NCBI GenBank assembly: GCA_964016885.1
Contig: OZ024745.1
Span: 133,734,001-133,798,000 of the forward strand
Reading direction: 5' to 3'
DNA from: Eledone cirrhosa
Taxonomy: Eukaryota
Length of the DNA stretch: 64,000 nucleotides
Part shown: piece by piece, positions 1-64,000 of the stretch
Position numbering within the stretch: the stretch's first letter is position 1
How the letters are laid out: every line of letters begins with the position of its first letter
The notes under the pieces: model-generated
Database searches by the model: none
Seen by the model: the letters and a program-made list of their open reading frames with translations, nothing else
What the model was told of the DNA's origin: nothing
Made by a program: the position numbers and the translations under genes

Positions 1-148
1 CAATTAAATCGACCCCAGTATCTCATTGGAATTTTATTTTAAGGATAAAAGGCAAAGCTAGCCTCGGCGGGATTTGAACTCAGAAATTAAAGGGATCTAA
101 CTCTATTCCACAAGGCATGTAGTTCAACCGCTACTGCCAATCTATCAC
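1..148 (-). mobile_element. tRNA-derived SINE (family S1), degenerate
   Basis: Reverse complement of the TGAGTTCAAATCCCGCCGAGG..TTTGCCTTT body shared with the other S1 copies. Confidence 0.8.
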
Positions 149-180
149 CGCTATTCACCCCTCTATTAATCGTGTCTAAT

Positions 181-311
181 TTAGGCACAGGATCAACAAT
201 TTGTGGGGAGGGGAAGTCGATTACAACGACACCAGTGGTTGACTTGTACCTTATTTTATTGATCCCGAAATTAGGAAAGTCAAGTTTGACCTCTACGAGA
301 CTTGGCTCAGA
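181..311 (-). mobile_element. SINE S1 3' part, highly diverged
   Basis: ttaggcacag..ggggaggggaagtcgatta..acgacaccagt matches the reverse complement of the S1 tail seen at 31170-31240. Confidence 0.65.
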
Positions 312-1328
312 ATTCAACCGTATAACATTTGTACAACATTACTAACGAAGAGACAAAAATAAATATACATTCGTTTATATTGACAGCTGGATAACTAACA
401 CTCTTCATAACCAGCAGACATTCAGGAACCAACATCTATTGTACAATATGTCATGTTTACCAACAACGTTTGGCACCTTCTAAAGAAGCTTTTTGAAAAC
501 AATATTTTTTTAATGCCCTCATCTTAATAACGTCAATGATCATTTAGCAAAATTAACTCTTAATTATGGCTATTGGTGGGAGGAAAATGATTTACTTGTA
601 TAACAATAAATAATTATCGGAAGGTAAATATAATTTGTTGTGTATATATTACAACAAAGCAAAAATAACCTGCTGTTTTCTTTACACATTAATTGTATTT
701 TAGTACTGTGTAATGTGTGAATATATAACATTTCTTTTATTAATAATGTTACACACATATAATTAAAGTGTCGAAATATTTCATTTTATCACAGTTCTAT
801 GTGCATTTTATCATCGTCCATTTTTATTTGTTTGTGTGTGAGTCTGGAGAAAGTGTTCTCCTTATGATTAAGTTACATCCTGCTAGCATTTAAGAAATTT
901 AAGAAACAGAAATCTAAGGTGTGACATCAATTGAAATTCTTTCCATATATCAGGTAACTAATGCGTATAATTCCATATGACATGTGTTTAGTGCCACTTC
1001 GATATATGATGATCTGAATACATTATGAATACATCCGCTTAACGAGTTTGTCAATTGGAACTGACATTTCTAATGATATAGTACTTCACGTGGAATCTTT
1101 CTACGGAATTGTAAAAATATTAAATTTCGAGAAGGAAATTCAAAATTATTTGAAAAGAGATTTTGTGTAATGCAAAACAGATTTTGTGAAAATTGACTTT
1201 AATATGCATTTAAAATGGGTGTGAAGCAAAGCTTGATATAAAAACATATTTCTATAGATTCATATGATCAATCAACATTTTACACTCAGGCATTGTATTA
1301 AGAAAGATATACATACATACACACTCAA

Positions 1329-1375
<47 letters not shown>

Positions 1376-1380
1376 AATAT

Positions 1381-1465
<85 letters not shown>

Positions 1466-1468
1466 TAA

Positions 1469-1509
<41 letters not shown>

Positions 1510-1571
1510 TATATATATAAATATACATATATATATACTATCAGACGTTCAATCATCTGGCAGGAAGGTAT

Positions 1572-1614
1572 ACGTTGCTGACGATAGCTAATAAGCTTGA
1601 AACTAGTACAGCGT
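1572..1614 (+). ncRNA. Minimal type I hammerhead ribozyme
   Basis: ACGTTG-CTGACGA-T-AGCT-aata-AGCT-T-GAAA-CTAG-TA-CAGCGT; 6-bp stem I, palindromic stem III ACTAGT, GUA site. Confidence 0.8.
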
Positions 1615-1868
1615 TCCTTTGTCAGTGTTGAACAAATGAGCAACGATGGTTGCTAGACACTGTACGGCTTAATTCGGAATGTTTGTTTACAAACACACCG
1701 AGCATTATAATAAATGTTCGGTGAATCCATACGTACATATATATATATATGTGCATGTATGTATATATATATACATACTACTGTACGTCTGTATACATAT
1801 ATGTATGTACGTATAAATACTTATATATATATATACATATATATATATACACATATATATATATATAC

Positions 1869-1930
<62 letters not shown>

Positions 1931-1931
1931 T

Positions 1932-1988
<57 letters not shown>

Positions 1989-2227
1989 ATATGCATGCTA
2001 CTGTACGTCTGTATACATATATGTATGTACGTATACATACATACTAACATTTAAGTAAGTGCCGTACTAAGAGTGAGAAATGAAATTTCGTTTTCATTTT
2101 ATTACAACTTATCGTTCTCGGTACGCCTGACCGAACTCACTCGATATGCAAATTAGGCTGCTCAGCCGTTAATTTTCATAAGGAAAGTATATACTTTCGA
2201 ACGTTCAACCATCTGGCAGAAGGGTAT

Positions 2228-2270
2228 ACGGTGCTGATGATAGCTAACAAGCTTGAAACTAGTACATCGT
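2228..2270 (+). ncRNA. Minimal type I hammerhead ribozyme
   Basis: ACGGTG-CTGATGA-T-AGCT-aaca-AGCT-T-GAAA-CTAG-TA-CATCGT; stem I pairing kept despite substitutions. Confidence 0.8.
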
Positions 2271-2435
2271 TCCTGTGTCAGTGTTGAACAAAAAGGTGAC
2301 GTGGTTGCCTTAACACCGTACGGCATAAATTCAGGCTGTTCAGTTTGTTTACAAACGAACAAAGCGGGCGTTATAATAAGCGTCCGCTAAACTGATACGT
2401 ACATATATGTATGTGTACCTGTATGTATATATATG

Positions 2436-2499
<64 letters not shown>

Positions 2500-2715
2500 T
2501 GCTACTGTACGTCTGTATACATATATGTATGTACGTATACATACATACTTACATTTAAGTAAGTGCCGTACTAAGAGTGAGAAATGAAATTTCGTTTTCA
2601 TTTTATTACAACTTATATATATATAGATATTTGTTTATATATACTGTATATATATTATAATATGCATATATGCATACGTATATATTTATGTGTGTGTGTG
2701 TGTGTGTGTGTATAC

Positions 2716-2749
<34 letters not shown>

Positions 2750-3023
2750 ATGTACATATTAATACACATATATGCATATATTATATATACATGTGTGACT
2801 GTGTGTAGCTATATTTATGTGTGTTCAAAGTACAAATGAAGCCACAGATTCTACAAAGGCCACAACGCAGGAGGCACGATGTGTGGTTTATATATTGTGT
2901 TTTTAAAGTTTATACACATGTAGATACACTTACCTTATCACTGACGAGAGTTGCTGAAGTATATTGTCTATACAAGTGTCTATACAAGTGTGTATGCGTG
3001 TCGTTATATGTGTTTAGATAAAT

Positions 3024-3198
3024 TGGGCGGTGGATTGGCTGTGTCGGACGTCATGCTTTCCAGCATAGTTACGTCCCTTTACGATCTGAGTTCAAATCCT
3101 GCCGAGGTTGACTTTGCCTTTCATCCTTCCGGGGTCGATAAAATAAAGTACCAGTAATGCACTGGGTAATTGCTGGCCTTGTGCCTAAAGTAGAAACA
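3024..3198 (+). mobile_element. SINE S1 with 21-bp TSD
   Basis: B-box GAGTTCAAATCC, central GCCTTTCATCCTTCCGGGGTCGATAAAATAAAGTACCAG; GTTATATGTGTTTAGATAAAT at 3003-3023 and 3199-3219. Confidence 0.92.
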
Positions 3199-3303
3199 GT
3201 TATATGTGTTTAGATAAATAAAATAAATTATGTTCAATTTGTAACTAATATAATCAATCATATTTTGACTGTCAATATTATGAGGAAAAATCTCTGCAAC
3301 TTA

Positions 3304-3388
<85 letters not shown>

Positions 3389-3529
3389 TATATATATATA
3401 CATATATAATATATATATATTATATATGTAATATATATATATTATATATGTATACACACGCACACACATAAATATATACGTATGCATATATGCCTATTAT
3501 AATTATATATAATATATATATATATATTA

Positions 3530-4010
3530 TATAGATAGATAGATAGATAGATAGATAGATTTCTTTGTTAGCCATCGAAATCCCCAATAGGGGGAGGCGT
3601 CACAAATGAGCTGTTTAATACCCCGTCGATAGAACAACCCTCAACTCCAGGAGCGTGTTGTGCAAGTGCTCCTTTCTTCCTTTTGCTCTCTTCTTCAACC
3701 TACAGGCTTATAAACAGAGAAGGTCCAATCACTCGGGCTATGTTCGCTTCATTCACCCACCTTTCAGTAAATTTACTCGGGTGCAGTGCCTCTCTCTCCA
3801 TCCCGATTCTCCTTCTAAAGTGATACTTAAAGAAGGGAATCAATTGTTGACCGGAGAGAAAGGCATCTCTCCTCAGTCCTCAGAGTTGTGGGAGAGCTCG
3901 TCTCACAAACGTCAGCCACACCGGTTCGCCGGTAAGCAATACCTGGAGATGGCGTAGCCTCAGCGCGTGTTTGCGCATCATCAGGCACGGCATACCCAGC
4001 CCTTCTTTAG
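3530..4010 (-). mobile_element. Tx1/L1-type LINE 3' fragment with (ATCT)n tail
   Basis: Minus strand reads SKEGLGMPCLMMRKHALRLRHL (post-RT GGLGxP motif) and runs into a (ATCT)n tail. Confidence 0.7.
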
Positions 4011-4315
4011 AATGGTAGTGAAAGTGGAGCTTTCAGACTGGTGACCGTATATGCCCCGACTGGGACATCGCAACCAGAGTTCTTCAAGCGTCTGTAGCCA
4101 TTCCTGGGAACGTCTCGCTCTTTAGTGTTAGCGGGGGACTGGAATGGCATCTTAAACGCACGTTGGGACTATGTAGGGGCTTGTGATAATAGAGTGGGGT
4201 GTAGTAGCCTAAAATATCTCATCAGCCAATTTCAACTGGCTAATAGATATCAACTAGATTTCCCAAGTGCACCACTGTGGACGTGGAGCAACCGCACTGG
4301 GTCTTCTAGAACGAG
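4011..4315 (+). pseudogene. LINE APE endonuclease fragment (Tx1/L1-like)
   Basis: GAFRLVTVYAPTG ... LAGDWNGIL ... LWTWSN motifs, with frameshift and stop. Confidence 0.75.
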
Positions 4316-7271
4316 TGTTACATAGGCATGCCAGGCTTCTTCACTGGCGTCCTCAAAGCGGCCACTGTAACTGGCAGCAGAACGGTAGGCTGCCAGTTCT
4401 GTAGGCAAAGGCGTAGTAACGCTGATCATCGATAATTTACAGATATCTTTAAAAGGAAACGAACTCTCAGCTACTTTTTGAAACCATAACAATTTGTCTA
4501 AATATTTCAGTAGATTTACAAAACGATCTTTTTTTTATCATTTGATGCATCTTACGGATTGGTGTGATAACATACATCGTGAAATGCATAATTTATTGTA
4601 AAGTGTGTACAATATATTGGCTTTATAAAGTAATGTGGCAAATAAAATCTCAGTTTCGGAGTTTTAAAATGCTATGTTCATTTTTTATACATTTTTAAAG
4701 CAAACATTTTCGTGATAAGACAGCATTATTTTGTAGTAACAGTATTCGTCTGGAATAAATTAGAGGCTGTTGTGTGTACTGATGAGATGAAGTGTAGAAA
4801 TAGAATGCAAAACCTGAGTCGAATAATAGAAAGACGTTTTCAATGGTTAAATAAGTCAACCAGAAACTCATTTAAAAGAACGGCTTGTGCATCTAATGAC
4901 AAACCAATGATAGATTGATGTTTTGTATTACTGCAAATCAACAATGGCTAACCGAAACAGCGTTGTGCATCAGATAAAATTGCACCATCTTCAAATTGAT
5001 AGAGTTATATATCAAGTTGATTTAAATAAGACTTCTGAGATAAGAACGCAAGGAAATAATTTCCAAGATTTCATGAACAATTGTAGATTATATTAATGAG
5101 AGAGCGATTAAATTAGACATTACTTTAAGACACTATCGTCGAATGCCGTTTTCATGAACAACTGCCAGAGAAATGCATTATTTATTATACAGGATCTCTG
5201 AAATTAGTCAAGAATAAACTTTTACAAAAAGGCTTATCAAAGCCAATCAGCTTATCGAAAGTAAAATTGACTATTAAAAAGTTATAACGATGCATGCGTC
5301 GTGGATTCTGCCAATTATTTCATGTTTTGTCACCATTGTATCGTTTGTGATACAGAATTACGAGGTTTTATATAAATGTAGAGCTAATTTATTTACAATA
5401 AAATTTATATTTGTTAAACAATATAATTGTGTAACTGAGATTAGAAATTTTATTGGAAATTATTTCGCTTTCCGTTTGTATTTCTTTGTCCAATAAATTG
5501 TAGAAATCTGTCTTATTTAAAAAAAAAAGACATGTATGTGTATCGTATTACAAAGGTTTTCATTTTTGGTTGAAAACACTTTCGTCTCAGACTACAAGCT
5601 TGGGGAACTATGCACGTATCCCAATCTATTCATTTATGTTTCTCAACAAAACAGCCTAACGAATCGTAGACATTTTTATTCAGGTTTTGAGCTGTGATTC
5701 GTTCAGAAGAAATATACCTGCTTGACATTGTTTTTATATTGTGTTAAAGCAATTCTGTTAGATTGGCAACTTTCATATGCATTACAGAAAGAGTACATAT
5801 TCTATAAAAAACTAGCATTTTCGATTATGACCAGAATTTAAATCCATACAAATCATTTAAACTCATAGCAAGATTCTCAAATCAACTAAATATTGCAAAA
5901 GGCAATTGCATATTTCCGTTATTCGTGTCGCTCTAAATATAGGATATATCTGCTGATTTCGATATAACGTACGTCACCACTTAACTTTTCAAGCAAATAC
6001 ATGGAGAATATACATATTTTTGAGATGTACAGAAATACTTTTGATCTTATGTTAGGATTGTACATTACTTACTCATTCAATATATATAGCAAATTCATTA
6101 AAATAAACTAAATGTATTCCAAATCTAAACAAATGTTTTACGTACGGTTGTATTCGCCATTAACTATTAACATTTTCAACAATTAATACTAATTTTTCAT
6201 ATTAGTAAAAAGTCAAATAGTTTCAAGTTATTGTCTGTTGATATGATCACCATTATATTACTGATAATCATTTATTTGATTCGAAAAAGTTGAAATACAT
6301 GTCATTTCGTGGGGAATGGAATTTAACCGGAAGGTGACGTAAGTAAATGAATTTTATCAGAGACATTCTAACGTTGCTCCAAATCTGCTGTGTTTGTAAA
6401 AAAACAAATATACTATATAGTTATAGTAGTTCACTTTATTCACACAACAATCAATTTATCATTAAATAAATGCTCACTCTATTCACTCCGGCTTGTGGGT
6501 TTAATAAATGTAACAAGTGTACATTTTTGACATATCAGTTGCTGTCTCGCGAGAATTTATCAACATCAATCAGTAACCTTTTAAAGCTCAGAATCAAAAT
6601 ATAGAAATCTGAGTGACATGGTTTTCATTCCTGTGGACTAAATATAATCTATGTTGTAGCTTCATTTAATTAGAACAATTGAATAAAGTTTTAACCGTAC
6701 AAAGCGTGGAACATTACTGCAGCGATGCAAATTATGTGTTGCATAAACCATGTTTCTAATTAAGACTAATCAATTGCTAGATTTTAATATATATTTTAAT
6801 CAAAACCACATCAAAATTGAAACTTATATATGAACTATTTAGTTAAACTTGAATCCAAACTTGTATTTAAACTTACACATATTTCTCTTCCAAATCTATT
6901 AAAATAAGTGTAACAGTGTCTGGAAGTATGGTTAACGTAGAAACAAAGTCAGTTTTCCTATTTTTAAATTTCTATTTATTGATAAGATGTTCTTCATTCC
7001 TGATTAGGAAGACTGCTTAATATTCGAGGTTTTTCTGTCGGTCACAACACTAAACGGAAACAGAAAGGGACACTAAGAATAACTGTCAGGAGAAGGAAAT
7101 AGCTTCAGCTTAGTATAACCGAACAAAATTGACGTTTATTCAATACTTTTCTCTCTATCCAAATGCATGTTTATGTATGCATATGGGTGCACATAAATGT
7201 GTGTGTAAGAATGCTTGGGTGAACGGATGCGTGTGTCTGTATATGTGTATCTATTTATACCTCTCTTTTTG

Positions 7272-7312
<41 letters not shown>

Positions 7313-7649
7313 ATGTGTGTGTGTAAGTATCTATACGTACATACATATATGTATATATACATACATGCACACATATATATATTTTTTTCCATTTATATAT
7401 ATATATATATATATATATGACGATTTTGATCGATCAATGAACTACACTAATATTTGGTGAAACGTATTCATAGCTATTGAGGGATACATAGAAAGGAATA
7501 TAAATACGTTTTGCCAGGTATCTATGTATAAATATTTTTTCTTAAATTTGTATGTGTTATTTTGTGTATGTATCTCATTCAATACATATGTATATATGTC
7601 AATCAGTATTACATATATATTATATATATACAAACACACACACACACAG

Positions 7650-7876
<227 letters not shown>

Positions 7877-8185
7877 ATTACCTGTTCTAATAACCTGTTC
7901 TAATTTTTTTTTTCTCGGCTGAACTCTATCAGTATTTTAATTAAATTCTGATGACACCCACCGTCTATACTCACTAATGGCAAATTAGTGGCAAATAAAA
8001 TGATTTGCATTATGTAGCATAACGTGGGTAGAAACAATTGTCAGTTATTAAATGCCTTAAACTCTTAAATTCTTTGCTTTGTAAACAAACTGTAACAATA
8101 TAACAGATCTGCTTGATCTTCTCGTTGCATTGGGCTAAAATACACTTAGTCATTGAGTAAAATTTACTCTCATTAATAATACTAT

Positions 8186-8287
<102 letters not shown>

Positions 8288-8296
8288 TATATATAA

Positions 8297-8365
8297 ATAA
8301 ATAACAGATTAAAGTTTAAGCAAAGAATCGCTGCTTTCACCCTTAACGGGATCTTCTGAAATTAA
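8297..8365 (-). ncRNA. HHR-like motif with CAGAAGA core (family A)
   Basis: Minus strand AATTT-CAGAAGA-T-CCC-gttaa-GGG-T-GAAA-GCA..TGC-TT-AAACT; abuts (TA)n. Confidence 0.55.
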
Positions 8366-8824
8366 ACAAGATCAATCTGTGAACGCAGAAGTAAATATTT
8401 CGAAAAACGTTGCAACCGAAGGAAGACAGGAAAACGATACTTTGGTTCGTGGAAACGTTCCCTGGCAAAGAACGGAAGAAAGCGAAGATAATACGTGGAG
8501 CGATGAGAACAATTTCACGCAAAGACAAAACCACGTTTATGGTATAAATGGAGTCATTAGACTAATATTCTATTTAGGAAACCGAATGATTTTCGGCTTC
8601 GGAGTTAGGAATAATGTAAATAAATTTGTTGAACGAAAATAACAGAGGTTATTAAAATCATAAAAGTAATAATAATTAAATATATACATACACATATTTA
8701 TACACACGCCATATATATGCATGCACATACACATATACGCGCGTACACGTTGGTGTGTGTGTATGTTTATATATAAATTCATATATTTATATATACATAT
8801 ATACATATATATATATATACATAC

Positions 8825-8877
<53 letters not shown>

Positions 8878-9134
8878 TGTATATGGAGAACTCTTCTATG
8901 TCTTATATATTACTTTTATAAAACAATTGTTCAATTGACCAACTGGCTTTCCACAAGAACAAAGAGATATTTAAAGAACCAACGATAAGGCCGATAATAA
9001 ACCAATGAAATAAACGAATATGACCGATAACGAACCAATGAGTGAATACCGCGGACTACCACGTTGATGGAATGTGGTAAATATAAGGAATTGGGAGGGA
9101 TTTATACATCATCAGAGACGAGCTTGTCTATTGA

Positions 9135-9228
9135 AGCATATCTGAGGATCATTCGATTCCAGAGTCAGGTTCGATCATTAATAGATCGTTCCTCGAGCTG
9201 ATTGACAGTGAAACATATGTAATATGTT
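9135..9228 (+). ncRNA. Type I hammerhead ribozyme with extended stem II
   Basis: AGCATAT-CTGAGGA-[61 nt incl. TCGATT/GATTGA, AGG/CCT, CGATC/GATCG]-GAAA-CATATG-TA-ATATGTT. Confidence 0.7.
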
Positions 9229-9444
9229 ATTAAATATATTACGATGCAACACTGATTCTTTGTTCCTTTGTTCTAATACAATTGATACTCTGCTCTGCAA
9301 GAGCATCGAGTGCTCACCCTGCATACCGCCTACGGAGGCATTTGGCTTGCACACAACACCAGTGTGTGTGAGTGCGTGTGTGTGGGGGGGGGGGGTATGT
9401 GTGTGTGTGTGTATGTGTGTGTATGTATGTGTGTGTGTGTGTTA

Positions 9445-9630
9445 TAAAGTGAAATGACAGGAGGCCAAATATGTTGAATTTCCTCAATTTTATTACTGTT
9501 GCGTAAGAAACCGGTGACCTCATCAGGTGTGAATTGTGTAATAGGTGTATACCAAGGGAATAGTGGTAGCTTTAAGGAAACAAGCAAAGAAAAGGTGTGT
9601 GTTATGTTTTTGACTCAGAAAAGGACATTG
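9445..9630 (-). mobile_element. PLE-type tail fragment related to family E
   Basis: gaaatgacaggaggc shared with 48211-48225; CTGATGA on minus strand (9520-9526) but GAAA missing; flanked by microsatellites. Confidence 0.45.
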
Positions 9631-9645
9631 CTCGCCCGCTTCTGA

Positions 9646-9702
<57 letters not shown>

Positions 9703-10592
9703 GAGGGCAAAGATGTAGGTAGTGATACAGACAATGATATCCTTTTGTAACAATATGATTCTTCAAGTTAAATCTAACTTCATCAAACCTATTAACACCG
9801 ACTCCTTCTTGCAATACAATTAAATTCTGTATAAACTGTTTCTGCTGCGAAGTCTCTCATAGATATTTCTAAATACAGCAAACCCCATTACTGTCAAGTA
9901 CTTCGTAATAATACTCACGTCTGAGAAATCTAAACAGAATTGCCAGCCATTTCAGCATTCTCAGAACAACCGTCATGCCATATCACGAATATTTACACAT
10001 TCCCTCTGCAATTATCTGCTCACATGTCTTCATATCTATTATTAACAACATCTCCAGTCAAAAAGACATGGGAGAAAACGAAACTGGATAGAGGAATAAA
10101 ACTGGAAAATAACCCCAAATCCTGCCAGACTAAACTTCTGAAGTAAGCTTACACATATTAATACACATGACTAAACAGAGCAATATGCTCAACGACTGGC
10201 CCTCAATAACCTCTCCCCCATATGTTTTTCTTCAACTCTGCTTTGGTTGTTACTTTAATCTCACCATTAGAGCAATGTTATGGCTTGTTCCATGGGCTGT
10301 TCAATTTTATTAGCAGTACAATGTCATGCTTGTGTTTTAAGAATGCTACCCGTAAACATAATTACCCGGCAAGAGAACATTGTAAAACATCCAGCATACA
10401 ATATGTCTGGCAATAGAACAGCACAAATCTGTATTTATCGAACACCAATAACTACATGACATTTTCTCCGCTGCCCTGTCTCGTCTGAATTGATATTAAT
10501 TTTATATTATTATTTATACTTCCTATATGTTTCATGTACTTATTTCTATGTATATTAGATTGCATTATTTTGGTTGCAATTATTTTGGAAAT

Positions 10593-10966
10593 GTGGATTG
10601 GCAGTATCAGTAGAGGGTCAGACGCCATGCTTTGCAGCATAGAGATACGCCCCTTTAAGGTCTGACTTCAAATCCTCCCGAGGTTAACTTTGCCTTTCAT
10701 CCTTACGGGGTCGATAAAATAAAGTACCAGTAATGCACTGGGATAATTGCTGGCCTTGTACCAAAAGTAGAAACAATTATTGTGGATAGGCAGTATCGGT
10801 AGAGCGTCAGACACCATGATTTGCAAGAATCATGGCCCTTTACGTTCTGAGTTCAAATCCCGCCGAGGTTAACTTTGCCTTTCATCCTTACGGGGTTGAT
10901 AAAATAAAGTAACAGTAATGCACTAGGATAATTGCTGGCCTTGCACCAATATAAGAAACAATTATT
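10593..10966 (+). mobile_element. Two head-to-tail SINE S1 copies
   Basis: Units 10593-10781 and 10782-10966, both with A/B-box-like head and S1 body. Confidence 0.9.
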
Positions 10967-11290
10967 TTAACTCTACCCCAAGGAGTATATCGAATAGTTT
11001 ATTGTGAAATATCTGTATTAAGCTCTTAGTTTTGAACCTTTAGAAATATATATTGGTACAATAGATATTATACATAAACTATATACGCATAGCAAATTCC
11101 ATTATACACCAAATGCTCTAATAATTCAAAACTGTATTTATTGGGCTGCTACATGTTTATAAATCTCTTCTTATCGACCATCGAAACACTACGCAGCGCG
11201 TCTCGAGTAATATTTATATGAGTTTTAATATTAATATTCACTCATCCAAAAATGTTTCGTATATATAAGACATAGCATTGATTATATATA

Positions 11291-11490
11291 TATCATTATT
11301 TAATATAGAAATGGCTTCTACAGGACTAAAACTGTTTCATTTATATGAGGATTCCCTGATGATTTCATACGAATGAAATAGTTCTAGTCCTGTAAAAACA
11401 ATTTCTTTATTAAATAAAGATGTTTAAACTCTAATAATGTATTGAATAACTACTTTAACGGTGGTGATTCCTCGATTTTACTAGGGATCT
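11291..11490 (+). mobile_element. Fold-back element family B with HHR-like core
   Basis: Inverted arms 11298-11340 / 11373-11415 around CTGATGA-T-TTC-atac-GAA-T-GAAA. Confidence 0.65.
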
Positions 11491-11570
11491 CTCTCACTCA
11501 CTCTCTCACTCTCTCCCTCTCTCCCTCTCTCTCGCTCTCTCTCTCGCTCTCTCTCTATCCACACACATAC

Positions 11571-11632
<62 letters not shown>

Positions 11633-11642
11633 ACATATATGC

Positions 11643-11723
<81 letters not shown>

Positions 11724-11743
11724 TAGATATATAAATATATAGA

Positions 11744-11970
11744 TATATTGTTATGCTTGGGGAGGGTCATATTATTGCAATAATATGACCCTCCCCAAGT
11801 ATATATATATATATAAATATATATATAAATATATAGATATATTGTTATACTTGGGGAGGGTCATATTATTGCAATAATATTGCCAGAAATAATTAAACAC
11901 ACTCACTGTTTGGTTGGTTTTCGATTCTGTATCTTTTATATCTCTATAGTTAACTTATTTGGCAATCAAT
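11744..11970. repeat. Palindromic family C fragments
   Basis: cttggggagggtcatattattgcaataatatgaccctccccaag palindrome plus second copy; related to 38696-38925 and 21156-21182. Confidence 0.7.
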
Positions 11971-12185
11971 GTTTATCATTGATTGACTAATGGTTAAAAA
12001 TACACATATAAACATATATATATATATATATATATAGTCAAAGTTCTTTCGTTGCACATCTACAACATCATCAATGGTACTATTATGTTTCCTCCCACTG
12101 TATTGTTTTGTACTGTAATGTCTGCGCCATTTTTTTCTTTCTTTTTTTATTTATTTATCCTTGTCTATATATATATATATACGTA

Positions 12186-12326
12186 ATTATTCAATACATT
12201 AGTAGAGTTTAAATATCTTTATTTAATAATGAGATTGCTTTTACATGATTAGAACTGTTTCATTCGTATGAAATCATCAGGGGATCTTCATAGAAATGAA
12301 ACAGTTTTAGTCCTTTAGAAGCCATG
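12186..12326 (-). mobile_element. Fold-back element family B, opposite orientation
   Basis: Reverse complement of 11310-11455; TCATCAG at 12274-12280. Confidence 0.65.
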
Positions 12327-12935
12327 TTTGAGGAATAATGCCTCTATCCGAGCAAGTAAACTAAAGTTGTATCGCATCTAACAATAAATATATTTTAGTG
12401 AAATATTATATCTATTGACTTACTGCATTTGGTGTAGATTTTAATGTTATACAAATTATATGCAGTATTGAATATAAAAATATGATACATGCTGAATGAT
12501 CAAACTATATTTTCAGTTTATCGATTCCTTTGAAAATCACTAAGATTAATTGCCTTGACACACCGACCAAATATAGAAAAGCTATGACAATGAAGCAATA
12601 TCGGAATGTTTATCTTACTACTTGCTGAACATCGTAGACAAAGGGGGGAGTCGGCACCGTTAACAGTCAATTCAACAACTTTACATCATCTAATATTATT
12701 CTTCTGAAACTATTGATCTTTTATGCTAAATTGAACAAATATTAAACGCAGTGGCACAACAGTTAAGATACTTCCATTTGAGAAAACAAAGCTAACTTCT
12801 TACCGCATTCTCCTCTTCCTCGAGGAAACAGCCTGAGACCGTACTTTAACCTGTTATATCGTGCTTAGTAACTAATTATTTTGTAAAAAGAGATATAGTG
12901 CAAAGATGGATTCAAGTATTATTGAGAGAAAGTGA

Positions 12936-13120
12936 CTGACAGATGTCGCTAAGATTACCATTGAAACTGGTAGACTGGCAGGTGTCACTAAGATCACCAT
13001 TGAAACTGGTATCTGACAGATGTCGCTAAGATAACCATTGAAACTGGTGTCTGACAGATGTCGCTAAGATCACCATTGAAACTGGTGTCTGACAGATGTC
13101 GCTAAGAAACTGGTAGACAG
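12936..13120. repeat. Minisatellite, about 36-bp unit, about 5 copies
   Basis: CTGACAGATGTCGCTAAGATCACCATTGAAACTGGT repeated. Confidence 0.9.
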
Positions 13121-13794
13121 TCAAAATTGTCAGTCTGTACATTTCAACTTGTCCTATCTAATCGGTATTTATGCTTGATACATACACACATACACACACA
13201 TACACACATACATATGTGTGTGTGTATGTATGTATGTGTGTGTGTATGTGTGTGTGTATGTGTGAGCGTGTGTGTGTGTATACATATACATATATATATA
13301 TTATCGTTTTGGAAGCCTCTACAATGCAGATGGGTAAATCTCCGGCTAACAAAACCAGGTGGTAGTGAAATGAGAGAGAGAGAGAAGTAGGAAGAAGCAT
13401 AGAGAGAGACGTAGAGAGCGTGAAAGAAGGTAAGAAAGGCGTAAAAAGACAAGAGATAGAGTTTCCTCGAAAGCGATTTATTGGTCCCTATATTTCGGAT
13501 AGGAGAATATTTTAAGACAATACAAAACCAGAGATACTATGTATATACATTGCATATGATATTTCCATATTTTTGGGGGCATCTAGTGAACTTACATTGA
13601 TACAATTTGAACTCAAATCACCAGAATGACCATTAGTACAGCTTCTGGCTATCCCTATTCATAACTTCTCATTAATCGGATCAGCACAACACATGTCAGG
13701 ACAGCCCATCATCTCCATCGATCAGGGGTATTTATTTGCTGAGCATTAATACATATTTTCCTTTAAAGGCCAAGGAACACATGGACCAAATGTT

Positions 13795-14240
13795 TAATTT
13801 CCATGGTAAAGAGAAAAAAATATAAAGACATTTGTGTAAATGATTTAAAGACATTTGTGTTAGTGTTGTCTAGTACCAACTAAGCTCTAATTCAGGGAAT
13901 CTATAATTAAAGACATTTCAGTTTGAAGATATGTCGCCTTTGTGTATCTAGCTTTACTTTGTCCTGTTTCATCTTTTTTCAAGATGGGGAGTGATTTGTC
14001 AGACCTAATCAATTGTGGCTGCCATGTTGATGAAATACATCAGAATACATTAGGTATATTTTCATTTACTATCCTCTCAAATATGATGCTATTTGTGGCT
14101 TGCCCAGGATGTGACTGTGGGGACCCGACAGTGATAAATGTTGTTCAGGATTACCCCTCAAACGTTTTCCATGCGGTCTGGAGGCAATCCATAATACTAC
14201 GACACACAGTCTGGCTCACCTGTCTCAACCTGCCTCTCTA
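13795..14240 (+). repeat. Unclassified dispersed repeat, copy 1
   Basis: Colinear with 59885-60330. Confidence 0.85.
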
Positions 14241-16022
14241 CTTACTTTTTATGTCATACGACAAGAAGAAAAATTACCTCCTCTTAAGCTTCCCCTCACA
14301 CTAATATCTGTAGTGTCGTTGGGAAATTCTTGTTTGCTTCAATTCTTATTACATACACTATTGTTTAATAAACTGAATATTCTGATATATTAAGTCAAAT
14401 AATCGAAGTGAATATGACTGAAGGAAACTTTTGTGGTTTTGAAAGCTTTACAGTTTTCAGTTCTATTTCTAATCTTTCTGTTAGATAACCCACCAATGTC
14501 GGCATTGCTTTTCCTCCGGTTGTTGACGATACAATAGGTGACATAACCATACCCTATATGATTATATCGACAATGTTCTCCTAGTTCTTACTAAAAGGTT
14601 AAATCAATATTTTCGAAATTCGGCTGTAGAAACGCTGCCTTGATACAATTTATTGCCTCAGTAGTTCTAGTACATTACGGATCTATTTTGCTATTTATTT
14701 CTCTGGGGGACCATATATGACATACTAGCATTATAGTGTAGTGGCTTCGATTGAAATATCACCTTGATAAATTTTAGACTAGTGTTCAGTCAAACGATAT
14801 CAAGAATAAGTACCAGTAATACTATAGAGCGTGCTCCTGTATATTAATACTGTATATACGTACGTTAAATATGTAATATGATTGATATTACGTTTTTAAT
14901 ATTGAACCAATCTTTATACTTTTTTGTCATGTATACAACAATAAATTAAAATCAGTGATTATAACTTCGAAAACAAATTTCTGAAATATTTAGAATTAAT
15001 TGTGAAAATTTGATAAATCGTAGCAAATTCTTTGTGGAGAACGTCAAAATGTGAATGAATATTAATAGGAACTATTCCGACATTTGCTGAATATGGCAAC
15101 AGATTGCTTTATTGTGTATTAAAAGTTATTCATAAGATATTGATTATTTCGATGATTAATTCTAAAACTCATGTGAGATATTTGACATTAATTATGCTTT
15201 ATATACTCAGATAGTTATATTTCGTTTATTCTTATATACCAGAGAATATTATGAGACAAAGTTTATAGTTAAGTAACCAAGTTAGAAATCAGCGAATGAT
15301 AATGAAACAATGCAGTGTGCTATATTGCTATTTAATGAGGTAGATAATTGATAGGGTGTGTAAGTGGCTTTTCCCCAATCAGGTGGACCATTAAACTCTC
15401 AGGAAATTGAACATTGGATGGCGGATGAGAAATTGAAAATAACACAATAGAAAGATAATAATATAGCATAAAGAAGATTGAAAATATTGCAATAAAGTTT
15501 TGCTTAAGAGATGGAATATAGTGAATTGGCTGTGAACAGACGACAAATGCTTACTAGACTGAATGACAATTTGCCAAAAGATCATCAATCATAAGAATAT
15601 TAAATCATGTTGAGCTGGAAAACTGATTTCGATGGAGGCTAGCAATGGTGATGTCAGGAGAGTTGTTCTCAATTTATGGGGAATTCTAGAGAGGCGCCAA
15701 TTTAAAGTTTGGGTCAGTAGTGAATACAATATTAAGATTAATACAAAACCCAATCTCTACTACAGCTACATAGTTTCAATCATTAAAACTGATCAATAAA
15801 TGACATGAAGTATACTATTTAAAGCAATAAACACAAGTTAACTGTAACAACTATTTAAAAATAGTACATTTATTGTCTTATTTTACATATGTTTTTATCA
15901 AAACCATGAGGCAAATAGAATTTTATTTCTGTTACTGAGATATAACAGAGAGAAAAGAAGAGAAAGAGTGAGGTAGCAGGAGCGTCGGTGTCTACGTGAG
16001 TTGGTGTTTGTGTGTTTGTGTG

Positions 16023-16115
<93 letters not shown>

Positions 16116-17201
16116 CGTGCGTGCGTGCGTGTACTTGTATCAGTGTATATTCACTTATTTGTTTTCCAAAGAAAAATTTAACATTGACTTTGAGTTTTCG
16201 GTGCTCTTACATCTTCTGACTGCGATTAAGTGTCTTTTATATAATTAGTTATGGTGTTTGGGCGTAGTTTTGTCACTAATTAATGGGTGGAGTAACTCTA
16301 TTATATGTTAGGGAGAAAGAGGTTTTATTTTGGCTACAACTCAATAGCTGTACAAATATGTGTGTAAGAGTGTATACATATATGTGCTATGTGATTTGGG
16401 CTTTGTTTTGAAAGACGCTTTTAGATTGACTTATTTCATGTTATATAATAAACACTCGTCTAAAATATTGTAACCTATAAGATTTTGCCAAAACATAGCC
16501 TAAAATACACAGAAAATACACACACAAACATACATATATCTACATATTCGTATTCCCTTAAGCCGATACACATTAATTTTTAATAGACTAACCCCACTCA
16601 CTAATAGGTGACAGTATCACGCTCAAATACATGAATATTCATATATTAAGACCTAAAAGATATGCGAGGTGCTCGTGAAATGGGATTGAAAAAGGTTAAC
16701 GTTCGTTAATATGACAACAAAAATGTATTGTAGATATTTTGCCTTTGGTTGTTTAAAGGTCTACAAACATTAATCTCTGTATATCTTGTTGGTAGAAGAC
16801 AATAAAAGACTTCCCATTATATAATTTTAAGATACAAACTTATTTGATCTTAAATTATAACAGCAACGAAAGCAATGTTTAAGTTTATATGAATGAAGAT
16901 ATTTAAATGTTTGGAATACTAATATCTTGACTAGTATATATAAGGAATGTTGGTAGTTATGAAGATGTTTTGGTGCGGTTAAACGTATTGAAACGGACAA
17001 GTGAGAGTAAATAAGAAGAATAGTCTGAAATTGGTAAAAATGTTTTATATAGAGGCATGGCTGTTCACTTGGTAACCCCATATCATAGTCTACCTTCCTG
17101 ATACGTGCCACCTGGGGCTAGATTCTTCTACTATGTAGCAGCTGATAGACTAATTCTGTTTGACTGAAACTTGGTAGATTGAAACTTCATAAGCCCATCA
17201 T

Positions 17202-17437
17202 ATGAATATGAAGTTAGCTGGACATGCTCACCAACATCCAGAGTTGATACTGCACTCAGTGCTCCTCTGGGAGACCCTGCATGGACACACTGGAAGAGGA
17301 AGACCGAGGTTAACATATGTTGATGCCCTAAGGACAGACACTGGTCTCTTGGAGACGCAGGACGTCGCAGCGATAATGAGGGACAGAGAGCGCTGGAGAG
17401 AACTCGTCCATGGATCTCGGAAATTTTACCCACCCTA

Positions 17438-17438
<1 letters not shown>
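17202..17438 (+). pseudogene. RTE-like LINE ORF C-terminal fragment
   Basis: KLAGH...GRGRPRLTYVDAL..D......MRDRERW, typical RTE-group C-terminus. Confidence 0.7.
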
Positions 17439-17516
<78 letters not shown>

Positions 17517-17575
17517 TGTGGGGGTGTATGTGGGTGTGTATGTATGCGTGTGTGTTTGTGCGCGCGCGCGTGTGG

Positions 17576-17710
<135 letters not shown>

Positions 17711-18027
17711 CTGGTTTGTTGAGCACACAAGTTTTTCTTGGGGTTCTCACCAATCTTTCTCCATCATTTCTCCTATAGTGCACTACCACCATCTCCCCAC
17801 TTACACTATTAAAACCAATCCTGATAGCTCCTTGCAAAAACAAGGAACAACAAATTTAGCTGCAATGAACTGAGAACAGTCCAAAAGGTTTGTCCCTCGT
17901 ACAACCGGTTATTGTATCTGCTTTATCAGAAACTGAAATCGGATTTCCTCGCCGTTTCACATCTTCTGGTGTAATGTGCGATTGACTGTTTCTAGTACAC
18001 TGCTCATTAGTAACAATAATAATGATA

Positions 18028-18219
18028 ATAATTGTTTCTACTATTGGCACAAGGCCAACAATTATCCCAGTGTATTACTGGTACTTTATTTTATCGACCC
18101 CGTAATGATGAAAAGCAAAGTTAGCCTCGGCGGGATTTGAACTCAGATCATAAAGGACCGTAACTCTTTGCTGCAAAGCATGGCGTCCGACCCTCTACCG
18201 ATACTGCCAATCCACCGCC
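18028..18219 (-). mobile_element. SINE S1, near full length
   Basis: Reverse complement of 24966-25153. Confidence 0.9.
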
Positions 18220-19252
18220 CTTATATAATAGTAATGATAATAATAATGCGTATACATTTATTATTACTATTGTTATTGCAATTAACATCTATACAAAATG
18301 GCGCTGTTGCAATTATCTTATAAAGTAAACTATCAACAATTTCTATTATTATTCTTATACCTAAAACGTCTGGTTTGCAACTTTGCTTTGTATCTCAGTT
18401 ATCGTCATCTGATATCACTAATTGTTTAAGACATGGCAAATATATTAACACTTTCCACATCTTTCCAAATCTGCCACAAAATATAGCCAGAGGTGTGTTA
18501 TTTCTGTATTAACACAATTTCTTTCGTTTCTAACATTCAATATTGATAGGGTTTCAATATTAACATCTAAATATCAAAATGTCGATTGGACAATGTCACC
18601 GGGTTTGTTCGTGTAGTCAATCCAAAACAAATTATACATTTGTAACGGACGCATATTATTGATGGCTTTGAGCGGGAATATTAGAGGGACATATTTATGA
18701 AAGGAAAAACCGACAAGATTTGAACTCGAGAAACGTGATTTAGTACAGTGAATCATTTTCTCCGTTTTTCTTGCCAGTCCATACAAAAAAAAAACTTTTC
18801 AAGAGCAAATATTCATGAGAGTCGAGTGCTGTCAATTCTCAATTTTAAATGCTATAACAACAATTTATCCACAAGTTGTTTGGCTCCACTGATTTTCAGT
18901 TATTTAGGTTATCCTCAAATATAAAAAGTATTCTAAAAAAAAAGCGAATTACTATTTCATCGGCAATGTTTTTTTTTCTTTTTTTAACAAGCAAACGACT
19001 TAATAGCCACCATGTTTCTAGCATTTCATGGAAAATAACATGATGTATCTATAATTAATAAACGTAAATAGTCGATGAAATAGCGAGAAAAGTGATATGA
19101 AACAGTTTTTTGTTAGTTAATTATATATATATATAAATACATACAAACATATACATACATATATATATATGTGTGTGTGTGTATATATATATATATACAT
19201 GCATATATATATATATATGCATGTATATATATAAATGTATATATATATATAT

Positions 19253-19340
<88 letters not shown>

Positions 19341-20589
19341 ATATATATATATAATGTATATATATATATATATACGTATGTGTATATATATATATATGAT
19401 GTAAACTCTTATTTGTTTGTCATTTTTCGTTTATTATAGTTCTCCTTGTTGTTCCGTGTGATATTATTTTGTTATTCCTGTTTATTTGCAACGATGTCGA
19501 TTATTTCTACATTGTATATCTAACATGCATTGTCTAGCAGCTGGCGCCATTGTGATTTCTTCCATAAGAGATGTAAGGGCCAAGACCTAAATACTGTAAT
19601 GATAGAAATGAACAGGTTATTTATTTTATTTTATTTTGTTTTAGTTACATTTAGTTTCGCTCTTTACCATAGACTGAAAGACTGAAGAAAAATGTTAAAT
19701 TGTTGTTTAATATATTTTGTTTGTTATAATACTCCTCTAAATTATGCAACATGAATTTACCTTCTATTTGGATTTTTGTTGAAATCCCATATTATCTCAC
19801 GTAAAAGAACAAGAAAAATAAATGACACACTAAAACTAGTCAAAATGTTTAAATCCCGAACTAATCTAAATTGAAGCAAATAATTACCATTATAATAGAA
19901 ATCACTTAGCTATGGATAAATACTATACAACATGAAACATTAAACAGAATAATCGAACAGATCCATGTCGCCATTCTATTATCTTTCTAGTCCACATCAG
20001 TTTGATGTAAATAAACGCAACTATAAAACGTTCATGACTAATTCAGTATTTACTTAAGATCCTAAAAATACAGCGCTAAATCCCCCAGATAGATTTTCTG
20101 TTAAAAAATATATATTCCGATAACACAATAACATATTTTTTTACTAAAATGCAAATGTTATTGACATCCGAATTTAAAGCCAGCTTTACGAATTTATTTT
20201 CATACATAAATTTACGGGAGTTATTTTATGTAACCTTCCCATGCCTATAAAATCAATGAGTCATTTATAACCAGTTCCATTACAGGAAAAACGCAAATTA
20301 TTTTGGCGAGCAAATAGAATACGACAGAAGAATTAAACATTTATTCACCATTTTATCGTCAGATATAGTTCCATATTTTAATACAAAAACCATAATTTGT
20401 ATATATATATATATGAATATATAGTGTATTTGGTAATACACTGTATGCTTAATTAAAAGCATTTTGAAGACCTTACGCTATTGTTTTAAAGTATTGACTA
20501 TGTCACTTCACTACACATAAACACAAACATCTATGTATATATATTTTCCGTGTAAGTATCTATAAATATGTGTTAATATACATAATATC

Positions 20590-20623
<34 letters not shown>

Positions 20624-20859
20624 TTGTTTGTGAGTATATGTATGTGCGAGTATGTGTGTATAAATGTATTTGTATAAAGACTGTTCGTTAAAGAACAAAG
20701 TTCAGTAAACTCGGCAATAAGGTTTTTAATATTTTCATTTCGAAATTTTAAGATTATTTTCAATACATGCTGCACCTCTTCATTTTTGTTTTAATATTAG
20801 ACAATCATGTGTGCTGTCATAGCTAAGGTGTTATCACTCACTAGAGTACCTAATTGAAC

Positions 20860-21055
20860 ACACAGATACTCTCAAAATCTTATTTGTTTCCCTTCCTTCC
20901 TCTTCTCACTCTATCTTTCTAATTTATTTCTCAATCTAATTTCTGATGAAGGACTAGTGTCCGAAACATAAAGAGTCTTTTCCTGCAATATCAAGCGCTA
21001 AACTTCGTCATTTTTTCTCTTTTGTTTACTTTGTTGTTTCCGTTTACCTATTGCA
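20860..21055 (+). mobile_element. PLE-type 3' tail with degenerate HHR
   Basis: CTGATGA-A-GGAC-tagt-GTCC-GAAAC at 20943-20967; stems I and III not intact; same layout at 39448. Confidence 0.55.
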
Positions 21056-21155
21056 TATAAATATATAGATATGTGTGTATGTATATATATATATATATGT
21101 GTGTATGTGTGTATCTGTGTGTGTGTGTATGTGTATAAATATATAAATATATATA

Positions 21156-21632
21156 TACTATTTGCGAGGGTCATGTTGCCAAATTCAAAAATTAAGTATA
21201 TATTAAATGGGTCATTGTTTGGCTGAGAGGGTGAACTGACTAAGCGAATTTCGTTGAAATCTGCGGTAGCTAATGGTCAACTTCCTTCGGACATGCGCCT
21301 GCGCAGACCGGTGGGGGTGAATTGGTACTCACAGAGGAACGGATGAAGAACCCAAAAGCACACACTTCGTCCGTTCCCACGTCGATTCAACTTGGATTGC
21401 CTCGGAAACATAACCTTATTATGTAACAAGCTGTCTGATGATGTCACGACACTCGCACACAGAACAGTGTGGCCAGTGTCGTCATTGAAATATATATCAC
21501 AGCATTATTATTAAAGGACTTGATCATCTGAAACTACTTTGCTTTTACTTATTCGATATTTACTCCGTCACTCCTATGTGGAAAAAGTACGTTGAGTGCT
21601 TGAATTGAATTTCATCAATGTTTACCCTAAGT
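21156..21632 (+). mobile_element. Non-coding structured element with HHR, bounded by (TA)n
   Basis: Begins with a family C end; 21250-21441 homologous to 44117-44309; contains HHR. Confidence 0.65.
21430..21503 (+). ncRNA. Type I hammerhead ribozyme with long stem II
   Basis: GCTGT-CTGATGA-T..ACGACACT..CACAC/GTGTG..AGTGTCGT..T-GAAA-TATATA-TC-ACAGC; AUC site. Confidence 0.8.
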
Positions 21633-21644
21633 ATATATATATAT

Positions 21645-21820
21645 AGTTATAATAATAAATTTGAAGACTAAAATCCAAAGAGGGCTCGATAAGGATAAAT
21701 ATGTATCAAATATATAAGAACCCTAGAGCAAATACTTAAAATAACAGATTAAAGTTTCAGAAGATCAGTTAAGGGTGAAAGCAGCGATTCTTTGCTTAAA
21801 CTTTAATTTGTTATTTTAAT
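21645..21820 (+). mobile_element. Fold-back element family A with CAGAAGA HHR-like core
   Basis: Colinear with 48943-49165; HHR-like motif at 21753-21802; flanked by (TA)n. Confidence 0.7.
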
Positions 21821-21833
21821 AAATATACATATA

Positions 21834-22014
<181 letters not shown>

Positions 22015-22114
22015 TATTTATATAGATAGATCAGGTTTTACTAGTTAATATCAATAAGACGAATATTCACCTTAGTTTTCCACCCATACTACATAAGGAA
22101 GGTAGAGTATAACT

Positions 22115-22775
22115 GCATACACACATACATACATACATACATACATACATACATACATACATACATACATACATACATACATACATACATACATACATAC
22201 ATACATACATACATGGTGGCTGCCAACTCGTTATCGAGTACGGCCACTACTTTATATCCATGTAGGAGAACCCTTACCGATGCGCTGAACGAGTGTGACT
22301 TTTTAGTCCAGCCAGCGACTTGAAAACTCTGGTACAAACACTACACTTGTGACAATTATTGATACATAGTGCTGGGCCCATGGTACCATGTGACGACAAG
22401 TGCAGAGAGATCTCCAGATATAAAGCAATGCCTGTGCCGTGTTGTATCAGAGATTTCCTTCTCCTAGAATTCTGCCTTGACAAAGGCTAAGGGGTCATCT
22501 CTCCCGGTGATTTTGGATGGCCATTGACTCTTAAGAGCTCCTTTGACAGGTCAGGTCACCAGTTGGTGCTACTGGTAACATGCATCCCAGTACAACCTGT
22601 CCCATGATCGGGTCGTTGGCGACTAAACTGGCAACCCCACCAAGGTTTCTTGGTGAGGAGGGTGACTTTGGACATCCTGCAGGACTAAAAACATACATAC
22701 ATACATACATACATACATACATACATACATACATACATACATACATACATACATACATACATACATACATACATA
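22115..22775 (-). mobile_element. Internally deleted RTE-like element in (CATA)n
   Basis: Minus strand ends [22 protein letters not shown] (C2H2) then (ATGT)n; homologous to 35681-36172, 34083-34220 and 29267-29310. Confidence 0.7.
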
Positions 22776-23684
22776 AAGTTTAACACAGATAAGTGATACA
22801 GTAGGATTTATTTCCTGCATTTACATATGAATGTGCAATAGAGGAAGAGAGTGAGAGGAGAAAAATAGATTAGTAGATTCAAAATATGTGCAATGAAGAG
22901 AGAGAATTGGAACTGAGGAAAAAATGGGCAAAGAATTTTGAAGTGTGAAAAAATAAAGAAATAAGAGGGAAGAGGAGACACTAATGTTATCTGAAAAACA
23001 TACTAATAAGAGAACATTAGAAACAATGTTGTTGATCATGATCAATATGGTTAACTTTCTTCATGGTGTTTTCCTGCCGTGTGTTCTAGGTTCACGTCAG
23101 TTGGGATTGAAGTTGTTGGTGATTTTCGCCCCTTATTTTTCTTTATTTTTAGGCACGTGTTATATGTTGTTTCAGATATCGATGTGAGGGGGGTATGTCT
23201 AATATCAGAGTAAACTCTGGGTTTACTCTGCTGCCAGACACATTTGTCCCTTCTTACAACGGAGCACTTATAATCGATATAAACGACATTCCAGTTTTGG
23301 CCACCCAATCTGGATGTATCTGAGACTACATTCTCCAATGTCTCCTTTTGTTGTAAAGGTGATTTAGCTGCTATTTCCAGAGACTTTTATACTGGATCAC
23401 ATCCCCCATAGACTCGCTGTGAGATTCTGTTGTTGACCACAGTGAAGGCGAGCAAATGTTTGTGGAGAAGATGTCTGGAGAAGACGTATTGTAGTTGATT
23501 TCTAGAGGTGCGTGTACCTGTTTGTGGTTCGTGTGAGGTGTTATGACAGTGGCAGTCCTATGGCGTCATCTCACATGTTGTGAGCAATAAACCTTCCCTA
23601 ATGAAGGTTGATTATTTGGAGAGGGTGGAATATTGAGTTGCTGTGTGTAATCTGGGAGAGCGTGTCATCGATAGCAATACACGT

Positions 23685-24102
23685 GTATATGTGTGTGTGT
23701 CCGTATGTGCGTTTGTTTCCGTGTGTATGCGTGCGTGTGTCTGTGTGTGCGTGTGTGTGTCCGTGTGTGTGTGTGTTTCTGTGTGTGCGTGTGTGTGTCT
23801 GTGTATGCGTGTGTGTGTCCGTGTGTACGTGTATTTCCGTGTGTGCGCATGTGTGTGTCTGTGTGTGCGTGTGTGTGTCCGTGTGTGCGTGTGTTTCCGT
23901 GTGTGTGTGTGTCTGTGTGTGCGTGTGGGTGTCCGTGTGTGCGTGTGTTTCCGCGTGTGTGTGTGTGTGTGTTTCCGTGCGTGTGTTTCCGTGCGTGTGT
24001 CTATCTCCGTATGGGGGGGGGCACGTGTTGGTGTACCCGCGCGTGTTTGTGTGTGTGAGTGCGCACGCGCGTGTGTGTGCGTCCGTGCATGTGTGTGTGT
24101 GT
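23685..24102. repeat. Compound GT-rich minisatellite
   Basis: Recurrent gtccgtgtgtgcgtgtgtttccgtgtg units. Confidence 0.8.
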
Positions 24103-24965
24103 AATATTTCACATTAATGTTCTTCGTGTCTCTGGTTATGTCCACCCCATTCCTTGTCTGTTGCCAGATTAGTTTTAAGGTGTTAACAACTGTAAACATT
24201 GCTATAAATATATTATAAGATTCCATGCGTCATTATAAGATTTTCCCAAATGTATGTGAGCGTAATTAAGGATTGAGATTTTCGTGCTGGGAAACATTTT
24301 TCTCTACTTGGAATCTACATCAGTCAACTAGTATTTTATATTATATTCAACATCAATTTATCCGACACGTTCATCATTTTTAAGACGGCAGTGAAAGATT
24401 TGAAGATGTGTCTGCCACTATCAACACACTGAAAAATCATGCGAGGTTTCCTTCATTAGATTAACTGATTATAAAACACATTTAGTAGTTACTAAGTATA
24501 CAATAAACCAGATTTGTGAGAGTTGAATGTTAGCTTTAGGTATTTAATTTAATGCTTTAAAGCTATTAACACAACTAGCAGAAAAACCACTCTTCGGGTG
24601 GTTTTCTGCTAGCATGTGTAGTGTGCATATTGATATTATACGCAAATATATATATGTGCATATAGATATGATACATCAAATAAAATCGTAATCGACAATA
24701 TCTACAGAAATTGAAGAGAATCTGTGTTACCCTCTCTTATGTAATCAGTAAAGTAATCCATGATACATTAAAAAAAGACGATATTATATATAAACTGCAT
24801 TAGGAGAAAATTAGTGATGGAAATATATGAATGTCTATTTAAGCGATCGCTAACCGGAAGTGTTGACATTTGAACATTTTGAAGAAGTGAATCTTAAAAT
24901 AAGTAACAATATTATTTATATTTAATCAAGAATAACGAAATTTAGTAGATAAATTATGTAATAAT

Positions 24966-25153
24966 GGCGGTGGATTGGCAGTATCGGTAGAGGGTCGGAC
25001 GCCATGCTTTCCAGCATAGTTACGTCCCTTTACGATCTGAGTTCAAATCTCGCCGAGGTTATCTTTGCCTTTCATCCTTACGAGGTCGATAAAATAAAGT
25101 ACCAGTAATGTACTGTGTAATTGCTGGCCCTGTGCCAAAAGTAGAAACAATTA
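24966..25153 (+). mobile_element. SINE S1, full length
   Basis: Head TGGCAGTATCGG (A-box-like) and GAGTTCAAATC (B-box-like), S1 body and tail. Confidence 0.92.
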
Positions 25154-25229
25154 TTTATTCAAAGTAATCCAGCTTATTTTAAAAACGGGATAACAAAAAT
25201 ATTAGAGAAAGTGGAGAACAAAAGATCTG

Positions 25230-25431
25230 GCTTAATATTTATTCAAACGGTTGTCATTTTGAAGAAAAAGTTAATTTTCACATATGAAGTGGCGAGCGAA
25301 ATGCGTAGCTGATGATTTCTCCCGAATGAAACAGTTCTAGTTCTGTAGAAGCTTTTCTATATTAAATATTTATACTCTGCTTTGTATTGAGTACCTTACT
25401 TACTGTGGTTACCCCCGACCCGGGATAAGCT
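25230..25431 (+). mobile_element. Family B element with HHR-like motif at 25306-25339
   Basis: TAG-CTGATGA-T-TTC-tccc-GAA-T-GAAA-CAG-TT-CTA; tail matches 11373-11475 and 49742-49845. Confidence 0.6.
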
Positions 25432-25464
<33 letters not shown>

Positions 25465-25492
25465 CAGTGGTTATACGTATAACCATGACCAG

Positions 25493-25535
25493 TACGAGCT
25501 GAAGATCCGCTAAGGTGAAACAATTGTTCTCGGTA
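25493..25535 (+). ncRNA. Very small type I hammerhead ribozyme
   Basis: CGAG-CTGAAGA-T-CC-gctaa-GG-T-GAAA-CAATTG-TT-CTCG; palindromic stem III ACAATTGT. Confidence 0.65.
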
Positions 25536-25545
25536 TATATATATA

Positions 25546-25717
25546 TAACGAAGGAAATGTGGTAAGGAACCAGGTGGACCATAACGCACCAAAGTACTCA
25601 ATACTTAGGGTAGTGGAGTGGGTAATAGGAACAAGTAAGACCCCGACGGCTGAGCTCAAGCCGTACAGAATTAGCCGTCGAAACGGCTTGAGCTCAGCCG
25701 TCGGGGTCTTACTTGTT

Positions 25718-25721
<4 letters not shown>
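25546..25721. mobile_element. Fold-back element family D in (TA)n
   Basis: Inverted arms 25626-25721; homologous to 43488-43680, 49259-49365 and 49900-50088. Confidence 0.8.
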
Positions 25722-25775
<54 letters not shown>

Positions 25776-25957
25776 TATATACATATATATATGTGTGTGT
25801 ATATATATGCGTGTGTATATATAGATGTGTGTATGTGTATATATGTGTGCGTGTGTATAACACTTAAAATCATTGTGTATGTAATAGCCTCCAATGATAA
25901 GTGTTTAAATCGCGGTTAGTTTCCATTGCCCAATGAAGCAAAAATATTGTGAAAACA

Positions 25958-26785
25958 TGTGTATATATACTTACTTGTGTATATATATATTATCTTGTGA
26001 AAACCTGTGTATATATACTTACTTGTGTATATATATATTATCTTGTGAAAACCTGTGTATATATACTTACTTGTGTATATATATATTATCTTGTGAAAAC
26101 CTGTATATATATACTTACTTGTGTATATATATATTATCTTGTGAAAACCTATGTATATATACTTACTTGTATATATATATATTATCTTGTGAAAACAGGT
26201 GTATATATACTCACTTGTGTATATATATATATTATTTTCTAAAAACCTATGTATATATATGCTTACTTGTGTATATAAATATATTATTTTGTGAAAACCT
26301 GTGTATATATATACTTACTTGTGTATATACATTATCTTGTGAAAACCTGTGTATATATACTTACTTGTGTATATATATTATCTTGTGAAAACCTGTGTAT
26401 ATTTACTTACTTGTGTATATATATATTATCTTGTGAAAACCTGTGTATATATACTTACTTGTGTATATATATTATCTTGTGAAAACCTGTGTATATATAT
26501 TTACTTGTGGATATATTATCTTGTGAAAACCTGTGTATATATACTTACTTGCGTATATATATTATCTTGTGAAAACTTGTGTATATATACTTACTTGTGT
26601 ATATATATTATCTTGTGAAAACCTATGTATATATACTTACCTGTGTATATATATATTATCTTGTGAAAACCTGTGTATATATACTTACTTGTGTATATAT
26701 ATTATCTTGTGAAAACCTGTGTATATATATTTACTTGTGGATATATATTATTTTGTGAAAACATGTGCATACATATTTACATGTG
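25958..26785. repeat. Minisatellite, 38-44 bp unit, about 20 copies
   Basis: TGTGAAAACCTGTGTATATATACTTACTTGTGTATATATATATTATCT repeated. Confidence 0.95.
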
Positions 26786-27063
26786 AATTGTATTTGAATA
26801 TTAATTATTAATGTTTTCAATTAGTATTTGCTAGGTAGGTTTCTGGGTGGAAGCTATATATATATATATATATATAAATATATTACACAAAGAGAAGTGT
26901 GTTACACAGTGAGATGTGTGTAAAGAATTATTACAAGTGAGTTTTACCGTTACTGTATAGAGAACAATATCTACAGGTTTAGCAATTAAATACAAAAAAC
27001 TAAGTCAGAATCAAATCTCTGAAGTAGAGTTTTAAATTACCAACCTTTTAACTATAAGTTTGC

Positions 27064-27095
<32 letters not shown>

Positions 27096-27234
27096 CATGT
27101 ATGTATGCATGTATGTATGTATGTATGTATGTATGTATTGTACATACATACATATTTGTGTGTGTGTCTGTGTCTATGCATGTATACATGCATACATATT
27201 TGTATGCATACATGTATATATGTATGTTTGTATA

Positions 27235-27330
<96 letters not shown>

Positions 27331-27583
27331 TATATACAGTATTTTCCGTTGTGTTGTAATATAACCAAACAGGTCCTCAGTAATATTATTCTGATGAAAT
27401 GACAGTAAATAATAACATTGAAATATTGATTGTCTGCATAACTAATACTTTGTGGATAGCAGCTGTTTTCAGGTTATGTAACTGTTATAGAAACACGTGT
27501 CAATAAATTCCTTTCAACTAAACTGTATCCATTCAAATCTTTCTATATATATATATATGTATATATGTACATATGTATATATG

Positions 27584-27652
<69 letters not shown>

Positions 27653-27844
27653 GTACGTATGTATATATGTATGTACGTGTGCATGTATGTATGTATATAT
27701 GTATACATGTATGTATGTATATATGTATACATGTATGTATGTATATATGTATGTATTCATATGTATACGTATGTCTACCTGCGTGATAACCATGTCTTGA
27801 TTAAAATGTTCCAGTTGTTTCGACACTATTCCTTTCATTAATAT

Positions 27845-28029
27845 TAATTGTTTCTACTTTTGGCACAAGGCCAGCAATTATCCCAGTACATTACTGGTAC
27901 TTTATTTTATCGACCCCGTAAGGATGAAAGGCAAAGTTAACCTCGGCGGGAATTGAACTCAGATCATAAAGGGACGTAACTATGCTGGAAAGTATATCCG
28001 ACCCTCTACCGATACTGCCAATTCACCGC
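27845..28029 (-). mobile_element. SINE S1
   Basis: Reverse complement of the S1 consensus. Confidence 0.9.
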
Positions 28030-28504
28030 ATTAATGCTACGTATTTCGCTCGCTACTTCATATGTGAAGGTTAACTTTTTCTTCAAAATGACAAACGTTT
28101 GAATAAATATTAAGCAATATAAGTAAATATATTACAGAGTAACAAACTGGGACAGAATATTGCTTACGATAACTTAAAAGAGACAAGTTAAAGCATTAAT
28201 ATATTCACAAATGTTTCAATGTTATTTGGAGAAATAGTTTGAAGAATTATCCATGTTAAGATGAATGTGTAGTTTTTCCAGCAATGGCCAACGATTAATG
28301 CATCGTCTCAATACATATGTGAACGAATTGTAGATTTTCTGCTCTGTCTGAATGTATATAGATATATAGCATGCCTGCACATACATTGTAAAACTAATAC
28401 AACCAAGTAATAGTTAAACGGACTGAATATGTTCCCTTATAAAATAACTATTTCTACTTTTCGTACAAGGCCGTAGAGCGCTTTTCTATGACATACATAT
28501 ACAT

Positions 28505-29103
28505 AATATGAAAGAGTACTGGTGGAATGTTCCAGTAAAAACCCCAATGAAATGCAGGCATAACAGACCAGGTATTATGATATGGGACCGGGAAAAGAAA
28601 GCATGCACAGTGGAGGATGTTAGCTGTCCAGCAGATGCCAATATAATATCAAAGATTAGCGAAAAGGAGAAATCTGCAGATACTCCACCCTGATTACACC
28701 TTCAGATTTATACCAGTGATTATTGGGGCACTGGGATATGTTAGTAACTGCCTCAATACAAATCTTGAGAAGCTAGGCTTCACAGGAACAGAAAGAACAC
28801 AACTAGTTAGGAAATTACAAGTACAATCCATTAATGGAACAGTAAAAATATGTAAAACATTCCAAACATTTTGCATCTAATAACTGCATATACACTTGTA
28901 CAGATGCAAAGCATACACACATGCACACATACAACTCAAAACATACACATCCACACATACAATAACATCCATATCAACACATGCATACATAATCTACCTA
29001 GTTGATGTTGTGTAAATTCCAATGAGTGAGTCTTTTGTCTATGTTAGAAATCGACTCTCTCTCTCTATTGGAAAAAATTTGTGAAATTATAAAACCAGAA
29101 GAA
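28505..29103 (+). mobile_element. R4/Dong-like non-LTR element 3' fragment (RLE domain + 3' UTR)
   Basis: EYWWNVPVKT...HNRP.I.IWD...VSCP then FIPVIIGALG...GTVKICKTF; followed by (CATA)n. Confidence 0.75.
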
Positions 29104-29625
29104 CATACATACATATATACATACATACATACATACACACATACATACTTACACACATACATACACACATACATACATACGTACACACAAACATTACATA
29201 CATAGATACATACATACATAGATACACACCTACATACATACCTATTTACAGACATATATACAGACATATGGTGGCTGCCAACTCGTTTTAGAGTACGGCC
29301 ACTACTTTATACATACATACATACATACATACATACATACATACATACATACATACATACATACATACATACATACATACATACATACATACATAAATAC
29401 ATATAAAGGTACAGATGTGTGTATTGCCGGAACCTGCTCCACAGTAGAAAGTGTAGTAGATACATATTTTGAAATAAGCTTGTTTAGTCATTTTCTCTGC
29501 CAAGTAGCCAGCTGCGTCCCCAGTTGTCAACTTTGAAGTTTTAACAGAAGCCAAATATATTAGGTGAAAAATACTGAAATTGAACATCAAAGTTCCTTAG
29601 AATATTGCGCAACTGATACGTATAA

Positions 29626-29725
<100 letters not shown>

Positions 29726-29872
29726 ATGTGTGTATGTGTGCGTGTGTGTGTGTGTATATATATGTGTATACATATATATATGTACATGTGTGTACATATA
29801 TATATATATGTGTGTATATATATATACATATATATATGTATTTATATATGTATATATATATATATATATATG

Positions 29873-29923
<51 letters not shown>

Positions 29924-29998
29924 ATATACATATATATACATATAGATATAGATATATATGCATATATGTATATATATATTTATATATACATATATACA

Positions 29999-30044
<46 letters not shown>

Positions 30045-30150
30045 TGTATATATGTGTATATAAATATATATACACACATGTGTGTATGTATTTGTATCCG
30101 TTGTGTGTTTGTGTGTGTGTGCGTGTGTGCATGTGTGTGTGTGTGTGTGA

Positions 30151-30209
<59 letters not shown>

Positions 30210-31100
30210 AATGCACACGTGTATCGAGGATCGAAATGACACAAAAGTAAGAACATATTTCTTTCTATGCGGCGTATATTTACACATATATATCACTCTA
30301 TATATGTGTATGAATGTGTATGAATGTGTATATGCACACATGCACATATATATTCATTAACATAGATATGCAACTGTGTATTTTTAGGTTTTTATGTGTA
30401 TAAACAGGTAAGGTATAACTTATATTTATGAATATATGACAGTGTGTATAATATTTGAGATACATTGAAATATGATTTATATATACATTTATGATTTCTT
30501 CTGTGTCTCGCATAGCTACCATGGCTCTTTTAGTGGAATCAAAAACTGGCATAAAGAAAGGAAAACCTGGCTTGACTCTTTGTATTCAAAGTATTGGCAC
30601 CAATCTGTAATATACTAGGTGACAGATAAACGTATAGCACGCAAGAAAAGTTTCGCCTAGTTTCCACCAACTACCTTTCACTAACAAATGGCGAATATTC
30701 TATTTTAAACAGTCCTCAACTCTTTCTTTCGCCTACTCTCACTCAATTAGAACTATTAGTTTTTCTCTATTCTCTTTCTTTGATCCCACCACACTTTTAC
30801 AAATGAAGGACATATGTCATGGAATATTTTGTTCTTGAATTACTCTTGGAACCACCTGGAATTTTATGATAAATTTCATAAAGATTTGTTGATAAATGAT
30901 AACCTTTAAAATAGAGCAAACCAACATACTTACTTCACACACACATATATATATATATGGGGAGAGTGTATGTGTATATGTGAGTGTTTATATGCGTGTG
31001 TGTGTTTGTGTGTGAGGTTCACAGTGTATGTGTGGGTGTGTGCACAGAATGTCTGCAACTGTTTCCAGTAGTAAGACTTTCTATTATTTGTTTATATACT

Positions 31101-31241
31101 TGAGTTCAAATCCCGCCGAGGTTAACTTTGCTTTTCATCCTTATGGGGTCGATAAAATAAAGTACCAGTCACGCACTGGGGTCGATTTAATCGACTTTCC
31201 CCTCCTCCCAAATTACTGGCCTTGTGCCTATATAAGAAACC
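31101..31241 (+). mobile_element. 5'-truncated SINE S1 with 18-bp TSD
   Basis: ATTATTTGTTTATATACT at 31083-31100 and 31242-31259. Confidence 0.92.
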
Positions 31242-31593
31242 ATTATTTGTTTATATACTCGAGACTCAATTGTTGGCTCCTGTCCCTCTACATAGCCTCA
31301 TGTGTATCATGGTTTTTCCCGATATTCCAACAATTTGAACACAAGGGGAGAATAGTTTCTGGTTTAGTCCAGTCTTCAGGATAAAAGAAACAATCTTCAT
31401 GGCGCAGTTGTTCTTCACGGTAATGAAGAAACATTTCAGCTAATACAACACACTTCATACATAATTAAACTGTCACAGTATAATAACCATCTATACCACA
31501 ATATCTTCTTTCATTGCATAAAGAGAAAATCTTTGAGAACAATAAAAACGACATAGTATATGTGGAAATGTGGAAAATAATGACTCGTGTTCT

Positions 31594-33509
31594 TGGTTAA
31601 CACAAGTAACTACATTAGAGATGTGAATGGTTAACACACAAGTAACTACATTAGAGATGTGAATGGTTAACACAAGTAACTACATTAGAGATGTGAATGG
31701 TTAACACACAAGTAACTACATTAGAGATGTGAATGGTTAACACACAAGTAACTACATTAGAGATGTGAATGGTTAACACACAAGTAACTACATTAGAGAT
31801 GTGAATGGTTAACACACAAGTAACTACATTAGAGATGTGAATGGTTAACACACAAGTAACTACATTAGAGATGTGAATGGTTAACACAAGTAACTACATT
31901 AGAGATGTGAATGGTTAACACAAGTAACTACATTAGAGATGTGAATGGTTAACACAAGTAACTACATTAGAGATGTGAATGGTTAACACAAGTAACTACA
32001 TTAGAGATGTGAATGGTTAACACAAGTAACTACATTAGAGATGTGAATGGTTAACAGAAGTAACTACATTAGAGATGTGAATGGTTAACACAAGTAACTA
32101 CATTAGAGATGTGAATGGTTAACACAAGTAACTACATTAGAGATGTGAATGGTTAACACAAGTAACTACATTAGAGATGTGAATGGTTAACACAAGTAAC
32201 TACATTAGAGATGTGAATGGTTAACACACAAGTAACTACATTAGAGATGTGAATGGTTAACACAAGTAACTACATTAGAGATGTGAATGGTTAACACAAG
32301 TAACTACATTAGAGATGTGAATGGTTAACACAAGTAACTACATTAGAGATGTGAATGGTTAACACAAGTAACTACATTAGAGATGTGAATGGTTAACACA
32401 AGTAACTACATTAGAGATGTGAATGGTTAACAGAAGTAACTACATTAGAGATGTGAATGGTTAACACACAAGTAACTACATTAGAGATGTGAATGGTTAA
32501 CACACAAGTAACTACATTAGAGATGTGAATGGTTAACACACAAGTAACTACATTAGAGATGTGAATGGTTAACACAAGTAACTACATTAGAGATGTGAAT
32601 GGTTAACACAAGTAACTACATTAGAGATGTGAATGGTTAACACAAGTAACTACATTAGAGATGTGAATGGTTAACACAAGTAACTACATTAGAGATGTGA
32701 ATGGTTAACACAAGTAACTACATTAGAGATGTGAATGGTTAACACACAAGTAACTACATTAGAGATGTGAATGGTTAACACACAAGTAACTACATTAGAG
32801 ATGTGAATGGTTAACACACAAGTAACTACATTAGAGATGTGAATGGTTAACACAAGTAACTACATTAGAGATGTGAATGGTTAACACACAAGTAACTACA
32901 TTAGAGATGTGAATGGTTAACACAAGTAACTACATTAGAGATGTGAATGGTTAACACAAGTAACTACATTAGAGATGTGAATGGTTAACACAAGTAACTA
33001 CATTAGAGATGTGAATGGTTAACACACAAGTAACTACATTAGAGATGTGAATGGTTAACACAAGTAACTACATTAGAGATGTGAATGGTTAACACAAGTA
33101 ACTACATTAGAGATGTGAATGGTTAACACAAGTAACTACATTAGAGATGTGAATGGTTAACACACAAGTAACTACATTAGAGATGTGAATGGTTAACACA
33201 CAAGTAACTACATTAGAGATGTGAATGGTTAACACACAAGTAACTACATTAGAGATGTGAATGGTTAACACAAGTAACTACATTAGAGATGTGAATGGTT
33301 AACACACAAGTAACTACATTAGAGATGTGAATGGTTAACACACAAGTAACTACATTAGAGATGTGAATGGTTAACACACAAGTAACTACATTAGAGATGT
33401 GAATGGTTAACACACAAGTAACTACATTAGAGATGTGAATGGTTAACACAAGTAACTACATTAGAGATGTGAATGGTTAACACACAAGTAACTACATTAG
33501 AGATGTGAA
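31594..33509. repeat. Homogeneous 34/36-bp tandem array, about 55 copies
   Basis: TGGTTAACAC(AC)AAGTAACTACATTAGAGATGTGAA, no unique spacers. Confidence 0.97.
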
Positions 33510-33519
33510 GGAGTATGTA

Positions 33520-33665
33520 TTGGCGGTTAGGCACTGCCACTCATAATAGTAATGTTCGATTCTCAGAGATACGCAAGTTACTTTATTTGATGTTGTTCCA
33601 GTTCACTGAGCCGGCAAAACAAATTGTACGAGTAATCCAATGAAGGTCGCAACTTTCCATGTCAT
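33520..33665 (+). mobile_element. Degenerate tRNA-derived SINE (second family)
   Basis: gttcgattc B-box-like motif and actttattt..gttg..ccagttcact body resembling the reverse complement of 56878-56990. Confidence 0.4.
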
Positions 33666-33809
33666 GACAAAAGGACACTGAGCAAAACGCCGTAAAAGAT
33701 ATCACATAGATATTACATAGTTTCTCGTACTGCGCTACAACATTACAGTGGCTGAACTACGAAAAATGCCAGTTATTGCAGATACCAATCGTATATACAC
33801 ACGTATATA

Positions 33810-33998
33810 CGAGGGGGTGACGAAACGTTCTTGGCCTCAAAGGTTTCGCGAAAGGGAAGAGCTGTTACCTTTACAGGGGAGGTAGGACTAATTCAAAAAG
33901 TGTGTGAATCTGAGGAGGGAGTATGTTGAATAAAATCACAATTAACTGATCCTGTATTTTCTTTTGCACAAAGCCAGGAACTTTTCAGCACCCCCTCG
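33810..33998 (+). mobile_element. Mariner-derived MITE
   Basis: TIRs CGAGGGGGTG.. / ..CACCCCCTCG, TA on both sides; internal KCVNL..EYVE* transposase C-terminus. Confidence 0.85.
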
Positions 33999-34082
33999 TA
34001 TGTATATATATATACACGAATTTTGACATAAATATATGTATGTATGACATAATGTATATATATATATTTATATGTACATATG

Positions 34083-34220
34083 TCGGGTCATTCTTGAGTG
34101 CTACTGGTAACATGTAACCCAGTACAGCCTGTCACATGGTCGGGTCGTCGGTGTCTAAACCGGCAACCCCACCAAATTTACTTGGTGAGGAGGGTGATTT
34201 TGGACACCCTGCAGGAATAA
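34083..34220 (-). mobile_element. 5' end fragment of the RTE-like element
   Basis: Colinear with 22550-22690. Confidence 0.75.
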
Positions 34221-34419
34221 ACAAAAACTGACAAAGGGTGGAAGAATTCATAAGAGGCAACGGCCATCCAAAATTGTGTAAATATGTATATACATATGTA
34301 TATATGTATATATGTATATACATATATACACATGTGTATGTATATGCGCGGGGAAATAGAAATAATCGGGCTGGATACCCGATCGCTCGGTTAAACCACT
34401 GAGTGAAGGAACCCTAGGC

Positions 34420-34595
34420 TTTGTCAGGGAATTGTTCTAGGAGAAGTCAACTCAGGAAACTGGGATAACTCTGACATAAAACCTGGGGCTCAGTAGTTAC
34501 CGATGATGTTGATCTTTTCTTCTTTTTCGGTTATAGCTACTGTCGCTCAGAGAGTGGGATTGGCTCAGTGCACAGTCTTTCCTCACTTTAAAAAA
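34420..34595 (+). mobile_element. Diverged RTE-like 5' UTR fragment
   Basis: Similar to 35695-35860 (actctgacataaaacct..gatgttga..gagagtggga). Confidence 0.55.
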
Positions 34596-34729
34596 AATGG
34601 TATCGCAGAGGCATTGCAAGATAGAATTAATTGATAATTATTAATAATGGTATATCATGAATGGCCATACTAATTAACGAGGGGGCAGCCATCATGTATG
34701 TATTATCTCTTTCTCTTAATTTCGAGTAT

Positions 34730-35645
34730 TTTTTTTTGACCGGCCACCTTCCTGTTGGCAAGGTTGTAAAAGAAAAGAAATTGTCATCCCTTGAATCGCA
34801 AGAATGTTTTGCAAATTTTGAAGGTGCCAGCTATCGCAGCCATTTGTAGACTATGAATTAGGGAGCCGCGCTTTTTGTCCGCAAATCCAATCCAAGTTCA
34901 GTCATACTTTGGTCCAAGCGGGTTGGTATATAACCCGTAGCACCAATAATGATGGGTATGAAGCTAAAGGTGTATCTTGGATACTGGATTTGTAAACTCC
35001 TCATCAATGGTCCATAGATGTCCTCCTTCTCCTGTATTTTTCTGACAAAGTTTACATCAAGTGGGCAGCTGATCTCCATAACAGAACACGTTTTCAATGT
35101 GTGGTCCCAAACAACAATATCAGGCCGGTTGTGCTTTAATTTGGTGGCAGTTTTTATTTTCAGGTCCCACCAGTATTCCTTAGTGCCATCTGTCTCAATA
35201 TATTCTTCCTCGTTTGTTGTTAATTTTGTTTTCCGAAGTGCGCTCCAGATGGTTCTAGCTATCACATCGTGTCTCATGGGGAGGTAGTAGCGAGATGACA
35301 TTCTTTCGCAGCTGGCAACAATGTGGCTTACATCTTCGATCTTTGTTTTACATAGCCTACATTTATCGTCAGCTGCTGGCCCTCCCCTTTTGTGCAGCAG
35401 ATATTTGGTAGGGAGTTCTTGTTCCTGTATTGCATAGAGATATCCCTCAAGGTGTGATGTCATAAACTTGTCGCAACTCCATGCCAGGCTTTTTGAGTGG
35501 TTTATCCCCTCTATGGTCAGTGTTTTACGTCTCAAGTATCCATGCACAACTTTTTCTGTAAATTGGTCAATTTTTTCATCTTGTTTGAACATTGAATAGG
35601 ATCTTCCGATTTCTCTGGGTGAGAGATTTATATCAGGCTTTATTC
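34730..35645 (-). mobile_element. R4/Dong-like non-LTR element, 5'-truncated (ORF 35592-34858)
   Basis: CRLC..HIVASC zinc knuckle, RHD, RPDIVVWD..EISCP, IPIIIGATG (restriction-like endonuclease); frameshifted GTFKICKTF end; A-rich 3' end. Confidence 0.88.
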
Positions 35646-35680
35646 CATGTATGTATGTATGTATGTATGTATGTATGTAT

Positions 35681-36172
35681 GTCCTGGAGAGATGATCCCT
35701 TAGCCTTTGTCAAGGCAGAATTCTAGAAGGAAAACTCTGATATAACACCTGCAACCCTGGTGGTATCCAATGATGTTGACTTGTTCTTCTTTTTGGTAAA
35801 TATCATCTTGGTTAAGAGAGTGGGACTGGCTTTGTGCAGCGCCTTTGCTCACTATAAAAGCTTCACGGCACAGGCATTGCTTTATATCTGGAGATCTCTC
35901 TGCACTTGTCATCACAGGGTACAATGGGCCCAGCACTATGTGTCAGTAATTGTCACAAGTGTAGTGTTTGTACCAGAGTTTTCAAGTCGCTGGCTGGACT
36001 AAAAAGTCACACTCGTTCAGCGCATCAGTAGGGGTTCCCCTACATGGATATAAAGTAGTGGCCGTACTCGAAAACGAGTTGGCAGCCACCATGTATGTAT
36101 GTATGTATGTATGTATGTATGTATGTATGTATGTATGTATGTGTGTATGTATGTATGTATGTATGTATGTAT
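35681..36172 (+). mobile_element. Internally deleted RTE-like element between (TATG)n tracts
   Basis: Reverse complement of 22212-22505 with an extra internal segment. Confidence 0.75.
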
Positions 36173-36991
36173 CACACATTCAATAGAGTAAGAAGGGTTT
36201 TTGCATGCTTTCAGTTATATGTGTACACATGCATTAGTATATACGGCTGTATGTATGTATGTATGTATGTATGTATGTATGTATGTATGTATGTATGTAT
36301 GCATTTGTGTGCGTCTGTGTGTTTGTGTGTGAGATTGAAGCAGAAATGTTATTATCATTCGATTCACTCATTCGAGGTTACAGACAACAAGGCTTCTTAA
36401 CACATATTCTTAGTTTATTAACCGCTATTAGAATGGTAATTATTTTTTTCTCTTAAGGCCATCAAAACTTTTCAACAGCCATCACAAAGGATGCTGGATA
36501 ACTTTCCAATAAGTTTTAAACTCATATTAATCAGAACGTAGGATCAATCTATGTTCATTGGTTCGGCTAATTTTTGAAACAATGGTCGTTTTACCGATCA
36601 GTAGTTCTATCTATTCGAAATGTGTTCTGTTTATTCAAACTCACCACACTTCGATCTGATGCCAATTAATGTACATTGGTTACATTCCACATTCTCTAAC
36701 TGACATAATAACCAATTATTCTCAGATTTTATTCGTAATTAACATAAACAATTTTATCTCTCAGCCATTTATTCTCAACCATCCAATTTTCTAGGATTTA
36801 CGTAACAGACGCAATAAAATTTAACTACTCTATTTTTTAACTTGTATTTTTAAATTTGTGGGTTGGCGTTTTCTGAGAAGAGGTCCTTGTTCTAAATTTC
36901 TTAAGAATAGTTTGAAAATAATGGGCAATTAGCGAAATACTATGGAACGTATTATCTCCATCACACCTTCCTCATTTTCCACCACTATTTG

Positions 36992-37042
<51 letters not shown>

Positions 37043-37644
37043 CTGTGTGTCTGTGTGTCGGTGTGTATGTGTGTGTGTGTGCGCGCGGGTCTGTATGTGT
37101 GTGTGAGCATGTATCATATATATATATTCATAAACCACATATGTGTGTATGTGTGTATGTATGTGTGAATGTATGTATGGATGGATACATATATGTATGT
37201 ATGTAGATAGCAGGTAGTTATATGTGTATGCAAGTATATATTAATATAAGCTGAGCTCCTTTCCACGTGGTTTAAGATTGGCAAGTTTGTGGTAAGTAGG
37301 GAGGAGAGTTTGTCACTATACACATGAAAAGTCCACGTGATTTGACAAACAAAATCAACCACAGCACACACTAATGTATACTTCAGCTGCTTACTACACA
37401 ATTTAATATATATTTAAATGAACCACTCATATCAACACCAATAATATGCAAATTAGTACGCTGATTCTAAAATATGAGATAGGGTATACAAGCTTCCTTG
37501 AGGTTGATTAACTGAAGTAAATATCTTCTCATGAGATCCCAATATCGTTCAAGCATCGATTGAATATATTCACCATTTCTTCAGTTTACAGGGAAATAAA
37601 TAGCTTCGACATATTTACATGTCTCGATAATCGCTTACTTCTGG

Positions 37645-37682
<38 letters not shown>

Positions 37683-37933
37683 AAAGCTTGTATTTAGTTA
37701 GAAACTCAAAATAGTCTCATTACAGTAAATTAGCTCTAGGAAAAAGGCTTTTCCGAGCCGTATATAACCGAACAAAAATACGAACACAGACATATATATA
37801 TGTGTTCAACCCGTAATGGACCAAAATCGCTAAGGTGAAAAAAATACTAACTACAGACAATAGGGTTTGCTGGACTCAATTTAAGCACAAATTAAGAAAA
37901 ATAAATACAAACCAGTATTGTGGTAACTACCAT

Positions 37934-38014
37934 CACCCAGACGGTCTTTGATAAAACCGTTTCGCAATATTATTTGTGAAGAGAAATGCCAAATTCCAGA
38001 CTCATCAGTGGGTG
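37934..38014 (-). ncRNA. Type I hammerhead ribozyme, canonical core
   Basis: Minus: CACCCA-CTGATGA-G..C-GAAA-CGGTTTT-atca-AAGACCG-TC-TGGGTG; GUC site; stem II long and imperfect. Confidence 0.8.
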
Positions 38015-38556
38015 TTGAAATTAGTATACTCCTCACTTCTGCTTCTAAATCAAATAGAAAACTGGAAAGTGCGTGTATATAAACGCACATGGTTCCCGTG
38101 TTCAGTTATATATATATATGTGTGTGTGTCTATGTGTGTGTGTCTATGTGTGTGTGTGTGTGTGTTTGCGTGTGTGTGGGGGGGTATGCGCGTGTGTGTG
38201 TGTGTATATATACAAATATAAATTAGCGAGAATCGCATTTCGGCTATTGGAAATTAGCGAAAAACAACTTCCGAGATGTGTGGAAAGCGCTCCATAGAAA
38301 CTAGTGAACTAGAGCTACAACATACGTTAAAAGGCCAAACAGACTGAGACGATGGTTAAACCATTCACCGCAAAGCCATAGAAACGACCAAGCTATTCGG
38401 GTCAAACAAATAATGAAATATGATTGAAAATTATACCCGGACCCCTGGAAACGTTGGTAAGATCCAGTATGGGGTTTCTGCAACTCCTAAGTCAGGTACT
38501 GTCTGCTTAAACAAATAATGTTAAGCTTTTGGTATGATGATCGAACATATGTATAC

Positions 38557-38634
<78 letters not shown>

Positions 38635-38636
38635 AT

Positions 38637-38982
38637 ATTTCGTTTCTGAATTTGTTTAGCAAGATTCTTTATCTGAAAACGTGTGTTGAAACCGATATTG
38701 TTATACTTTGGGAGGGTCATGTTGCCCTCCCAAAGTATAACAATATATATATATATATATTGTTATACATTGGGGGGGTCATGTTGCCAATAAGAAACAC
38801 ACGCACCACACGCTGCGTGTTTCTTATTGGCAACATGACACTCCCAAAGTATAACAATATATATATATATATATATTGTTATACTTTGGGAGGGCAACAT
38901 GACCCTCCCAAAGTATAACAATATCGGTTTCAACACACGTTTTCAGATAAAGAATCTTGCTAAACAAATTCAGAAACGAAAT
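38637..38982. repeat. 346-bp nested palindrome (family C) in (TA)n
   Basis: Near-perfect outer inverted repeat; each arm has internal inverted repeats of tattgttatactttgggaggg. Confidence 0.92.
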
Positions 38983-38997
38983 ATATATATATATATA

Positions 38998-39082
<85 letters not shown>

Positions 39083-39233
39083 GTTAAGGTAACAATAAAT
39101 ATGTATGTATGATGATTATGTTTCTCAATACAAAAAAGCTGAACGGACCTTGATTCAGAGCATCAACAATTCAAATTAAAAGATATATGTACAGAGAGAG
39201 ACGAAAAACGATATATCATTCTAGAACCTCTCG

Positions 39234-39309
<76 letters not shown>

Positions 39310-39313
<4 letters not shown>

Positions 39314-39550
39314 CTACACCCATGACACCCTTTTCAACTACCTCCCCCAATGTATCATTCTCTTCCCAACCTACTTTTCCTAACTTCTCTTCCTACCCCT
39401 CACACACTAAGCATAAATCTACCTGTTCTCTACCTATCAGAACTTTCCTGATGAAGGACTTCTGTCCGAAACATTCCTCCAAGTGTGAACCTAATATAAC
39501 TGTGTATTCTTGGATTCCTGTGTTTGTTTTGTTTTGTTCCCTTTATTAAT
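39310..39550 (+). mobile_element. PLE-type 3' tail with degenerate HHR
   Basis: CTGATGA-A-GGAC-ttct-GTCC-GAAAC at 39448-39472. Confidence 0.55.
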
Positions 39551-39569
39551 CACACATATATATATTTAT

Positions 39570-40940
39570 AACTTTGATAACACTGACAGGTTTCGGTTAG
39601 TATTGCCCTAGGCCATGTCTAACTTAATAGCACCACCTGGCGAAGTCTTTCATATCAGGATTTGGGCAACATGGCTCACTCAAGTAGAGTTATTATTTTC
39701 GGAGACATATCCGGGTGTAGGAGGTTTATCCGGGATTTCTTGAAGTCCAAAGACTTCTTGAACTTTATGGGGTCTGCTTCTGTTTTAATGTGTTTTGGTG
39801 TAATGTTAAAGAGAGAAAGAGAGCGGGGCCAATTGAGGTGAAATAACTGTGTCGTATTCTTGTTATGAGATGCGCGTGTGATTCTTGTCGTGGACGGATA
39901 GCACGGGGCCCAAGCCTTGGGTGTACATTAAAGGTGATGCATAATGTTCTTTTCGGCCCATTGAATAACAGCCAGTAGGCCTGACTGAAGGCAAGTCCGG
40001 TCACCCACCTCATTGATGACCTTCCGGAGCTTGGAATGATTTGCGAAGATTCCTATGATGATGTCAGTAATGTCATTAATGTAGATGATGAAAAGAAGTG
40101 GGTCCAACACAGTGCCTTGCGGGACGCCACTGCTGACTTTGGCTGGGCTTGATTTTACTCCTTCGACTACAACAGGTTGGGTTCTGTCTCTCAGGAAACA
40201 CTTGTTCCACTGTAGTAACTTTCCAGAGACACCAATGTTGGATAGTTTTTTCAATAAAACCTTGTGTTCAACTCTGTCAAAGGCCTTGCTGAAATCAAGT
40301 TAGATGGCATCAGTGCTGGAGCCCTCACCCAAGGTTCTCAAAACATAGTCAAAGTGATGCAGGAGCTGCGTTAGGCAGTCTCTTCCATTACGGAACCCAT
40401 GTTGGTTGGAGTTCAGCAGCCTATTGCTTTTGAGAAAGTGGGTTATTCGTGATCTCACCACCCTCTCAAATACCTTGATGATATGAGAAGTGAGTGAGAT
40501 CGGACGGCAAGTTTCCCTTTTTGAAAACTGGGACAACAGACTGGGACAAAAAGTTTTCAGGGATATAGCCAGCAACCAGTGAGTTCCTCCACAGATTAGC
40601 AAGAGGAGATGCACGTTGGTGTCGATACACCTTGAGGACACAAGCAGGGAACCTATCGGGGCCTACTGCTGAATTGTGTTTAATTCGTTTATTGCTGCTA
40701 AGACATCAGGACGCCAAACGTTATGTCCGATATAGTGTGTTGGGGATTAACATCACTGATGCAGCCCAGATCGTCCATATCAGGATTGCTGAAAACAGAG
40801 CAGTATTGTTTCTGCAGTATCTCACCCATTGTTTTGGCATTATCTTGGAGTGTGCTATTTTCATCAATTAGTGGGCCAATAGTGAAGACAGTGACCTTGT
40901 GTTTTTTCGTAAATGAAAAGAACACTTTCTACGTTAATGC
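39570..40940 (-). mobile_element. CR1-like LINE RT remnant
   Basis: RPISLTSHIIKVFE, NQHGFR, SGVPQGTVLDPLLFIIYINDI; several frameshifts and stops. Confidence 0.9.
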
Positions 40941-41794
40941 AGGTGACCTATACTGTTCTTAATTTTTGCTAAATCATCTTCTCGATGACATATTTTCCCA
41001 GCTCACTATCTTTGTTGAGGACACAGCTCTTGTCTTAATGGAAAATCTGATATGTTTGAGAATGTTGAATTGGTCTGATATATTCCAATCATTGGAACGG
41101 GAGCAATCGCATCATATCGATTGCTAAGTCTGCTGACCAGAAAGTTGGTTTGATCTATTATGCCAAAGAAATTTTCAGAGGATATCTTATATTTTATATA
41201 TCTACTATTTGTCCTTTATTGAATACTTCTGTCGCATTTGGTCTCGTACTTCTGTCATGCACCTTGAGAGTCTCGATAAGACGCCTACAGAGAAACTAGG
41301 TAATCATAAGCTTCTATAAATTCTAAGAGGTTTATCTTAATGGACTACCGCAATTTTAACTAGCCCAAGTATTGTGCAACTAAGACCACGCTAAATAATT
41401 ATATTGAAATTCACAGCCATGGGCGCTATCATTTACATAACAGCAATACATACTTCCACACAGTCGTATCATCACACAGGGCTTGTTCATTCCTTCACAT
41501 AATTACACAACGTAAGCCAGCGTGATCTCTTAACGACACACCACACGCAACCACATAATCCAAACCCCCCCATTTACACATAGCACCACATCATCACTTA
41601 CACATGAATTGGTACCCCTAGACAATAACATACAATGTGGGCAGTGTACACTCTACTATTTAGGCATTTAATTTCTGAGTGAATCATAATTTACGATCAA
41701 GCCTAACCTATCGTGAAACTTGAACTAAAACGAATCGTAAACTCCATTATATAGTGTGATCGACCCCAGATGATCAAACATATTTTCACACGTT

Positions 41795-42442
41795 GAAGTT
41801 ACCTTTGCAAAGGAAAACGTTTTCACGGATTAAAATTTCCTTCTAAAAAGTGTTTTTCATTCAGAGAATGAATCCTTCTTTTCAAAGGAAATTATTTCCA
41901 CAGAATGACGACGGCTGTTAAAAAAAAAATAACATTCCCAGTTGAACTCTGCTCCTCAAACGGAAACAAATTTACAAACTAAAATTGACTTATAACATTC
42001 TATGGGTTAAAACTTGCTTCTCAAAGGAAATCATTTTCTCAGGGTGAAATATGCTTCTCAAAGGAATATATTTTCGCAAAAGAAAATAGTTTTCGATTGC
42101 TCAAACCTGTTTCTGAAAGGAAACCATATTCGGAGGTAGAAATATCTTTCTCAAAGGAAATATTTTTAACAGTCTCTGACCTGCTTCTCAAAGCGAAAAG
42201 CATTTGACATGGAATCAGTTTCAGAAATATTATTTTTCGGTTGCGTTACAATGCAAATCATTTTCTCGAAGAAAACAATTTCACAAGTTGAAAACTCTAT
42301 CACAAAAGAAAAAAAAACAATTCACAGGCAGAAACCTGCTTCTTAAAGATGGGGACATCGCGAGATGAAAGATACTCTCAAATAAAAGATAAAAACATTT
42401 CTCAAAGCAAAATAGATTCACAGCTTAAACCTGCTTCTCAAT
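41795..42442. repeat. Old degenerate minisatellite
   Basis: Recurrent aaacctgcttctcaaaggaaa-like motif at roughly 40-bp multiples. Confidence 0.6.
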
Positions 42443-42846
42443 TTGCCATATTTCTGCTCTGCACTTCATTATTTGTTATTCAATGCTATTTTTCTCAAAT
42501 GATCGACTGTTACCAGCCACCATTCACCAATGATCTGCGAAAGAATTTCCCAATTTAAAGTTTTAATAGCCAAGAGCAGAGGTTTAACTTTCGTGGTGTA
42601 CCTGTTTATCTGCTTTCTTCCGGGAACTCTTACGGAGAACTAATTCTCCGTATTAAAGTATATCTGAAAAACAAAGAAACAATAAATATCAAAGTATAAC
42701 TAGATTAATAACTTCGACTAAACAAGCTGCTGATAAATATCAAATAACTCCATTAAAAAAATAGGCCGAGTTCAGTCGGAATACTACCAGATTGAAGCAA
42801 ACAATATACGAAACAGTAGAAATGAAATGACCAAAATACTTGTAAC

Positions 42847-42998
42847 AGAGAGGTTAACAGATTAATCTAACCTCCCTGTGTGTTGGTCTGACCAGTAATA
42901 GAGAGGTTAACAGCTTAATCTAACCTCCCTGTGTGTTGGAAGACGAGTAATAGAGAAGTTAACAGCTTATTCTGCCCTCCCTGTGTCTGACCAGCAAA
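42847..42998. repeat. About 53-bp tandem repeat, about 3 copies
   Basis: agagaggttaacag.ttaatctaacctccctgtgtgttgg repeated. Confidence 0.85.
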
Positions 42999-43047
42999 GC
43001 ATCGTGCATGCTATGAACTAGATTCAGCAATGAAATGAACTCACGCT

Positions 43048-43472
43048 CCTCCATGTACGTCAATACTCATCTTTTTCCATTTCTCCGAGGGTTCTTAACC
43101 CCACTATCAGGCTAAATAATTTCTTTAATTTCTTTAGTCAAAATACGGCGATAGCTTACATTTCTAATAATTTCAAACCCACTCGCTGTTTCGAAAATAT
43201 TCTTACTAGACATTACGGTCGCTAAGTTTATAGCTTCTAATTTGAATGGAAAGAGACGGGTGATGTGTTGGTGTAAATGGTAGCACAGTGGTCCGGATAA
43301 TCAAAGATGTGGGTTCGACTCCCATATACGTCAATACTCATCTTTTTTCCATTTCTCCGAGGGTTCTTAACCCCACTATCAGGCTAAATAATTTCTTTAT
43401 TCAAAATACGGTGATAGCTTACATTTCTAATAATTTCAAACCCACACGCTGTTTCGAAAATATTCTTCTTGA
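43048..43472 (+). mobile_element. Partial tandem repeat carrying a tRNA-like sequence
   Basis: 43050-43210 repeats at 43321-43472; third copy folded back at 48697-48930. Confidence 0.75.
43262..43333 (+). tRNA. tRNA-like cloverleaf, probably pseudo-tRNA (loop reads GGA)
   Basis: Acceptor GATGTGT/ATACGTC, D arm GTGT/GCAC, T arm GTGGG-TTCGACT-CCCAT, T6 run about 10 nt downstream; C33 and T37 are non-canonical. Confidence 0.6.
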
Positions 43473-43487
43473 TATATATATATATAT

Positions 43488-43680
43488 GAAAAGAGTCAGA
43501 ACCCCGGGTGCAGAACTCAAGTCGTTTCGGCAGCTATTTGTGGACACGAAATAGCTGTCGAAACGGCTTCAGTTCTGCCGTCGGGGTTCTGACTCTTTTC
43601 CTATTACCCACTCTACTACCCAAAGTAAAAGTATCGAGTACTCTGGTCCACCTGGTTCCTTACCATACTTCCTTCGTTAT
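43488..43680. mobile_element. Fold-back element family D
   Basis: Imperfect arms 43488-43600 plus full tail; (TA)n on both sides. Confidence 0.8.
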
Positions 43681-44116
43681 ATATATATATATGTGTGTGT
43701 ACGTAGGTATATATATATATATACGATACTATGGTTCAATATATAGATAATCCAATATTGATACACTTTTCATAATTTAAAACTATAATTTTTACATCTT
43801 CCTATTTAGTATTTTTTTTATTAAATTCAAACAAGATTTTAACTTTTAATTTCTAATTTCCAATCTTATTACTAATTTTAATTTTAATTTCCATTTTGAG
43901 ACAATATCTTGACTAAAGGATTAAGTCTATATTCTCGTTGTGAGTGATGGTCAATTCTATTGAAACTTATACTCTACCTCCAGATTTGGTCGGCTCCTGC
44001 TGAACGTGGGACTATCAGTAAACTATAACTTAGTGGCAGACGTGAACCCTGTAACCGTGTGACCTTACTGGCTGGGTTAGGGGAGATTGGTTAGGGAGGG
44101 TCTTGCCTAGGCTACT

Positions 44117-44309
44117 TTCGTTGTCTTAGGTAGTAGTTAGATGGTAAACTTCCTTCATACTTGCGCCTGGGCAAAGCTGTGGAGGGGAATTAAGGCTCCC
44201 AACGGAACGGGTGAAGGTTTCAAAATCATCAACTTTGTCCGTTCCCTTGACGTTTTCATTTGGATTGCCTCGAGAACGTAACCTTATTATGTAAGAAGCT
44301 GTCTGGTGA
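44117..44309 (+). ncRNA. Structured module, homolog of 21250-21441, truncated at the HHR core
   Basis: Two hairpins conserved with compensatory changes; ends AGCTGT-CTGGTGA then (TA)n. Confidence 0.55.
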
Positions 44310-44514
44310 GATCAGATATATATGCGTGTGTGTGTGTGTATTTACATATATACATTTATATATATATTTATATATAACCAAAACACCACACCACGCAACT
44401 CACACCATTGCTCCCCACCACTACCATGTTACTATGATCACCCCACCCCCACCTACCATACATACCAAAACATTCCTCATAACTAAAAACCAATCGAAAC
44501 AACATAAACTGACC

Positions 44515-44690
44515 AACATATGAAGGTTAATGACCCAGAAACATGTTGATTGTTCCTCAAAGCCAGTGTTGAACAGACAGGTGTCGATCGGTCACCGGAA
44601 CGACACAGCTTCAAATCGAACCGTTTGTATACAAACGAATCGAACATTATTTTTAATGTTCGATATAACCTATACGTAACATATGTATAT
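44515..44690 (+). mobile_element. Diverged relative of the 1544/2200 unit
   Basis: GAAACATGTT..cagtgttgaaca..gtttgtatacaaac + terminal hairpin + atacgta in the same order. Confidence 0.6.
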
Positions 44691-44739
44691 GTGAGTGTGT
44701 ATGTATATATACATGTGTGTGTATGTGTGCATACTTACA

Positions 44740-44797
<58 letters not shown>

Positions 44798-44806
44798 TAT
44801 ATATAC

Positions 44807-44898
<92 letters not shown>

Positions 44899-45541
44899 AA
44901 GATGAATATAAAATGAAAGTGCTTTTATAGAGGAATTTATTAGGTATTGACATATGTTTCTGTAACAGACGGATTACCTATGTATCGCTGCTTGTGTAAT
45001 CATATAATGTTAGCAAGTATTCGATAGCAAATGTATAATCAGTTGTCACTTCTTCAGAGATATTGGATAAATTGGAAAAAATCAGAAAAATTGAAGTATT
45101 TATATTACTTGTAAGAAAGGAAGAAGAGAGGGGATAGTATATGACAGATGGCAATTCAATTTACTGGTAAACAAATATATAGAAGGTTTCTAATGAGAAT
45201 ACAATGAGTATATGGCTTATTTTATCTAAATAAGAATTTTTGGGAGTGCCTATTTTAATCTATACTTGACCAATTGAACAATGGACAGGGCTGGTCGTTT
45301 AGTGCAGTAGTATTAATAGATATAAAGTGTCAATTAAGGAAGAGGGTGATTTTCCCTGCTACTGTATAACAACAATACTGGTAGCCTGCTGGTATATGCA
45401 TTAGGGAATTGAATTAAGAAATCTCATTTTGTCTATAGCAGTTTATATTAAATGGTAAAGAATAGAAGAGTTGATAGAATTAAGACTAATAGAGAATGTT
45501 AATATGTATTTTGACAATCAAACGGAGATGGAGACAAGCGT

Positions 45542-46033
45542 TCAATCCTGGTAGCGTTTGTAATATGAAAATGTAGATTTCAAGCGATGGTTACAGTATA
45601 ACGATCGCTCTATTCTGTTATTTAATAAAATATTTTTGGATTTCATAATACAAAATAATTCAATATTACACAATTTACAAAATTCTTGTCCTTGGAAATA
45701 TGCAGAGGCAGCCACTATTATATCCCATTTTAGGTTAAATTGTTGGTTATTTTCGCGCAGCTGCCAAGCCTTGTCTGCGAGTGTTGTTACATAACGCTGG
45801 TTTTTATGTTTTATCGAGTAACGATGTCTATAAAGGCGAGATTCGTAGGAGGTAGCTGTCGACCCCACATAGTACCACTTCTGGCTACCCGATTCGATAG
45901 TGCATTTGTATATGATGTTGCGTTCAAGACACTGATTATTCAACGGACACATTCCTGGTTGGACACAGTTACAGTTATAATTTTGCGTTGTTGTATTGGC
46001 ATGGATGGGTTGATGAGGTTGCTTAGGCAGCAT
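45542..46033 (-). pseudogene. PLE GIY-YIG endonuclease, frameshifted from RT
   Basis: CNC....CPL...CL..NIIYKC......YYVGST....RL..H, CKLC..E, LLNNR. Confidence 0.88.
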
Positions 46034-46960
46034 GGGATGTTGTTTGTTGTTTTGTGATGTTATAGCCGATTTTTTTACGTGTATTGTTATGTGTTGGAAG
46101 GCGTTTATACAACCGTTTTGCGTTAAGCTTTTTTATATGTTTTTCAATATTAGGGGCGGTTGAATATGAAAGTCGAATAGTGTTAGGGTTTAAGATTTTA
46201 TTATATTTATGTGATGTTGGAAAGTGAACTAATCGAAAGAATTGTGAGGGTAGATTGGTTTTAATAGAGTTGTTATAGACCGGGTTGTACCATATATACT
46301 CTTTACATCGCCTTCTGTTTTGTGGTGAGCGACTATTAGTGTGTCTATTGTGGTAGTGTATGTAGGGTGGCGATTCTATGCTATTTCTACCTCTATGAGA
46401 TTTATTTTGGGTGTTTCGGTGATCATCGACTATATACTCTATATTATCTAGGTGTCCAGCCTTCCTAAGTGCATCATCATAATATTCGGCATGTTCTTTG
46501 AAGGTTTGCTGGTTGGACGACAGGCGGGAGATTCTAAGGGAAATATTTCTAGGGATGGATTTAATTATAGAGGGTAGATGGTTAGAACCCGTATTTACAT
46601 ATTTAAGGTTCTCATTTAGTTTATGGAACAGTTTAATCGTTTCTGTATTGAGATTCAAAGTAACATCAAGGAAATTAACCTCTTTGAGGTTATATTCAAA
46701 CGTAATATTTAATCCTAGTTCCTTAAAAAGCTTTCTAATATTTTTACGCATCCTTTCTAAATTCTGGTTATTCATATGCTTAACTAATAGGAGCGCATCG
46801 TCACGTTATTCATATGCTTAACTAATAGGAGCGCATCTCCACCGTGGAGATCCTTGAATGTTCCTTGTAGTCTGTGGGTGAGATAAATTCCCACAAGATC
46901 AGTTACTTCCGCCGAATCATTGGAACCCATAGTTATATCAAAATTAGAAGGTCTATCAAT
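46023..46960 (-). pseudogene. PLE reverse transcriptase C-terminal half
   Basis: [20 protein letters not shown] (motif B'), RDDALL, VNFLDVTLNL, YVNTGSNH.P; local duplication disrupts the catalytic motif. Confidence 0.88.
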
Positions 46961-47041
46961 TTATACTCGTTGAGCAAACCTACACGTACGCTGTTCATCT
47001 CTAACGTGACGATATATTATCACTACATTATTGATAACTTG

Positions 47042-47162
<121 letters not shown>

Positions 47163-48202
47163 TATACATATATATATATATACATATATATATATATGGG
47201 AGTGAGAGAAATGGAATGTTATGTTGAATGGATTCATTCATTTTATTTTGGGCATTTTGCCGTCTTGAGAGAATCCCTTAACGACTATCGTATTCTAAAT
47301 ATATCAAACTAAAATCATGTTTACTCATGTCCATATTTACAATTCTTTATATTTTATCCAATGATTTATTTGTTCATCTTAGAGCGACATATTTTTACGT
47401 GGTTATCAAAACGATAGTTATACTTTTTATAGATATTGTAGTCAATCTGCATAATTCCATAGAGATTTCAGATCCATAATGATATCACATTCTAAGCACC
47501 AATTCTTGTTCTATCAATGGCAATAAATATCAAGACGGGTTAATATTTAGATGAGAGATACTTTAATTGATTCATGTGCTATTTGGATCTACTTTTATGA
47601 GGAACGCAGAGAATAAATGAATAAATTTCAGTGAGCTTAGTGTAGAAGGTTGGTTTACATATAACATTCCCTCCATTTCACATACGATAGTAATTAATTT
47701 AGACAGGAGTGTCAGAGATCCCATTTTCACTCCCTTTGAAATTAACGTTCCTCATTACTCACTGCTAGATACCACTAATTAAGAATAGCCAATCAGACTC
47801 GAAGACATTTGATGTTTGAGCATATGTATATATATTATCATTTATCACATGCACGTTATATAAGGTAACATGATTGTTCTGCTCCTCTCTTATATTGCAA
47901 CATTCCAATTCAATAGAATTGAGTTTAAGTTTAATCTCAAAGACAGAAAAAGCACTCCTTGCAACATTGGTATTTTCTTCAGGAAATAGAGATGCCGTCA
48001 ACAAATAGTAGCACCAGGTAGTATGGATATATGCATATATATATATATGTATATATATATATTCAGGTTTGAGGTTCACCACTGTATAGAGCTGGTCTAT
48101 TCCGTATGGTCAATCGTAATGTAATAATATAGAGAGTACTCAACGTAAAGCAGTTCAACCGTCTTTGTTTTTGTAGTTGGTGGTGCTAGTACGGAGTTAA
48201 AT

Positions 48203-48357
48203 ATTATAATGAAATGACAGGAGGCTGGATCTGTGTGAATCCTTGAAAGGTTTATTATACTCTGATCATTTCAATGACCGGGTTCCGTATGAAATGATCA
48301 TAGTATAATAAACCTTTCAAGGATTACAGATCCAGCCTCCTGTCATTTCATTATAAT
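48203..48357. mobile_element. Fold-back element family E
   Basis: About 70-bp inverted arms; spacer ATGA-C-CGG-gtt-CCG-TA then T-GAAA-TGATCA-TA (truncated HHR). Confidence 0.8.
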
Positions 48358-48538
48358 TGTTTCTACTTTAGGCACAAGGCCAGCAATTACCCAGTACATT
48401 ACTGGTACTTTATCTTATCGACCCCGTAAGGATGAAAGGCAAAGTTAACCTCGACGGGATTTGAACTCAGACCGTAAAGGGACGTAACTATGCTGGAAAG
48501 CATGGCGTCCGACTCTCTACCGATACTGCCAATCCACC
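48358..48538 (-). mobile_element. SINE S1 with 16-bp TSD, inserted into the family E tail
   Basis: GTCATTTCATTATAAT at 48342-48357 and 48539-48554. Confidence 0.92.
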
Positions 48539-48560
48539 GTCATTTCATTATAATATTATT

Positions 48561-48930
<370 letters not shown>

Positions 48931-48942
48931 ATATATATATAT

Positions 48943-49157
48943 AGTAATAATAATAAATGTGAAGACTAAAATCCAAAGAGTGCTGGATAAGGATGAATAT
49001 ATATCAAAGATATAAGAACCCTAGAGCAAATATTTATTAAAATAACAGATTAAAGTTTAAGCAAAGAATCGCTGCTTTCACAGATTGATTTTTTTAGTTT
49101 CAGAAGATCCCGTTAAGGAAGAAAGCAGCGATTCTTTGCTTAAACTTTAATCTGCTA

Positions 49158-49165
<8 letters not shown>
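48943..49165. mobile_element. Fold-back element family A
   Basis: Arms about 49036-49079 / 49121-49164; CAGAAGA HHR-like motif at 49096-49146. Confidence 0.8.
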
Positions 49166-49198
<33 letters not shown>

Positions 49199-49207
49199 GT
49201 ATATATA

Positions 49208-49258
<51 letters not shown>

Positions 49259-49263
<5 letters not shown>

Positions 49264-49360
49264 CGAGTAGGACCCCGACGGCTGAGCTCAAGCCGTTTCG
49301 ACGGCTAATTCTGGACTAGCCGTCGAAACGGCTTGAGCTCAGCCGTCGGGGTCCTACTCG

Positions 49361-49365
<5 letters not shown>
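49259..49365. mobile_element. Symmetric family D hairpin
   Basis: Perfect 49-bp arms with 9-nt spacer attctggac, inside (TA)n. Confidence 0.9.
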
Positions 49366-49422
<57 letters not shown>

Positions 49423-49601
49423 AAAACAATAGACTTCGGCGAGAAAGGTGAGTAAGAACTTATTGGCTTTAACATATGTTTCTTAACAAATATAATAATA
49501 GTCTACATATGCTGACTACAATATATATTGTTCAATTATATGCAATACTTAATTATTCATCTCACATCCTCAGAAACCTTAAAATTGTTTGTTGTAGGGT
49601 C

Positions 49602-49673
<72 letters not shown>

Positions 49674-49722
49674 GAGAGAGAGAGAGGGGGGGGGCGTGGA
49701 GAGAGGCGAGAGAGATATTGAA

Positions 49723-49858
49723 GACTAGAATTGTTTCGTTCGAATGAAACAGTTCTAGTCCTGCAGAAGCCACTTCTATATTAAATTCGATGCATACATG
49801 CTACTAATGTCCTGAGTACCTTACTTACTGTGGTTACCCCCGATTGAACCCGTGACTC
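49723..49858 (+). mobile_element. Family B fold-back and tail
   Basis: GACTAGAATTGTTTCGTTC/GAATGAAACAGTTCTAGTC palindrome followed by the B tail. Confidence 0.75.
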
Positions 49859-49899
49859 ACACACACACACATACGTATATATATATATATATATATATA

Positions 49900-50084
49900 T
49901 AACAAAGGAATTGTGGTAAGAAACTAGATGGACCATAACGCACCAGAGTACTCAATACTTATGCTAGTAGAGTGGGGAATAGGAAAAAGTATGACCCCGA
50001 CGGCAGAGCTCAAGCCGTTTCGACGACTATTTCTGAAATAGCCGTAGAAACGGCTTGAGCTCTGCCGTCGGGGTCATACTTTTT

Positions 50085-50088
<4 letters not shown>
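49900..50088. mobile_element. Fold-back element family D
   Basis: Arms 49980-50088; colinear with 25546-25721. Confidence 0.85.
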
Positions 50089-50170
<82 letters not shown>

Positions 50171-50407
50171 GAGAGAGATTGATAGATAGACAGATAGACA
50201 GATAGACGTGCATGAGCATGTATCTATGCATGAATGTGTGTGAGTGTATGTGTGTGTGTATGTGTGTTTGTGTGTGTGTGTGTGGAGATCATTTACGTCA
50301 TTGGGACAGGTGGTGTTTCAATTCAGGTCTAAATGCCAACAGCTATTTCGCGCGTAATTGCAATTTCTCTTCGGTTAATATATTAGTGGGATATGTGTGT
50401 CTGTCTC

Positions 50408-53400
50408 TGTATGTTAGTGTATGTGTGGGGCTGGGTGTATATATGTTAGTGTATGTGTGGGGCTGGGTGTATATATGTTAGTGTATCTGTGGAGCTGGGT
50501 GTATATATGTTAGTGTATTTGTGGAGCTGGGTGTATATATGTTAGTGTATGTGTGGGGCTGGGTGTATATATGTTAGTATATGTGTGGGGCTGGGTGTAT
50601 ATATGTTAGTATATGTGTGGGGCTGGGTGTATATATGTTAGTGTATCTGTGGAACTGGGTGTATATATGTTAGTGTATGTGTGGGGCTGGGTGTATATAT
50701 GCTAGTGTATGTGTGGGGCTGGGTGTATATATGTTAGTGTATGTGTGGGGCTGGGTGTATATATGCTAGTGTATGTGTGGAACTGGGTGTATATATGTTA
50801 GTGTATATGTGGAGCTGGGTGTATATATGTTAGTGTATATGTGGAGCTGGGTGTATATATGTTAGTATATGTGTGGAGCTGGGTGTATATATGTTAGTGT
50901 ATGTGTGGGGCTGGGTGTATATATGCTAGTGTATGTGTGGAGCTGGGTGTATATATGCTAGTGTATTTGTGGGGCTGGGTGTATATATGTTAGTGTATGT
51001 GTGGAGCTGGGTCTATATATGTTAGTGTATCTGTGGAACTGGGTGTATATATGTTAGTATATGTGTGGGGCTGGGTGTATATATGTTAGTATATATGTGG
51101 GGCTGGGTGTATATATGTTAGTGTACCTGTGGAGCTGGGTGTATATATGTTAGTGTATGTGTGGGGCTGGGTCTATATATGTTAGTGTACCTGTGGAGCT
51201 GGGTGTATATATGTTAGTGTATGTGTGGAGCTGGGTGTATATATGTTAGTATATGTGTGGGGCTGGGTGTATATATGTTAGTGTATCTGTGGAGCTGGGT
51301 GTATATATGTTAGTGTATGTGTGGAGCTGGGTGTATATATGTTAGTGTATGTGTGGAGCTGGGTGTATATATGTTAGTGTATCTGTGGAGCTGGGTGTAT
51401 ATATGTTAGTGTATGTGTGGAGCTGGGTGTATATATGTTAGTGTATCTGTAGAGCTGGGTGTATATATGTTAGTGTATATGTGGAGCTGGGTGTATATAT
51501 GTTACTATATGTGTGGAGCTGGGTGTATATATGTTAGTGTATCTGTGGAACTGGGTGTATATATGTTAGTGTATGTGGGGAGCTGGGTGTATATATATTA
51601 GTGTATGTGTGGAGCTGGGTGTATATATATTAGTATATGTGTGGGGCTGGGTGTATATATGTTAGTGTATCTGTGGAACTGGGTGTATATATGTTAGTGT
51701 ATGTGTGGAGCTGGCTGTATATATGTTAGTATATGTGTGGAGCTGGGTGTATATATGTTAGTGTATGTGTGGAGCTGGGTGTATATATGTTAGTGTATCT
51801 GTGGAACTGGGTGTATATATGTTAGTGTATCTGTGGAACTGGGTGTATATATGTTAGTGTATGTGTGGGGCTGGGTGTATATATGTTAGTATATGTGTGG
51901 AGCTGGGTGTATATATGTTAGTGTATCTGTGGAACTGGGTGTATATATGTTAGTGTATGTGTGGAGCTGGGTGTATATATGCTAGTGTATGTGTGGAGCT
52001 GGGTGTATATATGTTAGTGTATCTGTGGAGCTGTGTGTATATATGTTAGTATATCTGTGGAGCTGGGTCTATATATGTTAGTATATGTGTGGAGCTGGGT
52101 GTATATATGTTAGTGTATATGTGGAGCTGGGTGTATATATGTTAGTATATGTGTGGAGCTGGGTGTATATATGCTAGTGTATGTGTGGTGCTGGGTGTAT
52201 ATATGCTAGTGTATCTGTGGAGCTGGGTGTATATATGTTAGTGTATGTGTGGGGCTGGGTGTATATATGTTAGTGTATGTGTGGTGCTGGGTGTATATAT
52301 GTTAGTATATGTGTGGAGCTGGGTGTATATATATTAGTGTATGTGTGGGGCTGGGTGTATATATGCAAGTGTATGTGTGGAGCTGGGTGTATATATGTTA
52401 GTATATGTGTGGGGCTGGGTGTATATATGCTAGTGTATGTGTGGAGCTGGGTGTATATATGTTACTGTATGTGTGGGGCTGGGTGTATAAATGTTAGTAT
52501 ATGTGTGGAGCTGGGTGTATATATATTAGTATATGTGTGGAGCTGGGTGTATATATGCTAGTGTATGTGTGGAGCTGGGTGTATATATGTTAGTGTATCT
52601 GTGGAGCTGGGTGTATATATGTTAGTGTATATGTGGAGCTGGGTGTATATATGTTAGTGTATATGTGGGGCTGGATGTATATATGTTAGTGTATGTGTGG
52701 AGCTGGGTGTATATATACTAGTATATGTGTGGAGCTGGGTGTATATATGTTAGTGTATATGTGGAGCTGGGTGTATATATGCTAGTGTATGTGTGGAGCT
52801 GGGTGTATATATGCTAGTGTATTTGTGGAGCTGGGTGTATATATGTTAGTGTATGTGTGGAGCTGGGTGTATATATGTTAGTGTATCTGTGGAGCTGGGT
52901 GTATATATGTTAGTGTATATGTGGAGCTGGGTGTATATATGTTAGTGTATATGTGGAGCTGGGTGTATATATGTTAGTGTATCTGTGGAGCTGGGTGTAT
53001 ATATGTTAGTGTATGTGTGGAGCTGGGTGTATATATGTTAGTGTATGTGTGGAGCTGGGTGTATATATGTTAGTATATGTGTGGAGCTGGGTGTATATAT
53101 ATTAGTGTATCTGTGGAGCTGGGTGTATGTATATTAGTATATGTGTGGAGCTGGGTGTATATATGCTAGTGTATTTGTGGAGCTGGGTGTATATATGTTA
53201 GTGTGTGTGGAGATGGGTGTATATATGTTAGTGTATTTGTGGAGCTGGGTGTATATATGCTAGTGTATTTGTGGAGCTGGGTGTATATATATTAGTGTAT
53301 GTGTGGAGCTGGGTGTATATATGTTAGTGTATGTGTGGGGCTGGGTGTATGTATGTTAGTGTATCTGTGGAGCTGGGTGTATATATGTTAGTGTATGTGT

Positions 53401-55628
53401 GGAGCTGGGTGTATATATGCTAGTGTATTTGTGGAGCTGGGTGTATATATGTTAGTGTATGTGTGGAGCTGGGTGTATATATGTTAGTGTATGTGTGGAA
53501 CTGGGTGTATATATGTTAGTGTATGTGTGGAGCTGGGTGTATATATGTTAGTATATGTGTGGGGCTGGGTGTATATATGTTAGTGTATCTGTGGAGCTGG
53601 GTGTATATATGTTAGTGTATGTGTGGAGCTGGGTGTATATATGCTAGTGTATGTGTGGTGCTGGGTGTATATATGCTAGTGTATCTGTGGAGCTGGGTGT
53701 ATATATGTTAGTGTATGTGTGGTGCTGGGTGTATATATGTTAGTATATGTGTGGAGCTGGGTGTATATATATTAGTGTATGTGTGGGGCTGGGTGTATAT
53801 ATGCTAGTGTATTTGTGGAGCTGGGTATATATATATTAGTGTATGTGTGGAGCTGGGTGTATATATGCTAGTGTATGTGTGGAGCTGGGTGTATATATGT
53901 TAGTGTATATGTGGAGCTGGGTGTATATATGTTAGTGTATGTGTGGAGCTGGGTGTATATATGTTAGTGTATGTGTGGAGCTGGGTGTATATATACTAGT
54001 AAATGTGTTGAGCTGGGTGTATATATGCTAGTGTATTTGTGGAGCTGGGTGTATATATGTTAGTGTATGTGTGGAGCTGGGTGTATATATGTTAGTGTAT
54101 GTGTGGAGCTGGGTGTATATATGTTAGTGTATGTATGGAGCTGGGTGTATATATACTAGTAAATGTGTGGAGCTGGGTGTATATATGCTAGTGTATTTGT
54201 GGAGCTGGGTGTATATATATTAGTGTATGTGTGGAGCTGGGTGTATATATGCTAGTGTATGTGTGGAGCTGGGTGTATATATGTTAGTGTATATGTGGAG
54301 CTGGGTGTATATATGTTAGTGTATGTGTGGAGCTGGGTGTATATATGTTAGTGTATGTGTGGAGCTGGGTGTATATATGTTAGTGTATGTGTGGAGCTGG
54401 GTGTATATATGTTAGTGTATGTGTGGAACTGGGTGTATATATGCTAGTGTATGTATGGAGATGGGTGTATATATATTAGTGTATGTGTGGGGCTGGGTCT
54501 ATATATGCTAGTGTATGTGTGGAGCTGGGTGTATATATGTTAGTGTATGTGTGGAGCTGGGTGTATATATGTTAGTATATGTGTGGGGCTGGGTGTATAT
54601 ATGTTAGTCTATATGTGGAGCTGGGTGTATATATGTTAGTGTATGTGTGGAGCTGGGTGTATATATGCTAGTGTATGTGTGGAGCTGGGTGTATATATGT
54701 TAGTGTATGTGTGGATCTGGGTGTATCTATGTTAGTGTATGTGTGGAGCTGGGTGTATATATGTTAGTGTATCTGTGGAGCTGGGTGTATATATGTTAGT
54801 GTATATGTGGAGCTGGGTGTATATATGTTAGTGTATGTGTGGAGCTGGGTGTATATATGTTAGTGTATGTGTGGTGCTGGTTGTATATATGCTAGTGTAT
54901 GTGTGGAGCTGGGTGTATATATGCTAGTGTATGTGTGGAGCTGGGTGTATATATGCTAGTGTATGTGTGGAGCTGGGTGTATATATATTAGTGTATGTGT
55001 GGAGCTGGGTGTATATATGTTAGTGTATGTGTGGGGCTGGGTCTATATATGCTAGTATATGTGTGGAGCTGGGTGTATATATGCTAGTGTATGTGTGGAG
55101 CTGGGTGTATATATATTAGTGTATGTGTGGAGCTGGGTGTATATATGTTAGTATATGTGTGGGGCTGGGTGTATATATGTTAGTGTATCTGTGGAGCTGG
55201 GTGTATATATATTAGTGTATGTGTGGAGCTGGGTGTATATATGTTAGTGTATGTGTGGGGCTGGGTCTATATATGCTAGTATATGTGTGGAGCTGGGTGT
55301 ATATATATTAGTGTATGTGTGGGGCTGGGTGTATATATGCTAGTGTATGTGTGGAGCTGGGTGTATATATGTTAGTGTATATGTGGAGCTGGGTGTATAT
55401 ATGTTAGTGTATGTGTGGAGCTGGGTGTATATATGCTAGTATATGTGTGGAGCTGGGTGTATATATATTAGTGTATGTGTGGGGCTGGGTCTATATATGT
55501 TAGTGTATGTGTGGAGCTGGGTGTATATATGTTAGTATATGCGTGGAGCTGGGTGTATATATGTTAGTGTATGTGTGGAGCTGGGTGTATATATGTTAGT
55601 GTATGTGTGGACCTGGGCGTATATATGC
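50408..55628. repeat. 30-bp minisatellite, about 170 copies
   Basis: ATATGTTAGTGTATGTGTGGAGCTGGGTGT with point variants. Confidence 0.97.
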
Positions 55629-55749
55629 GTATGAATGCATTTATCAATGTATATTTATATGTACATTTGTATTGCTTAAATGTGCCTCTAATATTTCACA
55701 TACATATACACACCCACACACACACACAAACACACACACACATACACAC

Positions 55750-55832
<83 letters not shown>

Positions 55833-56877
55833 CATACATATAGCTAATGAGACAGGAGCGTACATTATAATAGTGGCTTTTAAACTCTTGATCTTTGTAT
55901 TTACCTGTCAAGAGCAATAATAGTTTTGATATGACGACCTTAATATCAACTGGAAATAAGAAATATTGCTTCAAGCTGATATTTAACTCTTCCTCTTTTG
56001 AAATTTCGATTAATAATTCTGAAGATCTCAACCGGAAATTAAACGGTTCGTTCGACCGAAGCAGATTTCAAAGCCAGCCTTTTAAGTAACACAGCATTGC
56101 CGTCTTAACCTTAACCTTAATAACAGGGTTAATCTCTTGTGTTCGTTACCGGTTCTCGTAAATCCAAAACCATTTGTATTTGTAAATGCTTTTGGATGCT
56201 TGAATAGTTATTGGTGAGAATCAAATGAGAGTCACTTTAGCACCCTTACCTTTTTCCTAAGCGTTGTTAATAGCAAATAACATGATGATTAATACTGATC
56301 GGTGACCTGTTGTTCATTCAAGTGGGAAATGGCAATTTCTTCCGTAAACACAATTTGTAACGAAGATTATTTAAAGAGTGATTATTAAAGGTAGATTGCA
56401 ATAAATACGATGTATGGCATTCGTGGAATTCTAAGAGATATATTTATTTTCTCTTCTTCACACTAACAATACTAACAATATTGACCAATTCTAAACGGTT
56501 CGTATCCTTTCAATTCTTGCTTAATTCAAAGTCGCAAATATAACGATAAATCATTGACTGAAATTTAGTACACTTATTTTTCAATACTACGGCATAAATG
56601 TAGAGTAATTTATAAACGAAATGAATGCCTAATAACTGTCCTTCGTTATCCCATATCTGTAAAAGATTGGCTATCAATTGGAATCTCGTGGAATCTGTTT
56701 CTTAGCAACAATGCACCTCTGGTTAGCAGTTTATAAGTTGTTCAAGATGAAAACAGTTGAAGATGTCTCTATAAAAAAAAAGGATCGATCGACTTTCGTT
56801 AAATCAGACCGAGGAAACAATGTTTCAGTTGGTCTTTCCAGTTGCTAGTACTATCTATCGGTCGCAACTCCATGTAG

Positions 56878-56990
56878 GGGAGCAACGTGAAATAAAGTGT
56901 CTTGCTCAAGGACATAACGCATCGCCCGGTCCAGGAATCGAACTCACAACCTCAAGATTGTGAATCCAATTCTCTAACCACTCAGCCACA
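56878..56990 (-). mobile_element. tRNA-derived SINE with CORE-like segment
   Basis: Minus: GTGGCTGAGTGGTTAG (A box), GAGTTCGATTCC (B box), TGTCCTTGAGCAAGACACTTTA. Confidence 0.8.
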
Positions 56991-57405
56991 GGTCTCTATA
57001 TAAGTACATTGGAAATCGAGCCAAAATGTTATTAGTTCGTCTTCATCAAACTTTTCGTGGTTATATTTAAGAATAACAGATTACCTCCCCTCTCTAAACA
57101 ATTTAGTGTTATCTGTGGAGACTTCCACCAACTACTAACACAGAAAACACTTAATCCTATCAAAGACAGGTTTAACCCATTTTTAGAATCCACTTAGTTG
57201 TTTTATTAAGTGCCCATATATATTAGCTCAGAATATCTCTCCTCGGTATTCCTTTCAATTCACATCTTTGGATCTGATTCATCTATAACGAGCTCATGAG
57301 ATTTGTTACAACAAAGAAAATTGAAAGTATCTCATTTGTTTTAGTAAAGAGAAACATTACTCAGCTAAAGTGAGTATCTGACTGATAAAATGACAAGTCA
57401 GTCAA

Positions 57406-57720
57406 TCATGTCGGTGGCCTCCCCACAACTCCGGCGGAGAGAATGGAGAAGGCGTTTCCCCGGAAGACGGCAAGGGAGACGCGCTGGAGAAGCCATTTCA
57501 GCTCGTGGGGCTCACACCTGCGGCTGGCCAGCTCAGCGCCTATGGTGGGGAGTAGGGATGTAGCCCTAGGACCGAGGACACCAGAAGTCTCTACTGCCAA
57601 TGGTACAACCGGAAACCTGTCGGAGAGCGACCGGTATTTGAAGAGTTTGGCCTCCTCAGCCCGACGTGCAGCAGAACCTGGGTTAGTCGCAGACTGCACC
57701 AGGTTGCGGCTGGAGACAGA
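57406..57720 (-). pseudogene. RLE-type non-LTR element C-terminus (CRE-like)
   Basis: AA..AE..K..KY......P.AVET.G.LG ... LLQRVSLAVFRGNA; GC-rich island. Confidence 0.75.
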
Positions 57721-58396
57721 TATATCTACCTTTTTGAAGGATCACTCAACGATCAATATTGTGTGCTCTACAATCTTTCTCAGCTCTCAAAATTTCAGCA
57801 AGGCCTTCTAGCTTATCAAGTGGGTTTATAATTTTCTAACATCCAATTTCTCGATAAAGATGAGTCTTGATGTCGCAAACACAAAGCCATCCCAATTGCT
57901 TTCTCTTTTACGTCCAGCTCTTGGCTGCTTACACACGATATAGCTCATCATGAATTTTAACCTCTCATAACCAACGTACCAAAATATTTCTGAGCGTTTC
58001 AAACTAGATGAGCGACCAGAACGGACAGTTTACTCTACAAATAGCTCAAACAATATATCCCACAGCTAATTCATATAATAGGGAAACTAACTACATTTCC
58101 CGCCCTTTGGCTGCAGCATTTAATACGATATTCAATTACGGCAAACACTTGTACAAAAACACGCTACAAACACTGAAACACCGAAGCGAAGTTTCTCATT
58201 TCTGTTTATTATAATTCCTATGAAATAACAAAACAGAATTCCAATTTGGGAAATTTGCCTCACTTTTAATCGTTCTTGCTGTAAATCTCGTAGATCCCCT
58301 ACTAAACATTTTACATAATCATTACTCGCCTGTCATTACTCACCTGTCATTATTCACTTGTCAAACCAATTTCTACAGAATATCAAGTTAAACATT

Positions 58397-58600
58397 GGTT
58401 GATTGGCAGTATCGGTAGAAGGTCGGACGCCATGCTTTGCAGCATAGAGTTACGGAGTTCAAATCCCGCCGAGGTTAACTTTGCCTTTCATCTTTACGGG
58501 GTCGATAAAATAACGTACCAGTTACGCACTGGGGTAGATTTAATCGACTTTCACTTCCCCCAAAATTGCTGGCCTTGTGCCTAAATCAGAAACCATTATT
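58397..58600 (+). mobile_element. SINE S1
   Basis: Matches S1 head, body and long-tail variant. Confidence 0.9.
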
Positions 58601-59884
58601 ATTAGTGGAGGGTAAAGTAACGTCGTGAATGTCTCATTTGACTAACATTTTAAAAACTCACTTGAGCCATATCCAGGCATTTGTCGGCTTTCTGTGTGTC
58701 TGTATATAGTTCAAAATAGAGATAGAATCACAAAGGATAGATACAGAAAATAAAAGGTAGTCCGTTGTAAAAATAACGAAAATTTCAAATGCAGGAAAAA
58801 AAAAAACTTATAGACGGTAAAAAGTGGTCCTTCAAATAGTTACGGGGTTTGCTTCTAAATCGTTAGGTTCTTGGTGCGGTACCCTTGCATGGCATCATTT
58901 ACCGAATCGACCTATGGCTTGTGAGTGAGCTTGAGGAGTGGGAATCTGTTTGGAGTTCGTCAGATGGACTGTACCTCTAATTCAAAAAGACGGCCTTATC
59001 ACACACTCATCGCCCAACAGTTTAATTTAATGATCAGGCTATTTGCTTGGCCGAACAACTAGACGGTTGTCCATTCCATATAGTGGTTATTTGAGAAAAT
59101 CTTATATATTAAAATTCTAAATAATGTTGCATGTCCTTCAGTCTCACTAAAACAAAAACGCAAATAAAGCCCTATTAACTGTTTGTTTTAAATATATTTG
59201 TTTGAATTATTTTCAATATTTTGGAATAATCACTTATAATAGCCATTATTAAAATTCTGCTTGAAGAAGCAATACAAATGTTAAACTTTATTAAATGCAA
59301 TGTTATTTTCTCTCAAATAAGATTCATTTGGCGATAAATTACTTGTATGACTTACAGTGTTCTGAGACCGAGTTTTAGTTGAAGATTCCTTAAAAGAAAC
59401 GTTTTTTTCTGATCTTATCATAGTCAGATATCTCACACTGAAGAATCTTTGAAAAGACGTGAATGTGTCTTTAAAAAATGTTGACTTCAAAAACGAAAAT
59501 TCTGGTTACTAGCTCGAATGATAAAGAAAAAAAATAGTTTAAATGTCTGTAGGTTAATAGTAAAATGTTACAAACGTGAAAACTTAGACTCTTTTCGATT
59601 ACGATATTTGTTATTTGTGAGAAAATAGACATGTGTTAGGGTGCTAAACTATGTTTTGCTACATTACGTTACGTCCCTTTATGTACTCTTGGGTCCCAAA
59701 TATTAGGGTTCGTTGGAGAGCTGGGGGGTGGAAAAAATATGAAACATTAATAAGCGGACGGGGGACGCGCAACTATCCGAGACCCGACAGTACTATTTTA
59801 TTTCAATGCCCACTGGGATCAACTTTGCAATGTTTCCATAAGTGCTATTGTGCTTAATTTAAAAGATGTTGTAAGTATATTAAT

Positions 59885-60330
59885 CTTCCATAGTAAAAAG
59901 AAAAAAATATCAAGACATTTGTGTAAATGATTTAAAGACATTTGTGTTAGTGTTGTGTAGTAGCAACTGAGCCCTAATTCAGGGGATCTATAATTAAAGA
60001 CATTTCAGAGCATATATCGCCTTTGTGTATCTAGCTTTACTTTGTCCAATCTGTTTCATCTTTTTTCAAGATGAGTAGTTATATGTCAGACCTAACTGAT
60101 CAATAGTGGCTGCCATGTTGATCAAATATATCAGAATACATAAGGTATATTTTCATTTACTTTCCTTTCAAATATGATGCTATTTGTGTCTTGCTCAGAA
60201 TGTGACTGTGGGGACCCTGACAGTGCTAAATGTTGTTCAGGATTACCCCCTCGTTTTCCAGGCGGTCTGGAGGCAATCTAAAATACTACGACGCCCAGTC
60301 TAGCTCACTAATCTCAATCTGCCTCTCTAA
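59885..60330 (+). repeat. Unclassified dispersed repeat, copy 2
   Basis: Colinear with 13795-14240. Confidence 0.85.
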
Positions 60331-60444
60331 CAATTGTGCATAATTCATACAAGAATATTTGTGTCTTAATTTTCATAGTATGTTGCAACCAGGACGATAT
60401 ACAAGAACAGCTGACAAATATATTTCATTATTTCAAGTATTTCA

Positions 60445-60830
60445 TCACCATCAATACCTTGGCTTCTGTAGTCGCCGGAGGGATCCTATTCCAGAAGCAG
60501 CACACACTATAAATAGTTATCAACAGCGGCCGTCAACAAATCAGGTGTAGTCATGTGTGTCCATTATTTGACATTGTCCAACCAGTTTTTGTGTTGGGGT
60601 CCCCTCTTGCTACCACCTTGAACGGTGCCTTGCATGGTGGTCACACACAGGATGTCATGTCATGTGACATGGCCAAACCATGCCACTTTCTTCCTCTTGA
60701 CAGTGGTAAGGAGAGGTTCCTGGTGACCCACAAAACTTTTGACCTTTCTCCGCACGTATCCATTGGCTTTACATTCCCAACAGGAAACAGGAAGGGGTTT
60801 TCTCATGCATTTTTCCTCAGATCCCCGGAA
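60445..60830 (-). pseudogene. RTE-like LINE 3' fragment
   Basis: Minus strand RKVAWFGHVT...QGTVQGGSKRG...NWLDNVK. Confidence 0.7.
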
Positions 60831-63344
60831 TAATACGAGTAGTTTCTGTTAATTCCTGAAGATGACTCTGCTAATGAACTTATTTGCCGTTCGGACACAG
60901 ATGATAAATTTCTAATTCCAGCAGGTCAAATGTGCCTTACTTCCTTTCGATGTCGACAAAATCATGTGCCAGTCTATTACTGGGGTCCATTCCTCCTCTA
61001 TATCCCTTTCTCAATTCCTCTTTCTTACTTAGGTCTAGAGTGGGATGGGATCCGGTGTGAAATGGGGTCCACCTGTCTTAAAATGCACAAGGAACTCCAT
61101 CGGGAATTATGGGACCATATTAACCAGGATCTGTTTATATGTAGCTCCTAGAAGTTGCCAGCACGTCTGCTTTAAATCACACAGCGACGTACTAAAACAA
61201 TCAACGATATATTCTTTAACATATTCTTATATACACAGTCTGAAAATATGAATAAAGGTTTATTACTGGAATACAAATAATGTATATTATTTGGGTTATG
61301 ATTCTCTTTTATGTATTTATGTAAATAAATGTAACATTCCAATTTTTATTATTGAAAATGCTTTTTTGTTCCATTACTTTACTTCAACGATTTTGTCAAT
61401 TTTGGTTTCACGGTGCCTCATTTGCATACGAAAATATGTATCTTTGATTCGAAACAGTATTGACAGATTGTGAGGTGATGTAAGTACTGGAGGTTGTGAT
61501 TTGCGATAATACGATATTATATGGCCTGATAACTTTTGCAAGAAGTCGTATGAAAACAACACGAACTCATAACTCATTGACATAATTATCCTATAATAAT
61601 GGTTTCTGATTTAGGTACATCGCCAACAATTTTTTGGGAAAGTCAATTAAAGTGACCCCAGAACAAAATGTAAGGGGGTATTCGAGTCTACGAGTTTGGA
61701 CAAATAAGACAAACAATTTTGGTCGACGCATTAATGATTCTGCTAACCTTCCTCATACTATTCCCAGTATAATAATGTACAAACATCTTGGGTAACATAG
61801 CGTCTCCTCGGAATTCTTATAAATATTTCTTCTAGAAATGTAACTCTGATTTTGATTTGCTGTTGTATATATGTTGTGTTATATATTGTTTGCAAATGAT
61901 TAAAATATATTCATTACTTTAATTATTCTTATGTGTTTTCTATTTTATTTTAATTACTCTGAGTGTTTTCTATATCATTTGTGATGTCACACTGAAAGAG
62001 GTCACAAATGAATGGTCATGAATCAGTAACGTTCAATATGATATATAAAGTTCTTATAATGAACTTCATTAATTCTTTTTCTAAGAAATTTACATAAACA
62101 AACATTTGTGAAAGAGAGTAATCAAAGAGCGAAAATTAGAAAGAAGAATGAAAGAAAAGAGAAGAAGAAATTACAAGAAAGTTACTCCAGTGTAAAAGGT
62201 TATTCAGAGTTGATGAACTACAGGTACAACCATTGTGAAATTCTGTGGAAATACACAATATTAATTCACATTTATCATTTGATTTGTTGACAGCGGAAAT
62301 TCGGAAGAAAAACCGTCCAAATAAAATTATTTTATTGAAGAGAATGACTGCATTGTTTGCTTCTTAAGGCTGACAACAATTCCACTAGATTACTGATTTT
62401 TAATTTATATATACAGAGATGTTTTCTTATAAGGTGATGTCACTGTTGGTGCCCACTTTGATTTTGACGCTTATCATGTTCGACAGAATAATTATATGTT
62501 GTATAAGGTAATTCATTCTATCGACACAAAATAATCTTGATCTCTTCGAAAGAAAGGTTATCACTATATATAAAGGAGACGTTAGGAATCAATATATATG
62601 CAAGACTACATACCTTGTAGATTTTACATTTGTGTTTTAATTTTAAATCACGTCAGAGTTGAATCTATCTTCCATAATTTCTGAGGGGAATAAAATTAGT
62701 ACCGATTATGTACGGGGTTTACTGTTATCGAAAATAAACCATTCCCTCGAAATGTTTTGTCCCTTGAATAAAGGTATGAAAATATAGGTAGAGTATTGAG
62801 GCGTTCGGCTCTTTACAGGTACACAAACCGATTTAACTCTCATTACGAACTGATATATTTAATCCACATTACTATATTTTGAAATGTTCCAAATAACAAA
62901 AACAAAATGTTCTAAAATAACAAAAATATGGGCCATTCATATAGATAGCGTTATGGATACAACATTATTAATTCTTTTCATAAAAGACATATAATCAAGG
63001 AGAACATTAGAATATTACTTACATAACAGATATGTATTTATACCGCCATATTGGAGATGAGTTATATCTTCCTCCATCCCTCTCACCGTTGACATATCTA
63101 ACAGACAGAGCTCAATACTTTTGTATCTTCAAACAATAAAGGCATACATATCACTCGAACGATCTGTTTATCCACTTAACTATCTACCTGTCGTAGAGGC
63201 GCCATCGTGACGTATGGCGTTTCCTCGGCACTTTGTAAACATGGTGGAGCCCATCTGCTATCCAGGTCTGAAAACAGTAGAATCTTTCCAGAGGAGGATA
63301 GAGAGAGTGAGAAAAGGGAAGTGAGAAAGAGATATAGAGGAAGA

Positions 63345-63495
63345 ATCGACGCCAGTACTTGACTGCTACTTTTTTTATTGAACTTAATTGGAAGAAACGG
63401 AAAGTTGACCTCAGCGGGATTCGATCGCAGGGAGTGGGAACGATTACTGCAGAGCATTCTAACCGACGTTCTAACAACTCAGCCAATTCGGCGCC
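63345..63495 (-). mobile_element. Degenerate SINE S1
   Basis: aaagttgacctcagcgggattcga..cattctaaccgacgttctaac. Confidence 0.65.
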
Positions 63496-63537
63496 TTTCT
63501 ACCTTTCTACCTACCTGCTTATATTTAAATTTAGCAA

Positions 63538-63860
63538 CCTCTCTCTCTCTCTATCTATCGCTCTATCTATCTGTCTATCGGTCTATCTATCTGTCTATCG
63601 CTCTATCTATCTGTCTATCGGTCTATCTATCTGTCTATCTATATATATATAGTTCTATCTGTCTGTATTGATATCAGGTCTGTCGATTTACCTATCTTTC
63701 CAAATTTCCATCTATCTATTTATTTATCTATATTTCTATATCTCTGCCTATTTACACATCTCTCTATCTAACGTAACGGTCTATCTATATATGTGTCTAT
63801 CTACCTACGAAGATGGGTGTCTACCTACTTGTTTATCTGTCTGTTTGGCCTTCTATTTCT
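63538..63860. repeat. Degenerate (TCTA)n low-complexity tract
   Basis: Direct inspection. Confidence 0.8.
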
Positions 63861-64000
63861 AAATATCTATTGAAAAGCAACAACACACCACGACCACAAT
63901 AGCAGGCCGAATATAGAGAGGTAGACAACTCAACTTAAATTCATGGATATATGTTTGATAACGGTTACAGAAAATAAGTAAGAGAATTATTTTGATTGAT

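Follow-up and report, generated by a model that had tools for sequence, protein, structure and literature searches.

A non-coding hammerhead repeat family with Penelope-type insertion ends in the genome of Eledone cirrhosa

The two hammerhead motifs in span 1544..2614 of the window (the whole 64,000-nt stretch analysed, to which all positions refer) belong to a non-coding hammerhead repeat that has a unit of 430–520 nt and Penelope-type ends and, judging from sequence comparison, is likely copied from circular RNA by a Penelope-like enzyme (probability about 0.7). By the sequence-level definition of animal non-LTR retrozymes, the family is a retrozyme of an already known kind, and the original prediction of a retrozyme-like unit is supported at the level of the family. 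The span itself likely comprises two separate insertions of different subfamilies, sf1 and sf2, in one (TA)n tract, since each copy stops at a canonical 3′ end with TA next to it.

Organization of the Locus

Type I hammerhead cores CUGANGA start at positions 1578 and 2234, each accompanied by GAAA-CUAG-UA (Table 1). The GUA sites predicted to be cleaved, after 1608 and after 2264, are present in the sequence and lie 656 nt apart, as originally proposed. In each hammerhead, stem II has 4 bp above a U-U pair, the palindrome CUAG serves as a loop, and stem III is formed by the palindrome ACUAGU (predicted duplex energy −6.8 kcal/mol). As was also noted initially, the copies differ at N7 (C/T), in loop II (AAUA/AACA), and at stem I pair 3 (U-G in copy 1, G-U in copy 2). 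The 96-nt regions of both hammerheads out-fold dinucleotide shuffles (z = −3.07 and −2.99), and in hammerhead 2 a UAU bulge follows 6 bp of stem I.

Neither hammerhead was detected by the Rfam scan of the window at the gathering score, which is not evidence against them because short type I motifs can score low; no tRNA was found by Rfam in the span. The span has no real open reading frame, the longest ATG frame (114 aa) running through TA repeats, in agreement with its initial description as non-coding. Another hammerhead-like family, with loop III CAGU/UAGU, is seen in the window at 11348-11390 (+), ~12250-12288 (−), and 25301-25345 (+), and recurs beside TA tracts in three other loci (L126, L130, L133).

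Table 1. Features of the two insertions, in window coordinates.
Feature	Position	Strand	Evidence or remark
sf1 copy, 5′-truncated, with short (tail-less) 3′ end	1532..1823	+	98% to natural sf1 unit over 1532-1736, 78% to sf2
Hammerhead 1, type I	1572..1614	+	sequence, folding vs shuffles
Parts of hammerhead 1	stem I 1572-1577/1609-1614; core 1578-1584; stem II 1586-1597; GAAA 1599-1602	+	palindromic CUAG loop
(TA)n tract, likely target of both insertions	1824..1992	.	83 A, 79 T, 8 C in 170 nt (1823-1992)
sf2 copy, ~1.25 units, period 504	1993..2616	+	1993-2112 repeated at 2497-2616
Long-range helix	2060-2066 with 2319-2325	+	outer pair U-A in sf2, A-U in sf1
Helix around tail hairpin and long 3′-end site	2071-2077 with 2136-2142	+	A-U to G-C in one subfamily
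Candidate promoter element TATGCAAATTAG	2145..2156	+	motif match to host U6, U6atac, RNase MRP
TATA-like box	2187..2193	+	41 nt from octamer start; part of 16-nt palindrome 2183-2198
Hammerhead 2, extended stem I	2203..2289	+	core 2234-2240, stem II 2242-2253, GAAA 2255-2258
10-bp hairpin	2363..2388	+	4/10 pairs changed on both sides between subfamilies
Internal (TA)n tract of sf2 unit	2401..2496	.	length varies among copies
‘Tail’, 59 nt	2558..2616	+	from the short 3′ end (sf2 position 61) to the long one (position 120)

The repeat layout is not that of a simple tandem: 1532-1736 and 2188-2400 are ~78–86% alike, and the two ends of the sf2 copy (1993-2112 and 2497-2616) are 99% alike. The sf1 copy ends at sf1 position 57, followed by TA, with its 5′ boundary blurred in TA (1532-1544), and the sf2 copy stops at the long (tailed) 3′ end at ~2614-2616, again followed by TA. 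The 656-nt spacing would then result from insertion of the sf2 copy into the TA tract that follows the sf1 copy.

Distribution in the Genome

In the genome (3.0 Gb, 1796 contigs), the exact core pattern has 38,158 matches, and the reversed control has none. The upstream (sf1) half of the span yielded 272 first-look candidates, the 40 scored ones being 96–100% identical, and the downstream (sf2) half, 730 candidates, with the 40 scored ones 99–100% identical over 2113-2400; as copies are 99–100% alike, the family is probably still active. The two subfamilies are ~83–87% alike. The same core pattern also reveals a distant clan B, with units of 466–469 nt that have no internal TA tract and about 70–78% local identity to clan A, which includes sf1 and sf2. 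The GC content of natural monomers is 0.36, and they have no coding frames beyond those of the TA repeats.

RNA Structure and Its Conservation

We compared 201 distinct hammerhead contexts, 184 from clan A and 17 from clan B. Stems I and II stay paired, with letters differing between the clans at stem I pairs 3–5 and stem II pairs 2–4; thus, the selection on ribozyme structure suggested from the window is supported at the family level, across subfamilies and in the distant clan. Also conserved across contexts are the AAYA loop II and a bulge, UAU/UAA, that follows 6 bp of stem I; by analogy with the canonical type I description in the available part of PMC4209133, these two would form a tertiary contact. 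In 180 of the 184 clan A contexts, U-U replaces G-C at the stem II base. Stem I pair 3 is U-G in 88 and G-U in 75 of these 184 contexts; hence, the stem I flip described initially is present, but it is a fixed subfamily difference and not a change at the window locus. The accompanying statement that flanks are more diverged than the hammerheads is weak, with four differences per 43 nt (1572-1614) vs. 28 per 205 aligned nucleotides overall, the near-identical flanking segment of the sf2 copy, and most of the compensatory changes located in the flanks.

Helix III of 1–2 bp with a palindromic loop has been described as requiring dimers (PMC4209133, available part). By analogy with this dimer type, a double hammerhead formed via the palindromic stems III, as envisaged in the original prediction, is plausible for the family.

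Covariation among genomic copies, a check of the kind proposed at the outset, was assessed on 16 clan A copies representing clusters of 118 distinct full blocks. Among the 69 named pairs, both partners have changed in nine, a count reached in none of 500 shuffles and compared to one to four in slid controls; the copies are related, and thus the count reflects few lineages rather than 16 events. One of the nine pairs lies in the proximal hammerhead, and the others belong to the long-range helix, the helix at the 3′-end site, distal stem I, and the downstream hairpin. In the structural model, the long-range helix closes the unit on itself. One more helix considered, P1, is misaligned between subfamilies and 58% paired, and adds nothing.

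Insertion Ends and the Template

Insertion ends were mapped in 79 loci taken in genome order and chosen by the tail motif (84 from the first 100 of 16,992 matches, with five overlapping ones dropped). These loci contain 145 arms, 70 of them with long, 39 with short, and 36 with other 3′ ends, where the long end is unit position 113 (sf1) or 120 (sf2), or nearby, and the short end is position 57 or 61, respectively; that is, there are two fixed 3′ sites 56–59 nt apart. TA follows 58 out of 70 long and 35 out of 39 short ends (93 out of 109 classed). Clan B has the same two 3′ ends, and no LTR layout was seen in the end mapping of the 145 arms.

Back-to-back inverted pairs account for 53 out of 92 insertions in this tail-anchored sample: 30 long+short, one long+long, no short+short, and 22 unclassed. 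Two more samples, chosen by the hammerhead region and hence free of the tail-motif ascertainment, gave 12 long+short, two long+long, no short+short, and 19 unclassed pairs (n = 33), and four, none, none, and one, respectively (n = 5). Over the three samples, 46 out of 49 classed pairs are long+short and three are long+long, 42 out of 91 pairs being unclassed. Penelope-like elements, according to the available part of PMC8557442, feature partial tandems, an inverted 5′ arm, and a tail at one end only, and in the anole Penelope-like element the tail lies between two internal reverse transcription start sites identified in vitro (PMC11167929, available part). The retrozyme insertion ends match this anatomy, suggesting that Penelope-like retrotransposons likely move the family.

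The 5′ ends are scattered: only four out of 145 fall within 5 nt of the predicted cleavage site, while 87 arms cross this site, 15 of them twice or more. As few 5′ ends lie at the cleavage site and many arms cross it, the template was not cut linear RNA; we infer that it was a circle or an uncut multimer, and the data fit both. Although T4–T6 runs occur at the long 3′ end, its origin by Pol III termination is disfavored, because the covarying helix 2071-2077/2136-2142 needs sequence 3′ of this end, and no T run is present at the short one.

Taking these data together, the following cycle can be proposed. A tandem copy would be transcribed, possibly from a U6-like element just upstream of stem I; two hammerheads, probably paired via the ACUAGU palindromes, would excise a monomer, and a host ligase would close it. 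A Penelope-like element, probably of the Neptune type, would supply the GIY-YIG/RT protein that nicks (TA)n, and reverse transcription would start inside the RNA at one of the two structured sites, one per DNA strand. Passing the ribozyme site, the reverse transcriptase would make products of 0.2 to several units, many of which bear a second, inverted arm, and long arrays would subsequently extend at the DNA level.

The circle could be irrelevant to mobility if a non-autonomous Penelope-like element were copied from linear uncut read-through RNA, with the hammerhead being slow, protein-gated, or serving for end trimming. The crossing of the cleavage site fits uncut read-through RNA equally well, the end signature is the same, and tandem donors are common; the stem II base is weak, and stem III has 1 bp. 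In the available part of PMC11167929, uncut RNA is the main substrate of the anole element in vitro and the ribozyme is dispensable, as ribozyme mutants still insert, the element cleaving only with protein; eight out of nine Xenopus retrozymes are reported not to cleave in vitro (bioRxiv 10.64898/2026.07.22.740005, available part). However, the core and stems are retained across two clans with about 70–78% local identity, as are the bulge and loop II; the modeled long-range helix closes the unit on itself; and comparable elements of coral, mussel, and axolotl accumulate as circles (PMC7229834, available part). We therefore consider copying from linear RNA unlikely, at roughly one chance in five, though it is the strongest competitor of the circular template.

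Unit Length and Arrays

Core spacings were measured between successive same-strand cores in 55 non-overlapping loci, yielding 25 values. Spacings between sf1 cores are 423–511 nt in 12 out of 13 cases (the remaining one is 860 nt), and those between sf2 cores, 463–520 nt in seven out of eight (the remaining one is 1008 nt). Thus, the tandem period is ~430 nt for sf1 and 460–520 nt for sf2, the spread coming from the internal TA tract. The spacing of 656 nt, originally taken for the length of the released monomer, occurs once among the 25, in the window itself, which is the sole sf1-to-sf2 pair. A selected 656-nt retrozyme monomer, or a single chimeric insertion formed by template switching, is accordingly very improbable: both cores are intact and on the same strand, and an RNA of 656 nt could be freed from a transcript reading through them, but the halves match their own subfamilies at 98–100%, each has a canonical 3′ end followed by TA, and stacking of different families in one TA tract is common, e.g., in locus L020.

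Arrays reach 31 cores. The identity of units has a median of 99.2% within loci (59 pairs) vs. 96.2% between loci (1571 pairs), and in the 31-core array nine out of 14 substitutions are common to non-adjacent units. Because non-adjacent units share variants, the long arrays grew after insertion, at the DNA level; for the same reason, the explanation of long arrays as single rolling-circle products (six units were parsed in the second array) is unsupported. Clan B loci L020, L063, L137, L138, and L300-L302 include arrays of ~14 and 31 cores, and the long ones retain the inverted short arm and both canonical ends.

Least probable of all is a conventional satellite that recombination has spread, its hammerhead being a fossil and RNA playing no part. 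Such a satellite would account for arrays reaching 31 cores in which units have variants in common, but not for short, dispersed copies whose 3′ ends are fixed while their 5′ ends scatter, nor for their inverted arms and TA targets; the canonical ends kept in long arrays too and the covarying structure also speak against it.

Candidate Promoter

The 12-mer TATGCAAATTAG and the TATA-like box upstream of stem I are kept in both clans despite differing surroundings, and the 12-mer sits 70–95 nt before the core in 24,496 copies, compared to a background of five hits in 486 kb. In the host U6 genes, a motif of this form is located at −78 to −76 in eight out of 11 distinct top upstream regions (three loci); it is found at the same distance in the best-scoring of 12 U6atac loci and in the single RNase MRP gene, and the genes bearing the motif have TATA at about −31. 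Twelve weaker U6 and 11 weaker U6atac copies, with the appearance of retrocopies, lack the motif, as do eight out of eight distinct U2 upstream regions and RNase P. With the predicted start at 2218-2223, just before stem I, these data give about even odds that the U6-like element is the promoter of the retrozyme unit.

Several observations temper this assignment. The element-to-TATA spacing is 41 nt in clan A and 40 nt in clan B, shorter than the 45–47 nt of the host Pol III genes; one subfamily has G for A at motif position 11; and T4–T6 runs inside the unit mean that a promoter-driven transcript would need read-through. The segment 2171-2181 is an imperfect inverted counterpart of the 12-mer, which RNAalifold folds into a stem, and the TATA-like box is part of a palindrome, so that RNA structure could explain the retention of both. 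The window locus is an unlikely source of promoter-driven monomers, since the promoter element is missing in the sf1 copy and, in the sf2 copy, is followed by a single hammerhead. Nor are 5′ ends convincingly concentrated at the predicted start: eight out of 145 fall in a 15-nt interval, with ~5 expected from the local density.

Lone U6-type 12-mers occur in the window at 37445 (+) and 61428 (−), with no hammerhead pattern noted nearby. The RNase P RNA gene (upstream region in L299) shares ATCAGTGG with several U2 upstream regions (L169-L181), hinting at a Pol II snRNA-type promoter of RNase P. On contig C19, more than 30 U6 genes (L146-L168) stand in tandem at ~1.8 kb spacing, with a variant motif; one of them, L150, has an insertion in the promoter.

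Potential Autonomous Partners

The host genome holds RT+GIY-YIG elements with a CxxC linker, which is a mark of Neptune-type clades (PMC8557442, available part), and among the GIY-YIG matches Neptune-like families number at least five, alongside some elements of other types. Two Neptune-type families have long direct and short inverted ends inserted into TA; such long and short ends are seen in the autonomous RT+GIY-YIG loci L126, L130, and L134. No partner with the terminal sequence of the retrozyme was found among 46 GIY-YIG loci (derived from 150 scored of 10,596 candidates). The best tail match has an uncorrected p of ~0.01 over 15 comparisons, and a weak AT-rich match to one family (uncorrected p of 0.01–0.04) was rejected. 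The retrozyme unit contains no ORF with RT and GIY-YIG, and hence it is not an autonomous Penelope-like element.

Taken one step further, the data would be compatible with a self-contained circular-RNA parasite: a captured U6-type promoter starts transcription at the 5′ strand of stem I (~2218-2223), the ribozyme clips the leader and frees a monomer circle, and a structured two-site signal lets a Neptune-type enzyme start inside the circle from both target strands. This combination, based on sequence features, is possible at somewhat less than even odds; if true, it names the promoter and the mobilizing machinery that, according to reviews, animal retrozymes leave unrevealed.

The Neptune-like elements L121, L122, L126, L129, L130, L132, and the families of L091 and L097 have frames of up to 938 aa, and their 3′ regions contain no canonical hammerhead; the L124 family has a hammerhead with a GUAC loop in its 3′ region. 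In the window, RVT_1 and zf-RVT fragments at 39931-40662 (−) and 34861-35709 (−) are probably LINE remnants.

Comparison With Known Systems

The family resembles the animal non-LTR retrozymes, as described in the available part of Cervera and de la Pena (2020; PMC7229834), in its non-coding tandem unit with one type I hammerhead and GC of ~36%, in its range from dimers to long arrays, and in tens of thousands of copies. At the level of the ribozyme, a one-pair stem III with a palindromic tetraloop is known in axolotl HHR_Amex1, and U-U at the stem II base, in HHR_Amex2 (PMC7229834). Comparing by description, the units there are shorter (170–400 nt vs. 430–520 nt here), and the distinguishing features of the present family are the internal variable (TA)n tract, the two fixed 3′ ends with inverted arms, and the candidate internal promoter.

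Vertebrate retrozymes, according to the available part of Li, Clavereau, and Pollet (2026; bioRxiv 10.64898/2026.07.22.740005), also co-occur with Penelope-like elements and form monomers, dimers, and multimers, with a range of 51–972 bp that spans our unit. There, the link of Xenopus retrozymes to Penelope-like elements is co-occurrence and pLTR similarity, whereas here it is the insertion anatomy, no sequence-matching pLTR having been found. AT-rich targets, 5′ truncation, partial tandems, an inverted 5′ arm, and an optional tail at one end are shared with Poseidon of Anolis (PMC11167929) and the Neptune clade (PMC8557442), as far as the available parts of these papers go; unlike the EN+ Penelope-like elements described in them, the present family has no ORF, and its hammerhead is canonical, not minimal. 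The tail is 56–59 nt here, 30–40 nt in these papers, and ~45–63 nt in the host Neptune-type families.

Newt satellite 2, with an snRNA-type Pol II promoter, and the schistosome satellite, with a Pol III promoter, similarly combine a hammerhead tandem repeat with an internal promoter (PMC2220036, available part); in our case, the motif, so far a candidate, matches host Pol III type 3 genes (U6, U6atac, MRP) and not U2. The LTR retrozymes of plants, which carry type III hammerheads in LTRs, differ from the type I topology and tandem units observed here.

In its available part, a 2020 review presents animal retrozymes as showing neither a promoter nor a motif pointing to a partner (PMC7761336), and the 2026 preprint, likewise in its available part, reports little evidence on the retrozyme life cycle (bioRxiv 10.64898/2026.07.22.740005). 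Our literature search, with most subscription papers outside its reach, retrieved nothing published about retrozymes of cephalopods or about retrozyme tails. While the hammerhead pair alone is ordinary, the asymmetry of the Penelope ‘tail’ is seen directly in the insertions, yielding two exact predicted start sites of reverse transcription, and the candidate retrozyme promoter can be compared with the host’s own U6.

Among other features of the window, a tRNA-like Rfam match at 43262-43333 (+), with 45 bits, is possibly a SINE head, and the strong GC skew is accounted for by a 32-nt minisatellite at 50410-55627 (163 copies, 92% matches).

Follow-up and report, generated by a model that had tools for sequence, protein, structure and literature searches.

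Directly 5' of a predicted hammerhead ribozyme in a non-coding repeat of Eledone cirrhosa lies a segment that we read, with confidence evenly poised, as a pLTR-like internal promoter or leader that also folds as an RNA three-way junction under purifying selection. Two copies of the repeat occur in the 64,000-nucleotide stretch of DNA that was analysed (the window), and the reading draws on these together with related copies from the whole assembly. A promoter role was absent from the functions offered in the first-pass annotation (RT binding, translation or a second catalytic element) and, judged from the sequence, is at least as likely as those. Of the three, translation is unlikely in a unit without an ORF, a second catalytic element found no support, and RT binding in the sense of RT priming is placed elsewhere, at fixed 3' ends 120 and 200 nt downstream of the hammerhead core.

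The repeat unit and its copies

The copies in the window, and the tail of the younger one, are as follows.

21204..21631, + strand: copy A, a 5'-truncated member of the young family A, ending at the second fixed 3' end and followed by (TA)n
21518..21631, + strand: tail of copy A, with two fixed 3' ends at ~21554 and 21631 according to the 3'-end tally of scored copies
43725..44314, + strand: copy B, of the older subfamily B1, 5'-truncated and broken within the hammerhead, with the segment at 44122-44295

The homolog that had been reported at 44117-44309 for a module at 21250..21441 was recovered as a match at 44104-44314 with 75% identity over 206 nt (E 9e-34). The idea of a discrete conserved module of 190 nt was not sustained, as homology covers the whole unit of ~1.3 kb and the segment is no more alike than the rest: identity between A and B per 50 nt is 0.70-0.78 in the segment, within the 0.58-0.96 of the remainder. 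The limits at 190 nt arose because both window copies are truncated. The segment is GC-rich in an AT-rich setting, as had been noted, with a GC content of 0.46-0.64 against 0.30 in the flanking 1 kb. The reported lack of an ORF extends to the entire unit, in which the longest stop-free run is 78-108 codons in the A, I and B masters and 103-135 in three E copies. Coding on either strand was rejected, the frames open in both window copies being closed in the subfamily masters. Copy B reads CTGGTGA at the core (44303-44309), stops at 44314 into (TA)n and is predicted to have no working hammerhead; B1 copies average 8% from their own master, and the divergence between the window copies is in part private decay of copy B. 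Within the window a covariance model of the segment (R1) gave high scores only for the two known copies, other scores being those of generic fold-backs. A short inverted piece resembling the tail of another family, N, lies directly before copy A (21166-21203).

The host unit is ~1.30 kb long, non-coding, flanked by (TA)n and variably 5'-truncated, and it occurs in partial tandems, in inversions and in some full arrays. Copies number in the thousands. The segment of copy A gave 2,235 first-look candidates in the 3.0-Gb assembly (the best 40 of the 2,235, when scored, were 98-100% identical), that of copy B gave 1,734 at 75-86% identity, and the exact hammerhead pattern gave 1,853 matches against 0 for a control pattern. 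Copies have two fixed 3' ends of the Penelope type, ~120 and ~200 nt past the start of the core, and the two 10-nt bins at these positions account for 51/60 scored copies (7/94 family-D rows in the tally had no match). At ~80 nt, the optional tail piece between the two ends exceeds the 30-40 bp reported for PLEs. Head-to-tail joints, and an array at G000:C1:130.88-130.89 Mb whose units are spaced 1.31-1.32 kb apart, show a non-coding tandem repeat in which every unit has a type I hammerhead. The multi-unit arrays of family A at that locus (G000:C1:130882147-130893763) stand in an inverted pair and are the most retrozyme-like arrangement seen. Older B and intermediate I members have the same short unit as A. 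In DNA sequencing runs, family-A-like copies were found in organisms A and B, and scraps only in organism C.

A hammerhead in a terminal repeat (by sequence and fold), 5'-truncated copies in partial-tandem or inverted arrangement, and two discrete 3' ends are all present, and truncation, inversions, partial tandems and 3' ends of this kind belong to PLE anatomy in the parts of PMC8557442 and PMC11167929 that deal with it. The ~1.3-kb unit has no ORF for an RT with a GIY-YIG endonuclease, such as marks an autonomous PLE. Among 455 profile matches over 366 sequences no PLE ORF was consistently attached to the repeat, and no autonomous PLE sharing sequence with the unit was found in the 366 sequences. 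With no ORF in the unit and none attached, the repeat is therefore classed as a non-autonomous Penelope derivative, near the non-LTR retrozymes but larger. A broken Penelope-type ORF fragment beside copy B at 45542-46805 (- strand; RT C-terminus and a GIY-YIG-like domain with a frameshift) was considered as a partner and rejected, since it lies on the opposite strand, shares no sequence with the repeat and is a separate insertion.

The lineage comprises at least ten subfamily masters at 57-94% identity, which fall into five sister groups, old and young (A, B, I, D and E). Group D, an older group found by pattern searches, has 55-76% identity to A and B over the segment, and E, also found by pattern searches, has 56-62%. 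A further family in the sister-family listing, P, proved to be a false positive caused by an RTE-type coding stretch. A metagenome scan with the hairpin 2 arms returned three unrelated palindromes with neither a hammerhead nor a profile match.

Predicted fold and conservation of the segment

That the module stands directly upstream of a hammerhead was borne out for copy A, which it adjoins with core, GAAA and cut site complete.

21411..21517, + strand: PLE-type type I hammerhead of copy A, from sequence and fold, with the architecture seen in the hammerheads described in PMC4209133
21435-21441: core; with a long stem II, GAAA at 21487-21490 and a palindromic TATATA stem III
C21498: residue after which the cut is predicted
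21414-21417/21514-21517 and 21430-21434/21499-21503: extended stem I (CCTT/AAGG and GCTGT/ACAGC)

The sequence TAACCTTATTATGTAA, which had been described as leading into stem I, is conserved as claimed, but it is part of the ribozyme itself, in the extended stem I, and not of the module. The stretch TAACCTTATT... (the TAACCTT... tail) pairs with sequence past the cut site, extends helix I and therefore belongs to the ribozyme; the CCTT/AAGG pairing is invariant in 9/9 masters. Small hammerhead motifs of other Penelope families occur on the + strand at 20934-20975, 1578 and 2234.

Upstream of the ribozyme the following parts of the fold were predicted.

21260..21271, + strand: 5' strand of the predicted closing stem P0, pairing with 21394-21406; in the MFE of the A, I, B and E masters, lost in D
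21394..21406, + strand: 3' strand of P0, holding ATTGC at -39/-40 from the core in 10/10 masters
21281..21319, + strand: hairpin 1, whose pairing register shifts between families and whose apex stem is lost in D
21319..21393, + strand: hairpin 2, with a 14-bp core (21331-21344/21369-21382), an inner 4 bp, a 16-nt loop (21349-21364) and an imperfect lower stem

Both hairpins had been claimed for both window copies, and both were found there, hairpin 2 with arms at 21336-21348/21365-21377 and 44204-44216/44233-44245, together with the arms of hairpin 1. Taken singly, the window copies fold weakly better than shuffles (A, z -2.0, 6/200 as good; B, z -1.2, 23/200), and the hairpin 2 core of copy A carries two private changes. 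Family A, the youngest, has lost pairs and has the weakest fold, though it is very active. The A, I and B masters fold as a three-way junction of P0, hairpin 1 and a long hairpin 2. In stability, hairpin 2 surpasses every other 80-nt sense window of the unit in these masters (z -4.4, -4.5 and -6.5). Six A/I/B masters gave sense z of -2.5 to -6.1 against -1.0 to -2.2 for antisense. The D masters gave -1.7 to -4.4 on both strands, and in D and E the antisense fold is as good as or better than the sense fold; the sense strand is thus indicated as the folded strand in these predictions by A, I and B only.

Group E was chosen by eye among 100 listed rows for its hairpin-2-like arms, and its master returned the same junction of P0, hairpin 1 and hairpin 2 de novo, in both MFE and centroid (z -5.0 sense, -4.7 antisense). 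In E the hairpin 2 core retains 13/14 pairs; one pair has changed from C-G to G-C (27/30 copies) and another from A-U to G-C (23/30 copies; p ~0.02 for the two). P0 is restored in E with Watson-Crick pairs in place of G-U ones, and hairpin 2 has no lower stem there. All five sister groups preserve a hairpin 2 core of 13-14 bp.

Selection was assessed on majority masters built for each subfamily instead of on raw copies, because dead copies decay neutrally; those of the old families derive from 4-23 copies and carry CpG-decay noise. A set of nine masters covered families A-D, with E and subgroup B1b left out. In this set the hairpin 2 core took 9 parsimony steps in 28 columns, several of them resembling CpG noise, against 19 steps in 16 loop columns. 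The spacer of hairpin 2 is a constant 24 nt in the nine masters and 24-26 nt across the five sister groups. Substitutions avoid the arms of hairpin 2 under a random-position null (p 0.0006 sense, 0.0016 antisense), and the choice of letters under a same-position null showed no pairing excess in the nine A-D masters (p 0.68). For E the same-position null gave p 0.02 sense and 0.01 antisense. Hairpin 1 passed neither null (p 0.42 and 0.28).

Significant covariation in a deep alignment, whose absence the first-pass annotation named as grounds for refutation, was found neither in the nine A-D masters nor in 46 raw copies. In the nine masters 22/54 derived pair states were canonical against 21.1 expected (p 0.44), and G-U states numbered 19 against 12 A-C states (p 0.14). 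The hammerhead, run as a control in the same test, reached 8/14 against 5.9 (p 0.085), and the power of the test is therefore low. The raw-copy alignment (A2, 46 of 54 copies, eight gappy ones excluded) showed two-sided change at 8 pairs, where shuffled alignments gave 9.1, and a score of 0.136 against 0.134; an excess of cells (32 against 16) came mostly from one pair, and RNAalifold gave only -1.6 kcal/mol. The Rfam search that had been asked for, run at gathering and E-value thresholds, found no known family over the segment, its matches being microsatellites outside and one tRNA-like match at 43262; the hammerhead of copy A was missed by Rfam too.

The proposal of an unannotated RNA domain thus stands in part: no Rfam family matches, hairpin 2 is stable and its arms are spared, and E refolds with compensatory pairs, while the covariation test failed. 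The support for it is real, if moderate. Selection acts on hairpin 2, and the whole three-way junction likely forms, short of covariation standards.

Candidate promoter motifs and competing readings

One conserved motif lies between P0 and hairpin 1.

21275..21279, + strand: GGTCA-type conserved motif, GT(C/A)A standing 158-160 nt before CUGANGA in 10/10 masters

The region of hairpin 1 holds ACTTCCT at 21280-21286, which we take to be an ETS-like motif, and GCGCCTGCGCA at 21295-21305, presumably NRF1-like; transcription-factor motifs were matched by simple patterns, not matrices. TGCGCA lies at -131 to -136 from the core in 9/10 masters, and, although D and E have indels, motifs keep a fixed distance from the hammerhead. 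The ETS-like motif is absent from D, in which CGCCTGCGCA remains although the apex of hairpin 1 is lost. Family E retains the TGCG/CGCA stem, with changes in the middle and spacing of the NRF1-like motif.

Autonomous Penelope families in the same genome have motifs at the corresponding place. Family N (L121-L150, for example L143:2-1390, and also L019, L041 and L047) is young, has a near-intact RT and GIY-YIG ORF by Pfam, and its pattern gave at least 6,793 matches against 0 for the control. Its pLTR carries what we take to be ETS-, NRF1- and YY1-like motifs between the stop codon and a compact hammerhead, and makes the family a clean candidate for PLE promoter mapping. A second autonomous family, L330 (3100-3700), has 62% protein identity to N and a tail-to-tail inverted arrangement; before its hammerhead stand motifs that we assume to be CCAAT-, NRF1- and YY1-like. 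Both families are unstructured at the position of the segment (z +0.1 to +0.7 and -1.6). In Penelope of D. virilis, in the account of its pLTR in PMC2377424, this part of the pLTR holds both the promoter and the start site, which partial tandems place in front of a full unit.

A partial-tandem insertion of the present repeat would put a truncated copy with the segment in front of a full unit, where the segment would act like the Penelope pLTR in driving transcription. The segment's downstream copy would then be transcribed just ahead of the second hammerhead, and the junction may keep the upstream RNA self-paired, so that the long stem I can form. An autonomous Penelope RT/endonuclease partner would begin copying at the two tail sites, using uncut or religated RNA in the manner of Poseidon. 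In most inserted copies truncation has taken away the segment in part or whole, so that it would matter for master copies and not for each insertion.

A quite different role, tentative and on balance improbable, though of the alternatives the one to take most seriously, is that of a dedicated RNA handle through which a partner Penelope RT, or else a host protein, is captured in trans, with the promoter motifs incidental. The Alu domain plays such a capture role for LINE-1. Hairpin 2, its core near-invariant and its spacer 24-26 nt long, is present in all five non-coding groups, the two autonomous families are unstructured at the same place, and E keeps the TGCG/CGCA stem while the NRF1-like spacing breaks. 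Against this, the weakest fold is that of family A, which is very active, and the partner was not found among the 366 sequences, so that the fold may be present in the partner's pLTR too; moreover the Anolis PLE assay, as set out in PMC11167929, needs RNA downstream of the hammerhead and finds the upstream pLTR dispensable. At the same tentative level, the ~150-nt junction abutting the hammerhead might be a cis device that hijacks the Penelope RT in trans or gates the ribozyme. It would then be the first structured recruitment domain for retrozyme-like elements, and one absent from the autonomous Penelope families of the same genome. Selection on DNA alone, acting on promoter motifs and on two inverted binding sites a set distance apart, with the RNA fold as a by-product, we consider unlikely. 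The core arms are conserved in sequence and do not covary across A-D, the folding signals of D and E are equal on both strands, and the persistence of CGCCTGCGCA in D and the fixed motif spacings fit as well; but E has two two-sided changes in the core, two more occur in the lower stem, G-U pairs become Watson-Crick in P0 of E, and A, I and B have a sense-strand bias. The retention of the TGCG/CGCA stem in E while the middle of the motif changes also counts against a pure-DNA reading.

It is very unlikely that the hairpin is an old fold-back from template switching, inherited without selection and homogenised between its arms. Such elements constantly make inversions. Of 48 5' junctions lying between -250 and -10, six are located at the 5' edge of hairpin 2 (-101 to -99; p ~0.006 after scanning all 3-nt windows, post hoc), which shows an interaction of the hairpin with copying. 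The six, five junctions and one internal deletion, are in family A copies L168, L190, L268, L294, L301 and L312, with inner arms reading ...TGA.AAACCC, and may reflect cDNA fold-back and template switching; an apparent cluster at -192 was a subfamily deletion, and its seven rows were dropped before the count. Homogenisation alone does not yield arms that are near-invariant while the loop turns over, and the spacer length is held and the hairpin persists at 57-62% identity. It is highly improbable that the segment is another ribozyme, or a retained spliceosomal intron with its end at helix I. Penelope has an intron that ends at helix I, as reported in the hammerhead survey of PMC4209133, and A and B have AG before the helix-I strand with TAAC ~19 nt upstream. 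E lacks both TAAC and AG, however, donor sites are weak, and no genomic copies with the segment cut out were found (one pattern, donors about -180 to -150). For a second ribozyme there was no Rfam ribozyme match, though Rfam misses this hammerhead too, and unpaired residues are not invariant beyond short motifs. SECIS elements occur in Naiad PLEs according to the relevant part of PMC8557442. A SECIS element was rejected here, as a unit without an ORF cannot place it 3' of a UGA-containing ORF and hairpin 2 is by inspection a plain Watson-Crick/G-U stem, where a SECIS would have a tandem G-A quartet.

Relation to known elements

The minimal type I hammerheads of PLE pLTRs treated by Cervera and de la Pena (2014, PMC4209133) resemble that of copy A in the long helix II, the 5-bp helix I, the palindromic helix III suiting dimer cleavage and the thousands of dispersed truncated copies. 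The conserved extension of helix I and the ORF-less unit set the present repeat apart from them as characterised there, and that paper's description of these hammerheads includes no structured domain 5' of the ribozyme. Nor was a description of such a domain found in the literature covered; the family may be catalogued in Repbase, Dfam or supplements. The animal non-LTR retrozymes, which have been proposed to be non-autonomous PLE derivatives (PMC7229834; bioRxiv 10.64898/2026.07.22.740005), share non-coding tandem units and a type I hammerhead in the outlines given by those two reports. The unit of ~1.3 kb is nonetheless larger than the small monomers of that class, for which the same accounts give ~300 bp (PMC7229834) and 51-972 bp (bioRxiv 10.64898/2026.07.22.740005), and it differs from the retrozymes portrayed there in its PLE-type minimal hammerhead, PLE tail ends, 5' truncation and inversion, and mostly dispersed copies. 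The pLTR of D. virilis Penelope (Schostak et al. 2008, PMC2377424) has the same position upstream of the hammerhead and the same partial tandem before a full unit; compared with that pLTR as mapped there, the present segment has GC-rich motifs that we would name NRF1/ETS-like and a long hairpin, is a putative promoter, and has no DPE or intron shown. Poseidon of Anolis (Frangieh et al. 2024, PMC11167929) likewise has AT-rich targets and, past the hammerhead site, two fixed 3' ends, but in the experiments of that paper it is autonomous and its upstream pLTR is unneeded in vitro, whereas the segment described here is upstream of the initiation sites.

This lineage bears on how retrozymes and other non-autonomous Penelope derivatives are transcribed and mobilised. 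Its graded masters, defined fold, fixed spacing and natural compensatory variants amount to ready-made mutants for promoter, ribozyme-folding and RT-binding roles. Were the segment merely a promoter with a hairpin, it would still give a clear pLTR map in an unusually large retrozyme-like element.

Other features of the window include the tRNA-like Rfam match at 43262-43333 (+ strand, 45 bits), which is probably the head of a tRNA-derived SINE; many family A copies (e.g. L014, L025 and L030) carry an insertion of a related SINE at their ATT-rich tail. LINE fragments with Pfam zf-RVT and RVT_1 domains lie at 34858-35709 and 39928-40662, both on the - strand, and long minisatellites of 32, 34 and 48 bp occupy 50410-55627, 31594-33509 and 25947-26785.
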